Positions 1 to 64,000 of a stretch of 64,000 nt of DNA are shown here, in pieces. Every line of letters begins with the position of its first letter. Position 1 is the stretch's first letter. The position numbers were made by a program, and so were the translations under genes. The DNA comes from Gammaproteobacteria bacterium (lineage in GTDB: Bacteria; Pseudomonadota; Gammaproteobacteria; Acidiferrobacterales; UBA6901). The stretch is from NCBI GenBank assembly GCA_028068195.1, contig JAPTTX010000086.1, positions 5,407 through 69,406 of the forward strand. The letters run 5' to 3'. The notes under the pieces are model-generated. The model made no database searches. It saw only the letters and a list, made by a program, of their open reading frames with translations, and was not told the DNA's origin.

Positions 1-55
1 AGCGTCGCGTGCATGGTAGTCAGCCGGATTGAATGTCGGACCGTAGCAAATGGTA

Positions 56-1483
56 TTACGGAACGAGGCGTTGCATCCAGCGCACCAGGCGCCGGGTTGC
101 CGGCCGGAAAAGCTTCGGCGTATAGGCCGTATTGGCGGCGCGACGGTGGATCTGGGCAAGCGTCGGATAGGCATGGATGGTGGCGGAGATGTCGGCAGGA
201 CCGGCCCCGACTTTCATGGCGAGCGCGATCTCATGCAGCAGCTCGCCCGCGTGCGCTCCGAGCAGGGACGCGCCCAAAATCCGGCCGCGGCGCGTGATGA
301 GCTTCACCAGTCCTTCCGGCTGCGCGTCGGTTACCGCCCGGTCGATGTCCCGGAACGGAAACCGGAGTACCGTCGGCTCGAGCCCCTGGTCGCGTGCTTC
401 CGCTTCGGTCAGACCGACCTGCGCGAGCTCCGGATCACTATAGGTCACCCGCGGCACCACGCGATAATCGGCCTTTTTCGGGAAACGGAACACGGCATTG
501 GCGATCACGATGCCGGCCTGGTACTCGGCCATATGCGTGAACGGATGAGGTCCGCACACATCGCCGCAGGCAAATATGTGCCGCTGTGACGTGCGCATGC
601 GTGCGTCGACCTGGATGCCCTGCTCCGTGTACGCGACACCGGCAGCGTCGAGTCCGAGTCCCTGCACTTCCGGACACTGGCCTGCGGCAACCAGGATGGC
701 ATCGGCCGGAAACTGCAGCTCTTCCCTCCCGGTCCCGATCACCGCGGTCACCACCCGGGATTCGCCATCGCGCCGTACCCGCGATACCGTGGTGGCCGTG
801 TGGATCGCAACACCTTCCGCGGCAAGCAACTCCTGCAGGGCAGCGCCCAGCTCGGGGTCCTCGCGCGGCAGTATCCCGGAGAGGCGTTCGAGGACGGTGA
901 CCCGGCTGCCGAGCCGGGCAAAGGCCTGGGCCATCTCAATGCCGATGGGTCCTGCACCCAGCACCAGCAGACGCGACGGCAGGTTGCGCTGGGAAAAAAG
1001 CGCCCGGTGGGTCAGAAAACCTGCCTCGGCCAATCCCTCCACGGGCGGGATCAGGGCGCGTGAACCGGTGGCAATGACGAAACGTCGTCCGCGCACCAGG
1101 CGTCCATCGACCCGCACGGTCCCGGGGTCGACAAACTCCGCGGCACCGAACAGCACTTCGCATCCGTAACCGCGGAAACGATCCGGGTCGTCGTGCAGCT
1201 GGATACGGTCGATGACCCCGCGGACATAATCGGCGATGCGACCGAGATCCACTGCCGCGGGCACCGGTCCGGCACCGAATTCCGCCGCCCGCCGCGCGGT
1301 TGCCACCATGCGGGCGGCGTGAATCAAAGCCTTGCTCGGAACACAGCCATAATGCAGACAGTCGCCGCCCAGCGCCGGTTCCTTTTCGATCAGCGTCACA
1401 TCAAGGCCGAGCTGCGACGCAACACTGGCCACCACCAGCCCGCCAGCACCTCCGCCGATGATCACCAGGTCGCGTCGGGTCAT
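56..1483 (-). CDS. FAD/NAD(P)-dependent pyridine nucleotide-disulfide oxidoreductase (class I flavoprotein, dihydrolipoyl dehydrogenase / mercuric reductase-like)
   Basis: ORF 56..1723. It has the dinucleotide fold DLVIIGGGAGG, the redox disulfide GGDCLHYGCVPSK, a second fold LLVLGAGPIGIEMAQ and the C-terminal HAYPT dimerisation motif. Start moved to ATG 1481-1483 (MTRRDLVIIGGG), which overlaps the upstream stop as ATGA. Confidence 0.85.
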   Translation of the reverse strand: MTRRDLVIIGGGAGGLVVASVASQLGLDVTLIEKEPALGGDCLHYGCVPSKALIHAARMVATARRAAEFGAGPVPAAVDLGRIADYVRGVIDRIQLHDDPDRFRGYGCEVLFGAAEFVDPGTVRVDGRLVRGRRFVIATGSRALIPPVEGLAEAGFLTHRALFSQRNLPSRLLVLGAGPIGIEMAQAFARLGSRVTVLERLSGILPREDPELGAALQELLAAEGVAIHTATTVSRVRRDGESRVVTAVIGTGREELQFPADAILVAAGQCPEVQGLGLDAAGVAYTEQGIQVDARMRTSQRHIFACGDVCGPHPFTHMAEYQAGIVIANAVFRFPKKADYRVVPRVTYSDPELAQVGLTEAEARDQGLEPTVLRFPFRDIDRAVTDAQPEGLVKLITRRGRILGASLLGAHAGELLHEIALAMKVGAGPADISATIHAYPTLAQIHRRAANTAYTPKLFRPATRRLVRWMQRLVP

Positions 1484-2775
1484 GAGCTGCCGCCCCCGGC
1501 AGCCACAACCGTCAGCGGTATGAGTTTGCGGTAGACCACGTACGATACCAGTCCGTGATAGTGAAGTTGGGCACGGTGCGATGGATCCATGAGCCAGTAG
1601 CGTACCACCGCTTCCACGCTCGCCGGGCGGGGGCGGGAACGGATCGCAAACCGTATGCTGTAACGCCGTGGCTGCCCCGGCTGCAGACGCGTATCCCGCA
1701 GCTCGACGATGAACGGGCGCCACAGGATGTGGCGCTCCAGCCGGTGCGACTGCGACCGGAGTATGTGGCCAGCAGCGTCGAGCACCCGCAGATCCACGGT
1801 CAGATGGCGATCCGGGACACCGGTCGGAATGTCATGTTCTGCTCCGGTATCGGTGATCGTGAGCACGTAGCGTCGCTGCCCTGGAGCCGGCGCGGCGGCC
1901 GGCGCGAACGTGATCCGCAGCGCCGCCGCCACCATGCGCGGATCGTGCCCGCCGCGCCACAGATGGCGCCGCCCCGGCAGGACAGGTCCGCCGGGGACCA
2001 GCGGCCGGTCAACGGAGGGCATGTGACACTGCACGCAGCCCAGGGTTCCCGCCCCCCGCGCGGTCACTCCGGCACCATAGCCGTCCGCTCCGGGATACAC
2101 CGGAGCCGGCGGCTTCGGAATCTGCGGTGCGAGACCGGCCACCCGGGTGCCGGATGCGACACGTTTCTGGGTCGCGTGGATCTCGGCGACCGTGCCGCAC
2201 GGTGGCAACCGGTAGAACACGTCGCGGTGGCGGTTGTTCACGACATGACAGCGGACGCACGCCTCGTTGTCATTGCCCCAGCGCGCGACAGGGTGCGGCG
2301 CGTGGATCCCTGCGAAAGGTCCGTAGACGACCCCGTGGCGCACATGGCATGCGGCACAGCTGACGCCCTGGCGCTGGAGCGCGGGCTCGAACTGCGGGTT
2401 CGGGGCAAGTACCGGATCCCAGTGATCTGCACCATGAAATCCGAGAACCTTGAACTTCTGCTGGCGGTCGAGCGGTGTGTGGCAGTTCAGACAGATCTGC
2501 CTCGAGCCGTCGGCGCGGTAGTCTGTCTGAAAATAGGGATCCGTCCACGCATGGGCATGCATGCTGGTAGACCATTCCCGGTAAATGGCCGTGTGGCAGG
2601 TTCCGCATGCCGCTGCGCTCAGGCTGGCCAGCGGAGGAGGAACGCGCCTGGTCGACAGCGGATATTCAAAGCGCTTTGATACGGAAAAGATCTCCAGTGG
2701 CCGCACCAGCCGCCATCCCAGATATGAAAAGATCGCGATGCCCAAAACCGCGGCGATGATGGATTTTCGCCTCAT
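1480..2775 (-). CDS. membrane-anchored pentaheme c-type cytochrome
   Basis: N-terminal hydrophobic helix (IIAAVLGIAIFSYLGW). Five CXXCH motifs: CGTCH, CLNCH, CAACH, CVRCH, CVQCH. ATGA overlaps at both ends (2772-2775 and 1480-1483). Confidence 0.8.
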   Translation of the reverse strand: MRRKSIIAAVLGIAIFSYLGWRLVRPLEIFSVSKRFEYPLSTRRVPPPLASLSAAACGTCHTAIYREWSTSMHAHAWTDPYFQTDYRADGSRQICLNCHTPLDRQQKFKVLGFHGADHWDPVLAPNPQFEPALQRQGVSCAACHVRHGVVYGPFAGIHAPHPVARWGNDNEACVRCHVVNNRHRDVFYRLPPCGTVAEIHATQKRVASGTRVAGLAPQIPKPPAPVYPGADGYGAGVTARGAGTLGCVQCHMPSVDRPLVPGGPVLPGRRHLWRGGHDPRMVAAALRITFAPAAAPAPGQRRYVLTITDTGAEHDIPTGVPDRHLTVDLRVLDAAGHILRSQSHRLERHILWRPFIVELRDTRLQPGQPRRYSIRFAIRSRPRPASVEAVVRYWLMDPSHRAQLHYHGLVSYVVYRKLIPLTVVAAGGGSS

Positions 2776-3569
2776 GAATGCCCTTCGGGCACGGCCACTG
2801 CCGCCCTGGAGAGGGCGGTGGCGGCCGGATACGGGGCGGCTGTAACCGCGTGGGCCACCGCTTCTCCGCTACGGTAGATGCGCAGCTCGCCCGGCGCAAA
2901 CGGAGTCCATGCGTCCGTCTCGTCCAGCGGTTCGGTCGCGACCAGCGCCACCTTTACGCTGCCTGTCCGCGGCTCCAGGTGATGCAGGCGGTCATGGCCG
3001 TAGGCAACCAGGTAATCGCCATCGGACATCAGGAAATTGAACTTGCCGTGTGCGGCAATGGCGGCGGCAGCACTGGCCACGTCCTCGAACCAGTTGGATC
3101 CGCTGCGCGCGATGCCCGGCCGGAAATGTGCCGCAATGTATTCCAGCAGATAACAGAATGCATACTCGGAATCGGTTTCTCCCTGCGGGTGGCACGCGCC
3201 ATGCAGACGCGTGTCCGGACCCTGCATGATTGCCGGCACGAGACCATTATGCGCGAACACCCATTCCCGGCCGCAGCAGAGCCGGATGAACGGGTGGGTG
3301 TTATCAAGGCTGTTGACGCGCGGATGCCTGGCATGGCGCACGTGTCCCAGGATCAGTGGTGAATCAACCGTGCCGCACAGCGCGCCGAACTCCGCGCTGT
3401 ACGCACCGGCCGTCGGCGCCTTGCGCAGACGGAACACGCCATACTCAAGATACGCGAGACCCCAGCCGTCCGAATTATCTGCGGCCTTTCCGCCGCGTTC
3501 TCGGAACCGGTACATCCATGATTCCGCTTTATAGGGGCGATGCGCGCTCATCCCGAATAATTCACACAT
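2772..3569 (-). CDS. class II (Ntn-type) glutamine amidotransferase, YafJ-like
   Basis: N-terminus MCELFGMS (catalytic Cys2), then DGWGLAY and HVRHA..NTHPF..WVFAHNG. Start set at the Met-Cys codon pair (3569) rather than the ORF-track start 3599. Confidence 0.8.
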   Translation of the reverse strand: MCELFGMSAHRPYKAESWMYRFRERGGKAADNSDGWGLAYLEYGVFRLRKAPTAGAYSAEFGALCGTVDSPLILGHVRHARHPRVNSLDNTHPFIRLCCGREWVFAHNGLVPAIMQGPDTRLHGACHPQGETDSEYAFCYLLEYIAAHFRPGIARSGSNWFEDVASAAAAIAAHGKFNFLMSDGDYLVAYGHDRLHHLEPRTGSVKVALVATEPLDETDAWTPFAPGELRIYRSGEAVAHAVTAAPYPAATALSRAAVAVPEGHS

Positions 3570-3711
3570 GTCCGTCTCCCAACCTGCTCCGCCGAACAAT
3601 CACCCCGGCAACAGGCGCCCGCCGCACGGACGGTTGCGTCAACCGGTCCGGCACAGCGGTCTTGCCTTGTTGTTACGTTCTGCACGCAAAATACCGGGCC
3701 CCGTGCAGGAC

Positions 3712-4704
3712 TTACTTTTCCGTCGCGAACCCTCCGCGCTCCCATCCCACCATGCCGTCATGCACCAGCAGCACCTGCCTGAACCCGGCATCACGCAGCA
3801 GCGTTGCGGCCTGTGTGGACATCCGGTTGGTACGGCAGACCACGGCGAGCGGCCGCTCGCGATAGGATTCGAGTTCCACCATCCGTCCCGGCAGCTCCCC
3901 GAGAGGAATGTTTCTGGCGCCGGGAATGTGTCCAGCAAGGCCGGAATAGTCCGCAGGCGCGCGCACATCGAGCACGAGCACATCCTTCCGCTCGTCCAGC
4001 CTCTGCCTTAAGTCCGCCGCGGAAAGCGCGGTGCCGGACGGGGCGGAGCGGATGCGCCGGACAAGCCGCGGCAGAAGCGCAACCGCGGCGAGCAATGCGA
4101 GCGCGATCAGCCCTTTTTGGATCAGGCCGGCCCCGCCCGCTGCCGCCTCGCGCCCGGCATATCCGAGATAGGTGTAGGCAAGGGCGCCTGGTAGCATGGT
4201 GAGATAGGAAACCAGCACGAACCGGGAGATCCGGATGTGCGTCAGTCCAAGCGCATAGTTGAGCAGATTAAACGGGAACAGCGGCACCAACCGCACAAAC
4301 GCGATGAACCGCCAGTCTTCCCGCTCCACGCCTTCGACCATCTGCCGGGCCCGTCCGCCGGTGCGGGCACGCACCCAGTCCGATGCGAGATGACGGGCAA
4401 TGAAAAATGCCGCGGTCGCGCCGAGCGTGGCTCCGGTAAGGTTGTAGAACGTACCGGCGACAGGACCGAACAGCGCACCACCAGCCAGGGTCAGAACCGA
4501 ACCCGGAACAAACAGCACGGTAGCCAGTGCATAGATCGCCATGAACGCGGCCGGTGCCCACGGCCCGGCGGAATGCACCGCCCGCTCCAGGGTCCCGACG
4601 TCGAGCGCGCTGCGGTGCACGTAAGCCCAGCCGATCGCCACGCCGAGCACCGCGATCGCGCCGATCCGCACCCAATGTGCGCGCGTCACGGGTGCGTCTC
4701 CCAC
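3712..4704 (-). CDS. TVP38/TMEM64 (DedA-related) membrane protein fused to a C-terminal rhodanese domain
   Basis: Polytopic N-terminal part with WRFIAFVRLVPLFPFNLLNYALGLT. The C-terminal part reads LDVRAPADYSGLAGHIPGARNIPL...VVCRTNRMS (rhodanese fold with active-site Cys loop). GTG start at 4704. Confidence 0.8.
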   Translation of the reverse strand: MGDAPVTRAHWVRIGAIAVLGVAIGWAYVHRSALDVGTLERAVHSAGPWAPAAFMAIYALATVLFVPGSVLTLAGGALFGPVAGTFYNLTGATLGATAAFFIARHLASDWVRARTGGRARQMVEGVEREDWRFIAFVRLVPLFPFNLLNYALGLTHIRISRFVLVSYLTMLPGALAYTYLGYAGREAAAGGAGLIQKGLIALALLAAVALLPRLVRRIRSAPSGTALSAADLRQRLDERKDVLVLDVRAPADYSGLAGHIPGARNIPLGELPGRMVELESYRERPLAVVCRTNRMSTQAATLLRDAGFRQVLLVHDGMVGWERGGFATEK

Positions 4705-5543
4705 TGCCGGCGGTTGATGGCGTAGTCCGTGATCCGCCCGCGGAAAGGCATGGCCAGCATGCCCGGAAGCCAGGCGCAGGCCCTGCCATCACGAAACGTG
4801 CGGATGCCGATGAGCATGGTCTCGTGACTGCTGCGTGGCTGCGGCCGGTAAGTGCCGAACAGCCGGTCCCACCACGGCAGGTTGAAGCCGAAGTTGCTGT
4901 TGGTTTCATCATCCTCGACAGAGTGATGGACACGATGCATGTCGGGCGTCACCACCAACAAGCGCAGCACCCGGTCGAGCCGGGCTGGAAGACGGACGTT
5001 GCCATGATTGAACATCGACGTCGCATTCAGCAGCACCTCGAAGATCACTACCGCGGCCACCGGCGGACCGAGTATGACAATGGCGGCAAACTTGATGAGC
5101 ATCGACAGCAGGATTTCGATGGTGTGGAACCGGGCTCCGGTCGTGACATCGAAATCCAGGTCCGCGTGATGCACACGGTGCAGACGCCACAGCACGGGCA
5201 CGGCATGCACCATGACGTGCTGGAGATAGATCACGAGATCCAGGATTACCACGGAGGTGACGATCGCAACGGCCCCGGGCAGACTGTAATAGTTGAAGAA
5301 TCCCCAGCCCCGGGCCACGGCAAACGCGGCCATGCCGACAGCGGCAGCAGGAAAGACCAGGCGCAGCACCACGGTATTGAGCACGACAATGCCCAGGTTA
5401 TTGGTCCAGCGCACGGCCCGGGACAGCGCCAGGGCCCGTCTGGGAGCCATCACCTCCCAGATCGCCATGATCGCGAAAATACCGACAAAACAGCTTAGGC
5501 GGATCGACACCTCATGACTCATCACGAACCGGCTGACAATCAT
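4686..5543 (-). CDS. fatty acid hydroxylase / sterol desaturase family membrane di-iron enzyme
   Basis: Histidine boxes HRVHHADLDFD and HRVHHS, plus HVMVH, set in a multi-TM protein. Confidence 0.8.
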   Translation of the reverse strand: MIVSRFVMSHEVSIRLSCFVGIFAIMAIWEVMAPRRALALSRAVRWTNNLGIVVLNTVVLRLVFPAAAVGMAAFAVARGWGFFNYYSLPGAVAIVTSVVILDLVIYLQHVMVHAVPVLWRLHRVHHADLDFDVTTGARFHTIEILLSMLIKFAAIVILGPPVAAVVIFEVLLNATSMFNHGNVRLPARLDRVLRLLVVTPDMHRVHHSVEDDETNSNFGFNLPWWDRLFGTYRPQPRSSHETMLIGIRTFRDGRACAWLPGMLAMPFRGRITDYAINRRQWETHP

Positions 5544-5618
5544 GTTTGCTCCGCGCGACGTTTTGCTCTAATATTTAAACGATCATGAGAGTATTTGAGT
5601 AGTAGGAGGTTGTCAAGC

Positions 5619-6278
5619 ATGGCTTTCAAACAGGATCTGTTTACCCAGCTGGCGCGCATCGGTCAGGCTCTGGGCAGCGGCACGCGCCTGGAACTGATCG
5701 AATTTCTGGCTCAGGGCGAGCGAAGCGTGGATGCGCTGGCCAAGGCAGCGGGACTTTCCCTGGCCAATGCTTCCCATCACCTGCAGCAGCTGCGCCGCGC
5801 AGGACTGGTCGTCAATCGCAAGGAAGGGCTCTACGTGTACTACCGGCTCAGCGGCGAAGACGTCGTGGTGCTGCTCGCATCGGTGCGTCACGTGGGACAG
5901 CGCCATCTGGCGGAGGTCGATCAGCTGGTGCAGACTTTCCTGACGGTCAAGGATGCCCTTGAACCGGTGTCGCGCGAAGAGCTGCGTGAGCGGGTACGCC
6001 AGAGGATTGTGACCGTCCTCGATGTGCGCCCGCCGGAAGAATACGCCTCCGGCCACCTGCCCGGAGCCATCAATGTCCCGCTCGCTGAAATTGAAAAACA
6101 TCTCGGCCAATTCGATCCGCGCCAGGAAATCATTGCCTACTGCCGCGGGCCTCACTGCATTCTTGCATTTGAAGCGGTCAGCCGGCTGCGTGGCCACGGC
6201 CTTCAGTCCCGGCGCCTGGAGGACGGCTATCCCGAATGGCAGAGTGCCGGCCTGCCGGTGGAAACCGGGTCGCGCTGA
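5619..6278 (+). CDS. ArsR/SmtB-family transcriptional regulator fused to a rhodanese domain
   Basis: wHTH region ELIEFLAQGERSVDALAKAAGLSLANASHHLQQLRRAGLV. C-terminal VLDVRPPEEYASGHLPGAINVPL...IIAYCRGPHC (rhodanese with Cys loop). Start placed at ATG 5619, 8 nt after AGGAGG (5605-5610). Confidence 0.85.
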   Translation: MAFKQDLFTQLARIGQALGSGTRLELIEFLAQGERSVDALAKAAGLSLANASHHLQQLRRAGLVVNRKEGLYVYYRLSGEDVVVLLASVRHVGQRHLAEVDQLVQTFLTVKDALEPVSREELRERVRQRIVTVLDVRPPEEYASGHLPGAINVPLAEIEKHLGQFDPRQEIIAYCRGPHCILAFEAVSRLRGHGLQSRRLEDGYPEWQSAGLPVETGSR

Positions 6279-6523
6279 CCGCAGCCCGTTGAAGCAGCAA
6301 GGAATGTCCGGATCCCGGGGCACGGCGGATCGCGATCTGTTCGCCTCCCGCCAGGTGTGGTAATCCGGTCACACGGCACGACAACCCGCCCGGCGGCACC
6401 CTCCCGGTTCCCGAAGCGGGGGAACAATGAAATTCATATCGCCCGCGAATCCAAACGCCCGGTTTGCACCTCTTAGTCTTGCGCGGTGCCACACCGGCCC
6501 CGCCATCGCCAAGGAGACGCGTA

Positions 6524-6760
6524 ATGATCTACGTGAAAAACCTGCCTGCCTGGGAACGTCTGATGCGTCTTGCGGCCGGGGTTGCTGTGGGGGTTGCCGG
6601 CCTGCGGGTGGGCGGAGGATTCTATAAGGAAGCCGGACTTTTCCTGTTGGGCGGCGGACTGGCGCTGACAGCGGTCCTCGGATTCTGTCCAGCCTGTGTG
6701 CTCGCCGGGCGCAGGCTGAAGCGGCGCGCTGAGCCACCCTCTCCGACCACCGGCCGATGA
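6524..6760 (+). CDS. DUF2892 (YgaP C-terminal-like) small membrane protein
   Basis: MIYVKNLPAWERLMRLAAGVAVGVAG...GFCPACVLAG, a two-TM hairpin. AAGGAG lies upstream of ATG 6524. The stop overlaps the sigma-factor start (ATGA at 6757-6760). Confidence 0.7.
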   Translation: MIYVKNLPAWERLMRLAAGVAVGVAGLRVGGGFYKEAGLFLLGGGLALTAVLGFCPACVLAGRRLKRRAEPPSPTTGR

Positions 6761-7275
6761 GCGGCCGGGTTTCCTTCGCCCCTCTCATTGACGCTGCCCG
6801 GGCAGGCACGCCCGGCGCGATCGATGAGCTCCTGCGGCGCTGCCAGCCGGATATCCGCCGCTATGCGTACCGGCACTGCCTCGTGAGCGACGTCGATGAC
6901 GCCGTGCAGGAGGCGCTCCTTATCGTGGCCCTCCGGTTGGTCTCCCTGCGGGCGGTCATGGCCTTCTCCGGTTGGCTCTTTGAGATCGTGCGGCGGGAAT
7001 GCCGGCGGCTGGAGCGCAAAGTCTTCGGGCTCGACCCCTGGGATGAAGAGAAAATGGACGCCTGGCTTGCGACCGCTCCAGACGAGACGGTGCGGCTCGA
7101 TCTCATCCATGCCTTGGAATCCCTGCCGGCGCCCTACCGCGAGGTGATTCTCCTGCGGGATTTTCATGAGCTGACCATCCGCGAGATTGCCACCCGGTTA
7201 CGCCTTACAACTCCGGCAGTCAAAAGCCGCATCCATCGGGCGAGGCGGCTTGTACGCGAATACCTGCTGAACTGA
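6757..7275 (+). CDS. ECF-type RNA polymerase sigma-70 family factor
   Basis: Region 2 (DDAVQEALLIVALRL) and region 4 (LPAPYREVILLRDFHELTIREIATRLRLTTPAVKSRIHRARRLVREYL). Confidence 0.85.
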   Translation: MSGRVSFAPLIDAARAGTPGAIDELLRRCQPDIRRYAYRHCLVSDVDDAVQEALLIVALRLVSLRAVMAFSGWLFEIVRRECRRLERKVFGLDPWDEEKMDAWLATAPDETVRLDLIHALESLPAPYREVILLRDFHELTIREIATRLRLTTPAVKSRIHRARRLVREYLLN

Positions 7276-7322
7276 ACGGTGCGGTCTGCGCCAATTCGAC
7301 GGCCCACGCCCAGGAGAATCCC

Positions 7323-7703
7323 ATGGCAAACTGGTTCCCACGATTTTTCGGGGGCAAAGGATCGGCTACGCTGGTCCATGCCCCGGGCCATGACATCGAG
7401 GTACGCTGCTCGGCGCGTGCCTGCCGGGCGCTCGCCCAGCGCGACCGACGCCTCGTCGTGGAGCTTGAGCTCGCATTTGCCTGCATGGTGCACAAGGAGG
7501 TGCGGTTCCATGAGGAACCAGTCGACCGAGAAGTTTTTGCGGTGTCCGAAAAACTTGGCTTGCTCGTCACGACCGTCATTCCAGACACCTGCGGTGCACC
7601 CAGCGCGAATACTTCAGTGAGGGTCTCGGCGCATCGATTCATGCCTAAGTGGGTTCGGATAGACCATGGCAGAGGTGGGTGGTCAGGGGAGTACGGCCTG
7701 TAG
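7323..7703 (+). CDS. hypothetical protein downstream of the ECF sigma factor (no TM segment and no zinc-finger anti-sigma motif seen)
   Basis: Strong SD (AGGAGA, 5-6 nt before ATG 7323). 126 aa with no recognisable motif. Confidence 0.55.
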   Translation: MANWFPRFFGGKGSATLVHAPGHDIEVRCSARACRALAQRDRRLVVELELAFACMVHKEVRFHEEPVDREVFAVSEKLGLLVTTVIPDTCGAPSANTSVRVSAHRFMPKWVRIDHGRGGWSGEYGL

Positions 7704-7782
7704 CCAATCTAGCGGCTAAGTATCAGCCCCTACCGATTATAGTGAGGCCGCCGCAATATTCCGCAATGGGATTGCCACCTGA

Positions 7783-8106
7783 TCAGCGGATCAGGTCCTT
7801 CCACTTGCTTCTGATGGTAGTCCAGATGCGTGCATCTGGTAGCGCGGGTTTGGATTTGACGATCGGCCTCCACTGTTTCGCGAGATCTGCGTTCAGATCG
7901 AGAAAGCGCCTCTGCTCCGGCGGAAGGTCGTGTTCCGCAAAGATGGCATCGACCGGACACTCAGCGACGCAGACCGCGCAGTCGATGCATTCAGCAGGAT
8001 CGATGACGAGGAAATTCGCGCCCTCGCGAAATGCGTCTACGGGACAGACATCGACGCAATCGGTATATTTGCACCGGATGCAGGCCTCGGTCACCACGTA
8101 AGTCAT
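7783..8106 (-). CDS. fdxA: 7Fe ferredoxin (Azotobacter FdxA type, [3Fe-4S][4Fe-4S])
   Basis: MTYVVTEACIRCKYTDCVDVCPVDAFREG...CIDCAVCVAECPVDAI. Start moved to 8106. Confidence 0.9.
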   Translation of the reverse strand: MTYVVTEACIRCKYTDCVDVCPVDAFREGANFLVIDPAECIDCAVCVAECPVDAIFAEHDLPPEQRRFLDLNADLAKQWRPIVKSKPALPDARIWTTIRSKWKDLIR

Positions 8107-8249
8107 GGCCGCCGCCCCTTGATGCTTGAACGGCACACACTCTTACCACTTCTCTTACGCATACGCGAATACCCCACTAACCCGGTCTTTAGACGCCAGC
8201 TCGCGCGCCAGAAGGGCCGGCGGCAAGAAAGCGGGAATTCCATGACACC

Positions 8250-8723
8250 TCACACACGTTCCGACTGCGACCCCGCCGACTTCCCTTTCGGCGACAGGCC
8301 GAGGGTCGCGGACAGGCCACGTTGCGGCTGCAGCAGGTCGGCCAGCGTGTATGCCTCCAGAAACCGGTAGAACGCCGCCTCGGCCTGACCTAGAATGCGT
8401 TGCGCGGCGCAGGCAGGGGCAATGCGGCACTGGGAACCTTCCCGCTTGAAACACTCAACGAGCGCGGAATCTGACTCACTTTCGCGCAGCACCTTGCCCA
8501 AGGACACCTCTCCGGGCGACACCTTCAGGCGCAAGCCGCCCCCCTTCCCGCGGCTGGTATCGACATATCCACTTGTCGCAAGCAGGTTCACCACCTTCGT
8601 TAAATGATTCCTTGAAATGCCATAGGCACTGGCGATCTGTTCGATGGTGACTCGCCTGCCCTGGCACAAGCCAAGATAGATCAGCACGCGCAAGGTGTAA
8701 TCCGAAAATACTGTCAGCCGCAT
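8250..8723 (-). CDS. nsrR: Rrf2-family NO-sensing repressor NsrR
   Basis: MRLTVFSDYTLRVLIYLG...ISRNHLTKVVNLL, plus a three-Cys cluster (ECFKREGSQCRIAPAC). Start at ATG 8723. Confidence 0.88.
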   Translation of the reverse strand: MRLTVFSDYTLRVLIYLGLCQGRRVTIEQIASAYGISRNHLTKVVNLLATSGYVDTSRGKGGGLRLKVSPGEVSLGKVLRESESDSALVECFKREGSQCRIAPACAAQRILGQAEAAFYRFLEAYTLADLLQPQRGLSATLGLSPKGKSAGSQSERV

Positions 8724-8757
8724 GCCTACGCTCCTACCTTGCAAAATTTGGCTTTTA

Positions 8758-8768
8758 AAGATGCATAT
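8758..8768. promoter_or_regulatory. candidate NsrR half-site AAGATGCATAT in the nsrR / DUF59 divergent intergenic region
   Basis: 10 of 11 match to the enterobacterial half-site AAGATGCATTT as I recall it. It sits in the 104-bp AT-rich divergent promoter region. Confidence 0.35.
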
Positions 8769-8827
8769 CAGATATTGATTATCGCATCGGACCGTGCTAT
8801 ATAAAAGTGGCATATAGGATATATATT

Positions 8828-9148
8828 ATGCCGGAAATCGGTGGTATTCAGGAAACCCTTCGAGACGCGCTGCGGGAGGTCATCGATCCCGAGGTGGGCA
8901 TGAATGTGGTGGATCTTGGCCTGATCTACGGGATCGAGGTCACGGAACACCGCGTGGATATTGTCATGACGATGACCACACCAGCCTGTCCCATGGGTTC
9001 TTACCTCACGGACCGTGTCAGGGATGTCGTACGGCAGAGCCTGTCGGACACTCGAAACATCGAGGTGGAATTGATCTGGGATCCACCGTGGGATCCCCAC
9101 ATGATGTCGGATCGCGCCAGAAGTTATTTCGGCTGGTTCGATGAGTAG
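8828..9148 (+). CDS. DUF59 / MIP18-family Fe-S assembly protein (SufT/PaaD-like)
   Basis: LRDALREVIDPEVGMNVVDLGLIY...MTMTTPACPMG...ELIWDPPWDP. Confidence 0.8.
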   Translation: MPEIGGIQETLRDALREVIDPEVGMNVVDLGLIYGIEVTEHRVDIVMTMTTPACPMGSYLTDRVRDVVRQSLSDTRNIEVELIWDPPWDPHMMSDRARSYFGWFDE

Positions 9149-9209
9149 CCCATGGCTCGTCGTCAATCAACACTTTACCTGCAACATTGTCTATATGAAG
9201 GAGTGGCCA

Positions 9210-9452
9210 ATGAACCAACCGGCAGTCAAATCGACAATCGATGTGAGAAGCATCCCTCCGCGCGAGCGGCATCCTCTAATTTTCGACACCTTTCTTCGTC
9301 TCGCTCCAGGAGAAAGTCTACTGCTGATCAACGATCACGACCCGAAGCCGCTCTATTACCAGTTCCGGGCGGAACATGCGGAAAGCTTCGACTGGATCTA
9401 TCTCGAGGAGGGACCTGACCGGTGGCAGGTGCGGATCGCCAAAGTGGCGTGA
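9210..9452 (+). CDS. DUF2249 domain protein
   Basis: IDVRSIPPRERHPLIFDTFLRLAPGESLLLINDHDPKPLYYQF...W..LEEGPDRWQVRI. AAGGAG lies 5 nt before ATG 9210. Confidence 0.75.
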   Translation: MNQPAVKSTIDVRSIPPRERHPLIFDTFLRLAPGESLLLINDHDPKPLYYQFRAEHAESFDWIYLEEGPDRWQVRIAKVA

Positions 9453-9520
9453 GCCGCCCCACGGTCCGGAAGTCAGTCGGAGCAGGTCCGACCACCGGGG
9501 GCAGGCCGATAGGACAGGGG

Positions 9521-10615
9521 ATGCGTAGCGACTTGCCGCCCCGATATCGTCTGCCCCTGCTTGTCCTTGGTTTCATCGCACTGGGCCTTGGCGTCGAGGC
9601 GGGACTGGCGCGGCTGGGCTGGAACGTTCCCCTCCCCTATCCGGGTCTGACGGCACTCCATGGACCGTTGATGGTGTCCGGCTTCTTTGGCACGCTCATC
9701 AGCCTGGAACGGGCCGTGGCGCTGAGCAAGCGCTGGGCTTATGGTGCGCCGCTGTTCACCGCGCTTGGCGCGATGGCGCTCATCCTTGGCGCCGCAGAGA
9801 CGCCCAGCACGATACTCATAACCCTCGGCAGTCTCGTGATGCTCAGTGCCTCGCTCTCCGTCTATCGCAGACAGCGAGCCTTGTTCACGGCCACGCTTGC
9901 GCTCGGCGCCGCAGCCTGGCTGGTCGGCAATGCCTTATGGGTCGCCGGACTCGGTATGGCGAAGATCGTACCCTGGTGGGCCGCCTACCTAATTCTGACG
10001 ATCGCCGGCGAGCGCCTCGAGCTTTCCCGGTTCCTTCCACCATCGGGCGCTGCCCGCAGGCTGTTCACGGTCATAATCGCCCTCTTCATCGCCAGCCTGC
10101 TGTTGGCCGACATCGCGCCCACCACGGGTCATATTCTGCTTGCTCCGGTCCTGCTTGCGCTAGCGCTGTGGCTCGCACGCTACGACATCGCGCGAAGGAC
10201 GATGCGGGAACACGGGCTGACGCGGTTCATCGCGCTATCGCTGCTCTCGGGGTATGCGTGGCTTGCGATCGCCGCGCTGGTCGGCCTTTTTGACGGGGGT
10301 ATGTTCAGCCGCGCCACCTACGACGCCACGCTGCATGCCGTGTTCCTGGGTTTCGTTTTCGCCATGGTATTCGGACATGCACCGATCATTCTGCCATCCG
10401 TAACGCGTATTTCCTTGCCATATCGGCCCGCATTCTACCTGCATCTTGCCCTGCTTCATCTTTCCCTGATCTGCCGTCTGGCGGGTGACCTCTTGGGACG
10501 ACCGGAATGGCGCAGCATCGGTGGACTGCTGAACGCTGTGACCCTGGCGCTGTTCGTGCTGAACACTCTGGCAGCGGTGGCTACCGGATTGTTGACCAAA
10601 GCCGGCACCCGCTAG
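9521..10615 (+). CDS. polytopic (about 10-11 TM) membrane protein of unknown function with two His-containing repeat motifs
   Basis: Start set at MRSDLPPRYRLPLLVLGF. The internally similar motifs are LHGPLMVSGFFGTLISLERA and LHAVFLGFVFAMVFGHAPIILP. The topology is NnrS-like, but I could not match NnrS signatures. Confidence 0.6.
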   Translation: MRSDLPPRYRLPLLVLGFIALGLGVEAGLARLGWNVPLPYPGLTALHGPLMVSGFFGTLISLERAVALSKRWAYGAPLFTALGAMALILGAAETPSTILITLGSLVMLSASLSVYRRQRALFTATLALGAAAWLVGNALWVAGLGMAKIVPWWAAYLILTIAGERLELSRFLPPSGAARRLFTVIIALFIASLLLADIAPTTGHILLAPVLLALALWLARYDIARRTMREHGLTRFIALSLLSGYAWLAIAALVGLFDGGMFSRATYDATLHAVFLGFVFAMVFGHAPIILPSVTRISLPYRPAFYLHLALLHLSLICRLAGDLLGRPEWRSIGGLLNAVTLALFVLNTLAAVATGLLTKAGTR

Positions 10616-10918
10616 GCAGGCCGGAAACCGACCCCAACGCCAGCTCCGACGAAATCGGCAACATCAATACGAATATACGCACCGATGCGCCCACATCAGG
10701 GGCCCAGCCCCAAGAATACCAAGAGAGACGTCAACGGTCAGTTAACTTACGGAAGAAGATGGAGATGGGGCCTGAAGCCCTCTGGCCTGAACTGCGGTGC
10801 GCGGTGCATTATCCGCCAGCCACGGGAACTGAATTAGGTCCATCGGTGGCCGGTACAGGTGGCCACGCCGTTCGCAATGGGTTGCGAGTTATGGTCTCCA
10901 TTTCGGGCACTGCCTCAC

Positions 10919-11284
10919 TTACAGGCCCTGCTTCAGCCACGTCCAAGCCTGTTGGACGTCCACGGCATCAAAGTACTTCACCGTTGCGGCGGTAAAAGGT
11001 GCGCACAGCTTCGTCATCCATTTTTCCCATTCCGCATCGCCAATCAGCGCAATGCGCTCTATGTCCGAGTAATGTTTGACCCCAAAACTGAAATCATCCC
11101 AGGCCGCGTGCAGGTCCCAGCCGTGAAAATCCTCAAGCTGAACAAACATGCGTACTTTTCCGCCCGCGGCAGTAATGGCGCTGTCGATTGCGGGAACAAA
11201 AATCCGGTAGTCCTCATCATGCAATTTTCCGCTCAGCCTGAAGCCGAGAATTCTCAGGTCGTCGGTACGCAGCCGTTCGATCAT
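10919..11284 (-). CDS. STAS/SpoIIAA-like domain protein (DUF3478-type)
   Basis: 121 aa: RILGFRLSGKLHDEDYRIFVPAID...VRMFVQLEDFHGW...IERIALIGD. Confidence 0.65.
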   Translation of the reverse strand: MIERLRTDDLRILGFRLSGKLHDEDYRIFVPAIDSAITAAGGKVRMFVQLEDFHGWDLHAAWDDFSFGVKHYSDIERIALIGDAEWEKWMTKLCAPFTAATVKYFDAVDVQQAWTWLKQGL

Positions 11285-11423
11285 TGCGTCTCCTCCAGAA
11301 AAGTCCGCAGTCGCCTTTTAGTGTTCCACCAAAAGCTTATCGCAGCAGCATAATACTTTGGACTTGTATTTTGGATCAGAATCTCAGTCCCCGCCATGGT
11401 CGTTTGCGTTTCAGAATGATCCT

Positions 11424-12904
11424 CTAATGACAAAGGCTTGCAGCAAATAAACAATATGACCTCCAATATGACTCCATTGGAAGCCGAGATAGGCCCTGAA
11501 CTGAACTAAAGACGGTGTTACCTGGTGGCGGATCGTTTGCGCGCGCAAGGTAGCCGCCGAGGCGGGCGAGTTGGATCAGCGACGATTGCAGTGACGCGGG
11601 TGGCTGCGTTTGTGGGCCTGCACGGATGGGAGCAAGCCGGTTTAGAAGGCTGATCTCGAACGGCGTAAATGCGATGGCCGGTGCGACATGCCCAACGGAG
11701 CGATTCAGCATCGTCAACCGCAAGATGCGCCAGGCGAGGATGCAGAATATCGCGAGCAGGTTGACCAGCCGCTCGGCGGTGCGCAACTTCGAATCTTCGG
11801 CTTTGCAGCCCGATTTCAGAATCTTGTGGAACGTTTCGATCTTCCAGCGCTGCACGTACCACTTAAGCTTCTCGACCGCCGAGGCACGCGAGGTAATCGG
11901 CAGGTCCGTGATCAGCTTCCACTCGATCCGGTCGCGATGGCGGGGACGACCGCGTTCTGTGGCGTGCAGTACCGTGAGGAAATGCTGCGGGTAGCGACTC
12001 TTCTTGCCGATCGGCGGGAGCACGCGGATGCGGCGGAATTTGAGTTCGAGCGCGGCCTGCGAGATATTGCCGTGCGCGTCGCGAACCTCGACGCGATGGA
12101 GCCCTTTGCAGGGCACCTCCTCCATCTCGGTGGCAATCGTGTGCGTGCCATCGCCGGCGAGCCGGTCCACGCAGGTGCGCAGCAGAAAGTGGGTTCCGGC
12201 GTCCTTGGCGGCGCAAAAGAGTTCGTAGATATCGCTTTCCCGATCCCCGATGTGCACGCATCGATCCGGCGCGCCCAGCAGCGCGGTTGATTGGCTCAGG
12301 TTCTCGAGCCAGCGAATGCTCTCTTTGCATTCGATCGGAACGCGTGTCGGATTGATTCTCTTCTTCAGGGCATTGGCGCCCTTGAACTTGTCTCGGTTCC
12401 AGAACTTGATGGCCGTCAGTCCAAGCGGCAGGCCCTGCGTCGTCACCGCGAGGCTCGAGTGCATGAGGATTCCGCACGCCGTGTACCGCCGCGGAGTCCC
12501 GTCGCGATAGGCACCCGCCATCTTGATTCGGGTCTTGCCCACAGCCTCGATGTCCTCGCGCTTGAACGAAAACTCCGTCGTATCATGCAGCACGAGAATC
12601 GGGCCGTCGGTCGCCGCGGCGGCGAGCGCGTCGCCTCGAAGTGCCCCGCCAGGATCTGCGCTTCGCTGACGCGCTCGTTATCGAGAAACCGATACGCGCC
12701 CTTCGTGTTGGCCCAGTCTTGGCACGCCAGAGGCAGGCTTCCTCCTGGCTTCGCCGCAAGCCGCTCCAGAACGGATCGAAACCTCGACGCGAGGCGTTTG
12801 TCTGCAAAATCGCAATCAGCCAATTCCGCATCGAGCCAGGCGGTGAGCGAATTTGCAGCGGCAAAAGACCCCCGCCGCTGCCGACGACTTTGTTTGTTCG
12901 ACAT
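11424..12904 (-). pseudogene. Tn5-like IS4-family DDE transposase, frameshifted near 12625-12635
   Basis: The N-terminal frame (MSNKQSRRQRR...WLDAELADCDFADKRLASRF...ACQDWANTKGAYRFLDNERV) switches to a second frame (PILVLHDTTEFSF...HIGDRESDIYELF...YVQRWKIETFHKILKSGC). The C-terminus (GNTVFSSVQGLSRL...) also looks perturbed. Confidence 0.8.
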
Positions 12905-12990
12905 GCGGCACCGTGTGGAAGTCGCACACGGGCCATCAGACTCCCACATCGTAGAAATGACTTCAAGGAATATTTCTAAGCAGCGGAAAC
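11424..12990 (-). mobile_element. IS4-family (Tn5/IS50-like) insertion sequence, decayed; ends approximate
   Basis: Carries the frameshifted transposase listed below, flanked by low-GC sequence. Terminal inverted repeats could not be defined with confidence. Confidence 0.6.
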
Positions 12991-13117
12991 TAGATTATTT
13001 GTGGGTAATTGAAAGGTTATTTGAGCGGATACGGAGAGACAACCAGCCGCTTGGCGACCAATACGCGCACCCGTCACGTCATCGGATCCAGACCTGGCGA
13101 TCCGCGGCGTTATCGCA

Positions 13118-14236
13118 CTATGGCAGAAAGGTCCGGAAGTTTACGATGTTTCTGATGACGGCAATCAACGTGGGAAAGAGTGCCTGCCTCAGCCATGCAA
13201 GAAATGTGATACCCCAGGCAAGCAGCGCCACGTACAGGAACGATCGCGAAATACCGTGCAGAAACGGGAAATGCATGACGTCGGCAAGTTCCCGGGTGCA
13301 GACCGAATACATACCGAGCGGGAATACCATCCCCCAATAGAGAGGATCATATTCGAACGGGAACCTCTTGATCAGATAGCGCCATACCCCCAATATCACA
13401 AGCAGCGGAATCCACCACGATCCCGTCGCCCAGAACAGCAAGGTCATCCCTTGCAAATACGGGAGGAGCCCTCGTAACACCGGATTTGTCGATGCGCCCC
13501 GAATCAACAGATCTCCCGAAAGGGTCGATATCGCCATGGCGCCCATGTTGATCCAGTAGGGCGGAGAAAGATCGTTCGCCGTGAATTTCAGGAATGTGTA
13601 GCGATAGAAGATCAGCGAAATAATCCAGATATACAGCATTCCGCCGAAAAGCCAGCTGACCAGCGCCAGAAACATCATGTAATCCTGTTGCGCCGCAACG
13701 AGACCCGCCACCCGCGAGCTCAGGAGGGACACCGATTGCGTGGCGACGATCGCCACGAGCCAGCCGCCGCTGATGCCTTCTTCCAGGCGGGGCTTTGACT
13801 GCTTGACTGAGAGCGCCGCAAAAACGGAATAGATCACGACCAGCCAGAGGAGGACGGTCAGCATCCAAAGCCCCAGCGCAACCGACGGTATTGGCACAAC
13901 CAGCACAAACTGGGCGCCGAGAACCCCGGTTCCGGCAACCCACGTGAAAAATCCTGGCCCGCGCGCGTGGTCGGATATATCGGAAAGAAAAGAACGCGGA
14001 TATAGCGCCGCTCGCAGTACCATCACCACCCATAACCCACCGTAGCATACAACATTGACGCCAAACAAGATGATGGCCACGGCATTGAGACCGTGTATTT
14101 TTCCCGCGATGGATACGATTCCGGTCGCCATCACCAGGGCGAAGTACGCCGGGTTCAGTCGCTCAATGACGGTTGCGGGGGAAAATTGCGTCCTCGGCGA
14201 ATGCTGCACGGCCGGACTCCGTTCAGGAAGAGGCAT
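13118..14236 (-). CDS. TehA/Mae1/SLAC1 (TDT) family anion channel/transporter
   Basis: 372 aa, about 10 TM. The N-terminal LNPAYFALVMATGIVSIAG is typical of the tellurite-resistance/dicarboxylate transporter family. Confidence 0.8.
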   Translation of the reverse strand: MPLPERSPAVQHSPRTQFSPATVIERLNPAYFALVMATGIVSIAGKIHGLNAVAIILFGVNVVCYGGLWVVMVLRAALYPRSFLSDISDHARGPGFFTWVAGTGVLGAQFVLVVPIPSVALGLWMLTVLLWLVVIYSVFAALSVKQSKPRLEEGISGGWLVAIVATQSVSLLSSRVAGLVAAQQDYMMFLALVSWLFGGMLYIWIISLIFYRYTFLKFTANDLSPPYWINMGAMAISTLSGDLLIRGASTNPVLRGLLPYLQGMTLLFWATGSWWIPLLVILGVWRYLIKRFPFEYDPLYWGMVFPLGMYSVCTRELADVMHFPFLHGISRSFLYVALLAWGITFLAWLRQALFPTLIAVIRNIVNFRTFLP

Positions 14237-14498
14237 GGTTCAATTGGATGGGCTCGCCCGCTTCCGGGGGCCAGGCCCGCATACAGGTTCCGCATCTGCG
14301 GGCCGCGACGCAACAGCATCGGAAGGCCATCACGGCGGACTCCCCGGTTCGACCGGAACCCAAGCCCGCATTGGATCCCTTCAGGTTGGCAAGATAAACA
14401 TCCAAGATTTTCATTTGCTCTGTATCACCGGGAAAAGACCGAGTCCGGGGCCAACGACAATCGGATCGCGCAACACAATCCGCGCTGCCCAGTTGTCA

Positions 14499-15194
14499 TC
14501 AAATGCCGCTGACATTTTTCCGGCGTACGATCTGGTAGGCCCGGAAAAGATAGCCAAACGGCACGCTCCAGATGTGGACGAGACGGGTAAATGGAAACAG
14601 CAGAAAAACCGTCATCCCGAAAAACAGGTGTACCTTGAAGATAGGGTCCACACCTGTAAGTAGCGCCGGATCCGGCTGAAAGGTCGCGATGCTGCGAACC
14701 CACTCAGCCAGCGCCAGCATGACCGATGGATCATTGGCGCGGGCATGTTCTATGGATACGGGTATGGTGGACAACCCCAACGAGAGCGTCACCAGTAGCC
14801 AAGTCAGGATGAATAGATCCATTGTCCGGCCAGCACTGCGCACTCGCTGGTTCAAGACACGCCTCAGCCACAGCATCACCCCGCCAATGAGACATAGGGT
14901 CCCGAAGGTTGCCCCTGCCGCGATTGCCACGTATTGATGAACCAGATCGTTTACGCCCAGCGCATGAAAAATCACGTGCGGGGTCAGCAACCCGACAAAA
15001 TGGCCAAGGAACAACGCCAGAATCCCAATATGGAAAAGGTTGCTACCAACCCGCAGCCCGCTATCCGCAAGCAGCTGACTGGAGTAGCTCTTCCAGCTAT
15101 ATGGGTCACGGTCGAAACGCAATACACTCCCGACAAGGAAAACTGAACCCGCGATGTAGGGGTACACACCGAACACGAAGAGCTGGAGATTCAT
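14499..15194 (-). CDS. narI: respiratory nitrate reductase gamma subunit (dihaem cytochrome b)
   Basis: MNLQLFVFGVYPYIAGSVFLVGSVLRFDRDPYSWKSYSSQLL...FHIGIL..FLGH. Collinear with E. coli NarI. Confidence 0.95.
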   Translation of the reverse strand: MNLQLFVFGVYPYIAGSVFLVGSVLRFDRDPYSWKSYSSQLLADSGLRVGSNLFHIGILALFLGHFVGLLTPHVIFHALGVNDLVHQYVAIAAGATFGTLCLIGGVMLWLRRVLNQRVRSAGRTMDLFILTWLLVTLSLGLSTIPVSIEHARANDPSVMLALAEWVRSIATFQPDPALLTGVDPIFKVHLFFGMTVFLLFPFTRLVHIWSVPFGYLFRAYQIVRRKNVSGI

Positions 15195-15209
15195 GGTTGG
15201 CTTCCTCGT

Positions 15210-15746
15210 CTAACCAAGGTTCCCGACACGCGTCGCGGCACGCCCTAAGCTTGCGTGCCGCACGATCATCCTTATAACGGGCGCGTAGAGGTTCGCCGAA
15301 CGCTCCAGGTTCGCCGCGAGCGTCGACAGCATTTCTGCCGCTTCACCCAGAAATACCCGTGCGGCCATAGAATCAAGCGTCGACACGTATTCAAGAATAA
15401 GCGGCAGATAATCAGGCAATTCTCCTGGTACGGGCTCTAGACCGTCATTTTTGAAATACTGTGACAGATCCGCCAAAGCCGGCCCGCGCGCGCGATCATC
15501 ACCGAGGGAATGATGAGTAAGATGGAGGCTGTGCTCTGGAACGACATCGAATGTCTGGACATAGTGTCCCTGCAGCGAAATCAGGTTCTGCGCGCGCATC
15601 CACGCTGTAAGCTGAAGGATGTCCTCGCGTTCTCTGGGAGAAAGATCATTTTCCTCCTCAAGCAGCCCATCAATCAGATTCAAGGAACTCACAAGCTCTT
15701 CGTCTGGATAATCAATGAGCCGTGACAATATCGTGTAGATCCGCAT
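15210..15746 (-). CDS. narJ: nitrate reductase molybdenum cofactor assembly chaperone
   Basis: MRIYTILSRLIDYPDEEL matches the NarJ N-terminus. An alternative GTG start at 15755 overlaps the narH stop. Confidence 0.9.
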   Translation of the reverse strand: MRIYTILSRLIDYPDEELVSSLNLIDGLLEEENDLSPREREDILQLTAWMRAQNLISLQGHYVQTFDVVPEHSLHLTHHSLGDDRARGPALADLSQYFKNDGLEPVPGELPDYLPLILEYVSTLDSMAARVFLGEAAEMLSTLAANLERSANLYAPVIRMIVRHASLGRAATRVGNLG

Positions 15747-15751
15747 CGATC

Positions 15752-17296
15752 TCACCCCTTGGTGGCTTGCGGCCGGCGGACGTACACCATGGGATGCGGT
15801 TCGAGTTCCTCCGGGGCGCGGAAGGGGGATCGCCGGGCACCGGGTTCTTTGTCGAAATCGATTCCATTGCTCCCCTGGAATGAGTAGATGTCTGTACGGC
15901 GGACTTCTTCGTGACCGGTGGGGATCACGAAACGGTCTTCGTAATTTGCGATGGCGAGATAGCGGTACATCTCCTGCGCCTGAACCTCGCTCAGTCCCGC
16001 CGCGTCAAGGGCACGATGATCGGTCTTACCCTCGACGTGCCGGGAACGCTGGTAGCTGCGCATCGCAATGAGTCGCCTGAGGGCGCTCACGATCGGCTCC
16101 TCCGAACCAGCCGTCAGAAGGTTCGCGAGATAGCGTACCGGAAGCCGGAGCGCCTCCGCTCGCGGAATGACGCCATCCGCCTCGGTCGGGAGCCGCCCTT
16201 GATCAAGCTGCGACTGCACCGGAGAGAGCGGGGGCACGTACCAGACCATCGGGAGAGTACGGAACTCCGGGTGGATGGGAAAAGCGATCTGCCAGTCGAT
16301 GGCCATCTTGTAAACGGGAGACTTTCCGGCAGCGGCGATCCAGGATTCGGGAATGCCATCGGAGCGCGCCTGTTCGATGACCTCCGGACTCGATGGATCG
16401 AGAAACAACGACAAGTGCGCTTGGTAGAGGTCACGCTCTGAGTCCTGCGCGGCAACTTCGAGGATCCGGTCCGCGTCGTACAGAATCACGCCCATGTAAC
16501 GGATGCGGCCCACACAGGCCTCCGCACACAGGGTCGGCATCCCTGACTCGATACGCGGATAGCACATGATGCACTTCTCGGCCTTCCCGGACTGCCAGTT
16601 GTAGTAGACCTTTTTGTACGGACAGGCGCTCACGCACATCCGCCAGCCGCGGCACTTGTTCTGGTCTACGAGGACGATGCCGTCTTCTTCGCGCTTATAA
16701 ATCGACCCAGACGGACACGCCGCGATACACGCCGGGTTGAGGCAGTGGTTGCACAGCCGCGGCAGGTACATGTGAAAGGTGTTCTCAAACTCCGCGTACA
16801 TCTGCTTCTGGATGTCATCGAAATTACGATCCTGCGCACGCTGGGAGAATTCCCCGGCCAAATCGTCTTCCCAGTTTGGGCCCCAGGTGATTTTCTCGAT
16901 GCGGCTGCCGTCAATCTGAGAACGGGGTCTGGCCGTCGGCGCGGCCTCCGACAAAGGCGCATTCTGCAAGTGCGCGTAATCGAAGGTAAACGGCTCCGAA
17001 TAATCATCAATCTGCGGCAGGTCCGGATTGGCAAATATTTTCATCAACCGCTTGGTTCGACCGCCGGAGCGCAGCTGCAGGCGTCCATCACGTTTCTCCC
17101 AGCCCCCGTTCCAGAGATTTTGATTCTCCCATTGCTTCGGATAACCGACACCTGGCTTGCTCTCGACGTTGTTGAACCATGCGTATTCCATGCCTTTGCG
17201 GTTTGTCCAGACGTTCTTACAGACCACTGAGCAGGTGTGGCAGCCGATGCATTTGTCCAGATTCAGGACCATGGCTATCTGTGCACGAATCTTCAT
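15752..17296 (-). CDS. narH: respiratory nitrate reductase beta subunit (Fe-S)
   Basis: MKIRAQIAMVLNLDKCIGCHTCSVVCKNVWTNR is near-identical in pattern to the E. coli NarH N-terminus. Several Cys clusters are present. Confidence 0.95.
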   Translation of the reverse strand: MKIRAQIAMVLNLDKCIGCHTCSVVCKNVWTNRKGMEYAWFNNVESKPGVGYPKQWENQNLWNGGWEKRDGRLQLRSGGRTKRLMKIFANPDLPQIDDYSEPFTFDYAHLQNAPLSEAAPTARPRSQIDGSRIEKITWGPNWEDDLAGEFSQRAQDRNFDDIQKQMYAEFENTFHMYLPRLCNHCLNPACIAACPSGSIYKREEDGIVLVDQNKCRGWRMCVSACPYKKVYYNWQSGKAEKCIMCYPRIESGMPTLCAEACVGRIRYMGVILYDADRILEVAAQDSERDLYQAHLSLFLDPSSPEVIEQARSDGIPESWIAAAGKSPVYKMAIDWQIAFPIHPEFRTLPMVWYVPPLSPVQSQLDQGRLPTEADGVIPRAEALRLPVRYLANLLTAGSEEPIVSALRRLIAMRSYQRSRHVEGKTDHRALDAAGLSEVQAQEMYRYLAIANYEDRFVIPTGHEEVRRTDIYSFQGSNGIDFDKEPGARRSPFRAPEELEPHPMVYVRRPQATKG

Positions 17297-17360
17297 CATC
17301 CGGCTCCCGTACCAGATCTTTGTCGTCTTGACCCGCAATTCCGTCCGCCTAACGTGCCCA

Positions 17361-20300
17361 TCACCCTACTCCCGGCGGATTTGGCATACTCTCGCGCTCG
17401 GGGGTCAACCCGCGCTCCAGCCAGTCCACGTCCCGGTCTTCGATTTTGTGCAGCACAATGTACTCATCACGCTGCGAACCCACAGTGCCGTAGTAGTTGA
17501 AGCCGTAACTCAGCTGGGCATAACCGCCGATCATGTGTGTCGGCTTGACCACCACACGCGTGACGCTGTTGAGAATGCCACCGCGCTTACCCGTTGTGGG
17601 AGATCCCGGAACGTTTATCGTTTTCTCCTGAGCGTGATACATAAGCGCCATGCCGCGTGGTATGCGTTGACTCACGACCGCCCGCGCCACAGTCGCTCCG
17701 TTTGCGTTGACTGCCTCAACCCAGTCGTTGTCCATCAGGCCGATGCTGCGCGCATCCTCTTCGGACACCCATACGGTCGGCCCCCCACGGAACAGGCTCA
17801 ACATCCTCAGATTGTCGTTGTAAGTCGAATGAATCCCCCACTTGCTGTGCGGCGTGATCCAGTTGAGCACGAGGTGCGGCTTGCCTTTCAGACGTGCCGG
17901 AATGTCATCGGTTGTCCGCATGTCAAGCGGCGGCCGGTAGGCGCAGAACCCCTCGCCGAAATCCCGCATCCATTCATGATCCTGGTAGAACTGCGCACGA
18001 CCAGTTAGGGTGCGAAAGGGAATGTGTTCATGAATATTGGTGTATCCGGCGTTGTAGCTTACGTGCTCGGATTCTATGCCGCTCCAGGTGGGTGCTGTGA
18101 TGATTTTGCGCGGCTGGGCCTGTATATCACGGAAACGAATCTTGTCATCGCGACGGGTATCGCACAGATGCAGATGATTGATTCCGGTCTTCTGTCCCAG
18201 CGCGTCCCACGCCTTGTGGGCCACCTCGCCGTTTGTCTCGGGCGCCAGCATTAGCACCGCTTCGCACACACCAATGTCATCTTCGAGCGAGGGCATTCCC
18301 TTGGAAACGCCATCCTCTGCAATCGTGAAATTAATCTTGCCAAGTTCGTGGTATTCTTCTTCCGTGTTCCACTCGAGCCCCTTCACTCCGTTCCCCATCT
18401 TGGCCAGTAACGGCCCGAGAGCGGTGAATTTGCGGTAGGTGTCTGCAAAATCCCGCTGCACTACCCTCAGGATGGGAAACGTCTTCCCCGGAACAGGCTC
18501 ACATTCACCAAGTTTCCAGTCTGCCACGCCCAGAGGCTGTGCGAGTTCGGCGGGCGAGTCGTGCATCATCGGGATGGCCACCAGATCCTTGCGCGTACCC
18601 AGATGATTTGCCGCGAGTTTTGAAAAACTTTTGGCAATTGACTTGAAGATCTGCCAGTCGGTGCGACTCTCCCATCCCGGATTCACCGCTTCCGACAGAG
18701 GATGGATGAACGGATGCATATCCGTGGTATTGAGATCGTTCTTCTCGTACCAGGTCGCCGTCGGAAGAACGATGTCCGAATAGGCGCCGGTGGAATTGAG
18801 GCGGAAGTTGATGTCGACCATGAGATCGAGTTTCGCCACGGGCGCCTCGTCTCGCCAGCGGATCTCGCGGGACGCCGCACCCTCTTGACCCTCCGTGAGC
18901 ACCCCGTTCTGCGCGCCCAACAGATGCTTGAGAAAGTACTCGTGCCCTTTGGCGCTTGACCCCAGCAGGTTGGCCCGCCAGACAAAAAGGTTACGCGGAA
19001 AATTGACCGGACTATCGATGTCTTCCGCTGCAAACGCCAGCGTCCCGCTCTTCAGCCGGCCTATGACATTAGCGATGATGGCTTGCTCGTCCTTGGCACC
19101 TGCGTGCTCGGCGTCGGTCACTACGTCGAGCGGGTTGGCGTCAAAATGGGGCGCGGCCGGCAGCCAGCCGAGCCGTTGGGCAACAACGTTGTAGTCAACG
19201 AACTGGTATCCCTGATACTTTGTGCCAGCGCCAGGTACACGCAGGGTATCGGCATCGACCCGCTCGTAGCGCCACTGGTCCGTGTGCAGATAGAAAAAGC
19301 TCGTGCCGTTCATCTGCCGCGAGGGACGGTGCCAGTCAAGCGCGAATGCAATTGGCGCCCATCCCGCCTGCGGCCGCAACTTTTCCTGACCAACGTAGTG
19401 ACACCAACCACCGCCTGACTGGCCCACGCACCCGCACATGTGCAGCAGGTTTATAATGGCGCGATAATTCATGTCATTGTGAAACCAGTGGTTTACGGCA
19501 GCCCCAAGAATCACCATCGATTTGCCGCTGGTCTTGGCCGCGTTATCGGCAAATTCCCGCGCGGTGCGGATTACATCAGCGCGCTTTACCCCGGTTATTT
19601 TCTCCTGCCATGCCGGCGTATAGGCCGCATCGTCATCGTAAGACGAGGCGACGTTGGATCCGCCAAGACCTCGATCCACACCGTATTGCGCCACCTGCAG
19701 ATCGAAGACGGTGGCCACATGCACAGGCGTGCCATTGATGTTGATTCGCCGCACCGGGACGTTGCGGGCAAGCTCGCAATTCTCACCTTGTGCGAAGTGA
19801 GGGAAAATTACGGAAATGATCTCATCGCATGACCCGATGGAGGTCAGCTCGGCATCGATTTCGGCCTCGGCGCCGATACCGGCACGTTCGAGAAGATTCC
19901 ATCGGCCTTTGGATTGCTCGTCGGTACCCCAACGAAATCCGATGGACCCGTTTGGCGCCACGAATGCACCGCTGCGCCTGTCGAATACGACGCTCTTCCA
20001 TTCCGGGTTCGTCTGCTCTCCCAGGTTTCCGTCAAAGTCGGAGGCACGCAGAAAGCGGTCCGCAACAAATGTCCGCACTCCTTCTGTTTCGCCAGGCCAT
20101 TCACGAAGCATCACCATCATCGGCAGGTCGGTATACTGGCGAGCATATTCAATGAAATAGGGTTCTTTCCGGCCGATAAAGAACTCTTTCAGGACCACGT
20201 GGCCCATGGCGAGAAAGACCGCAGCGTCCGTACCCTGGCGCACTGGCATCCACAGGTCCGCGAATTTGACGTATTCGGCATAGTCCGGAGCCATGGAAAC

Positions 20301-21134
20301 AACTTTTGCACCCTTATAACGCACTTCTGAATAGAAATGGGCATCCGGCGTACGTGTCATCGGAAGATTCGTGCCGCAGACAATGATGTAGGTGGAGTTA
20401 TACCAGTCCGCCGCCTCCGGAACGTCTGTCTGCTCCCCCCATGTCTGCGGCGATGCAGGCGGAAGATCGCAGTACCAGTCGTAGAATGACAGCGGCACAC
20501 CGCCTATCAACGACAGGTAGCGGGAGCCCGCCGCATAACTGATCATGGACATCGCCGGAATCGGGGAAAACCCGGCAATTCTGTCGGGCCCATGGGTTTT
20601 GGCGGTGTACACATTGGCAGCGCCAATGATCTCTGTCACCTCATCCCAGCCAGCGCGCACAAATCCGCCAAGGCCACGCACAGCGGTGTATCGGATCCGT
20701 TTTGCAGGATCTTGTTGTATCGCCGCCCAGGATTCGACCGGATCCTTACCCTGTTCGCGCTCCTGCCGATATAGTTCCAACAGACGACCACGTATCAGCG
20801 GGTATTTCACGCGGTGTGGGCTGTACAGGTACCACGAGAAGCTCGCGCCACGTTGACAGCCCCTGGGCTCGTGATTGGGCATGTCGGGGCGCGTGCGCGG
20901 ATAGTCGGTCTGCTGCATTTCAAAGGCAACCAGTCCGTTCTTGACGTGAATCTTCCAGCTGCACCCGCCGGTACAGTTCACGCCATGCGTGGAACGTACG
21001 ATCTTGTCGAACTGCCAGCGATGACGGTAGCCGTCCTCCCAGCTGCGGTCTTCTTCTGTCACGATGCCGTGTCCTTGTGAAAAGCCACCGCGGATGCGGG
21101 TGAAATACTTCAGCCTCTCAATGAAATGACCCAT
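17361..21134 (-). CDS. narG: respiratory nitrate reductase alpha subunit (Mo-bisMGD)
   Basis: [27 protein letters not shown]..., [23 protein letters not shown] and [23 protein letters not shown]. Collinear with E. coli NarG. Start at [11 protein letters not shown] (21134). Confidence 0.97.
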   Translation of the reverse strand: [1257 protein letters not shown]

Positions 21135-21444
21135 TTCGCACCCCAAAAAAAGCACCGCTCGCGTCCACGCATTCCATTCGTGGCCCAGTGATTCCGGCGA
21201 AGGTGCATGCGTGACTAGCGTGCAGTTCTGCCGATCCGGAATCCTTGTCTGAACGGCCTCCTAGCCGTTTCCAAACCGCTTCTGCGCGGACCTTGCTTCG
21301 CGCCGCACCTTCCCGGCGCCTTTGACCTCCAGTGCACCTGCGACGTCAGGCCCGCAGCATGCCACCCAAATGATCGTGACATTTGGGCTCGGTCTCTAGG
21401 CACCTCCATGCGTCGCAACGTAGGCCTGCCGACACTGATACGAC

Positions 21445-21458
21445 TTGACACAGATCAA
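21445..21458. promoter_or_regulatory. FNR/Anr-type box TTGAC-ACAG-ATCAA in the narG / narX divergent region
   Basis: 9 of 10 match to TTGAT-N4-ATCAA. It lies about 310 nt upstream of narG and about 140 nt upstream of narX. Confidence 0.45.
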
Positions 21459-21588
21459 GCCATTTCAGGCCCACCCCCCCTACACTGCTATGAGACTACT
21501 ACCAAAGAGGTAATTGCGTTATAGGATCTCTCCATAGAATTAACAGGTTACCGGTGTGGTTAACACCAGGATATACCGCTGCTGAATT

Positions 21589-23550
21589 ATGGTGATACAG
21601 AGCAATACCGATGAGGTAAGCCGCCTGTCGCCGATAATGACGGACCGGCCGAAGCGGCTGCGCCTCATATACAATCGGCCCCAACATTCCTTGCTGCTTA
21701 GGCTCGGAATCGCGATGGCGGCGATTGTCGCGCTAGCCGTCATCGGGATGGGGAGTTCCGTGCTGCTCCTCAACACGATGAGGGGTGAGGCCGCCGCCAT
21801 CAACGATGCCGGTGCCCTGCGCATGGGGGCATACATGATCACCACGCAGATCCTGGCTGGAAGTCCAACCCGACACAGCGCGCGCGTCGCCCGATCTATC
21901 AAGCTATTCGACATGCGGCTGCATCGTCGGCGCATTACTGCCGTTCTTGCAAACACCTGGAACGACCAATTACGCGGCACCTACGAAAGCATCGTCCGTC
22001 AATGGAACAAAAGTATTCGCCCCTTGCTGCAGCGTTATTCCCATAGTTCCCCTGCTTCGCAGGCTGCGACGCGTGTCCGGATGCTGCGGCAGATTAATGA
22101 GTTCGTATCGTCTGAAAACCGGTTTGTAACAGAACTCCAGCACGACGCGGAAAGCAAAATCCGTCTCCTGGGTGTCATCCAGGCAATCTGCTTGTTCCTT
22201 ATGTTGATCGTCGTTTACGTAACGATGCGTCTGATGCATACCACTATTTTGCGGCCTCTCGCCGACCTGTTGTCGGTCTCCGCGCGCGTGCGGGCTGGTG
22301 ATTTCACGGTTCGGGCGCGGCATGTTGGCAATGACGAGCTCGGCAAACTAGGATCCGCGTTCAATGTGATGGGAGAGGATCTCTCAAAGATATATGTGGA
22401 TCTCGAACGGCGGGTCGCCGAAAAAACCGCGAATCTGGCGCGCCGCAACCGTTCCCTGGCGCTGCTCTACACCACCAGCCGTCGCCTCAATGAAACGCCA
22501 GTTAGCGAGGGAAGCTACAGAATGCTCCTTCGGGACATCTCCGATGTTATCGGTCTCGGTCCCGGGTCGATCTGTATCGCGTGCAATAGCGGCCAAAAGG
22601 CGACGCGGCTTGCCGCCACCATAGATCCCAATCGGGCGAATCTTTGCAACCAGTCATACTGCGTCGATTGCCTCGCGAAGCACAGGACTTGCGTGCGGGT
22701 CATTTCCGCACACGGCAGTTCCGGAGAACTGCGCGTGCTATCTGTGCCACTCATCGATCTCGATCGCAACCACGGTGTGCTGCTGTTGCAATTGCCGGAT
22801 GGTTTCGACCTGGAGGCATGGGAAGTGCAGTTGGTGGAAACCATTGGACGCCACATCGGGATCGCAATAGGCGCCAGCCAACGGCTTATCGAGAGTCGCC
22901 GCCTGGCGCTGTTTGAGGAACGCTCCGCGATGGCGAGAGAGCTGCATGACTCGCTGGCGCAGTCCTTGTCCTATCTGAAAATCCAGATCAGTCGACTCCA
23001 GTCCCGGATTACCTCTGCAGACGACCATAGGGATCTCGATCCTGTGGTGCGGGAAATGCGTGAGGGCGTCACTGGTGCGTACCGCCAACTGCGCGAGCTG
23101 CTGACGACCTTTCGCTTAAAGGTAGATGGCCGCGGCCTTGAGGCTGCGCTGGCAGAAGCGGTATCAGGGTTCCGCAATCGCGGTGAATTGGCGATCGCTC
23201 TTGTAAACGACATACAACACTGCAACCTGAGCGCCAACGAAGAGATTCATCTACTGCAAATAGTGCGAGAGGCTCTCTCCAATGTGCTTCAACACGCTCA
23301 CGCACGGCAAGCTTGGGTATCACTCCGATGCGAGGGTGAGACGGCAATCGTCATTGTGGATGACGATGGAATCGGGCTCGGAACGCTTGAGACGCGAACG
23401 CAACGCTATGGCCTGGTCATCATGCAGGAGCGTGCGAACCGGCTCGCGGGCACGCTAAAGCTGACTGATCGGCCAGAAGGAGGCGCCCGTGTGGAATTGC
23501 GGTTTGTTCCGGCTGCACGTCAGACCCGTACCACTGCCCTGGAATTGTGA
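21589..23550 (+). CDS. narX: nitrate/nitrite sensor histidine kinase NarX/NarQ
   Basis: Periplasmic P-box AAINDAGALRMGAYMI, HAMP domain, a Cys-rich central module, the H-box ARELHDSLAQSLSYLKIQISRLQ and an ATPase domain. The start could instead be 21637. Confidence 0.9.
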   Translation: MVIQSNTDEVSRLSPIMTDRPKRLRLIYNRPQHSLLLRLGIAMAAIVALAVIGMGSSVLLLNTMRGEAAAINDAGALRMGAYMITTQILAGSPTRHSARVARSIKLFDMRLHRRRITAVLANTWNDQLRGTYESIVRQWNKSIRPLLQRYSHSSPASQAATRVRMLRQINEFVSSENRFVTELQHDAESKIRLLGVIQAICLFLMLIVVYVTMRLMHTTILRPLADLLSVSARVRAGDFTVRARHVGNDELGKLGSAFNVMGEDLSKIYVDLERRVAEKTANLARRNRSLALLYTTSRRLNETPVSEGSYRMLLRDISDVIGLGPGSICIACNSGQKATRLAATIDPNRANLCNQSYCVDCLAKHRTCVRVISAHGSSGELRVLSVPLIDLDRNHGVLLLQLPDGFDLEAWEVQLVETIGRHIGIAIGASQRLIESRRLALFEERSAMARELHDSLAQSLSYLKIQISRLQSRITSADDHRDLDPVVREMREGVTGAYRQLRELLTTFRLKVDGRGLEAALAEAVSGFRNRGELAIALVNDIQHCNLSANEEIHLLQIVREALSNVLQHAHARQAWVSLRCEGETAIVIVDDDGIGLGTLETRTQRYGLVIMQERANRLAGTLKLTDRPEGGARVELRFVPAARQTRTTALEL

Positions 23551-24209
23551 CCGTGGAAACAGGCACTGGACAGACCGTCCTGATCATCGACGATCACCCT
23601 CTCTTCCGCAGAGGGGTGTCGCAACTCCTGTCCATGGATCCTGTTTTTTTGGTTGTTGGAGAGGCGGCCTCTGGCAAGGACGGGTACAAATTGGCCGCCG
23701 CTTTGAGTCCAGACATAATCCTTCTCGATCTCGACATGAAGGACATGGACGGAATCCAAACCCTGGAGACGATCAGAGCCAACGATATCGACTCCAGAAT
23801 CATTGTCTTGACCGTCTCGGACAACGAGGAACACGTCGTGAACGCGCTCAGGGCGGGTGCTGACGGGTATCTGCTAAAGGACATGGAGCCAGAGGATATA
23901 CTCGCGAGCCTCGTCATGGCGGCGCGAGGACACGTTGTCCTGACCGACCGGATCATCGGAATGCTCGCCCATGCACTGCGGCCAGATGCCAGTACCCGCG
24001 CTCTGGACCGCACAGGTCTCACCAAACGCGAGCAAGGAATTCTCGTTTGCATTGCCCAGGGAAAGAGCAACAAGCTTATCGCGCGCGAACTCCAAATCGC
24101 GGAAGGAACCGTAAAGGTGCACGTTAAGCACTTGTTAAAAAAGCTCCATCTGCGGTCCCGCGTAGAGGCTGCGGTATGGGCGGTGGAACAATCCCGCCGC
24201 GACCTCTGA
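23547..24209 (+). CDS. narL: nitrate/nitrite response regulator (NarL/FixJ family)
   Basis: Receiver VLIIDDHPLFRRG...DIILLDLDM and a LuxR HTH (LTKREQGILVCIAQGKSNKLIARELQIAEGTVKVHVKHLLKKL). GTGA overlap with the narX stop. Confidence 0.92.
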   Translation: MTVETGTGQTVLIIDDHPLFRRGVSQLLSMDPVFLVVGEAASGKDGYKLAAALSPDIILLDLDMKDMDGIQTLETIRANDIDSRIIVLTVSDNEEHVVNALRAGADGYLLKDMEPEDILASLVMAARGHVVLTDRIIGMLAHALRPDASTRALDRTGLTKREQGILVCIAQGKSNKLIARELQIAEGTVKVHVKHLLKKLHLRSRVEAAVWAVEQSRRDL

Positions 24210-24544
24210 TCCGCCGGCTCATTCTTATCGTTCTGGCACTTCGGAGCAGATCCAGCGCATTGAGGCAACGTACATATTCAGCCTCCCAACTGTCAATTCC
24301 TTTCAAAGCCTCCGTTCGACCCTGAGATCGGATTGTCGAATTACGACGCGCTACCTGCCGCAATCTCGAATTGCCGCAGTCGCCACCTCATTTTTCGCTT
24401 CGCATATCGTCTCGCGGATTGCGCGTCGCTTTCCGACACGGCCATCCCACAGACGTCTTCCGGAATAACCAGCCAATTCGTATCACTTTTTGCGACAGGT
24501 ATTCGTGCGCAATGGGCCTGATGTGGCGATCTGGGTTTCGTGGC

Positions 24545-24558
24545 TTGACATAAGTCAA
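24545..24558. promoter_or_regulatory. Dnr/NnrR/FNR-type box TTGAC-ATAA-GTCAA upstream of the NO reductase gene
   Basis: Perfect palindrome about 150 nt upstream of the norB/norZ ATG. Confidence 0.55.
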
Positions 24559-24685
24559 GGCGATGCATGGCTGTCGAAAATATCTTAGGCGCCGCAGTGA
24601 AATATTGACTGCCATCACTCGTGTCATGTTGCGATATTGAGTGGGTTGCGTAGGGGTGAATAACGTATGTGTTATTTTTTCTCAG

Positions 24686-24696
24686 GCTATGCATTT
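24686..24696. promoter_or_regulatory. candidate NsrR half-site GCTATGCATTT adjacent to the norB RBS
   Basis: The ATGCATTT core matches the NsrR half-site. It lies 11-21 nt before the start codon. Confidence 0.3.
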
Positions 24697-24706
24697 AGGA
24701 GTGAAG

Positions 24707-27022
24707 ATGTCATCGGCTAACAGAGAGGTCATTTCCAGTATTACGTCTGATCCGGCGTCCCGCGTATTCAAGTGGTTGCTTCTGCTCGTCGGAATCGCGG
24801 CTGCTGTTGCGCTCATCTGGGGCACCTATCGCACCTATAAGGCCGCTCCACAAATCCCGGCGGAATTCACCGCGCCTGACGGCACCGTTGTCATGACCGG
24901 AGCAGACATCGATGCGGGCAAAGCAGCATTCCAGCGAGCCGACCTTATGGACTATGGAAGTCTATATGGGATGGGGTCTTACTACGGAGAGGATTATACG
25001 GCGGAGTATCTGGTAAAACTCGCCCGCGCCACTGAGGCGGAAGTCGCCGAAACAACGTATGGGCAACCACTCGCCAATCTTACGCAAGCGCAAGCCGATT
25101 CGGTGCGTCGCGTCATGCAGACCGCATTATGGTCCGTACGGCTAAACGTTGGAACATCAGTACTCCCCGGTAGTGTCGCCAGTGCAGTTCGCGCCCTACG
25201 CTCTGATATCACACATCGTCTGCTGACGAACGATTTTGCGAAGGGCTGGACCAAAGCCTACAGTCTCACTCCACGAACCGCGGCACAAGCGGCGGATTTC
25301 CTGATTTATTCGTCCCTGACGACCGTGGCGCGTCGCCCCGGCGGTACGGCCTCCTATACCAGCAATTGGCCCTACGAGCCACTCGTCGGTAACACACCAA
25401 CGCCCGATACCTTCCTCTGGACGTGGGTATCGTTCATGATTGTCTTCTTCGGGTTCGGGGCGGTCGTCTATATCTATCACAGCTATATCGGCACTGCCGC
25501 ACATGAGATGCACGACACTGAAACACCGATTCTACGCGGCTTTACTACCCTAACGGCGAGTCAGCGCAAGACTGCAAAATATTTCTTTATCGTTGCGCTC
25601 GTATTTCTAGCCCAGATCGGCGCTGGATCCCTGATGGCACACGATTATGCCGACCGCACCAGCTTCTACGGGATCAACATCAACAGCTTTCTCCCCTTTG
25701 CATTTCTTCGTGACGTACACATCCAGACTCCAATCGTCTGGATCGGCGTGTCGTGGATCGCGGCTGCCCTGTTTCTCGCTCCGGTGATCAGTGGCCGTGA
25801 ACCGGCCGGTCAGGGAAGACTGGTCGATCTGCTCTTCTGGGCCACCTTGGCAGTGGTCGCTGGTGGTCTGGGCGGTGATTACGCCGGCATCATGGGATGG
25901 ATACACCACGGCTGGTTCTGGTTCGGCAATCAGGGACTGTCCTACCTTGAGCTCGGGCGTTTGTGGCAGATCGGATTTTTTGCCGGACTCATCATCTGGA
26001 GCATACTGGTTTTTCGGGCGATGTGGCCAGGCAGGGGTGAGGCGGGCCAGGTTCTACGCGCTTTCGGAGCGGGCCGCATCCGCCTTGAACATCTTCTCTG
26101 GGTCAGCACCGCCAATGTAGCGCTGCTCTATGCCTTCGGCATGATTCCTCTGACTGGAATTGAGCGCTCATTCACCATTACCGACTTCTGGCGTTGGTGG
26201 GTGGTGCATCTCTGGGTGGAACAGTCATTTGAGTTTTTCGCCGCCTGTATGAGTGCCTATCTGCTGATGGCAACTGGTCTTGTATCCCGGATTGTGGCGG
26301 AGCGGGCCGTCCTCTTCGAACTCATCCTCGTCTTCTTGGGCGGAGTCCTTGGTACCGGCCATCATTGGTACTGGGTCGGCGCGCCCAAGTTGTGGATATC
26401 CTTCGGCAGCGTTTTCTCCTTTATCGAGGTATTGCCCCTGCTCCTCATGGTGATCGAGGCAGTCGAACAACGGCGTATCATTCGGCGTGAGCAACGAAAG
26501 TTTCCGTATCGACTCGCATACACATATATCATCGGCTCCGCATTCTGGAACTTTACCGGCGCCGGCGTATTTGGCGGCGGAACGCTCAACGCACCGCTCG
26601 TGAACTACTACGAACACGGGACGTTTCTCACGCTCAATCATGCCCACACAGCACTGTTCGGCGCGTTTGGGCTCCTGGGGATCGGGCTCGTGTACTTTTG
26701 CCTACGCTATGCAGCCGCAGACAAGGCCGATTGGAGCGATCGCCCAGGTTTGTGGGCATTTTGGCTCTACAACCTCGGATTGCTCCTGTGGATCGTGCTT
26801 AATTTCTTCCCGATCGGCTGGCCACAGCTGCTCGCGGTCTATGAGCATGGATACGCGTATGCCAGAAGCCAGCAATTTTACAACACGACACTGCTTTGGC
26901 AGTGGCTCCGTCTCCCTGGCGATGTCGTTTTCGCAGCCGGTACGTTGCTGATGGCTTGGGACATCCTGCGCAAGCTTCGGCCATTCCGACGAGGGTACGC
27001 GCGCACCGGCCGGGCGCGCTGA
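24707..27022 (+). CDS. norB: quinol-dependent nitric oxide reductase (qNOR, single-subunit NorZ/NorB type)
   Basis: N-terminal extension with one TM plus a periplasmic domain (FQRADLMDYGSLYGMGSYYGEDYTAEYL), then 12-TM haem-copper oxidase-like core. AGGAG lies 6 nt before ATG 24707. Confidence 0.92.
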   Translation: MSSANREVISSITSDPASRVFKWLLLLVGIAAAVALIWGTYRTYKAAPQIPAEFTAPDGTVVMTGADIDAGKAAFQRADLMDYGSLYGMGSYYGEDYTAEYLVKLARATEAEVAETTYGQPLANLTQAQADSVRRVMQTALWSVRLNVGTSVLPGSVASAVRALRSDITHRLLTNDFAKGWTKAYSLTPRTAAQAADFLIYSSLTTVARRPGGTASYTSNWPYEPLVGNTPTPDTFLWTWVSFMIVFFGFGAVVYIYHSYIGTAAHEMHDTETPILRGFTTLTASQRKTAKYFFIVALVFLAQIGAGSLMAHDYADRTSFYGININSFLPFAFLRDVHIQTPIVWIGVSWIAAALFLAPVISGREPAGQGRLVDLLFWATLAVVAGGLGGDYAGIMGWIHHGWFWFGNQGLSYLELGRLWQIGFFAGLIIWSILVFRAMWPGRGEAGQVLRAFGAGRIRLEHLLWVSTANVALLYAFGMIPLTGIERSFTITDFWRWWVVHLWVEQSFEFFAACMSAYLLMATGLVSRIVAERAVLFELILVFLGGVLGTGHHWYWVGAPKLWISFGSVFSFIEVLPLLLMVIEAVEQRRIIRREQRKFPYRLAYTYIIGSAFWNFTGAGVFGGGTLNAPLVNYYEHGTFLTLNHAHTALFGAFGLLGIGLVYFCLRYAAADKADWSDRPGLWAFWLYNLGLLLWIVLNFFPIGWPQLLAVYEHGYAYARSQQFYNTTLLWQWLRLPGDVVFAAGTLLMAWDILRKLRPFRRGYARTGRAR

Positions 27023-27097
27023 GTCCGGCCGCACCGGGCTGCATCATCTATGTCGGTTTAGTTTTCTTAAGATCACATATATCCAGGAGGCTGCGCC

Positions 27098-27781
27098 ATG
27101 CCCCAACCATCTGTCCCGTCCGGCCCGCCGTACGCCACGCGTTCGCTGGGCGAACTCGCGCGTGACATCCCAGGTGCTACTACCGTATTCCGTCGTCATC
27201 ATCTCGACTTTTGCTGCGGCGGCGAAACCACCCTTGAGGTCGCGGCAAAAGAGCAACACATCGATGTGGAATCTGTCGTACGCGAACTCGTCCCGCTGGA
27301 CGTGGGAAGACCCGACGACACTCCCCATGATCCGATTTCTCTAACAAATTACATAATCGTTCATTTTCACGACGTTCATCGCCGTGAACTTCCCGAGCTG
27401 ATCGCCCTGTCTGCCACCGTAGAGCAAGTACATGCCGGTCATGTCGACCTTCCGGCAGGTCTGAGCAATCTTCTTCAGACTGTAATGGACGAGCTGACAG
27501 CGCACATGCACAAAGAGGAACAGGTTCTATTTCCGATGATGCGCTCCAACCCGGGCCGCTTTCTTGCGCCGCCGATCGCACGCATGCGCGCGGAACATGT
27601 GGACCATGGCCGTATGCTGCAAGAAATACGGGATCGAACCCGCGAACTGCAGCTACCATCCGACGCCTGCAACACCTGGCGCGCGTTATATGCAGGGTTG
27701 GACAGATTCATCACGGATTTCATGCAGCATGTGCATACCGAGAACAACATCTTGTTTCCGCAGTTCGAAGGTCGCGCCTAA
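27098..27781 (+). CDS. ytfE: iron-sulfur cluster repair di-iron protein (RIC; YtfE/DnrN/ScdA)
   Basis: LGELARDIPGATTVFRRHHLDFCCGG, followed by hemerythrin-like His/Glu motifs (HMHKEEQVLFP, HVHTENNILFP). AGGAGG RBS. Confidence 0.92.
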   Translation: MPQPSVPSGPPYATRSLGELARDIPGATTVFRRHHLDFCCGGETTLEVAAKEQHIDVESVVRELVPLDVGRPDDTPHDPISLTNYIIVHFHDVHRRELPELIALSATVEQVHAGHVDLPAGLSNLLQTVMDELTAHMHKEEQVLFPMMRSNPGRFLAPPIARMRAEHVDHGRMLQEIRDRTRELQLPSDACNTWRALYAGLDRFITDFMQHVHTENNILFPQFEGRA

Positions 27782-28394
27782 ATGACGAGCTTGCGTCTAA
27801 ATTACAATAGCTAATGCCGATCCTGAAAGGCCTTTTCTGTCTCTCTAAATGCCGTGGCAGAACACTGCGATGCCAATCGACATTCCAATCCGAGATTTTT
27901 TATATTTTGGACTCTCTCTGCCAGCTCGACAGGCTCTGCAATCCCTTGCGAGAATTCCGCCAAGTCCTCGCCCGACAGGGCTTTTAACACGTTGTCGCCA
28001 ATACGGGGTGTGCAAAAACATGCCGCCAATGGCAACGTCATGGAGATGCGATCGTGACAGGACCGATCCTCCCGATACGATTCGGCCAAGAGCGATCAAC
28101 ATCCGATACTCCACAAACCTTCGCGCCCCGCTTTGGTTTAAAGGATGCCGATAGGGTGAAATCGCGGTATCGCCGCGATGAAGACGCGAGACACTGAGGC
28201 GCCGCGGCAAATCGGGTTGTGCGAGGCTGGTAGGATCGGCTTGAGTCGCGCAACGCCTAGCGGCGCGTGCACCCTCAGGAACGGGGCAGGACGGTGGCCT
28301 GTCGCGCAAAGCAGACGATGTCTGCCAGTGGGAGGCCGCATCTTCGCCGCCCACGACGGGGAATTTATGGCACCCGGTGCCCTTTTCCCTCGCA

Positions 28395-28455
28395 TTGCCT
28401 CACTAAAAATGTTACCAGCCGGGGTCGTTGCCTCACGTGAAATGCTACCCGGGGG
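28395..28455 (+). repeat. two direct copies (33-nt period) of a TTGCCTCAC...AATG(T/C)TACC..CGGGG motif; probable transposase-binding repeats at a transposon end
   Basis: 28395-28424 reads ttgcctcactaaaaatgttaccagccgggg and 28428-28455 reads ttgcctcacgtgaaatgctacccggggg. They sit immediately upstream of the transposase N-terminal fragment. Confidence 0.5.
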
Positions 28456-28499
28456 CCTGAGCGGTACCATGTCCCTCTCTATCACCTGGGGAGGGGTCC

Positions 28500-28694
28500 A
28501 TGGGTACCAAGATGACGCACGCCGCGCGCGCCGAACTGACCAATGCAGTTCGCAGGCGCTATGGCGCCGCCACCGGCGCCGAGAAGCACAAGATCCTCGA
28601 TGAGTTCATTGCGGTGACTGGCTATCACGAGAAATCTGCAATCCGGGCGCTGAATGCAGAGCCTGTCGCCAAGTGTTGCCGTTCATCCAGAATT
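28500..28694 (+). pseudogene. N-terminal fragment (65 codons) of an rve/Mu-like DDE transposase, split by the group II intron
   Basis: HAARAELTNAVRRRYGAATGAEKHKILDEFIAVTGYHEKSAIRALN is a typical HTH leader of this transposase class. The reading frame resumes in phase at 30600. Confidence 0.6.
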
Positions 28695-28734
28695 GTTGCG
28701 GTAGGGGACGGCGGTCGCCCGCCGCCCCCCGCGC

Positions 28735-28768
28735 AGATCCGTACGTGCAGTTTACCCGCATACGGCTC
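28735..28768 (-). ncRNA. group II intron domain V (catalytic hairpin)
   Basis: GAGCCGUAUGCGGGUAAACUGCACGUACGGAUCU matches the D5 consensus, including the AGC triad. It starts directly after the IEP stop codon. Confidence 0.85.
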
Positions 28769-30199
28769 CTACCTTGAGTGTGTGGCGCGAAAGCGCACTT
28801 CGGGATAAGGGTGAAGCACTCTGGGGTTTGGCAGCCATGAGCCAACGCGAGCAAAGAAGCACTCCCATGACAGGCGTCGCTGACTGCGGCGTCGCATGAT
28901 GCGCCACCAGCAGTACAGCAGCCGGTAGCGCAGCGCCCACAGCCGCCGCAGATTGCGGGGAACCGCGTGGTAGTTATAGAACCCTTGCAGCACCCGGCAC
29001 AGCCAGCGGCCGACCTCATATGGCCGATCATGCATGCGGTGGCGGAGTTGCAGTTTGATCCCTGCGAGCTTGGCGTGCATCCGCTTCGCCGCAGTCACGC
29101 GCTTGAGCTGGAACCAGCCCTTGGTGCGTGTGACGCCGCAGATGTGCGTAAAGCCCAGAAATTCAAACGTCTCCGCCCGCCGCCGTCCCTGACGGCGACA
29201 CCACGCGTTGGCATAGCGTCCAAACGCAATCAGCCGCGTCTTATCGGGATGCAGCGACAGTCCATACCGAGTAACCCGTTCCCGGAGTTCCGCGAGAAAG
29301 CGTTCCGCTTCCTCGCGATGTTCAAACCCGAGAAACGTGTCGTCTGCGTAGCGGACCATCACCATATCCCCGCGAGCGGTGCGGCGTCGCCACCGCAAGA
29401 CCCACAGATCGAAGACGTAGTGCAGGTAGATGTTCGCCAGCAGGGGCGAGATGACGGCCCCCTGCGGCGTACCGACCTCCGGCTGAGTGAGTTGGCCACT
29501 TTCCATGACACCCGCGGTGAGCCACTTGCCGATCAGCCTCAAAAGACGCTGATCCCCGATGCGGTGGGCGAGAAAACGCCGCAGCCACCGCTGATCAATC
29601 GAGTCGAAGAATTTGCGGAAATCCGCGTCGACGACCCAGTTGATCTTACGCTTCTCGATACCGACGGCGACTGCATCGAGCGCATCGTGCTGACCCCGCC
29701 CCGGCCGGAAGCCGTAGGAGAAGCCAACAAAATCGCTTTCGTAGAGGGCATTGAGCACGGTGACTACCGCGTGCTGGACGATCTTGTCCTCCAGCGCCGC
29801 GATACCCAGAGGCCGTTGTGTGCCACCTGCTTTGGGGATGTAGGTCCGTCGGACAGGCTGGGCACGGTAGCCGCCGCGATGCACCGCGGCATGCAGTGCG
29901 CTCAGTCTGTCCTCCAGCTCCTGCTGGTACTCACGCCACCTCACCCCATCGACTCCGGGGGCTGCTGCGCGTTTGAGTGCGTAGAAGCTGTCCCGAAGTA
30001 GTTGTGGCGTGACGTGATGCAGAAGCGCCGTGAAGCGTGCTCGCTTATCCCTCCTTGCGGCTTCGCGCACGCGTAGCAGACCCGACGACGCGGCCGCCCG
30101 GCTCTGTGTCCGGACCGCGGCAGCCCGCCACGCGTTCCTCTTGGTCGACGGCCTTTCCTCCACGGTCTCCGCGGTATGACCCGCGTTCGACCGATTCAT
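28769..30199 (-). CDS. group II intron reverse transcriptase/maturase
   Basis: RFTALLHHVTPQLLRDSFYALKRAAAPGVDG, YIPKAGGTQRPLGIAALEDKIVQ, GTPQGAVISPLLANIYLH and the YADD motif (VMVRYADDTFLGF), followed by a maturase X domain. Start set at MNRSNAGH (30199). The longer ORF-track N-terminus overlaps ribozyme domain I. Confidence 0.9.
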   Translation of the reverse strand: MNRSNAGHTAETVEERPSTKRNAWRAAAVRTQSRAAASSGLLRVREAARRDKRARFTALLHHVTPQLLRDSFYALKRAAAPGVDGVRWREYQQELEDRLSALHAAVHRGGYRAQPVRRTYIPKAGGTQRPLGIAALEDKIVQHAVVTVLNALYESDFVGFSYGFRPGRGQHDALDAVAVGIEKRKINWVVDADFRKFFDSIDQRWLRRFLAHRIGDQRLLRLIGKWLTAGVMESGQLTQPEVGTPQGAVISPLLANIYLHYVFDLWVLRWRRRTARGDMVMVRYADDTFLGFEHREEAERFLAELRERVTRYGLSLHPDKTRLIAFGRYANAWCRRQGRRRAETFEFLGFTHICGVTRTKGWFQLKRVTAAKRMHAKLAGIKLQLRHRMHDRPYEVGRWLCRVLQGFYNYHAVPRNLRRLWALRYRLLYCWWRIMRRRSQRRLSWECFFARVGSWLPNPRVLHPYPEVRFRATHSR

Positions 30200-30599
30200 C
30201 GGTACTATGCCATCGTCCGACTTCCCACCCCGGGTCCCGTCAGGCTCATCGCCAGCGGCATTCCCTGACAGGTCCAGCCGATTACAGCTGGACTGCGGCG
30301 GGATCTCCCAGGTCTCGTGCATGAAGCTTCGATGCGCGCGCGGGGTCTCAGATCGCGCGGGATCGTGCGATGACTCGCGTCTGGCGCCATCGCCCGTGTT
30401 GCCTTCCGTATCCATTAAGACGTCGGCATCCCGGAACTGTCCGTTACACGACTCCATACCCGGCCCACATCTTCCCCTGTCAACGTTTCACGCCGGCACT
30501 TGCGCGCCGTCGCGCATGACTCGGGGCCAGACTGGTTCGCTACACCCTATCCGCATGAGGCTTGCGCTCACCGCTTCTATGCCGGTTAGCCTGGCGCAC

Positions 30600-30730
30600 A
30601 ATGGAATGGACTCCTGCTTGCGGCTGATGTTTGAGATCGCTGGGCCTCATGCCGATGCGGCCTGCTCCCATCAGTCTGGCACTTTGATGCCGTCCTGGCA
30701 GGGAGAAGCCCTTCCCATCAGTTCAGCTCC
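30600..30730 (+). pseudogene. continuation of the split transposase fragment (right boundary uncertain, truncated)
   Basis: Reads NGMDSCLRLMFEIAGPHADAACSH... in the same phase as 28500-28694 once the intron is removed. It then runs into the convergent metallophosphoesterase gene. Confidence 0.4.
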
Positions 30731-31852
30731 TCAGGCTGGCATGAGCCTTATAAGTGTAATCTCCGGGCTAGTGCCAAAGCGCACTGGTGGCCCCCACGTG
30801 CCGGTGCCGGCGCTTACGTAGACCCACATGGCACGCTCGCGCGAGAGTCCGGCCACATGCGGGGCATGCACGAGCCGTACAGCAAGAGTCCATGGAAAGA
30901 ACTGCCCGGCGTGGGTGTGACCGGATAACTGCAGATCGAACCCGGCCTGCGCCCCGAGCGGTGCGAACTTCGGGTTGTGGGCAAGGAGAAGGCGAAAATC
31001 GGCATTTGGCGCATCATCGAGCGAGATTTCCGGCCGCGCCAATCTATATGCCGGATCAACAACTCCGCCGACAACGACCGTCGCCATGCCCTTACGGAAC
31101 ACAATATGCTCGTTCAGCAGCACTCGCATACCCATATGCCGAAAGTGCGCGATCCACTCGGGCGCTCCTGAGTAGCAGTCGTGGTTACCGAGCACGAAGA
31201 AAGCCCTGTCGTTCTTGGCGAGTCCAGCGAGCGGCGCAACGTCCGGCCCAAGGCGTTCCACTGCACCATCGACCATGTCACCCGTGATGGCCACCAAGTC
31301 CGGTGCGAGGTCCTGGGTACGCTCGACGACGCGCTCGACATAGCTACGACGGATGTTGCGACCGACGTGCAGATCGGAGATCTGTACGATGCGAAAGTCC
31401 TTGAGATCCGGATGCAGCGCAGACACACGCACCACAACTTCCTTCACCCGTGGTCCGCGCAACGCCGTAAGCGCACCGACCACCAGAGCGCACAACGAGG
31501 CGACAAGCACTACCGGGATGCCCTGCTGCGCCACGGCTCTGTGCACTTCATCGAGCGATAGGAGGGCCGTGACGAGGAGTACCAGGTCTCGCGAGAACGT
31601 GCCGACGAGGATGAAGCTGACCCACGCCATTGAGAGGTAGCTCGCCTGATGAACGAGCCCGTCGATCCGGGTCTCCTTGCGGTCCCGCCGCTCGCCCCAG
31701 TAGATCACCGGGACGATCCAGACGAGCACAAAGGGAATCGCCAGTAAGCCGCTGCCCCACGGCCCCGAGGCAAGACGCGCTGCAACATAAACGTATGCAC
31801 CGGCGAGGAGCACAGTGACAGCGATAACGAAGGGCTGAAGAAGGCGGGTCAT
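30731..31852 (-). CDS. membrane-anchored metallophosphoesterase (YaeI-like calcineurin-family)
   Basis: N-terminal TM helices, then VQISDLHVG, AITGDMVDG, VLGNHD, GHTHAGQ and the C-terminal GTWGPPVRFGTSPEITLIRL. Confidence 0.85.
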   Translation of the reverse strand: MTRLLQPFVIAVTVLLAGAYVYVAARLASGPWGSGLLAIPFVLVWIVPVIYWGERRDRKETRIDGLVHQASYLSMAWVSFILVGTFSRDLVLLVTALLSLDEVHRAVAQQGIPVVLVASLCALVVGALTALRGPRVKEVVVRVSALHPDLKDFRIVQISDLHVGRNIRRSYVERVVERTQDLAPDLVAITGDMVDGAVERLGPDVAPLAGLAKNDRAFFVLGNHDCYSGAPEWIAHFRHMGMRVLLNEHIVFRKGMATVVVGGVVDPAYRLARPEISLDDAPNADFRLLLAHNPKFAPLGAQAGFDLQLSGHTHAGQFFPWTLAVRLVHAPHVAGLSRERAMWVYVSAGTGTWGPPVRFGTSPEITLIRLMPA

Positions 31853-32400
31853 TGGGTAGCCTTCAGATGAAAGTCAGCACGGGTCGTCCTAACCGTCTTG
31901 CACACACCCATGCTAGAGCATCAATATTCGCGCACTACAGCACATCGGATGATTGTTCATAATAGGCGTTGGACGGCCTTTCCGTCAGTATATCCGGCCT
32001 GGTTGGGCAGTTGAATGAAAAGCCCTTGTTTTACACATACCATCTCAGCCCAACTCGGGAAGCGCACGGGCTACCTCTGCCGCAAGCCAAAACCAAACCG
32101 GTGAAGTCACGATATGAAGCCGCCTGTCGGAAAATAGCTCGCATTCGCCAAGGCAAATAGCAGAAACTCATACACGGTCGAGGCGAAATGCATCGAAGCG
32201 ATCCTTTTGCTCCTGCAACGTCTCTTCCACATGCACGAAGATACTTACGCTCTGCGTGGCCATGGCAAGACTTCGATCGCGCTACTCGTTATGATAAACG
32301 ACAAGGGAATTCGCCGCTCACGCCTCGCTGCGGGAGAGGGGCGACCGCGCGAAATGGATTCGGCGTCCGCTTAGGAATCCGACGAAGGAATGCAGGGGAG

Positions 32401-33243
32401 ATGCCGATGATCTCTTATGTGCACAATGTCGCGACCACGACGGTCGAGGTGCCGACGGTGACAGTGAAGAATCCGGCGCAGAGCGAGCCAGCACCGCCTG
32501 ATCGCTACCGTATTTCGCTCTACAAGCCCAACTACATCATACCGTTCTACTACACGGCGACACCCGACCAGGGAGTGTACGCCGGGCAGACGCCGGAAGG
32601 CCAGAGTCTCAAGCAAATCGAGTTCAAGTTCCAGTTCAGTGTGCGCGTCCCGGTGTTGAGCAACATCGGTGGAATGCCCGTGACACTCTACGGCGCATAC
32701 ACGCAGCTTTCCTACTGGCAGTCCTACGTGCGCTCGCCGTTTTTCCGCGAATCCGACTACGAACCAGCGATCTTCTTCCAGTACGCCTTGGGTCACCCCC
32801 TGCCTTGGGGGTGGCAGTGGCAATCCGCGGATGTCGGCGCCGTACACCAGTCCAATGGGCGCGGCGGGAATTTGGAGCGCTCTTGGAACCGCATCTACGT
32901 GGGTAGCACATTAGCGCACAATGCCTGGACCGTACGGGTGCGGGCCTGGTACCCGATCCGCGACCAAAGCCTCATGGAACACAACCCGGATATCGCGCAC
33001 TATCTGGGCTACGGGGAATTCGTCGTAAGCTACCACCGCGGCCGGCAGACCTTCTCGCTTCTCTCGCGCAACACGGTGATAAGCGGTTTCTCACGCGGTG
33101 GCACACAGTTAAGCTGGAGTTTCCCTCTGGTGCAGGAGCTGCACGGCTACGTGCAATTCTATTCCGGGTATGGCCAGAGCCTCATTGAGTACAATCATCG
33201 TACCGAGGCCCTGGGCATCGGCATCAGTCTCAACGACTATTGA
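32401..33243 (+). CDS. pldA: outer-membrane phospholipase A (OMPLA); no signal peptide recognisable
   Basis: YKPNYIIPFYYT, SYWQ, FRESDYEPAIFFQY, the catalytic HQSNGRGGNLERSWNR and NPDIAHYLGYGEF, collinear with E. coli PldA. Start provisional (ATG 32401 after GGGGAG). Confidence 0.75.
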   Translation: MPMISYVHNVATTTVEVPTVTVKNPAQSEPAPPDRYRISLYKPNYIIPFYYTATPDQGVYAGQTPEGQSLKQIEFKFQFSVRVPVLSNIGGMPVTLYGAYTQLSYWQSYVRSPFFRESDYEPAIFFQYALGHPLPWGWQWQSADVGAVHQSNGRGGNLERSWNRIYVGSTLAHNAWTVRVRAWYPIRDQSLMEHNPDIAHYLGYGEFVVSYHRGRQTFSLLSRNTVISGFSRGGTQLSWSFPLVQELHGYVQFYSGYGQSLIEYNHRTEALGIGISLNDY

Positions 33244-33440
33244 GCGCCACCCCCCGCCAAGGCGATGGGAGCGAACACGGCGCAAAGTCGCGCAGGGAAG
33301 GAATTGCCTCGCAATCGGGCCTCGAAACAGGCATCGCTGAACACGTTGAGAGGGGTTCGGCGGGATTCTTCTCCGGTGGACCGGGGCGCAACCATGTTCA
33401 TCCAACGGTCCGTAGCAACAAATGCCCGATCAAGCAGCAG

Positions 33441-34265
33441 TCAGAACGATGCTGCCACGCCGGCGTGCAAGATGAACTCCCTGGTCGCACTGTCCGGCTC
33501 CAGCATCTCGTAGCCGCCGCCAATCGGGACCGGAGCCGACGCGCCGTAACCGAATTGCTCCCAACGCGCGCCGATGCGCAGATGCAGGATATCAGTCAGC
33601 GCATAGTCGGCATCAAGCCCGAGCGCATATCGGACATGGTCGCCCAACCCAAAGCTCTCGTCCGGCACCCCATAGTTCACAAGCCCCGATGTCGCCATGC
33701 TGCCGCTGAATGTGGTGGCAATGGAGCCTGAGAGCGACAATACCAACGGCTGGGTGGCTCCAGCCCATCTTGGCGCGAAAAGTTCCTTTACGCCGGCCCC
33801 GATCCAATCGTTTCGGTAGGTTTCCGTGTAGGGCTCTGGACCGCCCAGGTTGCGCTTCCACGTCCTGATTCCTGCCTCCAGGTATGGTAAAACCGTCATG
33901 TCTGTTGCCACATCAAACGCCTGCCCGAGACGGCCTTCAAACTCCAGAATGCGGTTCCCGGTCAGTCCGTTGGCTGGCGTGCCATTTTGTAGTGCCCCCA
34001 CGTAGGTGTCGTTCCCGCTGAAATAGCGCAGCCCCAGCTGTCCGTATGCCCCGCGGCGGTTGGTCGCCCGTAGTGTCACGCCAATGCCGGGGATTGTCCC
34101 GGACTCGCTGTCGAGCGTGGCAACACCTTCGGTCTCCGAATAGTTCTGCTTGAGAGACAGATATGAAAATGATGCCTCATTTAGAGATGATACGATATTC
34201 GCGTGCGTGACCACCGGCATCAGCGCGCTGATAGTTAGCACGACGGAAAACGTGCTCTTGTTCAC
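33441..34265 (-). CDS. outer-membrane beta-barrel protein (MipA/OmpV-like size class)
   Basis: Signal peptide MNKSTFSVVLTISALMPVVTHA, alternating beta-strand pattern and a C-terminal aromatic residue (..GVAASF). Confidence 0.65.
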   Translation of the reverse strand: MNKSTFSVVLTISALMPVVTHANIVSSLNEASFSYLSLKQNYSETEGVATLDSESGTIPGIGVTLRATNRRGAYGQLGLRYFSGNDTYVGALQNGTPANGLTGNRILEFEGRLGQAFDVATDMTVLPYLEAGIRTWKRNLGGPEPYTETYRNDWIGAGVKELFAPRWAGATQPLVLSLSGSIATTFSGSMATSGLVNYGVPDESFGLGDHVRYALGLDADYALTDILHLRIGARWEQFGYGASAPVPIGGGYEMLEPDSATREFILHAGVAASF

Positions 34266-34411
34266 GCTCGGCTCCTTTGCCTCAGGTCAAAAGGAAGAGT
34301 TGTCCCCGGGATCTTTATAATAGAAGTCTACGTTCCTTACTTCTGCAACTGTTGATATGGTAGTGTTTTACGATCCATGCCAGACGCGCAGTGCGAGTCT
34401 TTTTCCTGACG

Positions 34412-34813
34412 CTAGATTCGGCAGTCGACCGCCCCCGTCAAACCCAATTTTCGAGCGCCAACTCGCCTGGCGGGCCAATCGTGGCATGCAGGAATCAGGC
34501 AAAGGCCCGCCTGGGGATCGCGCAGAGGCAGTCCGCGGTGGTGTTTGCCGCGATTGGCCAGCCGCACGAAGACGAATCGCGCGATGAGCTGGCAGCGCCC
34601 GGGGTCCTGGATGGTGAAGCCACCGCAGTCCCACTGGTTCTTCAGTTCATCGAAATTGTTCTCGCAGTCGGCGCGATCGCGGTAGAACTGGGCCAGCGTG
34701 GGAAGCCGGTGCGACGTGGGGATCACGGGCACGGCATGCTCGCGGCGCAGCGTCGGCACATCGGCTTCGATGAAGGCCAGTTCGTCCTGGGGGTTTTTCG
34801 AGCTTCTGGCCAC
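34412..34813 (-). pseudogene. C-terminal remnant of a DDE transposase (IS4/IS1380-like class)
   Basis: YRDRADCENNFDELKNQWDCGGFTIQD..RCQLIARFVFVRLAN is a signature I recall from this transposase class. The N-terminal two-thirds is missing and the frame decays after it. Confidence 0.6.
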
Positions 34814-35480
34814 TCTAAAGTGCCAGCCTTCGCTCGACGCACATTGCCGTTATCAGGTTGACGGTGCTCGATTGCGCATTCCGATCCTTTCCTGCCAGTG
34901 ATTCTGGAGCAAATTGCCGCCCTTTCCGGACCAATTCCGCCCCTGGTAGCGAGCCCGGTCGGAACCTGTCGACGTGGCTGAACAAGTCGTAATCGTGTCC
35001 CTTTTCGACCTGGAAAGCGGGGAGGGAAGGAATACCTGGCCCGCTATCATGCCGAACGTAATCACCGGGGTATGGGAAACCGGTTATTGTTGCCCTCTTC
35101 CGATTCGCGGCCTTGTTCGTCGGCGCGAACGCCACAGCGGGATGCTGAGTAACTACAACCGTGAAGGGGGATGGGTGTTGGCGACTCGATACATGGACAA
35201 CACACTCCACGGGCCGTTTGCACGCAGCGCGCATCCGGATTTTTCCCGTACACACACAGCACCAGCACCCAATCCGGCCGGCGAGGTAAAACCCCACAAT
35301 TCCACGCACCTTCTTGGCGTTTCATGGATAAACTGCCCGGGGCACTAGAATTCTTTAAGCCACAATGGAACAATCGCCGGCCGTGCACCCACCAACCAAA
35401 CGTGGGTGTCGACTATTTCGGGTCGAGCAGATGATCAACAAGTCTCTGCCTACGGGACGAACCTAACCGCAAGGAAAACA

Positions 35481-37325
35481 ATGGGTACGATGTCGACTGT
35501 CTTGTCCTGGCTCGGGCGTCTGTTGCAGTGGGTGCGCCGGGCACTGCTCAACCTGCTGACCCTGGTCCTGCTGGTGGCGATCGGATTCGGCGTGTTCCAG
35601 ATGCTGTACCGCCCGGGAGTACCTTCCACGGCGGTGCTGGTAGTCGCTCCACACGGGCATCTGGTGTACAGCCCGCGCGAAAGCCCCTGGCAGCGCTCAT
35701 TGGACAAAATGCTCGGCCGTCCGGCCCCGGATGTGCTGGTCCGCCACCTGACGACCGCCATCGACCGGGCTGCCAGCGATCCCCGCATCAAGCTAATGGC
35801 TTTGGACCTGCAGGACTTCCAAGGCGGCAGCATCACCCAGCTTCAGACCGTGGCCCGGGCCCTGGAACGCTTTCGCAAGGCAGGCAAGTCCATCTACGCC
35901 TATGCCTCGAGCTATTCCCAGAGCGATTATTTGCTCGCAGCCCAAGCCAACCATATCTATATGAGTTCCCTGGGTGCGGTGCTGATCATCGGATACGCCA
36001 ACTATCAGCCCTATTTCAGGGACCTGCTCCACCGCCTCGGGGTAAAGGTGTATGTGTTCCGCAAGGGCAAGTACAAGTCGGCGGTGGAACCGTTCATCCG
36101 GACCGACATGTCTCCTGCCGCCAAGGAGGAGACCGAGACCTGGTTGAAAACGTGGTGGTCGAACTATAAGGAAAGCGTCGCCACCGGCCGGGGTCTGACG
36201 ACAGCACAGATCCAGGCCTACGCCCAGGACCTGCCCCGGCTCATTACCGCAGCCAAGGGCGATACCGCCCGCCTCGCCTTGCGCTGGGGGCTGGTATCCG
36301 AATTAGGTGATCCACACGCCTTCACCATCGCCATCTCCAAAGCGTTGGGACACGCCAATGGCGATGTACCGCAGATCGGTTACCGCCGGTACCTGGCCGC
36401 CACCCGCAGCGGCTATCGGAGCGGTCCGGCCGTCGCGGTGGTACCGATCGACGGCATGCTGGTCTCTGGCAGGACATCGGTGCCCGGTGTAGTGGCCGCC
36501 CGATCCACCGTGGACCAGCTCGACCGGCTGGCGCACGACAATTCGATCCGTGCAGTAGTGCTTCAGGTCGACAGTCCCGGCGGCAGCGTCGACGCGGCCG
36601 AAGATATCCGCCAAGCCGTGCTGCGGCTGCGCAAGGCGGGCAAGCCGGTGGTGGTGTCCATGGGCACCCTGGGCGCATCTGGGGCGTACTGGTTGTCCAC
36701 CGCCGCCCAGGCGATCTACGCTCAGCCCACCACCATCACCGCCGACATCGGTGTATTCGCCCTGTTCCCAAATTTCACGAACACTCTCCACAAGATCGGT
36801 ATCGACGTTTCCGGCGTCGCCAACACGCCCACGGCCGGCGCCCTGTCGCCCTTGATGCCCCTCAAGCCGGATATCGCCAAGGCCATGCAAGCGTCAGTCG
36901 GCCATCTGTATTCGCGCTTCGTAGATCTCGTGGCCAAGTCGCGAGGGCTAACTCCCGCCCAGGTCGACTACATCGCCCAGGGGCGGGCTTGGAGCGGGAA
37001 GGAAGCGCTACGGCTCAAGCTGGTCAACAAACTGGGCGGAATCCAGCAAGCGATCAAGGCAGCGGCACAATTCGCAGGACTGCTGGCTGGCCAGTATCAC
37101 GTTCGCTACCTGCCCCGGGCCGGGCAGCCGGGCATGTTGAGCGCACTCGAGCCCTCCGCGGGATTCGGGCCGCTGGGGGCAGATAGCGGTCCGCTCGCCT
37201 CGGTCCGGGCCGCTGCCCAGGTGCTGGGTGTGCATGACCGCGAAGTGCGAAACCTCGCCCTGCTGCTGCGCTGCGCCCATCCCTATGGCCTGTTCGCCTA
37301 CAGCCCCATTGCGCCGCCGCAATGA
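35481..37325 (+). CDS. sppA: signal peptide peptidase SppA, 67K (tandem-domain) type
   Basis: N-terminal TM (LLNLLTLVLLVAIGFGVF) and two ClpP/crotonase-like halves (IKLMALDLQDFQGG; IRAVVLQVDSPGGSVDA...MGTLGASGAYW). Confidence 0.88.
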   Translation: MGTMSTVLSWLGRLLQWVRRALLNLLTLVLLVAIGFGVFQMLYRPGVPSTAVLVVAPHGHLVYSPRESPWQRSLDKMLGRPAPDVLVRHLTTAIDRAASDPRIKLMALDLQDFQGGSITQLQTVARALERFRKAGKSIYAYASSYSQSDYLLAAQANHIYMSSLGAVLIIGYANYQPYFRDLLHRLGVKVYVFRKGKYKSAVEPFIRTDMSPAAKEETETWLKTWWSNYKESVATGRGLTTAQIQAYAQDLPRLITAAKGDTARLALRWGLVSELGDPHAFTIAISKALGHANGDVPQIGYRRYLAATRSGYRSGPAVAVVPIDGMLVSGRTSVPGVVAARSTVDQLDRLAHDNSIRAVVLQVDSPGGSVDAAEDIRQAVLRLRKAGKPVVVSMGTLGASGAYWLSTAAQAIYAQPTTITADIGVFALFPNFTNTLHKIGIDVSGVANTPTAGALSPLMPLKPDIAKAMQASVGHLYSRFVDLVAKSRGLTPAQVDYIAQGRAWSGKEALRLKLVNKLGGIQQAIKAAAQFAGLLAGQYHVRYLPRAGQPGMLSALEPSAGFGPLGADSGPLASVRAAAQVLGVHDREVRNLALLLRCAHPYGLFAYSPIAPPQ

Positions 37326-38108
37326 GCACGGTAACCCTGGCTTTCCGAAAACTTGCCGTGCCATTAATCGGGCACTTATGCCCTTAACGACAAGACCACT
37401 ACCCCTAGAGGTCGGCACCGATACGCCAAAAAAACCGAAGCAGATCAGCCGTGCTGTGATCACGCCACAGTGGCGACCACCAGACGCGTCAAAGGGGGCA
37501 GGACAGATGATCGAATTTTTGCGCAAAACAGCGATACCCGGAGACGCTCACACAGCTGTTCCGCAAAGGCCTTCTTATCCATCCTGAATCTCCTCTCTCA
37601 TGCTGCGCGAGAGCCGCTGGAGCTCGTCACGCGTGAGGTATCATTGCTCATTCCTGGCATTGACTTAAACGAGGTAACATTGCTTCGGTCTTGCCCGGCA
37701 GCAGCAAATCAACCGCGCCCCGCCACGCTTGCCGCGGCCCGGGATGCGTACACGCTGGGACCGTGGAAGACCTGCGGCCGGAGCCTGATGGCAGATTGCT
37801 CAAGTTTGCCTTATCGGCAGATTTTATCCGGGCGATGAACGTCGGAATTTGCAAGCTCTGCGGAAACGCAAAAGAATCGGTCCGCACGCACATCATTCCA
37901 ATTTTCCTTTATCCGGAGGACGTTAAGCGGAACCGGATGGATTTCGTTTACGACGAGAATGGAAAATTGCCTCGGTCCAAGCTCTCCAGCGGCTAGGATA
38001 CGCCCGTGTTAGGTGGGCGCCTCCTCCACCGTGCGCAGCGTCGTATCGTCACCCCAGACCAACGCCCGGTCGTCGGGGTGGATATAGGTCAGCCGCCGCA
38101 CGGCGCCG

Positions 38109-39287
38109 TCAACCGCGCGCTGCCGCGCGCTGCCCCGACCGCGGCCGGCGCGGCGCCTTCGGCTTGCGCACCAGGCTCTGCCTGATGCTCAGGGCCCGGG
38201 CGCGCGCCTCATCGAGCGTGTCGCCGAGGCAGGTGTAGTGCCCCATCTTGCGCCCGGGGCGCGCCGTGCGCTTGCCGTACAGATGGAGCTTGGCGCGCGG
38301 TTCGCGCAGGATCGCCTCCCAGCGCGGTGCGCCCCGGGTCCAGAGGTCGCCGAGCAGATTGGTCATCGCTGCGGGGCACAAGAGCGCGGGGTCGCCGAGC
38401 GGCAGTCCACAGAGCGCGCGCACCTGCTGCTCGAACTGGGAGGTAACGCAGGCATCGAGGGTGACGTGACCGCTGTTGTGCGGGCGCGGCGCGATCTCAT
38501 TGACGAGCAACTTCCCGTTCGACACGAAAAACTCGACTGCCAGCACGCCGACGTAGTCGAGCGCGCTGGAGATGCGCACGGCCGCGTCCACGGCAACGCG
38601 CGTTACGGCCCGCGGCGCGCGTGCCGGGATTAGGCTGGCTTCGAGAATCCCATGCCGGTGGCGGTTTTCGATCGCGGGATAGATGACGGTGGCACCGTCC
38701 GCGCCACGCGCCAGAACGACCGATATCTCCGTCTGCAGAACGCACAGCTTTTCCAGCACGCAAGGCTGGCCGCCGAAACTCTCGAAGGCGGCGAGCGCGT
38801 CGGCAAAGCGATGCACCCGCGCCTGGCCCTTGCCGTCGTAACCTAAGCGGGCACGCTTGAGCACAGCGGAGCCACCGAGGCGTGTGAGCGCGCCGGAAAG
38901 TTCGCCACGGTCGTGCACAACCGCGAACGGCACGCCCGCAAGACCGCACTCCGCGAGAAAGCGCTTCTCGCGGACGCGGTCCTGGGCGATGGCAACGGCA
39001 GCGGCGCCCGGGCGCACCGGTCGGGTGCGCGCGAGACGTTCGAGGCTCTCCGCCGGCACGTTCTCGAACTCGACAGTCACGGCGGCGCACAGGCGCGCGA
39101 GCTTATCGAGTGCCTGCCGATCTACATAATCAGCCGCGAGATGGACATCGGCCAAGCGTCCGGCCGGGCTGTCCGGATCCGGATCCAGTACGACGACACG
39201 ATAGCCCATGCGCTGGGCGGTGATCGCGAACATGCGCCCGAGTTGGCCGCCGCCGACCACGCCGAGGGTGGCGCCGGGCAGGATCAT
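38109..39287 (-). CDS. purK: 5-(carboxyamino)imidazole ribonucleotide synthase
   Basis: [20 protein letters not shown] followed by an ATP-grasp core. ATGA overlap with purE. Confidence 0.93.
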
Positions 39288-39772
39288 TTCGGCAGTCTCA
39301 TGGCGCGCGCCTTGGCGGTCTGGCGGCGGCGGAAACCGGCGAGCTTGCCCGCGAGCCGCGCGTCGTGGCGTGCGAGCATGGCCACGGCGAACAGTGCGGC
39401 GTTGGCCGCACCGGCTTCGCCGACGGCGAAGGTTGCGACCGGGATCCCCTTCGGCATCTGCACGATGGACAGCAGCGAATCCAGACCCTTCAGCGTACGC
39501 GAGGTCACGGGCACGCCGAGCACCGGCAACGCGGTCTTCGCTGCGAGCATGCCCGGCAGGTGGGCAGCACCGCCGGCGCCGGCAATGATGCAGTGCAGCC
39601 CGCGGCCGGGCGCGGCCTCTGCGTACTTATAGAGAAGGTCGGGGGTGCGGTGGGCGGACACGACGCGCGCCTCGTACGGCACACCGAAGTCCTTGAGCAC
39701 GGCGACCGCGCGGCGCATGACTTTCCAGTCGCTGCGGCTACCCATCACCACGCCGACAAGAGGAGCTGTCAT
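39284..39772 (-). CDS. purE: 5-(carboxyamino)imidazole ribonucleotide mutase
   Basis: [14 protein letters not shown]...[13 protein letters not shown]...[14 protein letters not shown]. Start moved to 39772. Confidence 0.93.
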
Positions 39773-39776
39773 CGTA

Positions 39777-40019
39777 TCACTCTGAAAGGGCCGAGAATTT
39801 GGAGTTGCGCACCGGGATGCACCGGCGGTAGTTAGCGACGAAGAAATCCGCCACCGGACGGTCGATACAGAACTTCCAGCCCGGTGGCGCGTGGACCGCG
39901 CGCGCCTCGCCAAGCGGAAAGAAAACATCAATGTTGCCGCGGGACGCATCCCGAGGTGCCGTCACCGCAATGAGCAAAGCCACCCACTCCGCTGATCCAC
40001 GCACGGCGGTACGCGTCAT
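39777..40019 (-). CDS. hypothetical protein (80 aa)
   Basis: ATGA overlap with the upstream ORF (40016-40019). It ends 4 nt before the purE start. No recognisable motif. Confidence 0.4.
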
Positions 40020-40534
40020 TCGTCGGCCTCGCTTCCCGGAAACGGCAACAATCGCCCCGCGATCGGGTCCTGAAACAGAGGCGACACCAGGCGATCGGGA
40101 AATCGTCCACGCAGGCGCCGCATTTTGGTCTGCAGCGCCTCCGACGCCGTATTCGCGGCAAACACCGGCGCGAACCGGCCAGGCGCGCTGACCGCGGCAT
40201 TTGGCATGGAATATTCAATCAGCGCCTGCACGATGAAATGTCGCATATCGTCACAGCCGGTGCCATCCGGAACGTCGAACCACAGCATTGTCCAGACATC
40301 CAGGACACCGGCGGACTCGCGCACCGGAAACGTCCGGCGTGCGCCGGCCTGGTCACGACAGATCAGCGCAACAGGACGCTCTTGCGCCATACGCGGTTCG
40401 ATCCATGTCCCAAGCACCTCAGCGTCGTTTTCGTCATGCTTCCGGGAGCGATACTGAATCGCGAGAAGCCCACTCGCCTCACGACAGGCGCGCGGCAGAT
40501 CGCTCATGGCGCGGACCAGCAGCAATGCGCTCAT
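40016..40534 (-). CDS. hypothetical protein (172 aa)
   Basis: Coding-like codon usage and translational coupling to the next ORF. No motif recognised, and no clear SD. Confidence 0.45.
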   Translation of the reverse strand: MSALLLVRAMSDLPRACREASGLLAIQYRSRKHDENDAEVLGTWIEPRMAQERPVALICRDQAGARRTFPVRESAGVLDVWTMLWFDVPDGTGCDDMRHFIVQALIEYSMPNAAVSAPGRFAPVFAANTASEALQTKMRRLRGRFPDRLVSPLFQDPIAGRLLPFPGSEADE

Positions 40535-40628
40535 AGGATTGCGATGCCAATGATTCCGTTAGCGCCGCCGCGCCCGTCACAGCGCTGCACCATGGCCACC
40601 GCGACGTTCACGTGCGGCCTGGCGCCCG

Positions 40629-41777
40629 TCACGGCACCTCCTCGAAGTCAAGACTCAGCCCGTCGGGAGCTAACAGGCGGAAACGACCGTCGGCGAACGC
40701 GACGTGGCCGGTATGATCACGGTAGCTTTCGATGACGGCCGGATGGGCGAAGCGCACCAGCCAGCAGTAGCGGTAACCGGCATCCGGGCACAAGGCGCGC
40801 CCGGTAAACACGGCACGCACGCCCGGGATCGCGCCGAGGATCCGGCGGCCGTCGGCCATCATGGCCCGCGCCGCACGCTCGCCTTCGTCCCCGCCGGGCG
40901 CGACGTTATACACGATGCAATGCTCCACCGGCCTCCATGGCCGGCAGTGCGCCTGCGCCTCTGGTGCGCGCCCGGCCGAACCCGACAGCCGCAGACAGCG
41001 CTCGACTTCCGCGCCAAGCGCCTGTTGCACGCCCTTCATCAGGCGCAGATAGCCGTTGCGCGGAGTGGCGCGCACGTTGCGCCGCAGGCACCCGCCGGCT
41101 GCGCGCGACAGACCGGCGTAGTGGTGGATCTTTGCGACACCGCGCTCGATCAGCCGCTGATACTCGGCGTCGGTGAAGTCCCGGACGGCGTCCACGGCCA
41201 GCGGTAGCGCCGTCGCGCCGCGAATGTCTTCGAGCCGTGCGAAATCCAGTCTCGCCAGCGGAACCGGCGAGGCATCGGCCACCGCCAGGACATCAATACC
41301 GGTATGCTCGACGTACCGGCGGACGACGTCGAGCGAGGCGGGCGACTCGCCCGGAAGGTGCGCGATGGCGTTCAATCCGCCCTCTACCGGCACGCCGCAG
41401 CCATGCGCCATTTCGACCACCGTGCGGATTCGGGCGATATGTTCCTCGGGTGTGCGCCCTGCTCCATTCAGCGCGACGCCGTTGCACCCGAGACCGATCG
41501 CGCGCACCGCGGCGGCGACCGAGGCCACGCGGGTGAATTGAATCGCCACCGGAACCGAGGTGCGGCGCGCCGCTGCTTCAACCGCCGGCAAAAAATGTTC
41601 GGCGGCGAGATGGTCGAGGTGCGGTTCCGCAACGCCGAGGATCGCCGGCGCCCGGCAGTTCTCGGCGGCGGTTACCGCCGCGGCCAGGAAATCGAGGCCC
41701 GCCAGGTCGAAGGAACACACAGCGTAGCCGCGGCTGCCGGCATGTTCGAGCAGGTTTCTCGCATCAACGAGCGGCAT
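40629..41777 (-). CDS. class II ketose-bisphosphate aldolase-like domain (metal and catalytic residues apparently replaced) fused to a C-terminal Dabb (stress-responsive alpha/beta barrel) domain
   Basis: The N-terminal roughly 280 aa are collinear with class II FBA/GatY (MPLVDARNLLEHAGSRGYAVCSFDLAGLDF...APAILGV). However, VPVAIHLDH is VPVAIQFTR, the VHG position is ADASP and the LHGG position is AVDAV. The C-terminal roughly 95 aa (HCIVYNV...YCWLVRFAHPAVIESYRDHTGHVAF) looks like a Dabb domain. Confidence 0.7.
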   Translation of the reverse strand: MPLVDARNLLEHAGSRGYAVCSFDLAGLDFLAAAVTAAENCRAPAILGVAEPHLDHLAAEHFLPAVEAAARRTSVPVAIQFTRVASVAAAVRAIGLGCNGVALNGAGRTPEEHIARIRTVVEMAHGCGVPVEGGLNAIAHLPGESPASLDVVRRYVEHTGIDVLAVADASPVPLARLDFARLEDIRGATALPLAVDAVRDFTDAEYQRLIERGVAKIHHYAGLSRAAGGCLRRNVRATPRNGYLRLMKGVQQALGAEVERCLRLSGSAGRAPEAQAHCRPWRPVEHCIVYNVAPGGDEGERAARAMMADGRRILGAIPGVRAVFTGRALCPDAGYRYCWLVRFAHPAVIESYRDHTGHVAFADGRFRLLAPDGLSLDFEEVP

Positions 41778-42333
41778 TGGCGGTGCGCTTCCTGTCTAAT
41801 TGACAGCGTGACACTGCTGCGCCGGTGGCAAGGGATCGTTCGCCGCGCCGGCCACCTGGCAAGCCGGCCTCCTGCAACACGAAGCTCCTGAACACCCCGG
41901 TCGCGCAGGAAAGGCATTTCTCCAGCCGATGAATGCGGAGCAAGCCATCTCGAATCCCCTTGAGTCGGTCGAGTGCGGTCGCGACTGCGGCCGGCTGGCG
42001 GCTGATTTCCGGGCAGCTGTGCAGCAGCCCGCGGCTCGCCGCCGCGAGGCAGAGGCGCTTGCCGATCGGCTCGAACAACGCCACACCGAGCTGGTGCGTA
42101 TAACGCCTTCGGGACACGACGCGAGGGGGGCGTCGGCCGCTGGCGCGTCCGGCGCGGATTGCCGCGCCGGCTCCGCCACGCACCAGCACCGTAACGCAGC
42201 GGCCACCGACGAGGTACCGGCCGTTCAATCGCACCTCCACGGCATTGGTCATGGCGTTGGCGCCTTCAAACACCGGCACCAGGCCGCGGGTCTGGATCAT
42301 GTCCAATGCAATGCCCATTTTCTCGCGTGCCAT
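41764..42333 (-). CDS. divergent CsoS1-like BMC-H domain protein with a roughly 110-aa non-BMC C-terminal extension (possibly a decaying paralog)
   Basis: MAREKMGIALDMIQTRGLVPVFEGANAMTNAVEVRLNGRYLVGGRCVTVLVRG compares with CsoS1 MANEKMGIALGMIETRGLVPAIEAADAMTKASEVRLIGRQFVGGGYVTVLVRG. The edge Lys and Asp are replaced and similarity fades after about residue 75. Overlaps the next gene by 14 nt. Confidence 0.55.
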   Translation of the reverse strand: MAREKMGIALDMIQTRGLVPVFEGANAMTNAVEVRLNGRYLVGGRCVTVLVRGGAGAAIRAGRASGRRPPRVVSRRRYTHQLGVALFEPIGKRLCLAAASRGLLHSCPEISRQPAAVATALDRLKGIRDGLLRIHRLEKCLSCATGVFRSFVLQEAGLPGGRRGERSLATGAAVSRCQLDRKRTANAAR

Positions 42334-42458
42334 ACCCGACTTCCGTTCTGTCACATTGAAATCAATACTCGCTGCCCCACGCGTGGCACCCAAACTCCAC
42401 TCCGTCTCCGGCCAGAGATCGGTAATCCCGCCGAGGGTGAGCAGGATGCGCAATCTAT

Positions 42459-42662
42459 CTACCGTTCCTCAGGCGGCAACGCCATTTTTCCCAGTTGGGC
42501 AAGGGCAGCGCGTCGTTCGCGCGCTTGGCGCCGAACGACGCCGATCATGGGTTTCAGTTCCTGCGCCGCGGCGAGAGCATCTTCGACGGTGGGGGCTTTA
42601 TTCGCCTGACCGGGGGCCGAAGGGAACTGGGGTTTGTGCGCCGAATCGCGTTCATCAGCCAT
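42459..42662 (-). CDS. small hypothetical protein (67 aa; disordered N-terminus, amphipathic helical C-terminus)
   Basis: GAGGA lies 7 nt upstream of ATG 42662. No homology recognised. Confidence 0.4.
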   Translation of the reverse strand: MADERDSAHKPQFPSAPGQANKAPTVEDALAAAQELKPMIGVVRRQARERRAALAQLGKMALPPEER

Positions 42663-42865
42663 ATGGATTCCTCGCTTCTTCCGTAGGGAGCACGCATCGC
42701 GGAAACGCTTTAAGGCGAATCCGTACCTCTAAACATCCAGTGTCACCAACAATTCCCGCCTCATGGCCGCCGAGTCCTTCTCATGACAACAGTCCGCGCA
42801 TTCCAGAAAAAACTTGCCGTCGCAAACCTGTCCGGCCCTCCGATGCGTCGCTCCAGTCTCCTTCC

Positions 42866-43831
42866 TCATGCAGCGTGCCGGCCAGGTTGCCAGACCTCGC
42901 TCTGCAGGGCGATGCCATGGGCGCCGTGGCGCATGGCCTCCTCCAGCAGATCCAAGCGCATTCCGCCAAGGGCGTACACGGGTACCGGGCAGTCGCGGGT
43001 CATTGCGGCAAATCGGTCCCAGCCCAGACCGGGACGGCCCGGGTGGCTGGCAGTGGGCAAAACCTGGGAGACCACGACGAAATTCGCGCGCAGGCGCACC
43101 GCCTGCGCCAACTCTTCGGGACGGTGGCACGAGGCCGCCCAGAATCCGGTCGCCGGCGGTGCGGACAGGCGCACCAGCTGCTCCGCCTGCAGATGCACCC
43201 CGTCGGCATCCGCACGCACAGCCGCGGCAAGGTCACCATTCACCAGCACCCGCGCGTGGTAGCGACGGGCGAGCGCCGTGACACGACGCGCGAACTGCGC
43301 GAGCTGCGCGGTCGTCATCCAGGGCTCGCGCACCTGCACCAGCCGCACGCCGGCTTCGAGCGCGGCCGCGAGTCGCGGCATGAAGGCGGACACGCCGTAC
43401 TTGCGGGCGTGGGTGACGGCATACACCAGCGGCAGGTTGAGCGCATGCAACACGTGACCGTTGGCCGGAAGCAACGGTGCCACGGTGACGGCCGCCGGAT
43501 CCTCCCAGGTGATGCGCTGGCCTTCGCGGCCGTGCGGCGTGCCGCGCCATGACAGCACCCGAAATACGTGCAGTCGCACGACCTTGTCGTCATAGCCATG
43601 GTCAAAGGTCATCCACGGGTAGGCGGTCTCGAGCTCGATCCCGACCTCCTCATGCAGTTCACGCGCGAGCGCACGCCGGGCGTCTTCGGCGATCTCGAAT
43701 TTGCCGCCGGGAAATTCCCAGAAGCCGCCCGAAACTTTTCCCTTCGGACGCTCGGCAAACAGGACGCGGCCGTCGGATCGCTGCACCACGGCGACCGCCA
43801 CGTTGATGACGGGAAGCGACGACGCCGTCAT
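42866..43831 (-). CDS. bifunctional Nudix (MutT-like) hydrolase / ThiE-TenI-like domain protein
   Basis: Nudix box GGFWEFPGGKFEIAEDARRALARELHEEVGI. The C-terminal half is a thiamine-phosphate-synthase-like TIM barrel (VQVREPW...GVHL...YALGG). Start 43831 overlaps the LysR stop (ATGA). Confidence 0.82.
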   Translation of the reverse strand: MTASSLPVINVAVAVVQRSDGRVLFAERPKGKVSGGFWEFPGGKFEIAEDARRALARELHEEVGIELETAYPWMTFDHGYDDKVVRLHVFRVLSWRGTPHGREGQRITWEDPAAVTVAPLLPANGHVLHALNLPLVYAVTHARKYGVSAFMPRLAAALEAGVRLVQVREPWMTTAQLAQFARRVTALARRYHARVLVNGDLAAAVRADADGVHLQAEQLVRLSAPPATGFWAASCHRPEELAQAVRLRANFVVVSQVLPTASHPGRPGLGWDRFAAMTRDCPVPVYALGGMRLDLLEEAMRHGAHGIALQSEVWQPGRHAA

Positions 43832-44856
43832 GCGCGCCGGCTCCCGCCGCGCGCCGGTCCCGAAGGCGTCTCCGCGTCCGGAGGGATCGGGCAGGCGCGC
43901 TCCTGCTGCCGGGTAAGACACTCAATGTCGCGCGGCAGCCTGCGCTGCGCACAAGTCTCCAGACAGTGCCGCGCCTTGTCGAGCACGAAGTCCTTGAACG
44001 CCTCGGCGACGGCGGAAAACCGCTTTTCCCGGCGATGCACCAAGTACCAGGCATGTTGCAGGGTCGGCGTATCGAGATCGAGCACGACCAGGCGACCGAC
44101 CTCGAGTTCCAGGGTCACGCTCTGGGTAGGCACGATCGCCAGGCCGATGCCGGCCTGCACGCTCTGCTTGATGGCTTCGTTGCTGTTGATGATCATGGTA
44201 GTACGCGGCTCGAAACCCTGCCCCCGGAAGAAGTCATCGACCACTTCGCGCGTGTCCGAGCCGGGCTCGCGCATCAGAAATCGTTCCGGCTTGAGGCGCG
44301 CCAGCGACAGCTTGCGCTCGCCGGCGAGCGGGTGTCCGGGCGGCGCGATCACGACCAGCGGGTCTTCCAGGAACGGATACGCCACCATGTCGTCGTCCTG
44401 CGGCGGTGACCCCGCCACCGCCATATCGCGTTGGTTGTTTTCGAGTTGATCTAGCAGCCCGTCACGGCCCGTGATATGCAGGTCGATCACGACTTCCGGG
44501 TGATTCAGCGTGAAGGCCGCGAGCAGGCGGGGCATGAAATATTTGGCGGTGGTACCGATGGCCAGGCGCAGTTGCCCGCCGTGTGCGCCCTTCAGGCGGT
44601 CCAGCACGGTATCCGCCTCAGCAAGCTGGCGGTCGATCGCGCAGCCGTAGCGGTACAGCTCATGGCCCGCTTCGGTGAGGAACGTGCGCTTCCCGACTTG
44701 CTCGAACAGGGCGATGCCAAGATTCTCTTCAAGCTGCCGGATCTGCATGGAGACAGACGGCTGCGTCATGCCGAGCTCCTGGGCCGCGCGCGTGAAGTGC
44801 AGATGACGCGCGGCGGTCAGAAACACGGTGAGCTGGCGGAGAGTGGTGTTTTTCAT
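43828..44856 (-). CDS. LysR-family transcriptional regulator (CbbR-like paralog at the distal end of the carboxysome operon)
   Basis: MKNTTLRQLTVFLTAARHLHFTRAAQELGMTQPSVSMQIRQLEENLGIALFEQ. Confidence 0.88.
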   Translation of the reverse strand: MKNTTLRQLTVFLTAARHLHFTRAAQELGMTQPSVSMQIRQLEENLGIALFEQVGKRTFLTEAGHELYRYGCAIDRQLAEADTVLDRLKGAHGGQLRLAIGTTAKYFMPRLLAAFTLNHPEVVIDLHITGRDGLLDQLENNQRDMAVAGSPPQDDDMVAYPFLEDPLVVIAPPGHPLAGERKLSLARLKPERFLMREPGSDTREVVDDFFRGQGFEPRTTMIINSNEAIKQSVQAGIGLAIVPTQSVTLELEVGRLVVLDLDTPTLQHAWYLVHRREKRFSAVAEAFKDFVLDKARHCLETCAQRRLPRDIECLTRQQERACPIPPDAETPSGPARGGSRRA

Positions 44857-44897
44857 GTGACGGTCGGCGGCACCGGATAACGTTGGCAAGCCCGCTG

Positions 44898-45110
44898 TCA
44901 GTCGGGCCAGATCCGCATTGGATGAAGAACACCGTGGCTCACGGACGGCTCCTGCGGAGCCGACTGCCCAGCCTGGTCGGAGACAACCGGTGCATTAGGT
45001 ACGGGCGACGACTGGGGCTGCGTCACCTCCGGACGGGCCGCTTCGCCCGGCAGGTTGCCACGCCTCTGTCGCAGACTTTCCGCCAACTTCGATCCGATCT
45101 TCTTGCTCAT
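44898..45110 (-). CDS. mcdB: McdB-like small disordered carboxysome-positioning adaptor
   Basis: 70 aa with a basic N-terminus (MSKKIGSKLAESLRQRRG) and a low-complexity P/Q/S-rich body. The C-terminus ...MRIWPD has Trp in the last 4 residues. ATGA overlap with mcdA. Confidence 0.7.
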   Translation of the reverse strand: MSKKIGSKLAESLRQRRGNLPGEAARPEVTQPQSSPVPNAPVVSDQAGQSAPQEPSVSHGVLHPMRIWPD

Positions 45111-45745
45111 GACGCCAGTATCTCCGCAATCACCGATTCGATTTCTTTCGCGGCGGATTCACCTCGTGGGCCGAGGTCATACACACTGCGCCCCTCGAGT
45201 GCCGCGGTGCGGTAAATCGCCCGACGCGCGAGACCGCTGCGCAGCGCTGGCACCGCAAATTCGCGAAACACTTCTTCCATTCCGCGGGCCATGGCGTTGC
45301 GCTTTTCGATCTGGTTCAGCACCAGAAAGGCGCGCAGTCCGGGGTTGCCCGAGCGCGCCGCCTTCACCATGTCCTCGCTGCGTGTGCTGGCCCACAGATC
45401 CATCGGCGAAGGCAAGACCGGTATCAGCAGACAGTCGACGCAGCCCAGTGCCTGCGCCACGCGCAAAGATTCGGTCGATGGCGGGCAGTCGATCACCAGA
45501 TACTCGTACTCTTCGCGCACGGCCTCCACGACAATATGCACGCCGGAAATCACCTCTATCACTGGCACGACCGGGTTCGACGGCGTCGTCGCGAGTTGCA
45601 CCCAGCTCGAGGCCGATCCCTGCGGGTCGGCATCGAGTACCGCGCATGGCCCGCGGCGCGCGAGCCCGGCGGCAAGATTCATGGCCAAGGTGGTCTTGCC
45701 GACGCCGCCCTTCTGGTTGGCAACCGCGAAGACCCGGCAACTCAT
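45107..45745 (-). CDS. mcdA: ParA-family ATPase, carboxysome-distribution McdA type
   Basis: Walker A motif AVANQKGGVGKTT (the signature Lys position must be confirmed by alignment) and LVIDCPPS. Its position directly after acRAF in a cso operon supports the call. Start at MSCRVFAV (45745). Confidence 0.85.
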   Translation of the reverse strand: MSCRVFAVANQKGGVGKTTLAMNLAAGLARRGPCAVLDADPQGSASSWVQLATTPSNPVVPVIEVISGVHIVVEAVREEYEYLVIDCPPSTESLRVAQALGCVDCLLIPVLPSPMDLWASTRSEDMVKAARSGNPGLRAFLVLNQIEKRNAMARGMEEVFREFAVPALRSGLARRAIYRTAALEGRSVYDLGPRGESAAKEIESVIAEILAS

Positions 45746-46023
45746 GCGCTGCCCGCCGGCAACAGCGTGTTCACTCGGCGTGCGAAGTCGAAATCGTCCG
45801 CCGTCACGGTCTTGCCGTCCCCGGCATGGATGGTGACGTTGGCATAGGTCTTCCCGAAACTGATGTCCGGATAGCAACCGGTCTCCTCGGACAACGCGGC
45901 CAGCCGATCGAGAAAATCCCGCGTTCCGGCGTAGTCATTGAAGGAAAAGCGTCGATACAGGTTGGCCGGGTGCCCGTTGTGAATCCAACCGTCCGCAGTC
46001 TTCGCACTCTTCGCCATGCGCAT
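45742..46023 (-). CDS. pterin-4a-carbinolamine dehydratase-like protein (alpha-carboxysome RuBisCO assembly factor, acRAF type)
   Basis: 93 aa with a PCD/DCoH-like fold signature (LYRRFSFNDYAGTRDFLDRLAALSEETGCYPDISFGKTYANVTI) in the canonical cso-operon position. Confidence 0.8.
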   Translation of the reverse strand: MRMAKSAKTADGWIHNGHPANLYRRFSFNDYAGTRDFLDRLAALSEETGCYPDISFGKTYANVTIHAGDGKTVTADDFDFARRVNTLLPAGSA

Positions 46024-46050
46024 CTCCGTCAGAAGGCCAACGATTCCCGC

Positions 46051-46494
46051 CTAATGCCTCATCTCCGCACCGTGCAGCCGCAGCCGGCGATCCAATTCCT
46101 GGTAGTGCTTCACCTCATCGCCATGAATGCGCGCGAACAGCGCGGCGTTCCCGGCATCCGCCATGCGCTCACAGAACCGCAGCGCCTCCGAGTAGAGCCG
46201 CATGGCGTCGGCTTCCGTCGCCAGACCGAAGCGCAGCAGCTCCACCAGCGTGCGCCCGACCGGACGCGCGACCGCTTGCACGGACGGCGATCCGGCGCCG
46301 AGCTCGTGCAGCCGGCGGCAAAACGCTTCCGCATGACTCAGTTCATCCAGCGCGCCGGCGCGCAGTTCATCTGCGAGCGATCCGATTCCCAGGCGTTCCG
46401 CCTGCACCGCCTGCAAAGTAAACTGCTGGGCGGCGCTAAACTCATGGCTCACGGCGCGCTGCAGATAGGCAACGATGCGCGGATGCCCGGACAT
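46051..46494 (-). CDS. ferritin-like / bacterioferritin-like domain protein of the cso operon
   Basis: Four-helix ferritin-like pattern (LQRAVSHEFSAAQQF...ELSHAEAF...EADAMRLY...GDEVKHYQEL). Confidence 0.78.
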   Translation of the reverse strand: MSGHPRIVAYLQRAVSHEFSAAQQFTLQAVQAERLGIGSLADELRAGALDELSHAEAFCRRLHELGAGSPSVQAVARPVGRTLVELLRFGLATEADAMRLYSEALRFCERMADAGNAALFARIHGDEVKHYQELDRRLRLHGAEMRH

Positions 46495-46527
46495 GTCCTT
46501 TACCCGGCCAAGCAGCGTTGTTCTGGC

Positions 46528-46863
46528 CTACGACTTGCTGACGTCACTGTCGCGACCGCCCGAGCTACTATCCGGACGCGCCGGCAGAACCCCTTCCACT
46601 TCCGCATGCGGACGCGCGATGATGTGCGCAGCCGCCAGTCCATCTCCCACGCGCTCGCAGGCGTCGGCGCCGGCACGCACCGCTGCGTTCACTGCACCGG
46701 TTTCACCGCGCACCAGCACGGTGACATAGCCCCCGCCGACGAACTGCCGGCCAATCAGGCGCACTTCCGAAGCCTTGGTCATGGCGTCGGCGGCTTCAAT
46801 CGCCGGAACCAGACCGCGGGTCTCGATCATGCCCAGTGCAATACCCATCTTTTCGTTTGCCAT
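46528..46863 (-). CDS. csoS1: carboxysome shell hexamer CsoS1 (BMC-H) with a short C-terminal tail
   Basis: MANEKMGIALGMIETRGLVPAIEAADAMTKASEVRLIGRQFVGGGYVTVLVRGETGAVNAAVRAG... AGGAG lies 8 nt before ATG 46863. Confidence 0.95.
   Translation of the reverse strand: MANEKMGIALGMIETRGLVPAIEAADAMTKASEVRLIGRQFVGGGYVTVLVRGETGAVNAAVRAGADACERVGDGLAAAHIIARPHAEVEGVLPARPDSSSGGRDSDVSKS
46592..46862. repeat. 271-nt perfect direct repeat, copy 1 (csoS1 coding sequence)
   Basis: Read by eye as identical to 46939-47209 (offset 347 nt). Confidence 0.85.
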
Positions 46864-46910
46864 CGTCATAACTCCTGAAATAATAAGGATTGATTGTTTG
46901 GTTGCCGACC

Positions 46911-47210
46911 TTACATCGTCGGGTTGATCGGCAAGATGCCTTCCACTTCCGCATGCGGACGCGCGATGATGTGCGCAGCCGCCAGTCCATCTCCCACGCG
47001 CTCGCAGGCGTCGGCGCCGGCACGCACCGCTGCGTTCACTGCACCGGTTTCACCGCGCACCAGCACGGTGACATAGCCCCCGCCGACGAACTGCCGGCCA
47101 ATCAGGCGCACTTCCGAAGCCTTGGTCATGGCGTCGGCGGCTTCAATCGCCGGAACCAGACCGCGGGTCTCGATCATGCCCAGTGCAATACCCATCTTTT
47201 CGTTTGCCAC
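46911..47210 (-). CDS. csoS1: carboxysome shell hexamer CsoS1 (BMC-H)
   Basis: Identical to the other copy for the first 93 residues. GTG start (47208-47210) preceded by AGGAGA. Confidence 0.95.
   Translation of the reverse strand: MANEKMGIALGMIETRGLVPAIEAADAMTKASEVRLIGRQFVGGGYVTVLVRGETGAVNAAVRAGADACERVGDGLAAAHIIARPHAEVEGILPINPTM
46939..47209. repeat. 271-nt perfect direct repeat, copy 2 (csoS1 coding sequence)
   Basis: Identical to 46592-46862. Confidence 0.85.
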
Positions 47211-47272
47211 GTTCAGTCTCCTGTCGTCTCAATAGTTTAAAATCAACCAAACCGCTCTCCGGCCTGTCGGGG

Positions 47273-47533
47273 TCAAGAGCACCACTCCTTCTCGCTCCAG
47301 TGATCGATGATCCCGCCAATCGTCATGTCCGTCGTGATGTTAGGGTTGCCCGCCGCGATTCGTGCCGCCGAGATTCCGATCGTGATCACGAAATCTCCCG
47401 GCTTGCAGCCGATCGGATCGAGCGCTACCTGAAGATTCCCCTGATGATCTTCGACCACACGCAGCGACTTGGCGGCGAGCCAGAAGTTGCGCTTCGTCGT
47501 AACCAAATCCCGGACGACACGCATGATTTCCAT
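47273..47533 (-). CDS. csoS4B: carboxysome vertex pentamer CsoS4B (EutN/CcmL family)
   Basis: MEIMRVVRDLVTTKR...DPIGCKPGDFVITIGISAAR...TIGGIIDHW. Confidence 0.92.
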   Translation of the reverse strand: MEIMRVVRDLVTTKRNFWLAAKSLRVVEDHQGNLQVALDPIGCKPGDFVITIGISAARIAAGNPNITTDMTIGGIIDHWSEKEWCS

Positions 47534-47803
47534 CTATTTCGTTGCCTCTTTGCCGTCATCTTCCCAGTAGTCGATAATGCCGACGATCGTGTAATCACTG
47601 GGATAATCATTGCTACCGGCGGCAGTACGTGCGGCTGAGCTTCCGACCACAATCACCCAATCCCCAGGCTTGCAACCGACCGGGTCCACCGCAACCTGCT
47701 TGGCGCTGCTGCCGCGCTCCTTAACCACCAGTAGCCGGCGGTTGCCGAGCTGGCCGATACGGGCGGTCGCGACGAGCGTCTTTTCAACCTGACAGATCTT
47801 CAT
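47534..47803 (-). CDS. csoS4A: carboxysome vertex pentamer CsoS4A (EutN/CcmL family)
   Basis: MKICQVEKTLVATARI...DPVGCKPGDWVIVVGSSAAR...IVGIIDYW. ATGA overlap with the csoSCA stop. Confidence 0.92.
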   Translation of the reverse strand: MKICQVEKTLVATARIGQLGNRRLLVVKERGSSAKQVAVDPVGCKPGDWVIVVGSSAARTAAGSNDYPSDYTIVGIIDYWEDDGKEATK

Positions 47804-49383
47804 TGTCTTGACTCCGATTTCTTGCAACCGCAGGCACACCGTTGACCGTCCGGCGTCTCCTGCGTGTCGACATCCTCGAGCTTGCTGCCCGCTGCTGAGT
47901 CCCCGACCGTACCATACGTATAAAGCCACCCTTCGCGCACGAGTTCCGAATAGCGGGACTCGATCGCGCACCTGAGCCGACGACAGCGCGCCACCGCGCG
48001 ATCCCGCGAGTCCGGCACCCGTCCGTCGTAACGAAAATGGATGAAGGCCGGGATAGGCAGGTCGTGCGCCATATTCACCTTTCGGAAAATCTTGATACCC
48101 ACGTCCATGTCGCCCGCACCCTCCTCAATCGTTTCCATCTGCGCCTGGTAGGCGAGATTGCGCATCTGCACGTCGTCGAAGTTGTCACCGACGGTTATGA
48201 ACCGCTCGGTGTGACCCAGATCCGCGTAACAACCGTTGTGCCAGGCACGCACGTAGTCGATCTGCGCCATGTTGTTCTTGAGAAGATATGCGCAGAACCA
48301 GCGCATCCCCTCGGTCGCTGCATCGTCCGGCGATACGCCGGCGGCATCGGCGACGGCGAGGCGAATTGCCTCCTTGGCCTCGTCGCGCGAGAGGCTCGCG
48401 GTGCGCTCGAACAGCACACGGTTGTCGACGCAGCGCTCAAGACTGATCTCGCCGCGTACGTCCGGCACGTGCACCTTGATCGCGTCATTGTCGGTATCGA
48501 CGCCAACGAGCAGCGTCGCCACCGCGGCACCGCAACAATGGCTGTTCTCGATCGCGCGCGCGAAGTCGTTGAGACGATCGAGCAGCGCCTGCGCGGCCTT
48601 GCGTTCGTCGCTGCCATGCGCGGCACAGCCCTCCTGGTTCGGGCGCGAACTGCTGAAGTGATACATGCCGATTTTGAGATAGCGTGTCGGCTCTCCGGCG
48701 GCGTTCGGCACGCCCTCGCGATACCGGCGCAATTCGATCTGCTCCCAGTTACGCATGCTCTCCTCGACGTCGAACATCGATCCGGCGAATGATTTTCGGT
48801 GCACGACCACCGCCGGCGGCACACGCAGGATGTAATCCACCACGCCGCTCAGGCGGCCGTCGGCGCATGGCGTTATGTCGATCGCATGAAATCCCCACTT
48901 ACGAATGACCTCGTCGGCCGGCTCCCCGTCCGAGAGGTCCGCATGACTGCGGTCGAAGTTGCGGTCCGCGAGCCGGCGGAAAGTCTGGAACACGCAGTAC
49001 GCATACAGACGGCGCATATTGAGCGGCCGCGCCCACGTCGCCTGCAGGCAGGAGACCGGCAACTCGAAGCCGAGTTGACCACGCACGAGTTGCTGGATAC
49101 GGTCTGCCGCGCCCTCCTGGTACTGCAGCGCCGCCGCGTCTTTGAGCGCCGGCTCGATCGCCGCAAACGCCGCGGTGATCTCGCTTTCGCGCTCGAGCAG
49201 TCGGCGGTTATGCACCGCGTCGTAGAGCGGATGGGCGCCCACCGATGCCACACTGCCGGCCACCGGTGGACTCTGTCCGAACAACGCGATATATGGATCG
49301 GTCAGCGCGGGCGTGGCGTCGTACGCGCCGGGACTGTAGGTGCCGGCCGCATGCCGACGCCATGTGTGCGTTGACGTTTTCAC
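47800..49383 (-). CDS. csoSCA: carboxysome shell carbonic anhydrase CsoSCA (CsoS3)
   Basis: WGFHAIDITPCADGRLSG and MYHFSS...EGCAAHGS (Zn ligands), collinear with the Halothiobacillus CsoSCA as recalled. GTG start preceded by GAGGAA. Confidence 0.92.
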   Translation of the reverse strand: MKTSTHTWRRHAAGTYSPGAYDATPALTDPYIALFGQSPPVAGSVASVGAHPLYDAVHNRRLLERESEITAAFAAIEPALKDAAALQYQEGAADRIQQLVRGQLGFELPVSCLQATWARPLNMRRLYAYCVFQTFRRLADRNFDRSHADLSDGEPADEVIRKWGFHAIDITPCADGRLSGVVDYILRVPPAVVVHRKSFAGSMFDVEESMRNWEQIELRRYREGVPNAAGEPTRYLKIGMYHFSSSRPNQEGCAAHGSDERKAAQALLDRLNDFARAIENSHCCGAAVATLLVGVDTDNDAIKVHVPDVRGEISLERCVDNRVLFERTASLSRDEAKEAIRLAVADAAGVSPDDAATEGMRWFCAYLLKNNMAQIDYVRAWHNGCYADLGHTERFITVGDNFDDVQMRNLAYQAQMETIEEGAGDMDVGIKIFRKVNMAHDLPIPAFIHFRYDGRVPDSRDRAVARCRRLRCAIESRYSELVREGWLYTYGTVGDSAAGSKLEDVDTQETPDGQRCACGCKKSESRQ

Positions 49384-49405
49384 GTGATCGTTCCTCTAGC
49401 CGCCT

Positions 49406-51394
49406 TCAGCCCTGCGCGCCGCCCGAGAGCGTGACCCGGGCGGCCGACTTCGCCGACCAACCCACCATGCCAGTGACCATCTTGCGCGGCTCTTCATGAT
49501 GACCCTTGCCCTTAAAGGCGGAGCTGCCCGCGAAGTTCTGCCGGTTGCCGGCCCGCTCACTCGGGTTGCGTCCGGTGGCAATGTAGTCCTCGGTGCCGGT
49601 CACATTGGCGCTCTCCGTCCAGGCGCTGCCCGTGATGGTAAGGCCTTCGACGCGACCCTCGCCCGTGACCCGGATACGCCCGCTGCGCTCGCCCTTCGCA
49701 CGCGGGGCGAAGACGAACTCCTGGTTGCCTGTGATCTTGCCATCGCCCACGGCAAACGATCCGGTGATGCGTCCGGCAGCGTTCGGAGTCTCCGCGGCGG
49801 CGTCATCGGCCCGCAACTGCGCCTCGCGCTGCGGCGAACGCACACTGAAGCGTCTGTTGATCTGCACGAGCACGTCGCATCCGGTGTCGCTCGCCAGTTG
49901 CTCGCGGTAGTACGGCGTGCCGGTGATGCTGCGTTCGGACCCGCGCTGCGTGCCCGTCACGCGATCCACGTTGAGCGGCGTGTCGCCAGTGACGCGGCTG
50001 CCCGCGGTCGGTTGTGACATCAGCGGCGCCCCGCCGGGACACGCCGCCTCGTACTGACTCGGGCCGACGTACGGCGTGCCGGTGACAGTACTGCACACGC
50101 CGTATTCATCGCCGGTGACGCGATCGTTGTGCTCCACGTCCACTCCGGTGACGTGCTGGTGCGTCCAGGTCTCAGACTCTGTCACTTTGGCGCCGGTGAC
50201 CGGATCGCCGCGCCCGTTGCGCATGAATGCCCGGCCTGCGCGCGCGCCGTTGTCGGCCTCACACAGCGGCTGGCGCGCGGCCGGCATGAGGTACTGATCG
50301 CCGGTGATGGGCCGGCACGTGCCGGACTCGTCGCCGGTTACGTTTACGCTGCGACCCACGGCGGAACCGGAGATCGGCAGACCGCCGTCGGTGAATTCCA
50401 GAGCACGATCGCGGCTGCGTTCGCGCGAGCCGACGGCGATCGCCGACCGCCCCAGGTTGGTGCCGAACACGCTATGGCCGTGCGGATTGTGCTGACGCTG
50501 GAACTGCATCGAGACGTAGGCGACGGACTCACGGCGTTCCAGCAGATCGTCACCGATTTCCTGGTCTGCCTCGCCGGTGATGCGCACGCTGCTGCCGTAT
50601 TCGTCACCGGTGATGGCGACCCTGCTGCGCACCTGCGTGCCAGTCACGATCAGACCGGCAGCTGTGCGCGAGGCGCCGACCTTGATGCCGCCCTCACGCG
50701 GCTGGAAACCGGTCTCCCTGCCGATGTACTGCGAGCCGGTCACCTGCAGCGACGAACCGCGTTCGTCACCGGTCACGTTCATGCCGCGACCGATGCGTAC
50801 ACCGGTCACCTTGCCCCCGGCGTAGGTCTCGCTGGTCGTGACCTTGGGCGCGTAATCCAGCTGCATCGCGTTGCGCACGCGCCCGCTCGGGCGCGCGGGC
50901 GCGGCGTCACCGCGGCCGTTCCTGGCGCGTGCCACACGCATCGCCTGGGCGGCCATACGCGCGGATCCCGCTGTGCACACCGGTTGCGCTACACTGCTGC
51001 CTGCGCTGCTGGCTGCGCTTTGTGTGAGCATGCCATCGGTGGCAGGGGCGACCGCGAGTGCCGAACCCGTGAACTGGCGCACAGCGTTCTTGCCAAGCGC
51101 CATCGCCTCGCGCCGTGCACGCGACAAATCGCGGCCCGAGAGAGCGTGGCTGGCGCCTGTGCGCACGGTGGGCGCCGGTGTGACGGCCGGCTGCGCCGGC
51201 GTCGCGCTCAACACCGGCGCCTGCATCGCAGGCGGCGTAGCCGTCGGCACGGATATCGCGCTGGCACTGCGATCGCCGGTACGTTGCCGCTCGCCCGGAG
51301 GCGGCAACGCGGCCTTGCCCTGCGCGAGCTGCGCACGGCGTGCGCGCGAGGCATTGCGCCCACCATCAGCCATGATCGCTGTAGTCGTGTTCAT
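49406..51394 (-). CDS. csoS2: carboxysome scaffold protein CsoS2
   Basis: N-terminal basic RuBisCO-binding repeats (SRARRAQLAQGKAA; LSRARREAMALGKNA). The middle and C-terminal parts hold many [VI][TS]G triplet repeats (VTGVRIGRGMNVTGDE..., VTGSQYIG...). GAGGA RBS. Confidence 0.92.
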   Translation of the reverse strand: MNTTTAIMADGGRNASRARRAQLAQGKAALPPPGERQRTGDRSASAISVPTATPPAMQAPVLSATPAQPAVTPAPTVRTGASHALSGRDLSRARREAMALGKNAVRQFTGSALAVAPATDGMLTQSAASSAGSSVAQPVCTAGSARMAAQAMRVARARNGRGDAAPARPSGRVRNAMQLDYAPKVTTSETYAGGKVTGVRIGRGMNVTGDERGSSLQVTGSQYIGRETGFQPREGGIKVGASRTAAGLIVTGTQVRSRVAITGDEYGSSVRITGEADQEIGDDLLERRESVAYVSMQFQRQHNPHGHSVFGTNLGRSAIAVGSRERSRDRALEFTDGGLPISGSAVGRSVNVTGDESGTCRPITGDQYLMPAARQPLCEADNGARAGRAFMRNGRGDPVTGAKVTESETWTHQHVTGVDVEHNDRVTGDEYGVCSTVTGTPYVGPSQYEAACPGGAPLMSQPTAGSRVTGDTPLNVDRVTGTQRGSERSITGTPYYREQLASDTGCDVLVQINRRFSVRSPQREAQLRADDAAAETPNAAGRITGSFAVGDGKITGNQEFVFAPRAKGERSGRIRVTGEGRVEGLTITGSAWTESANVTGTEDYIATGRNPSERAGNRQNFAGSSAFKGKGHHEEPRKMVTGMVGWSAKSAARVTLSGGAQG

Positions 51395-51476
51395 GCAGTC
51401 ATCCTCAATCAATCACATCTGATTCCACCGTACGGAACCTCGTCCAGCGTCCGTTCGTGTTGCATTCCGCCTTGTC

Positions 51477-51818
51477 TCAGCGGCCACCGGCGCGGTAGAC
51501 GATGAACGCCGTACCCATGGTCTGCGCGTAGTTGTCGTACCCTACGAGTCGCACGTGCTGGCCGGGGTAGGCGCGATGACAGGCCTCGAGCTCCGCCAGG
51601 ATCTTCTCCACCGAGGTCTCGCCGAAGAACGGCAGCTTCCACATGTACCAGTAGTGCGAGAACGACTTCTCCGGCTCGGTGTGTTCGATCGACGGATTCC
51701 AGCCCTGACTCACGAGGTACTGGATCTGCTTGCGGATCTTGTCCGGCGACAGCGGCGGCAGATACGAAAAGGTTTCTCCCTTGCGTTCCGTGGCCTTATA
51801 CGGTTGAACTTCTGGCAT
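51477..51818 (-). CDS. cbbS: RuBisCO small subunit (form IA)
   Basis: [32 protein letters not shown]...[20 protein letters not shown]. Confidence 0.96.
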
Positions 51819-51858
51819 GTCGTGACTCCTTCAAAATATGTTCAGTGAATGACGGCGT

Positions 51859-53280
51859 TCAGCGCGTCTGCGCATCGAGCTTGTCGACGGTGTCGAACTC
51901 GAACTTGATCTCCTTCCACGTCTCCATGGCGATCTTGAGCTCGGGGCTCGATTGCGCCGCCTCGGTCAGGATCTCGCGCCCTTCGCGTTCGACCGCACGG
52001 CCCTGATTGCGCGCTTCGACGCAGGCCTCGACAGCCACGCGATTGGCTGCCGCACCCGCGGCGTTGCCCCACGGATGGCCGAGCGTGCCGCCGCCGAACT
52101 GCAGGCAGGAGTCGTCGCCGAAGATCGCGACCAGCGCCGGCATGTGCCACACATGGATGCCGCCGGAGGCCACCGGTATCACACCCGGCATGGAGCCCCA
52201 ATCCTGATCGAAGAAGATGCCGCGGCTGCGGCTTTCCGGCACGAACGACTCGCGCATCAGATCGATCCAGCCGATGGTCGCCTCGCGGTCGCCTTCGAGC
52301 TTGCCCACGACGGTGCCGGAGTGCAGATGGTCTCCGCCCGAGAGACGCAGGCACTTGGTCAGCACCCGGAAGTGGATGCCGTGGTACGGGTTGCGGTCGA
52401 TCACCGCATGCATCGCGCGATGGATGTGCAGCAACACCCCGTTCTTGCGGCACCAGTTGGCGAGCGAGGTGTTGGCCGTGAAGCCGCCCGTCAGGAAGTC
52501 ATGCATGATGATGGGCGCGCCCAGGCTCTTCGCAAATTCGGCACGTTCCAGCATGTCCTCGCACGTCGGCGAGGTGACGTTGAGATAGTGGCCCTTGCGC
52601 TCGCCGGTTTCGGCCTCGGCCTTGTGCACGGCCTCCATCACGAACTCGAAGCGATGGCGCCAGCGCATGAACGGCTGCGAGTTGATGTTTTCGTCATCCT
52701 TTGTGAAGTCAAGACCCCCGCGCAGGCATTCGTACACGGCGCGGCCGTAGTTCTTGGCCGAGAGACCGAGCTTCGGTTTGATTGTGCAGCCGAGCATCGG
52801 GCGGCCGTACTTGTTGAGGCGATCGCGTTCGACCTGGATGCCATTCGGCGGGCCGCCGCAGGTCTTCACGTACGCGATCGGAAAGCGAATGTCCTCGAGG
52901 CGCAGGCTGCGGATCGCCTTGAAGCCAAACACGTTTCCGACAAGCGAAGTCAGCACGTTCACCACCGACCCCTCTTCGAACAGGTCGATCGGATAGGCCA
53001 CGAAGGCATAGAAGGCGTTCGGATCGCCGGGCACCGGTTCGATGCGATAGGCGCGACCCTTGTAGTAATCGAGGTCGGTCAGCAGATCGGTCCACACCGT
53101 GGTCCAAGTGCCGGTGGAGGACTCGGCCGCGACCGCGGCCGCCGCTTCTTCGGGCGGCACACCAGATTGCGCCACAACCTTGAAGCACGCCAACAGGTCG
53201 GTGTCGAGCGGCACATAGTCCGGTGTCCAGTAGGTCTTTCGGTATTCTTTGACGCCTGCGTGGTAGGTCTTCTCAGCCAT
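51859..53280 (-). CDS. cbbL: RuBisCO large subunit (form IA)
   Basis: [48 protein letters not shown] and [13 protein letters not shown]. Start at 53280 after AGGAGC. Confidence 0.97.
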
Positions 53281-53460
53281 GTTCGCTCCTGCAATAAATT
53301 TAAGTTGAACCGTTTCACGGCCCGGTGACTCGGATCCGGTCTGCACCCGTTCACAACTCTCGGCGCCACCGCACTCGCGTCGCCCTGCCTGTACCGGCGC
53401 CAGCGCGACACCGAACTCTGTTGTTGCGCAGACAATAGACGGCGACTGATGCATCGAGAA

Positions 53461-53488
53461 ATAGATATTTGAAATGCGACCTATAGAT
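53461..53488. promoter_or_regulatory. ATAGAT / CTATAGAT motif pair upstream of cbbL (candidate CbbR operator)
   Basis: Reads atagat-attt-gaaatgcgac-ctatagat, about 180-205 nt upstream of cbbL. The same hexamer forms the palindromes upstream of cbbR (60074-60110). Confidence 0.4.
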
Positions 53489-53957
53489 TTTCACGCGCGG
53501 CACGTAAGGCGCGGTGTGTCAATTGCGTTCTAAAAGGGACCTCTGGACTTTGAGTTTGCAATACAAAAGACACGGCGACACGGAGGGTCCCGGCGTTGAA
53601 TCTTCGCAGGATTTACCCTGCGCTTCTGCGTTGAGGCATCCTGCCAAATCATAATCCGTCAGAGTCGGAGAGATCGCGCCCGCTCGTGCCAATTCCCGAT
53701 GTACATATAGACGCACGTAGATTGAAGCAATCGCGAATTTCTATTTCCTGACCTCCATTGCGCCGCCTATCCTTCAGCTTCATTCAACAGAGCGCCGCGC
53801 GCACAGATGAACACACCCGCATACCTCGCATTGCATGCTCTGGCCGTACGCCTCCGCATCCGATGAGACTCTTAAATGGCTGCGAACCATTTCCTGGACC
53901 AGGTCCTGACTATCTGCACCACTCAGGCGTTGATCGGAATCGAGGGAATTTGACAAG

Positions 53958-55637
53958 GTGGATAAACTGATAGTTCTACTTCCGGCTTTGCCATTGCTAT
54001 CGGCCGTGATCAATGCGCTGCTTCCTAACAACAAGCGCCGGCGCGTGGCACGCATCAGTATAGGTTCTGCCACCATTACGCTGCTGCTCGCCGCCATGAC
54101 ACTGGTCGAGTACCTCTGTGTTCCGCAGCCGACGCTGGTGTGGCTCGGCGTTCACTGGGGCAGCCTGTATCTTGATCCGCTTGCCTGCATCATGACGCTG
54201 GGTGTCGCCAGCATTAATCTCGTAGTGCACGTATATTCCGCGCGCTACATGGCCGAAGAATCAGGCTACACGCGCTTTTATGTGCTGTTGGATCTCATGG
54301 CCGCCGCCATCCTGCTCATGGTGACTGCAGGGGACCTGATTACCCTGCTGTTGGCCTGGAATCTGATCGGCGTGCTGTTGTATTTTCTGCTGGGCCACGA
54401 CACACGCCGCGCGACTGCGCAGCGTTACGCGTTTTGGACGTTTTTCACCTATCGATTAGGCGACCTTCCACTGATTCTCGCCGCAGTGCTGCTAGTGCAG
54501 GCCTACCACACCTTGTCTCTGCCGCTGCTGTTTGAACGAATTGCTGCGGCGCCCGAGGCACACACCGCCTTCGGCTTGCCGCTCATGACGACTGCAGGCC
54601 TGCTGATTGCGCTTGCGGGTTTCGCGCGTTCCGCCCAGTTCCCGCTGCATACATGGCTACCCTACACCATGGAAGGACCGACGCCCGTGTCAGTACTGAT
54701 GCACGCGGGTATCGTCAATGCCGGCGGGTTTCTCATTAACCTTTTCGCGCCTGTCTTCGTGTACGCGGGCGATGTGCTACATCTTTTGTTCGCGGTCGGC
54801 TTGATAACCGCCCTTCTTGGATCAGTTCTGATGTTGACGCAGAACGATGTCAAGAAGGCACTCGGTTATTCAACCATGGGCCAGATGGGATTCATGTTTG
54901 TTGAATGTGGTGTCGGCGCCTTTTCGCTGGCCATCTACCACCTGATTGCGCACGGTCTGTTCAAAGGCACACTGTTCCTGAGCTCAGGCGGCGTGATCGG
55001 CGACGCCCGCAAGCACGACGGGGTGCCGCACGATGACGTCTACACCTTTGTGGTGGAGCGGCGGCCAGTCGCCTCGCGCCTGCCGTGGGTGGCCGCCGCG
55101 GTGATCACTGTGGTGGTGCCGATCGCGGTGCTCGGTCTGTCGCACTGGCTTGTGGGCAGCCATTTTGTGGGACAGCAGGGCGCTGTCGTCCTGCTGTTTT
55201 TCGGGTGGGTCACCGGCGCACAATTGCTGTTTGCGACCTATCGACTGCGCGCCGAGAGCCCGTGGCGGACGATGGCCATGGTCATTCTGTCTCTGGTCGT
55301 CGTGGTGGCTGGCTATACACTGATCGCGCATGCTTTTGATCTGTTCCTGTATCCAGACCGCGCGTTGAGTGCACGCATCTTTGCCGCCGCCAGCATCCCG
55401 CTCACCACCTTCGAGATCCTGGTCGGAATCCTAACCCTTTCAATCGTTTCAGGCTGGCTCGCCACCTATTATACCAACGACAAGGGAGACAAGCGTAACG
55501 ATAACCCTTCGGAGTTGCGGCTTGCATTTTACTCGCTGGTGTCGCGCGAGTTCTATGTCGCTGACGTTTACGCCTGGATGAATCAGGTAGTGCTACATCT
55601 GTCGCGCCGACTGAACGTCTGGGCGAGGTGGGTGTAA
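53958..55637 (+). CDS. dabB: DabB: NuoL/MnhA-like proton-conducting membrane subunit of a DAB-type inorganic-carbon pump
   Basis: 559 aa, Proton_antipo_M-type (WNLIGVLLYFLLGH; AQFPLHTWLPYTMEGPTPVSVLMHAGIVNAGGFL; MGQMGFMFVECGVGAF..AIYHLIAHGLFKG). GTG start. Divergent from cbbL. Confidence 0.85.
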   Translation: MDKLIVLLPALPLLSAVINALLPNNKRRRVARISIGSATITLLLAAMTLVEYLCVPQPTLVWLGVHWGSLYLDPLACIMTLGVASINLVVHVYSARYMAEESGYTRFYVLLDLMAAAILLMVTAGDLITLLLAWNLIGVLLYFLLGHDTRRATAQRYAFWTFFTYRLGDLPLILAAVLLVQAYHTLSLPLLFERIAAAPEAHTAFGLPLMTTAGLLIALAGFARSAQFPLHTWLPYTMEGPTPVSVLMHAGIVNAGGFLINLFAPVFVYAGDVLHLLFAVGLITALLGSVLMLTQNDVKKALGYSTMGQMGFMFVECGVGAFSLAIYHLIAHGLFKGTLFLSSGGVIGDARKHDGVPHDDVYTFVVERRPVASRLPWVAAAVITVVVPIAVLGLSHWLVGSHFVGQQGAVVLLFFGWVTGAQLLFATYRLRAESPWRTMAMVILSLVVVVAGYTLIAHAFDLFLYPDRALSARIFAAASIPLTTFEILVGILTLSIVSGWLATYYTNDKGDKRNDNPSELRLAFYSLVSREFYVADVYAWMNQVVLHLSRRLNVWARWV

Positions 55638-56377
55638 TGCTTCTCTTTGTCGCCCTTTTCCTGCCCCTATACCCGCTGAGCGCAGTGCAGAATCTGATAC
55701 TCATGCGGCTCCGTACACCGGTTGCGCGCGCGGCGCTGCTGCTGCTCTGGCCGCAGATCGGTGTCGCCTTGCTGTATGTGTTGCGGCTTGAGATTCCCGC
55801 ATTTGTTGTGATATGGGCGCTGCTGAGCGCCGCTTTCTACGCGTTGCGCCTGCTCACGGTGCGTGATCTCCGGTTGTGGGCCTCCCTTCTTTCCAGTTCG
55901 GCGCTCGCGCTGACCTGGGGACTCGTCGCTCACGGCGCAGACATCGCCCAACTTTCCCTGTTCGTGATCTGGTTGAGCCTGCCGGCAGCACTGCTCGTGC
56001 TGCTGACCGGTCCGGTCGTACGGCGTCTTGGCGCCGCCTACGCTGGCCTGTACGCGGGCATCGTTGAACACCAGCCGCGCCTGGCGGTGATACTGACGGC
56101 CGTCGTGTTGTGCACCGTGGCCACTCCGCCCTTCCCGGGATTTTTTGCCATGTTGGATCTGTTGCGAGACCTCAGCAGCGCAGCGGCACTTGGCGTGCTT
56201 GGCATCTGGCTGATCTGGGGATGGTCAGCGACGCGCCTATTGCAGGGTTTCGTCGTCGCCAGCAGCAGCCGCGAGATCGATGCCCCGGACCTCGGGCGGG
56301 GCGGCATGGCGACGTATGTGGTCGCCCTTTTTATCTTTGCAGCAGCCAGTCTGCATTTCACAGGAGGTGGTCTGTGA
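55637..56377 (+). CDS. short (246 aa) antiporter-subunit-like membrane protein inserted between dabB and dabA
   Basis: About 8 TM. The segment HQPRLAVILTAVVLCTVATPPFPGFFAMLDLL resembles the conserved ...L.G.PP..GF..K helix of NuoM/N/Mrp subunits. TAATG overlap with dabB and GTGA overlap with dabA. Confidence 0.65.
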   Translation: MLLFVALFLPLYPLSAVQNLILMRLRTPVARAALLLLWPQIGVALLYVLRLEIPAFVVIWALLSAAFYALRLLTVRDLRLWASLLSSSALALTWGLVAHGADIAQLSLFVIWLSLPAALLVLLTGPVVRRLGAAYAGLYAGIVEHQPRLAVILTAVVLCTVATPPFPGFFAMLDLLRDLSSAAALGVLGIWLIWGWSATRLLQGFVVASSSREIDAPDLGRGGMATYVVALFIFAAASLHFTGGGL

Positions 56378-59300
56378 GTCCAGCGCTCGGGCACCGTCTG
56401 CGCATCCGCGCCATGGTGCACGTCGCCGGGGAGCCGATTCCGTTCTTCTGGCCGATGCGCGCCTTCATCCACAATAACCCGCTCTACGGCCTGGAACACT
56501 TGCCCTTCCCAGAGGCCCTACAGGAGGGCGAGCGCCTGTTCCATGCGCGCGGCTATCTGCCGCGCGCGTTGTATCAACGGTATCTAGCCCAGGGCACGGT
56601 CGATGCGAAATCACTCGCGGAACAGGTTGATCGCTTCCTGGCCAGCGAATTCACATGCGCAGGCATCGACCTGCACCGGCTGCTGATGACACTGCTCACC
56701 GAGACCACCAAGACAATCACGACGCACGCCACGCTGGCGGAAGGATCTGATATCCATGCCGAGTTGGCCGGCACGCCGCTGCCGGCCCCTGCCGTCGACG
56801 CCGTCGCGCTCGCCGCACGGGTCAAATCCGCGCTGCCGCCTGAATGTCCGGTCTACATCGGCGTCGACGAACTGTTCGGAACGAGCATCGGCGCGACGCT
56901 CGACGAACTGGTGATCAAGAGCTGTCTCGACTTCTTCGACGAAGGCCAGTCGGTATGGCAGATGCCGGGACGCGAACACGGCCTGTTCACCGCCTGGAGC
57001 GCGCTCGCGCGGCGCAACCTGCGGCTGTTCATCCGCGGCCTGCACATCCAGCGCATCCTGGCGCAGGACGACACGCCGGAAGGCATCATTAATTACGCGA
57101 TGAACGAGCTGCGCGTGCCCGAAGACGCCTGGGTGGACTATTTCACCAGTTCGCTGACCCGCCTGCACGGATGGGCGGGCTACATCCGCTGGCGTTCGGC
57201 CGCCAAGCATTACCACTGGAACCAGCGCTATCCGGCCGATCTGGTGGACTATCTGGCCATCCGCCTGGTGCTCGGGCTCGCGCTGCTGCGTGAACACGCC
57301 GCGCGCCTGAAGGTGCCCGGCGACGCCCAAGCGCTCGCGCGCTTCATAGACGAGCGGCCGGCGGAGGCCTATTTGCGCCGCGAATTCCATGGCGGGCACG
57401 TCCTGCCGGCGCTGGCGCACGCGGTCGAAGATGCAGTGGCGAGCGGACGGCAGGCGCGCATCGAGCTGCTGCTGCCCGAGTACATCGCGCGCAAGCGCGC
57501 GTACGAAGTACGGCGCCAGGCCGAGACCCTGCGCGATCTCGCCGCGCGCGCCGGACTCGCCACCGCGCTGTCGCGCCTGACGCCGGATGAACTCGGTCGC
57601 CTGCTCGCAACCCTCACCCGTTTCGAGCGTGCCGAGGGCCAGCTGTGGTTGAACGCGCAGGAGGCCCATTACCTGAACCGGCTGGCGGGCAGGCTGGATT
57701 TGAGCGCCCAGCCTCCGCGCGAGAAACGCCCGTTCGCGCAGATCCTGTTCTGCATCGACGTGCGCTCGGAACGCATACGCCGGCACCTGGAGCGCATCGG
57801 CGACTACCAGACCTTCGGCATCGCCGGCTTCTTCGGCATACCGGTCAGCTTCGTCGGCCTGGACAAGGGGAGCGAAACCCATCTCTGCCCGGTCGTCGTC
57901 ACACCCAAGAATCTGGTGCTTGAACTCCCCATCGCGCGCAATGCCGAGGACCAGGCGTTCGTGTCTGTGCTGGAGCACGTGTTCCATGACCTGAAGGGGT
58001 CGGTACTCTCGCCCTACGTTACCGTCGAGGCCATCGGCCTGTTGTTCGGGTTCGACATGTTCGGCAAGACGCTCACGCCACTCGCCTACAACCGCTGGCG
58101 CAGCCGGCTGCAGCCGGACAAACCGGCCAGCCGCCTGCTGCTCGACAAGCTCACGCGCGAGCAGGCCGACTCCATCATCCGCGCCCTGCAACGATCCCTG
58201 ATCGTCAAGGCGCTGGGCCGAGAACTAGGCATCGCGCGCGAGGCAATCACCGACGAGATGATCCGCGAACTGCGCGAAGCGGCGCTTGGCAATCAGGCGA
58301 CGGCAGCCGGCTTCGCGCAACACTTCAAACTGGGTACCGGGGCGGAAGCCGGCTTCATCGAACGTCTGCGCTCGGCGTACCGCATCAACCGGCACTACGC
58401 GCAGCTCCAGCTCGAACGCCTGGGTCGCATCGGCTTCACGCTCGACGAGCAGGTGAACTTCATCGCCCAGGCGCTGCGCTCGATCGGCCTGACCTCGGGC
58501 TTCTCGCGTTTCGTGCTGCTGGCCGGTCACGGCAGCATCACCGAGAACAATCCCTACGAATCCGCCCTCGACTGCGGCGCCTGCGGCGGCAACCACGGCA
58601 TAATCAGCGCCCGCGTGTTCTCGCTGATCGCGAACAAACCCGTTGTGCGCGAACGCCTGCGCGCGCAGGGTATCGACATCCCCAATGATGCCTGGTTCGT
58701 CCCGGCGTTACACAATACTACGACCGACGAGCTGCGGCTCTACGATCTCGATCTGCTGCCGGCGAGCCACCTTGTCTATATGGATCGTCTGAACAACGGC
58801 CTGCAGGCAGGTGCGCACCTGTGCGCGGCCGAGCGCATGCCGACACTGGATTGCAGCAACGGCCGCACCGACCCGCTGAGTGCCTACCGCTCCGCGCGGC
58901 GCAACGCCCTCGATTGGTCGCAGGTACGGCCCGAATGGGGTTTGTCGCGCAACGCCGCCTTCGTTATCGGCCGCCGCCACGTCACCCACGCGCTGGATCT
59001 TGAGGGCCGGGTATTCCTGCATTCCTACGATTACCTCTGCGACCGCAAGGGGCGTCTGCTGGAAAACATCCTGAGCGGTCCGCTGGTGGTCGGGCAGTGG
59101 ATCAACATGGAGCATTATTTTTCGGCGGTGGATAACGCGCACTACGGCAGCGGCAGCAAGGTCTACCACAATGTCGCCGGCCGCTTCGGCGTCATGACCG
59201 GAAACCTTTCCGACCTGCGCACTGGCCTGCCCGCGCAGACCGTGCTCAAGGACGGCATGCCCTTCCACGAGCCGCTGCGCCTGATCACGGTGATCGAAGC

Positions 59301-59493
59301 GCCGTTCGATCACGCCCAGCGCGCCATAGACAACGTCGCCAATGTTCGCAATCTGGTCCGCAACGGCTGGGTGCGCATGGCCATCACGGATCCAGTAACG
59401 CAAGTACTGCACATCTTTCAGGACGGCACGTGGATCACGCGCACCCTCGCGGCCACCGGCAGCCCTAAGGCAACTCAGGAGCTCACGACATGA
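56374..59493 (+). CDS. dabA: DabA (DUF2309) beta-carbonic-anhydrase-like subunit of the DAB DIC pump
   Basis: FFWPMRAFIHNNPLYGLEHLPF. The putative Zn ligands are C-x-D (FCIDVRSE, Cys 57751-57753, Asp 57757-57759), His (LAGHGS, 58528-58530) and Cys (LDCGACGG, 58573-58575). GTG 56374 is preceded by AGGAGG. Confidence 0.88.
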   Translation: MSPALGHRLRIRAMVHVAGEPIPFFWPMRAFIHNNPLYGLEHLPFPEALQEGERLFHARGYLPRALYQRYLAQGTVDAKSLAEQVDRFLASEFTCAGIDLHRLLMTLLTETTKTITTHATLAEGSDIHAELAGTPLPAPAVDAVALAARVKSALPPECPVYIGVDELFGTSIGATLDELVIKSCLDFFDEGQSVWQMPGREHGLFTAWSALARRNLRLFIRGLHIQRILAQDDTPEGIINYAMNELRVPEDAWVDYFTSSLTRLHGWAGYIRWRSAAKHYHWNQRYPADLVDYLAIRLVLGLALLREHAARLKVPGDAQALARFIDERPAEAYLRREFHGGHVLPALAHAVEDAVASGRQARIELLLPEYIARKRAYEVRRQAETLRDLAARAGLATALSRLTPDELGRLLATLTRFERAEGQLWLNAQEAHYLNRLAGRLDLSAQPPREKRPFAQILFCIDVRSERIRRHLERIGDYQTFGIAGFFGIPVSFVGLDKGSETHLCPVVVTPKNLVLELPIARNAEDQAFVSVLEHVFHDLKGSVLSPYVTVEAIGLLFGFDMFGKTLTPLAYNRWRSRLQPDKPASRLLLDKLTREQADSIIRALQRSLIVKALGRELGIAREAITDEMIRELREAALGNQATAAGFAQHFKLGTGAEAGFIERLRSAYRINRHYAQLQLERLGRIGFTLDEQVNFIAQALRSIGLTSGFSRFVLLAGHGSITENNPYESALDCGACGGNHGIISARVFSLIANKPVVRERLRAQGIDIPNDAWFVPALHNTTTDELRLYDLDLLPASHLVYMDRLNNGLQAGAHLCAAERMPTLDCSNGRTDPLSAYRSARRNALDWSQVRPEWGLSRNAAFVIGRRHVTHALDLEGRVFLHSYDYLCDRKGRLLENILSGPLVVGQWINMEHYFSAVDNAHYGSGSKVYHNVAGRFGVMTGNLSDLRTGLPAQTVLKDGMPFHEPLRLITVIEAPFDHAQRAIDNVANVRNLVRNGWVRMAITDPVTQVLHIFQDGTWITRTLAATGSPKATQELTT

Positions 59494-59825
59494 ACGACCT
59501 CAAACTCAGTCCGCTCAAGAAGCTCGAGATCATTCTCGAGGGTGCCCACCAGGAGTTCGCCACGGATCTGCTCGACCGTGCCGGCGTCACCGGCTACACC
59601 ATCGTGAACAGTCTATCCGGCAAGGGACAGCACGGCTTCCATGAAGGCCATCTGATGTTCAACGAGGACGCCGTGCTGATCATGATCATCGTGGCCGTGC
59701 CCGAAGACCTGGCGGAACCGATCCTCGAGGGCTTTTCACCTTTCTTCGACATGCACACCGGCGTGGTGTTCATATCGGACATCCGGGTGAGTCGTCCGGT
59801 CAAATTCCGCAGCCGCGAGGGATGA
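59490..59825 (+). CDS. PII-like signal protein associated with the DAB/carboxysome locus (CPII type)
   Basis: 111 aa: LKKLEIILEGAHQEFATDLLDRAGVTGYTIVNSLSGKGQHG...LIMIIVAVPEDLAEPILEG (ferredoxin-like PII fold pattern). ATGA overlap with dabA. Confidence 0.75.
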   Translation: MNDLKLSPLKKLEIILEGAHQEFATDLLDRAGVTGYTIVNSLSGKGQHGFHEGHLMFNEDAVLIMIIVAVPEDLAEPILEGFSPFFDMHTGVVFISDIRVSRPVKFRSREG

Positions 59826-60073
59826 CCCACACGGTGCGGCGCTGCGTGCGCAATCATGCGGTGGATCGGCGAGATCGCCATTTCCTAGTTCATGCATCGA
59901 CGGCGCCGTTATCATGGAGGGCAAACCCATGAAGGTTCGGCCATGTTCGATTGTCGAATCTTCTGCCGCGAACCGGTCACGACAAGCGGTGTGGCTAACC
60001 CGCAATGCCCATTCACAATGAGTGACATCCCCGCGGAATCGGCCTGAACAAGTAGTGGCCTGGGAGCAGGGAA

Positions 60074-60110
60074 CTATAGATGGAGCATGAATCTATAGAT
60101 AAATATCTAT
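60074..60110. promoter_or_regulatory. overlapping palindromes CTATAGAT-N9-ATCTATAGAT-AAAT-ATCTAT (candidate LysR/CbbR autoregulatory operator)
   Basis: Read directly from the sequence: three ATAGAT/ATCTAT half-sites in an AT-rich stretch immediately upstream of, and overlapping, the ORF-track ATG of cbbR. Confidence 0.5.
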
Positions 60111-60207
60111 GGATTTAATTTCTTCTTCTGATTTCCGAAATACCCCGGGCGCCCCTATAGTGAGTCTACTGGGTCAGCATTACACCCGACGCGATACAAA
60201 CAGCCCC

Positions 60208-61233
60208 GTGACGAAACAGAACCACAACGGTGCGCGCACCAGCCTCGCTGGTGCCCTCGCTCGCCATACAACGTTGCGCCAGTTACAGGTCTTCGAGGCT
60301 GTGGCGCGGCTCGGCAGTTTCACGCGCGCGGCCGAGGAACTGTATCTCGCGCAGCCGACTGTGTCGATGCAGCTCAAGAAGCTTGCCGATACCGTCGGCA
60401 TGCCGCTTTTCGATCAAACGGGTATCCGCATCCGTCTGACCGACACCGGCCGCGAGGTATACGCCGCCTGTCAGGAGGTGTTTCGCGCCATGGCCGATCT
60501 CGAAATGAAGGTCGCTGATCTAAAGGGGGTAAAGCGCGGCCGTCTGCGGCTCGGCGTCATCACCTCCGCCAAGTATCTCGCGCCGCACCTGATCGGGCAG
60601 TTCAGCCGCCAGCATCCTGGCATCGATTTTTCGCTCAAGGTCACGAATCGGGAGTACCTGCTGGAGCGCATCGCCAACCACGAGGACGACCTCTACATCC
60701 TCGGCCAACCGCCTTCCGGGCTCGATGTGGAGGCGCACCCGCTGGTGCCAAACCCGCTCGTGGTCATGGCGAGCCGCGACCATCCGCTCGCCGGCGCGCC
60801 GAACATTCCGCTCAAGCGCCTGCTGGAAGAGCCGTTCGTCCTGCGCGAATCCGGCTCCGGCACGCGCGACGCGGTATTCCGCCTCCTGGAGGAGCACGGC
60901 TTGCAGGCTCCTATGGTACGCATGGAGCTGTCCAGCAATGAGTCGATCAAACAGGCGATTGTCGCTGGGCTCGGCATCACCGTGCTGTCGCTGCACTCGC
61001 TCGTCCTGGAGGGCACCTCAGGGCCGATCGCCCTGCTAGACGTTCAGGGTTTCCCGATCCAGCGGCACTGGTACCTAGCACACTGGAAAGGCCACAAAAC
61101 TTCGTTGGTGGCCCGGGCCTTCCTCGATTTCGTCAAGCAAGAGGGACGGCATATCGCCGAGAACCTCGACCGGGAAATCGCCAAGGTCCGGCGCCAGCGA
61201 TCTTCCGGACCCGGAACGCGCAGCCGCCGATAA
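60208..61233 (+). CDS. cbbR: LysR-family regulator CbbR
   Basis: TLRQLQVFEAVARLGSFTRAAEELYLAQPTVSMQLKKLADTVGMPLFDQ. I prefer GTG 60208. The ORF-track ATG 60109 lies inside the operator palindrome and is followed by about 30 AT-rich codons atypical for this genome. Confidence 0.85.
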   Translation: MTKQNHNGARTSLAGALARHTTLRQLQVFEAVARLGSFTRAAEELYLAQPTVSMQLKKLADTVGMPLFDQTGIRIRLTDTGREVYAACQEVFRAMADLEMKVADLKGVKRGRLRLGVITSAKYLAPHLIGQFSRQHPGIDFSLKVTNREYLLERIANHEDDLYILGQPPSGLDVEAHPLVPNPLVVMASRDHPLAGAPNIPLKRLLEEPFVLRESGSGTRDAVFRLLEEHGLQAPMVRMELSSNESIKQAIVAGLGITVLSLHSLVLEGTSGPIALLDVQGFPIQRHWYLAHWKGHKTSLVARAFLDFVKQEGRHIAENLDREIAKVRRQRSSGPGTRSRR

Positions 61234-61361
61234 TCTTGGTGTCCCTGGCGATTTCTTAATCACGTAGCATAACCCGCCACACATCCGTAGACTTGTGTCG
61301 TCACGATCGATCGCTAACATCGGACCAATGTCAGCGCTGCTGTTTCTCCTCGTTCATGCCT

Positions 61362-61733
61362 TCACGCCTTGCCGCCTTTGACCGCCACCCGCTCAATCGC
61401 GGGATAGGGGTTCTCCGGCAGCGCCAGCAGCAGGGCGCGTTCCTTGCCGAAGGCCTCGCGCACGCTGAGTGTGGGATCCCCCGGAAGCCTGCGGTCGAGT
61501 GCCACGGTCTCACACCACGCATCGGCCTGGGTATTCAAGTCCTTGAGATCGCGGAAAGGGCGGGCGGCGAAGAAGGCATCGCGGATATAGCGGATCGCCC
61601 GTTCGACCCGTCCCTTCTCGTTGCCGCGGGCAATGGCGACCGGGCGCGGCTCGAAACGGTAATGGGCGGCGAGCGCCAGGAGCTCGGGGTTGAAGCGGAT
61701 GGCATCACCGGATCGCTCCAGAACGGCGGAGGC
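61362..61733 (-). pseudogene. C-terminal fragment of an IS21-family IstA transposase
   Basis: [73 protein letters not shown]. It is fused in frame to the IS3 fragment and truncated at both ends. Confidence 0.75.
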
Positions 61734-62081
61734 GAGCAGATCCTTCTCGCGCAAGATGCGGTAGAAGCTCGACTCCGAAGCGATATAGGAGCCTTCGTCC
61801 GCGAGCCTCGGCACGATCTGGGTAGGCGGCAATGAGGCAAAGCGCGGTTCACTGACGCACTGGAGCACGGCAGTGCGTTCTTCTGCCGTGAGCTTATTCG
61901 CAGGCTCACGACGGACTGCGCCGGGGCGGCGGTCACTGTGGAGTTCACCGCCTTCGGTCCAGCGCTCGAACGTGCGCAGGCTCAAGCCCAGCTCGGCGCA
62001 GGCCCTCCGCCTGCGCGCACCGGCGTTGACGGCCTCTTTGATCAACGTAACGGCTGCCTGACGACCTGGGGTGCTGATCAT
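61734..62081 (-). pseudogene. 5' part of IS3-family orfB (HTH plus start of the rve domain), truncated by the IS21 fragment
   Basis: [41 protein letters not shown]...[29 protein letters not shown]. Directly upstream, the orfA frame reads [10 protein letters not shown]-stop (62078-62110). Confidence 0.75.
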
Positions 62082-62208
62082 TCTTCCTCCTTGCCCCCCC
62101 AGATCGCCGCGGCTAATGGGATGGTCCGCCCCTCTTCTTCCGGCCTCGAAGGGCCCATACTGGTGGGGCTTGCAAGTACCCACCATTACTTGAAGGAGCG
62201 AACCATCC

Positions 62209-63252
62209 ATGACGATTAAAACACTCGGTATCGACATCGGCAAATCGACGTTCCATCTCTTTGGGCTGGATGAGCGTGGCCGGCCTGAACTGAAGCAGAA
62301 GCTCACCCGGGAGAAGTTGATGCGCTTCATCGCCAATCTTCCCGCTTGTGTGATCGGCATGGAATCCTGCCCGGGCTCACAACACCTCGCGCGGCGCTTT
62401 CTCGCCAGCGGCCATGACGTACGATTGATGGCCGCGCAGTTCGTCAAGCCGTATGTCAAATCCAACAAATCCGATTTCCTCGACGCCGAGGCGATCGCCG
62501 AGGCTGTGACTCGGCCCACCATGCGTTTTGTGCCGGTGAAGACCCTGGCACAAGGAGACCTCCAGGCGCTGCATCGGGTGCGCGAGGGGCTCATCGGGAG
62601 CCGCACCGTGATCGTCAATCAGATCCGCGCGTTCCTGCTCGAGCGCGGCATTGCCGTCGCCCAGGGCATCTCCCGGATCCGTGCCGCACTCCCGGGGTTC
62701 CTCGAGGATGCCGAGAACGACTTGACCACGCGCATGCGCGCGCTGCTCTTTGAGCTGTGCCAGGGACTCCGGGATCTCGACGAGCGCATCAAGCGCCTGA
62801 GCGTAGAGATCGAGCGCGAAGCGCACAACGACCCCGCCTGCCAGCGCCTCATGACGATCCCCGGCGTGGGGCCGATGAGCGCGACGGCACTCTTTGCCGC
62901 CATCGGCGACGTGCGAACCTTCCATTCGGGGCGGGAGCTCGCCGCCTTCCTCGGGCTCGTGCCCCGTCAGCACTCGACCGGGGGAAAGCCCAAGCTTCTT
63001 GGCATCTCCAAGCGCGGCAACACCTACGTGCGCACGCTCTTGATCCACGGGGCGCGCGCGGTGCTGCGCCATAGCGAGCGGCGCACCGATCGCCTGGGCA
63101 GGTGGGTGTGTGAGTTACGTGACCGCGCCCACGCCAACGTCGTGGCGTGCGCGCTCGCCAATAAGAATGCACGGATCGCCTGGGCGGTGTTGACCAAAGG
63201 CGTAACGTATCAGGCTTCGGCGTTGGCCGGGGAGGTCGCCGCCGCGGCCTGA
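62209..63252 (+). CDS. IS110-family DEDD transposase/recombinase
   Basis: [37 protein letters not shown] and the C-terminal [64 protein letters not shown]. Confidence 0.92.
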
Positions 63253-63507
63253 CCCCGGGCAATTCTGGATTACCCGACTTTCCTGCGTTTGCGAGCGTTC
63301 AAGAGGAGATGGCGATAACCGTTTACCGGCAGATTCGAAACCTGAGAAAAAAGTGGACCGCTGTCTCGGTCCGGGCGGCTTTTGAGGACGACTCTGCGCG
63401 GATTCCCATCGGGGCCCGAAGGCGAATGCCTTCATTCACGAGGCCGGATACATTGGTGCGAACGGTATTGAGTCCTTCTCCAAGCGAACGCTTGCCGACA
63501 GGGGGCG
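63253..63507 (+). ncRNA. candidate bridge/seek RNA encoded in the right non-coding end of the IS110/IS1111-family element
   Basis: Established knowledge: this family encodes a guide ncRNA in a non-coding end. Seen here: the hairpin ggaccg-ctgtct-cggtcc (63355-63372) is flanked by AGAAAAAA (63345-63352, complementary to the right target flank ttttttct) and GCGGCT (63376-63381, identical to the left flank gcggct at 62108-62113). Confidence 0.35.
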
Positions 63508-63509
63508 GA

Positions 63510-63977
63510 CTATACATTTTTTCTTAAAGTCAGCAGCGCGGCCGTTTCGGCCAGCGCCTTTTCTTTACGATGCAGCTCGCGTTCGAGTTCCCTGATGCGC
63601 TTTTTCCCGATGTCGAGTGCGGCGCGGTGTTCCTGGGCCGAGACCATGCCGCCTCCCATGGCTTTCAGGGCCTCCGCCCGCCAGGTCTTAAGCTGTTCAA
63701 CGTATAAGCCTTTGCTTCGGCAGTATTCGGCGAGTTCCGCTTCGTTCATGGCCGATGTTTCGGCGATGACCGAGAGTTTCTGCGCGGCCGACCACTTGCC
63801 TGAGTGCTTGGTGCTGCCCACGGCGGTTTCGCCCTGGTTCCTGGCCTGTCTTCGCCAATCATACAGCGTCCAGGTGGAAACGCCGGTTTCCTGCGAAAGC
63901 TCCCGAATCGGCCGATCCGGCTGCGACAGCAACTTCCTCACCACCGACTCCCTGCGTTCTGCTGAGTACTGTGCCAC
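63510..63977 (-). CDS. IS3-family transposase OrfA (HTH), 3' end displaced by the IS110-family insertion
   Basis: MAQYSAERRESVVRKLL...IRELSQETGVSTWTLYDWRRQ, then leucine-zipper-like RIRELERELHRKEKALAETAALLTLRK. The A-rich slippery run AGAAAAAA lies at 63517-63524. Confidence 0.85.
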   Translation of the reverse strand: MAQYSAERRESVVRKLLSQPDRPIRELSQETGVSTWTLYDWRRQARNQGETAVGSTKHSGKWSAAQKLSVIAETSAMNEAELAEYCRSKGLYVEQLKTWRAEALKAMGGGMVSAQEHRAALDIGKKRIRELERELHRKEKALAETAALLTLRKNV

Positions 63978-64000
63978 GGTTTGACTCCCTTTCCGCCCCC

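Follow-up and report, generated by a model that had tools for sequence, protein, structure and literature searches.

A DAB1-type inorganic-carbon pump operon with dabC and a CPII gene beside the alpha-carboxysome operon of an uncultured gammaproteobacterium

The four co-directional genes at positions 53958-59825 (+ strand) of the window, the 64-kb stretch of DNA analysed here, almost certainly form an ordinary DAB1 pump operon, dabB-dabC-dabA followed by a CPII gene, beside an alpha-carboxysome operon. The seemingly extra membrane subunit encoded between dabB and dabA is the already published DabC, and the 246-aa gene represents no new variant because a three-subunit DAB1 with this small subunit is on record. 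Specifically, a small transmembrane protein between dabB1 and dabA1 was noted for H. neapolitanus (Hneap_0908) in 2018, DAB1 being a three-gene cluster, and cryo-EM of Thermocrinis albus DAB1 revealed a DabA-DabB-DabC heterotrimer, in which DabC aligns to the NuoM helices beside NuoL and carries hydrophobic replacements with no ordered water chain (bioRxiv 10.64898/2026.05.01.722082). DabC of T. albus DAB1 is also required in the CAfree assay (bioRxiv 10.64898/2026.05.01.722082). The description of DAB pumps as two-gene units, from which the original prediction set out, is therefore outdated, and of the three-membrane-component variant that it proposed, the separate third membrane subunit is genuine but is the published DabC.

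DAB1 is told apart from DAB2 by its DabC. The window encodes a PF10070 DabA with its zinc site, a PF00361 DabB with its proton path and a DabC homologous to Hneap_0908, and no sequence evidence contradicting the DAB1 reading was found. The homologs from H. neapolitanus and T. albus reportedly accumulate inorganic carbon in an energy-coupled way, with rescue of CA-free E. coli and sensitivity to CCCP. The discovery value of the locus is low, DAB1 and its DabC being known from publications since 2018 and from a structure since 2026; it is a clean additional example of DAB1 from an uncultured gammaproteobacterium.

Gene order and junctions

The first gene, dabB (DabB1 type; 53958-55637, + strand), encodes a NuoL-like, proton-conducting membrane subunit of 559 aa. 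It is followed by dabC (55637-56377, + strand), which encodes from an ATG the third DAB1 subunit, a protein of 246 aa with approximately eight TM helices, and by dabA (DabA1 type; 56374-59493, + strand), which encodes from a GTG the beta-carbonic-anhydrase-like catalytic subunit of 1039 aa. The last gene (59490-59825, + strand) encodes a CPII-type PII-like signalling protein of 111 aa. All junctions are start/stop overlaps: TAATG at 55635-55639 between dabB and dabC, GTGA at 56374-56377 between dabC and dabA, where AGGAGG precedes at 56362-56367, and ATGA at 59490-59493 between dabA and the PII gene. The four ORFs and three overlaps lie exactly where the original prediction had placed them, and its divergent arrangement with cbbL was likewise confirmed.

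On the minus strand, cbbL (51859-53280), encoding the form I RuBisCO large subunit (473 aa, mapped to 53280-51862), opens the divergent alpha-carboxysome operon and is followed by cbbS, csoS2 (PF12288) and csoSCA (PF20686). The 677-bp region between cbbL and dabB (53281-53957) presumably holds promoters and regulator sites; it matched no Rfam family and showed no strong sigma-70 consensus, and Rfam and promoter/terminator scans of 53200-61400 returned nothing informative. Downstream of the PII gene and co-directional with it lies a CbbR-like LysR regulator gene (60109-61233, + strand; PF00126 and PF03466), for which CbbR is the top NCBIfam model at 265 bits, under the 450-bit equivalog cut-off. 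The nearest relatives (L001-L005 and L048) have the CbbR-like gene in this position too. No second DAB system is present elsewhere within the 64-kb window. The closest relatives of the uncultured source organism are Acidiferrobacterales- and Metallibacterium-like MAGs.

DabC, a half antiporter-like subunit

The 246-aa protein shares 43% identity with the ORF between dabB1 and dabA1 of H. neapolitanus (BLASTP, E 6e-49) and 26% identity with its homolog in Hydrogenivirga, a member of the Aquificota (E 5e-16), and it is through these two relatives that the window DabC is linked to the solved T. albus structure. Because a DabC-type gene of 245-250 aa is conserved in hundreds of clusters and in 64 genomes, dabC is not a chance ORF. 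DabC is still annotated as "hypothetical protein", and neither Pfam nor NCBIfam has a model for it.

The window DabC has no Pfam match even at E 10 and no NCBIfam match, and searches of the PDB with the protein and with a 23-sequence profile found no match, even at E 10; the DAB entries in the PDB set searched were those of DAB2 (9rd0, 9rd8, 9rd9), T. albus DAB1 being absent from it. PF00361 is reached by just 4 of 36 members of the DabC family, the best match being that of P0155 with 24.3 bits over profile positions 139-290. Aligned with hhalign, the DabC profile gives a long, sensible alignment that places residues 70-240 on NuoM 303-481 (E 0.0019), and nothing meaningful against E. coli NuoL (E 0.19) or the window DabB (E 0.38). 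Additionally, an AF2 model of DabC (pLDDT 70, pTM 0.69) contains approximately eight TM helices, one of which is broken at the PPFPG motif, and its top Foldseek matches are all ND5, ND4 and ND2 subunits of complex I. DabC is thus placed as a remote and partial derivative of Proton_antipo_M (PF00361) and no regular member of that family. The NuoM alignment, the Foldseek matches and the PF00361 match of P0155 bear out the earlier view of it as a degenerate, C-terminal-half antiporter-like protein.

The fold of DabC is that of TM9-14, one half of an antiporter-like subunit, broken helix included, and DabC is essential in homologs; both points would suit the second half-channel, for protons or cations, that the original prediction suggested for this subunit. 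The complex would then be a pump with three membrane components and a mechanism of its own. However, the only near-invariant charged residues across 36 diverse DabC members are R71 and D218, which lie in the model at a helix end and in a low-confidence loop, respectively, and no conserved charged residue is found inside the helices; the conserved polar residues of DabC are few, namely R71, D218, S15 and S88. The window DabC contains no lysine, the position of NuoL K399 and NuoM E407 is occupied by M172, and D174 close to it is not conserved. The lack of conserved membrane charges and of lysine speaks against another channel for protons or cations, and the hydrophobic replacements and missing water chain in the cryo-EM structure of T. 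albus DAB1 agree (bioRxiv 10.64898/2026.05.01.722082). We consider a second half-channel in DabC very unlikely, and this part of the original prediction is unsupported.

DabB, DabA and the proposed mechanism

DabB matches PF00662 and PF00361 (E 7e-48; profile positions 1-228 of 294), has NuoL as its top NCBIfam match and aligns with DabB2 of the solved DAB2 structure (chain 9rd0_B, E 3e-36). It keeps the residues of the NuoL proton path, namely R166 together with D169, R224, H249, K299, H328, H332 and K336, the last seven of which align with NuoL D178, K229, H254, K305, H334, H338 and K342, respectively; the position of NuoL E144 is N135 in the window DabB and H in its relatives. Compared with NuoM and NuoL of complex I (PF00361), DabB keeps the TM4-11 proton path of NuoL, whereas DabC has the fold of the C-terminal half, with no N-terminal half and none of the conserved Lys, Glu or His residues of the proton path; a redox module is absent.

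DabA covers the full PF10070 profile (E 1e-254) and matches the solved DabA2 chain 9rd0_A at E 1e-97. Its zinc ligands C460, H719 and C734 and its D462-R464 dyad are intact, with C460, D462, R464, H719 and C734 aligning to DabA2 C351, D353, R355, H524 and C539, respectively, and the zinc-site candidates that had been read from the letters (CxD, H, C) are thereby supported. At 1039 aa, DabA is near the length of H. neapolitanus DabA1 (1046 aa), unlike DabA2 (827 aa).

An alternative is that the complex is not a vectorial carbonic anhydrase driven by protons but a Na+/bicarbonate symporter, as proposed for the DAB homolog MpsAB of S. aureus, for which the use of both sodium and bicarbonate has been argued. 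The intact carbonic anhydrase zinc site and Asp-Arg dyad speak against it. H. neapolitanus DAB2 takes CO2 as its substrate, is CCCP-sensitive and sodium-independent, and does not rescue a sodium-transporter mutant; moreover, the closest relatives belong to acidophile and sulfur-oxidiser lineages. In acidic habitats, CO2 is the dominant inorganic-carbon species. Sodium symport is highly improbable for this locus.

The 246-aa ORF as the split-off C-terminus of a frameshifted, once longer DabB, to which the end of the DabB Pfam match at position 228 of 294 and the TM12-like PPFPGFF motif of the short ORF might point, is rejected and for practical purposes refuted: DabB is complete, having exactly the length of H. 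neapolitanus DabB1 and nearly that of DabB2 (551 aa), which is functional without DabC and whose proteins likewise match the Pfam profile in part (1-221 of 294); the counterpart of DabC in PF00361, positions 139-290, overlaps the part covered by DabB and does not complete it; and none of the 115 DabC relatives found when 1.84 billion representatives were searched exhaustively with HMMER (full-length members approximately 237-273 aa, longest at most 312 aa) is fused to a long antiporter subunit, dabC being kept as a stand-alone gene of 240-255 aa across 64 genomes and in three phyla. The ORF is a separate gene, as first claimed, and the frameshifted DabB tail that was to count against that claim was not found.

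For the window DAB1, we propose that CO2 would diffuse in and be hydrated to bicarbonate at the buried zinc site of DabA, formed by C460, H719 and C734 with the D462-R464 dyad. Protons would enter via the NuoL-like path of DabB (R166/D169/R224, H249, K299, H328/H332/K336) and drive conformational changes controlling when substrate enters and product leaves, which would make CO2 hydration one-directional. DabC would be a vestigial half antiporter-like subunit, packed on DabB where NuoM meets NuoL, with no proton path of its own and with an essential role that is structural or allosteric; the pump is most likely tuned by CPII, and the start/stop overlaps would couple translation of all four products. 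This mechanism is taken from characterised homologs, for which the heterotrimer structure, DabC essentiality and proton-gradient dependence come from the literature; the gene identities, homology, synteny, residue conservation and fold class were established in this analysis. The DAB1 copy in the window is presumably active, and CPII presumably acts on it.

Conservation of the cassette and the CPII gene

DAB1 of H. neapolitanus has the same gene order, Hneap_0909 (DabB1), Hneap_0908 (DabC) and Hneap_0907 (DabA1) followed by a P-II gene, with 559, approximately 250 and 1046 aa for the three subunits compared with 559, 246 and 1039 aa in the window. The identities between the two systems are 61% for DabB, 43% for DabC, 57% for DabA and 75% for PII, and the 4-nt overlaps at dabC/dabA and dabA/PII are identical. 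The surroundings differ: the H. neapolitanus genes belong to an operon of 11 genes that lies downstream of the carboxysome operon, whereas the window genes diverge from cbbL and have cbbR after the PII gene. T. albus DAB1 has the three-subunit architecture in common with the window but comes from a different phylum, the DabC of Hydrogenivirga, taken as its Aquificota stand-in, being approximately 26% identical to that of the window. Hydrogenivirga carries the same four-gene cassette, but no neighbouring carboxysome operon. H. neapolitanus DAB2 (DabA2/DabB2; PDB 9rd0, 9rd8, 9rd9) shares the zinc site and the NuoL-like proton path, yet consists of two genes only, without DabC and without an adjacent PII gene; its DabA is approximately 210 aa shorter, the window DabA having extra segments at approximately 309-423 and 585-678.

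A survey of related genome loci, of the kind suggested with the original prediction, found the order dabB-dabC-dabA-PII in 64/64 of them, within the limits of each contig. All 53 proteobacterial loci that extend past dabA have a PII gene after it, as do Hydrogenivirga and Sulfurimonas; the four-gene cassette recurs in two other phyla, Aquificota and Campylobacterota (L066-L068). The 4-nt overlap of dabC and dabA is present in 58 of 60 loci, dabA and the PII gene overlap in 52 of 53, almost always by 4 nt, and the distance between dabB and dabC ranges from -4 to +22 nt. The overlaps are a family trait, and the predicted tight co-expression of DabB, the 246-aa subunit, DabA and the CPII-type PII protein holds. 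The retention of the cassette and its overlapping junctions in at least three phyla and the fact that DabC is never fused are modest survey facts that aid annotation, DabC being without a family model, and both help to frame the question of the effect of CPII on DAB1.

The PII protein itself matches PF00543 (E 3e-21) and aligns over its full length with the solved chains 5d4n and 5d4l (E 6e-52), with high identity across residues 1-108. We take PDB entries 5d4l-5d4p and 5ds7 to be CPII of Thiomonas intermedia, the carboxysome-associated PII-like protein presumably described by Wheatley et al. (2016, J Mol Biol). No difference from the window PII is apparent in sequence, both adjoin dabA, and the 111-aa protein is an ortholog of the solved CPII. 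CPII forms a trimer that senses adenine nucleotides and bicarbonate, and its adenine nucleotide binding is reportedly enhanced by bicarbonate.

It is conceivable, if rather doubtful, that CPII is an obligate regulatory partner specific to DAB1, so that the conserved unit would be four genes and not three; a PII gene after dabA in every examined DabC locus reaching past dabA would fit this reading. Such a partner might perhaps dock on DabC or on DabA1-specific insertions, by analogy with the regulation of SbtA by SbtB. A limited set of papers from the DAB literature reports no physical CPII-DAB1 interaction, and both DAB structure papers leave the point of an obligate CPII partner unaddressed. 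At one locus (L041), a DAB2 pair and a DAB1-plus-PII cassette lie in tandem, and the two genes of the DAB2 pair have neither a DabC nor a PII gene between them.

Organization of the DAB1 operon

The window carries a typical DAB1 operon with the PII-like protein CPII, comprising on the forward strand dabB (53958-55637; 559 aa, GTG start; PF00662 and PF00361 in Pfam), dabC (55637-56377; 246 aa counted from the ATG at 55637), dabA (56374-59493; 1039 aa from the GTG at 56374; PF10070 (DabA), E 1e-254) and a PII gene (59490-59825; 111 aa; Pfam P-II). The junctions read TAATG at 55635-55639, GTGA at 56374-56377, with a ribosome-binding site AGGAGG at 56362-56367, and ATGA at 59490-59493; the ORF list, junction reading and Pfam matches bear out the four-gene layout of the original prediction. 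Its assumption that a DAB pump consists of two genes is, in contrast, outdated. Desmarais et al. describe a 559-aa DabB1 and a 1046-aa DabA1 in H. neapolitanus, with a P-II gene within the same cluster. Lo et al. 2026 count three subunits in DAB1: hneap_0907, hneap_0909 and a small TM protein, hneap_0908. Phillips et al. 2026 (bioRxiv 10.64898/2026.05.01.722082) named this small protein DabC and solved the structure of T. albus DAB1, a heterotrimer of DabA, DabB and DabC. Thus, the proposed third, separate membrane subunit is present, but the three-membrane-component arrangement is not novel, since DAB1 and DabC are published.

Judged from sequence, the DabA, DabB and PII proteins look functional. 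Window DabA matches DabA2 of the solved H. neapolitanus DAB2 (9rd0_A) with E 1e-97, and C460, D462, R464, H719 and C734 align with the zinc-site positions of DabA2, leaving the predicted zinc-ligand candidates intact. Distinct from DabA2, window DabA contains extra segments at ~309-423 and ~585-678, the second of which is probably the flexible arm of DabA1. In DabB, R166, D169, R224, H249, K299, H328, H332 and K336 are kept at NuoL proton-path positions. N135 (54360-54362) occupies the NuoL E144 position, which is His in six DabB1 relatives and Ile in DabB2, while R224 (54627-54629) lies at NuoL K229, where most DabB1 proteins have Arg for Lys. The PII protein matches over its full length the solved chains 5d4n and 5d4l (E 6e-52), which we take to be CPII of Thiomonas intermedia; structures of this CPII were reportedly solved by Wheatley and colleagues in 2016.

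DabC as a separate and widespread subunit

The 246-aa protein has no Pfam match and no NCBIfam match; DabC lacks a model in both, and the alignment from the present analysis could seed one. Nearly all sources annotate it as "hypothetical protein", and JGI occasionally as "NADH:ubiquinone oxidoreductase subunit M". A homologue search returned 343 clusters; those among the matches listed are 243-250 aa long, and one, from a gammaproteobacterial MAG, is 100% identical to the window protein. Scanning one genome per species identified 64 loci, including those of Halothiobacillus neapolitanus, Thiobacillus, Thermithiobacillus, Guyparkeria and Thiohalobacter. In tblastn with the window proteins, the order dabB-dabC-dabA-PII holds in every locus as far as contigs reach, and PII comes next after dabA in all 53 loci extending past dabA. 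In H. neapolitanus, a 250-aa ORF (43% identity to window DabC, E 6e-49) sits between ORFs of 570 and 1052 aa.

HMMER, run exhaustively against 1.84 billion representatives, yielded 115 DabC relatives, the most distant of which include Hydrogenivirga, another Aquificota genome and Sulfurimonas; their contigs likewise carry the four genes as one cassette (549/249/1022/108 aa and 566/250/1044/99 aa). Hydrogenivirga DabC (E 5e-16 to window DabC) serves as a stand-in linking the window protein, indirectly, to solved T. albus DabC.

The alternative that DabC is the broken-off C-terminus of a frameshifted DabB is rejected, as all 115 relatives are at most 312 aa long and those of full length, at ~237-273 aa, are short stand-alone proteins. 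Window DabB does cover only positions 1-228 of PF00361; however, DabB2 proteins are equally truncated (1-221 of 294), which makes this coverage a family trait, and structure papers account for it by a rearranged TM12-15. The length of window DabB, matching both DabB1 and DabB2, likewise contradicts a split. Additionally, P0155, a member of the DabC family, scores above the gathering cut-off of PF00361 over profile positions 139-290, a range that overlaps the part already in DabB rather than completing it. In a Burkholderiales MAG (L041:778-11114), both architectures are adjacent: a two-gene DAB2 (543-aa DabB2 and 825-aa DabA2), with no DabC or PII between its genes, lies directly upstream of a DAB1 cassette of 560, 252 and 1038 aa followed by PII. 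Another locus, L038, seems similarly arranged.

Fold of DabC and the proposed second half-channel

The AF2 model of DabC (pLDDT 70, pTM 0.69) contains ~8 TM helices, one broken at PPFPG. All top Foldseek matches in the PDB are antiporter-like subunits of complex I or its relatives (ND5/NuoL, ND4/NuoM, ND2/NuoN, NdhB and MbsH), with TM-scores of 0.5-0.7 on the query but E-values of at least 0.016. In hhalign, DabC 70-240 aligns to the C-terminal half of E. coli NuoM (303-481), confirming that only a C-terminal-type segment is kept. This half of NuoM faces NuoL in complex I, and the alignment agrees with the cryo-EM description of T. albus DabC.

The further suggestion that DabC provides a second proton or cation half-channel is probably wrong. 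Window DabC contains no lysine, and in its TM12-like motif GFFAMLD, M172 takes the NuoL K399/NuoM E407 position while D174 is variable. In an alignment of 36 sequences from three phyla, Pro, Trp, Gly, Ser, Tyr and Phe account for most near-invariant residues; among these residues, charge is limited to R71, at a helix end, and D218, in a low-confidence loop of the model. This lack of conserved proton-path charges matches the conclusion of the cryo-EM study that DabC is structural or allosteric.

Gene coupling and genomic context

With start codons picked heuristically, the 4-nt dabC/dabA overlap occurs in 58 of 60 loci and the dabA/PII overlap in 52 of 53, and the dabB/dabC distance ranges from -4 to +22 nt; loci from Aquificota and Sulfurimonas share the same overlaps. 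Overlap coupling is a family trait. CPII may be strictly linked to DabC-containing operons, a linkage that the DAB structure papers cited do not discuss.

The cassettes L066:5361-11138 and L067:5292-11180, with these overlapping junctions, from Hydrogenivirga (Aquificota) and Sulfurimonas, have no carboxysome or RuBisCO genes nearby, implying that the four-gene unit is older and wider than its carboxysome association. The Hydrogenivirga cassette adjoins pyruvate:ferredoxin oxidoreductase-type genes.

In the window, the minus strand carries an alpha-carboxysome operon of cbbL (53280-51859), cbbS, csoS2 and csoSCA, and a CbbR-like LysR gene (60109-61233, +; Pfam and NCBIfam) follows the PII gene. 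Compared with L009, L012, L019, L022, L031 and L064, cbbR lies after PII in the window, as it does in the closest relatives (L001-L005, L048), but between cbbL and dabB in Thiobacillus-type loci, a minor rearrangement within one regulon. Past the far end of the carboxysome cluster is a second LysR-family regulator (43828-44889, -), which shares 40% identity with the CbbR-like protein. Of two further minus-strand ORFs, one (40629-41777) joins a class II fructose-bisphosphate aldolase domain to a Dabb (stress-responsive A/B barrel) domain at its C-terminus, and its neighbour (42866-43921) is a NUDIX and TMP-TENI (thiamine-phosphate synthase) fusion. Directly after cbbR, a mobile-element cluster (61362-63977) includes an IS3-type HTH_Tnp_1 ORF (63510-63977, -) and an IS110-family transposase (62209-63252, +) overlapping a long ORF on the minus strand that contains an HTH_32 domain and may be a disrupted transposase.
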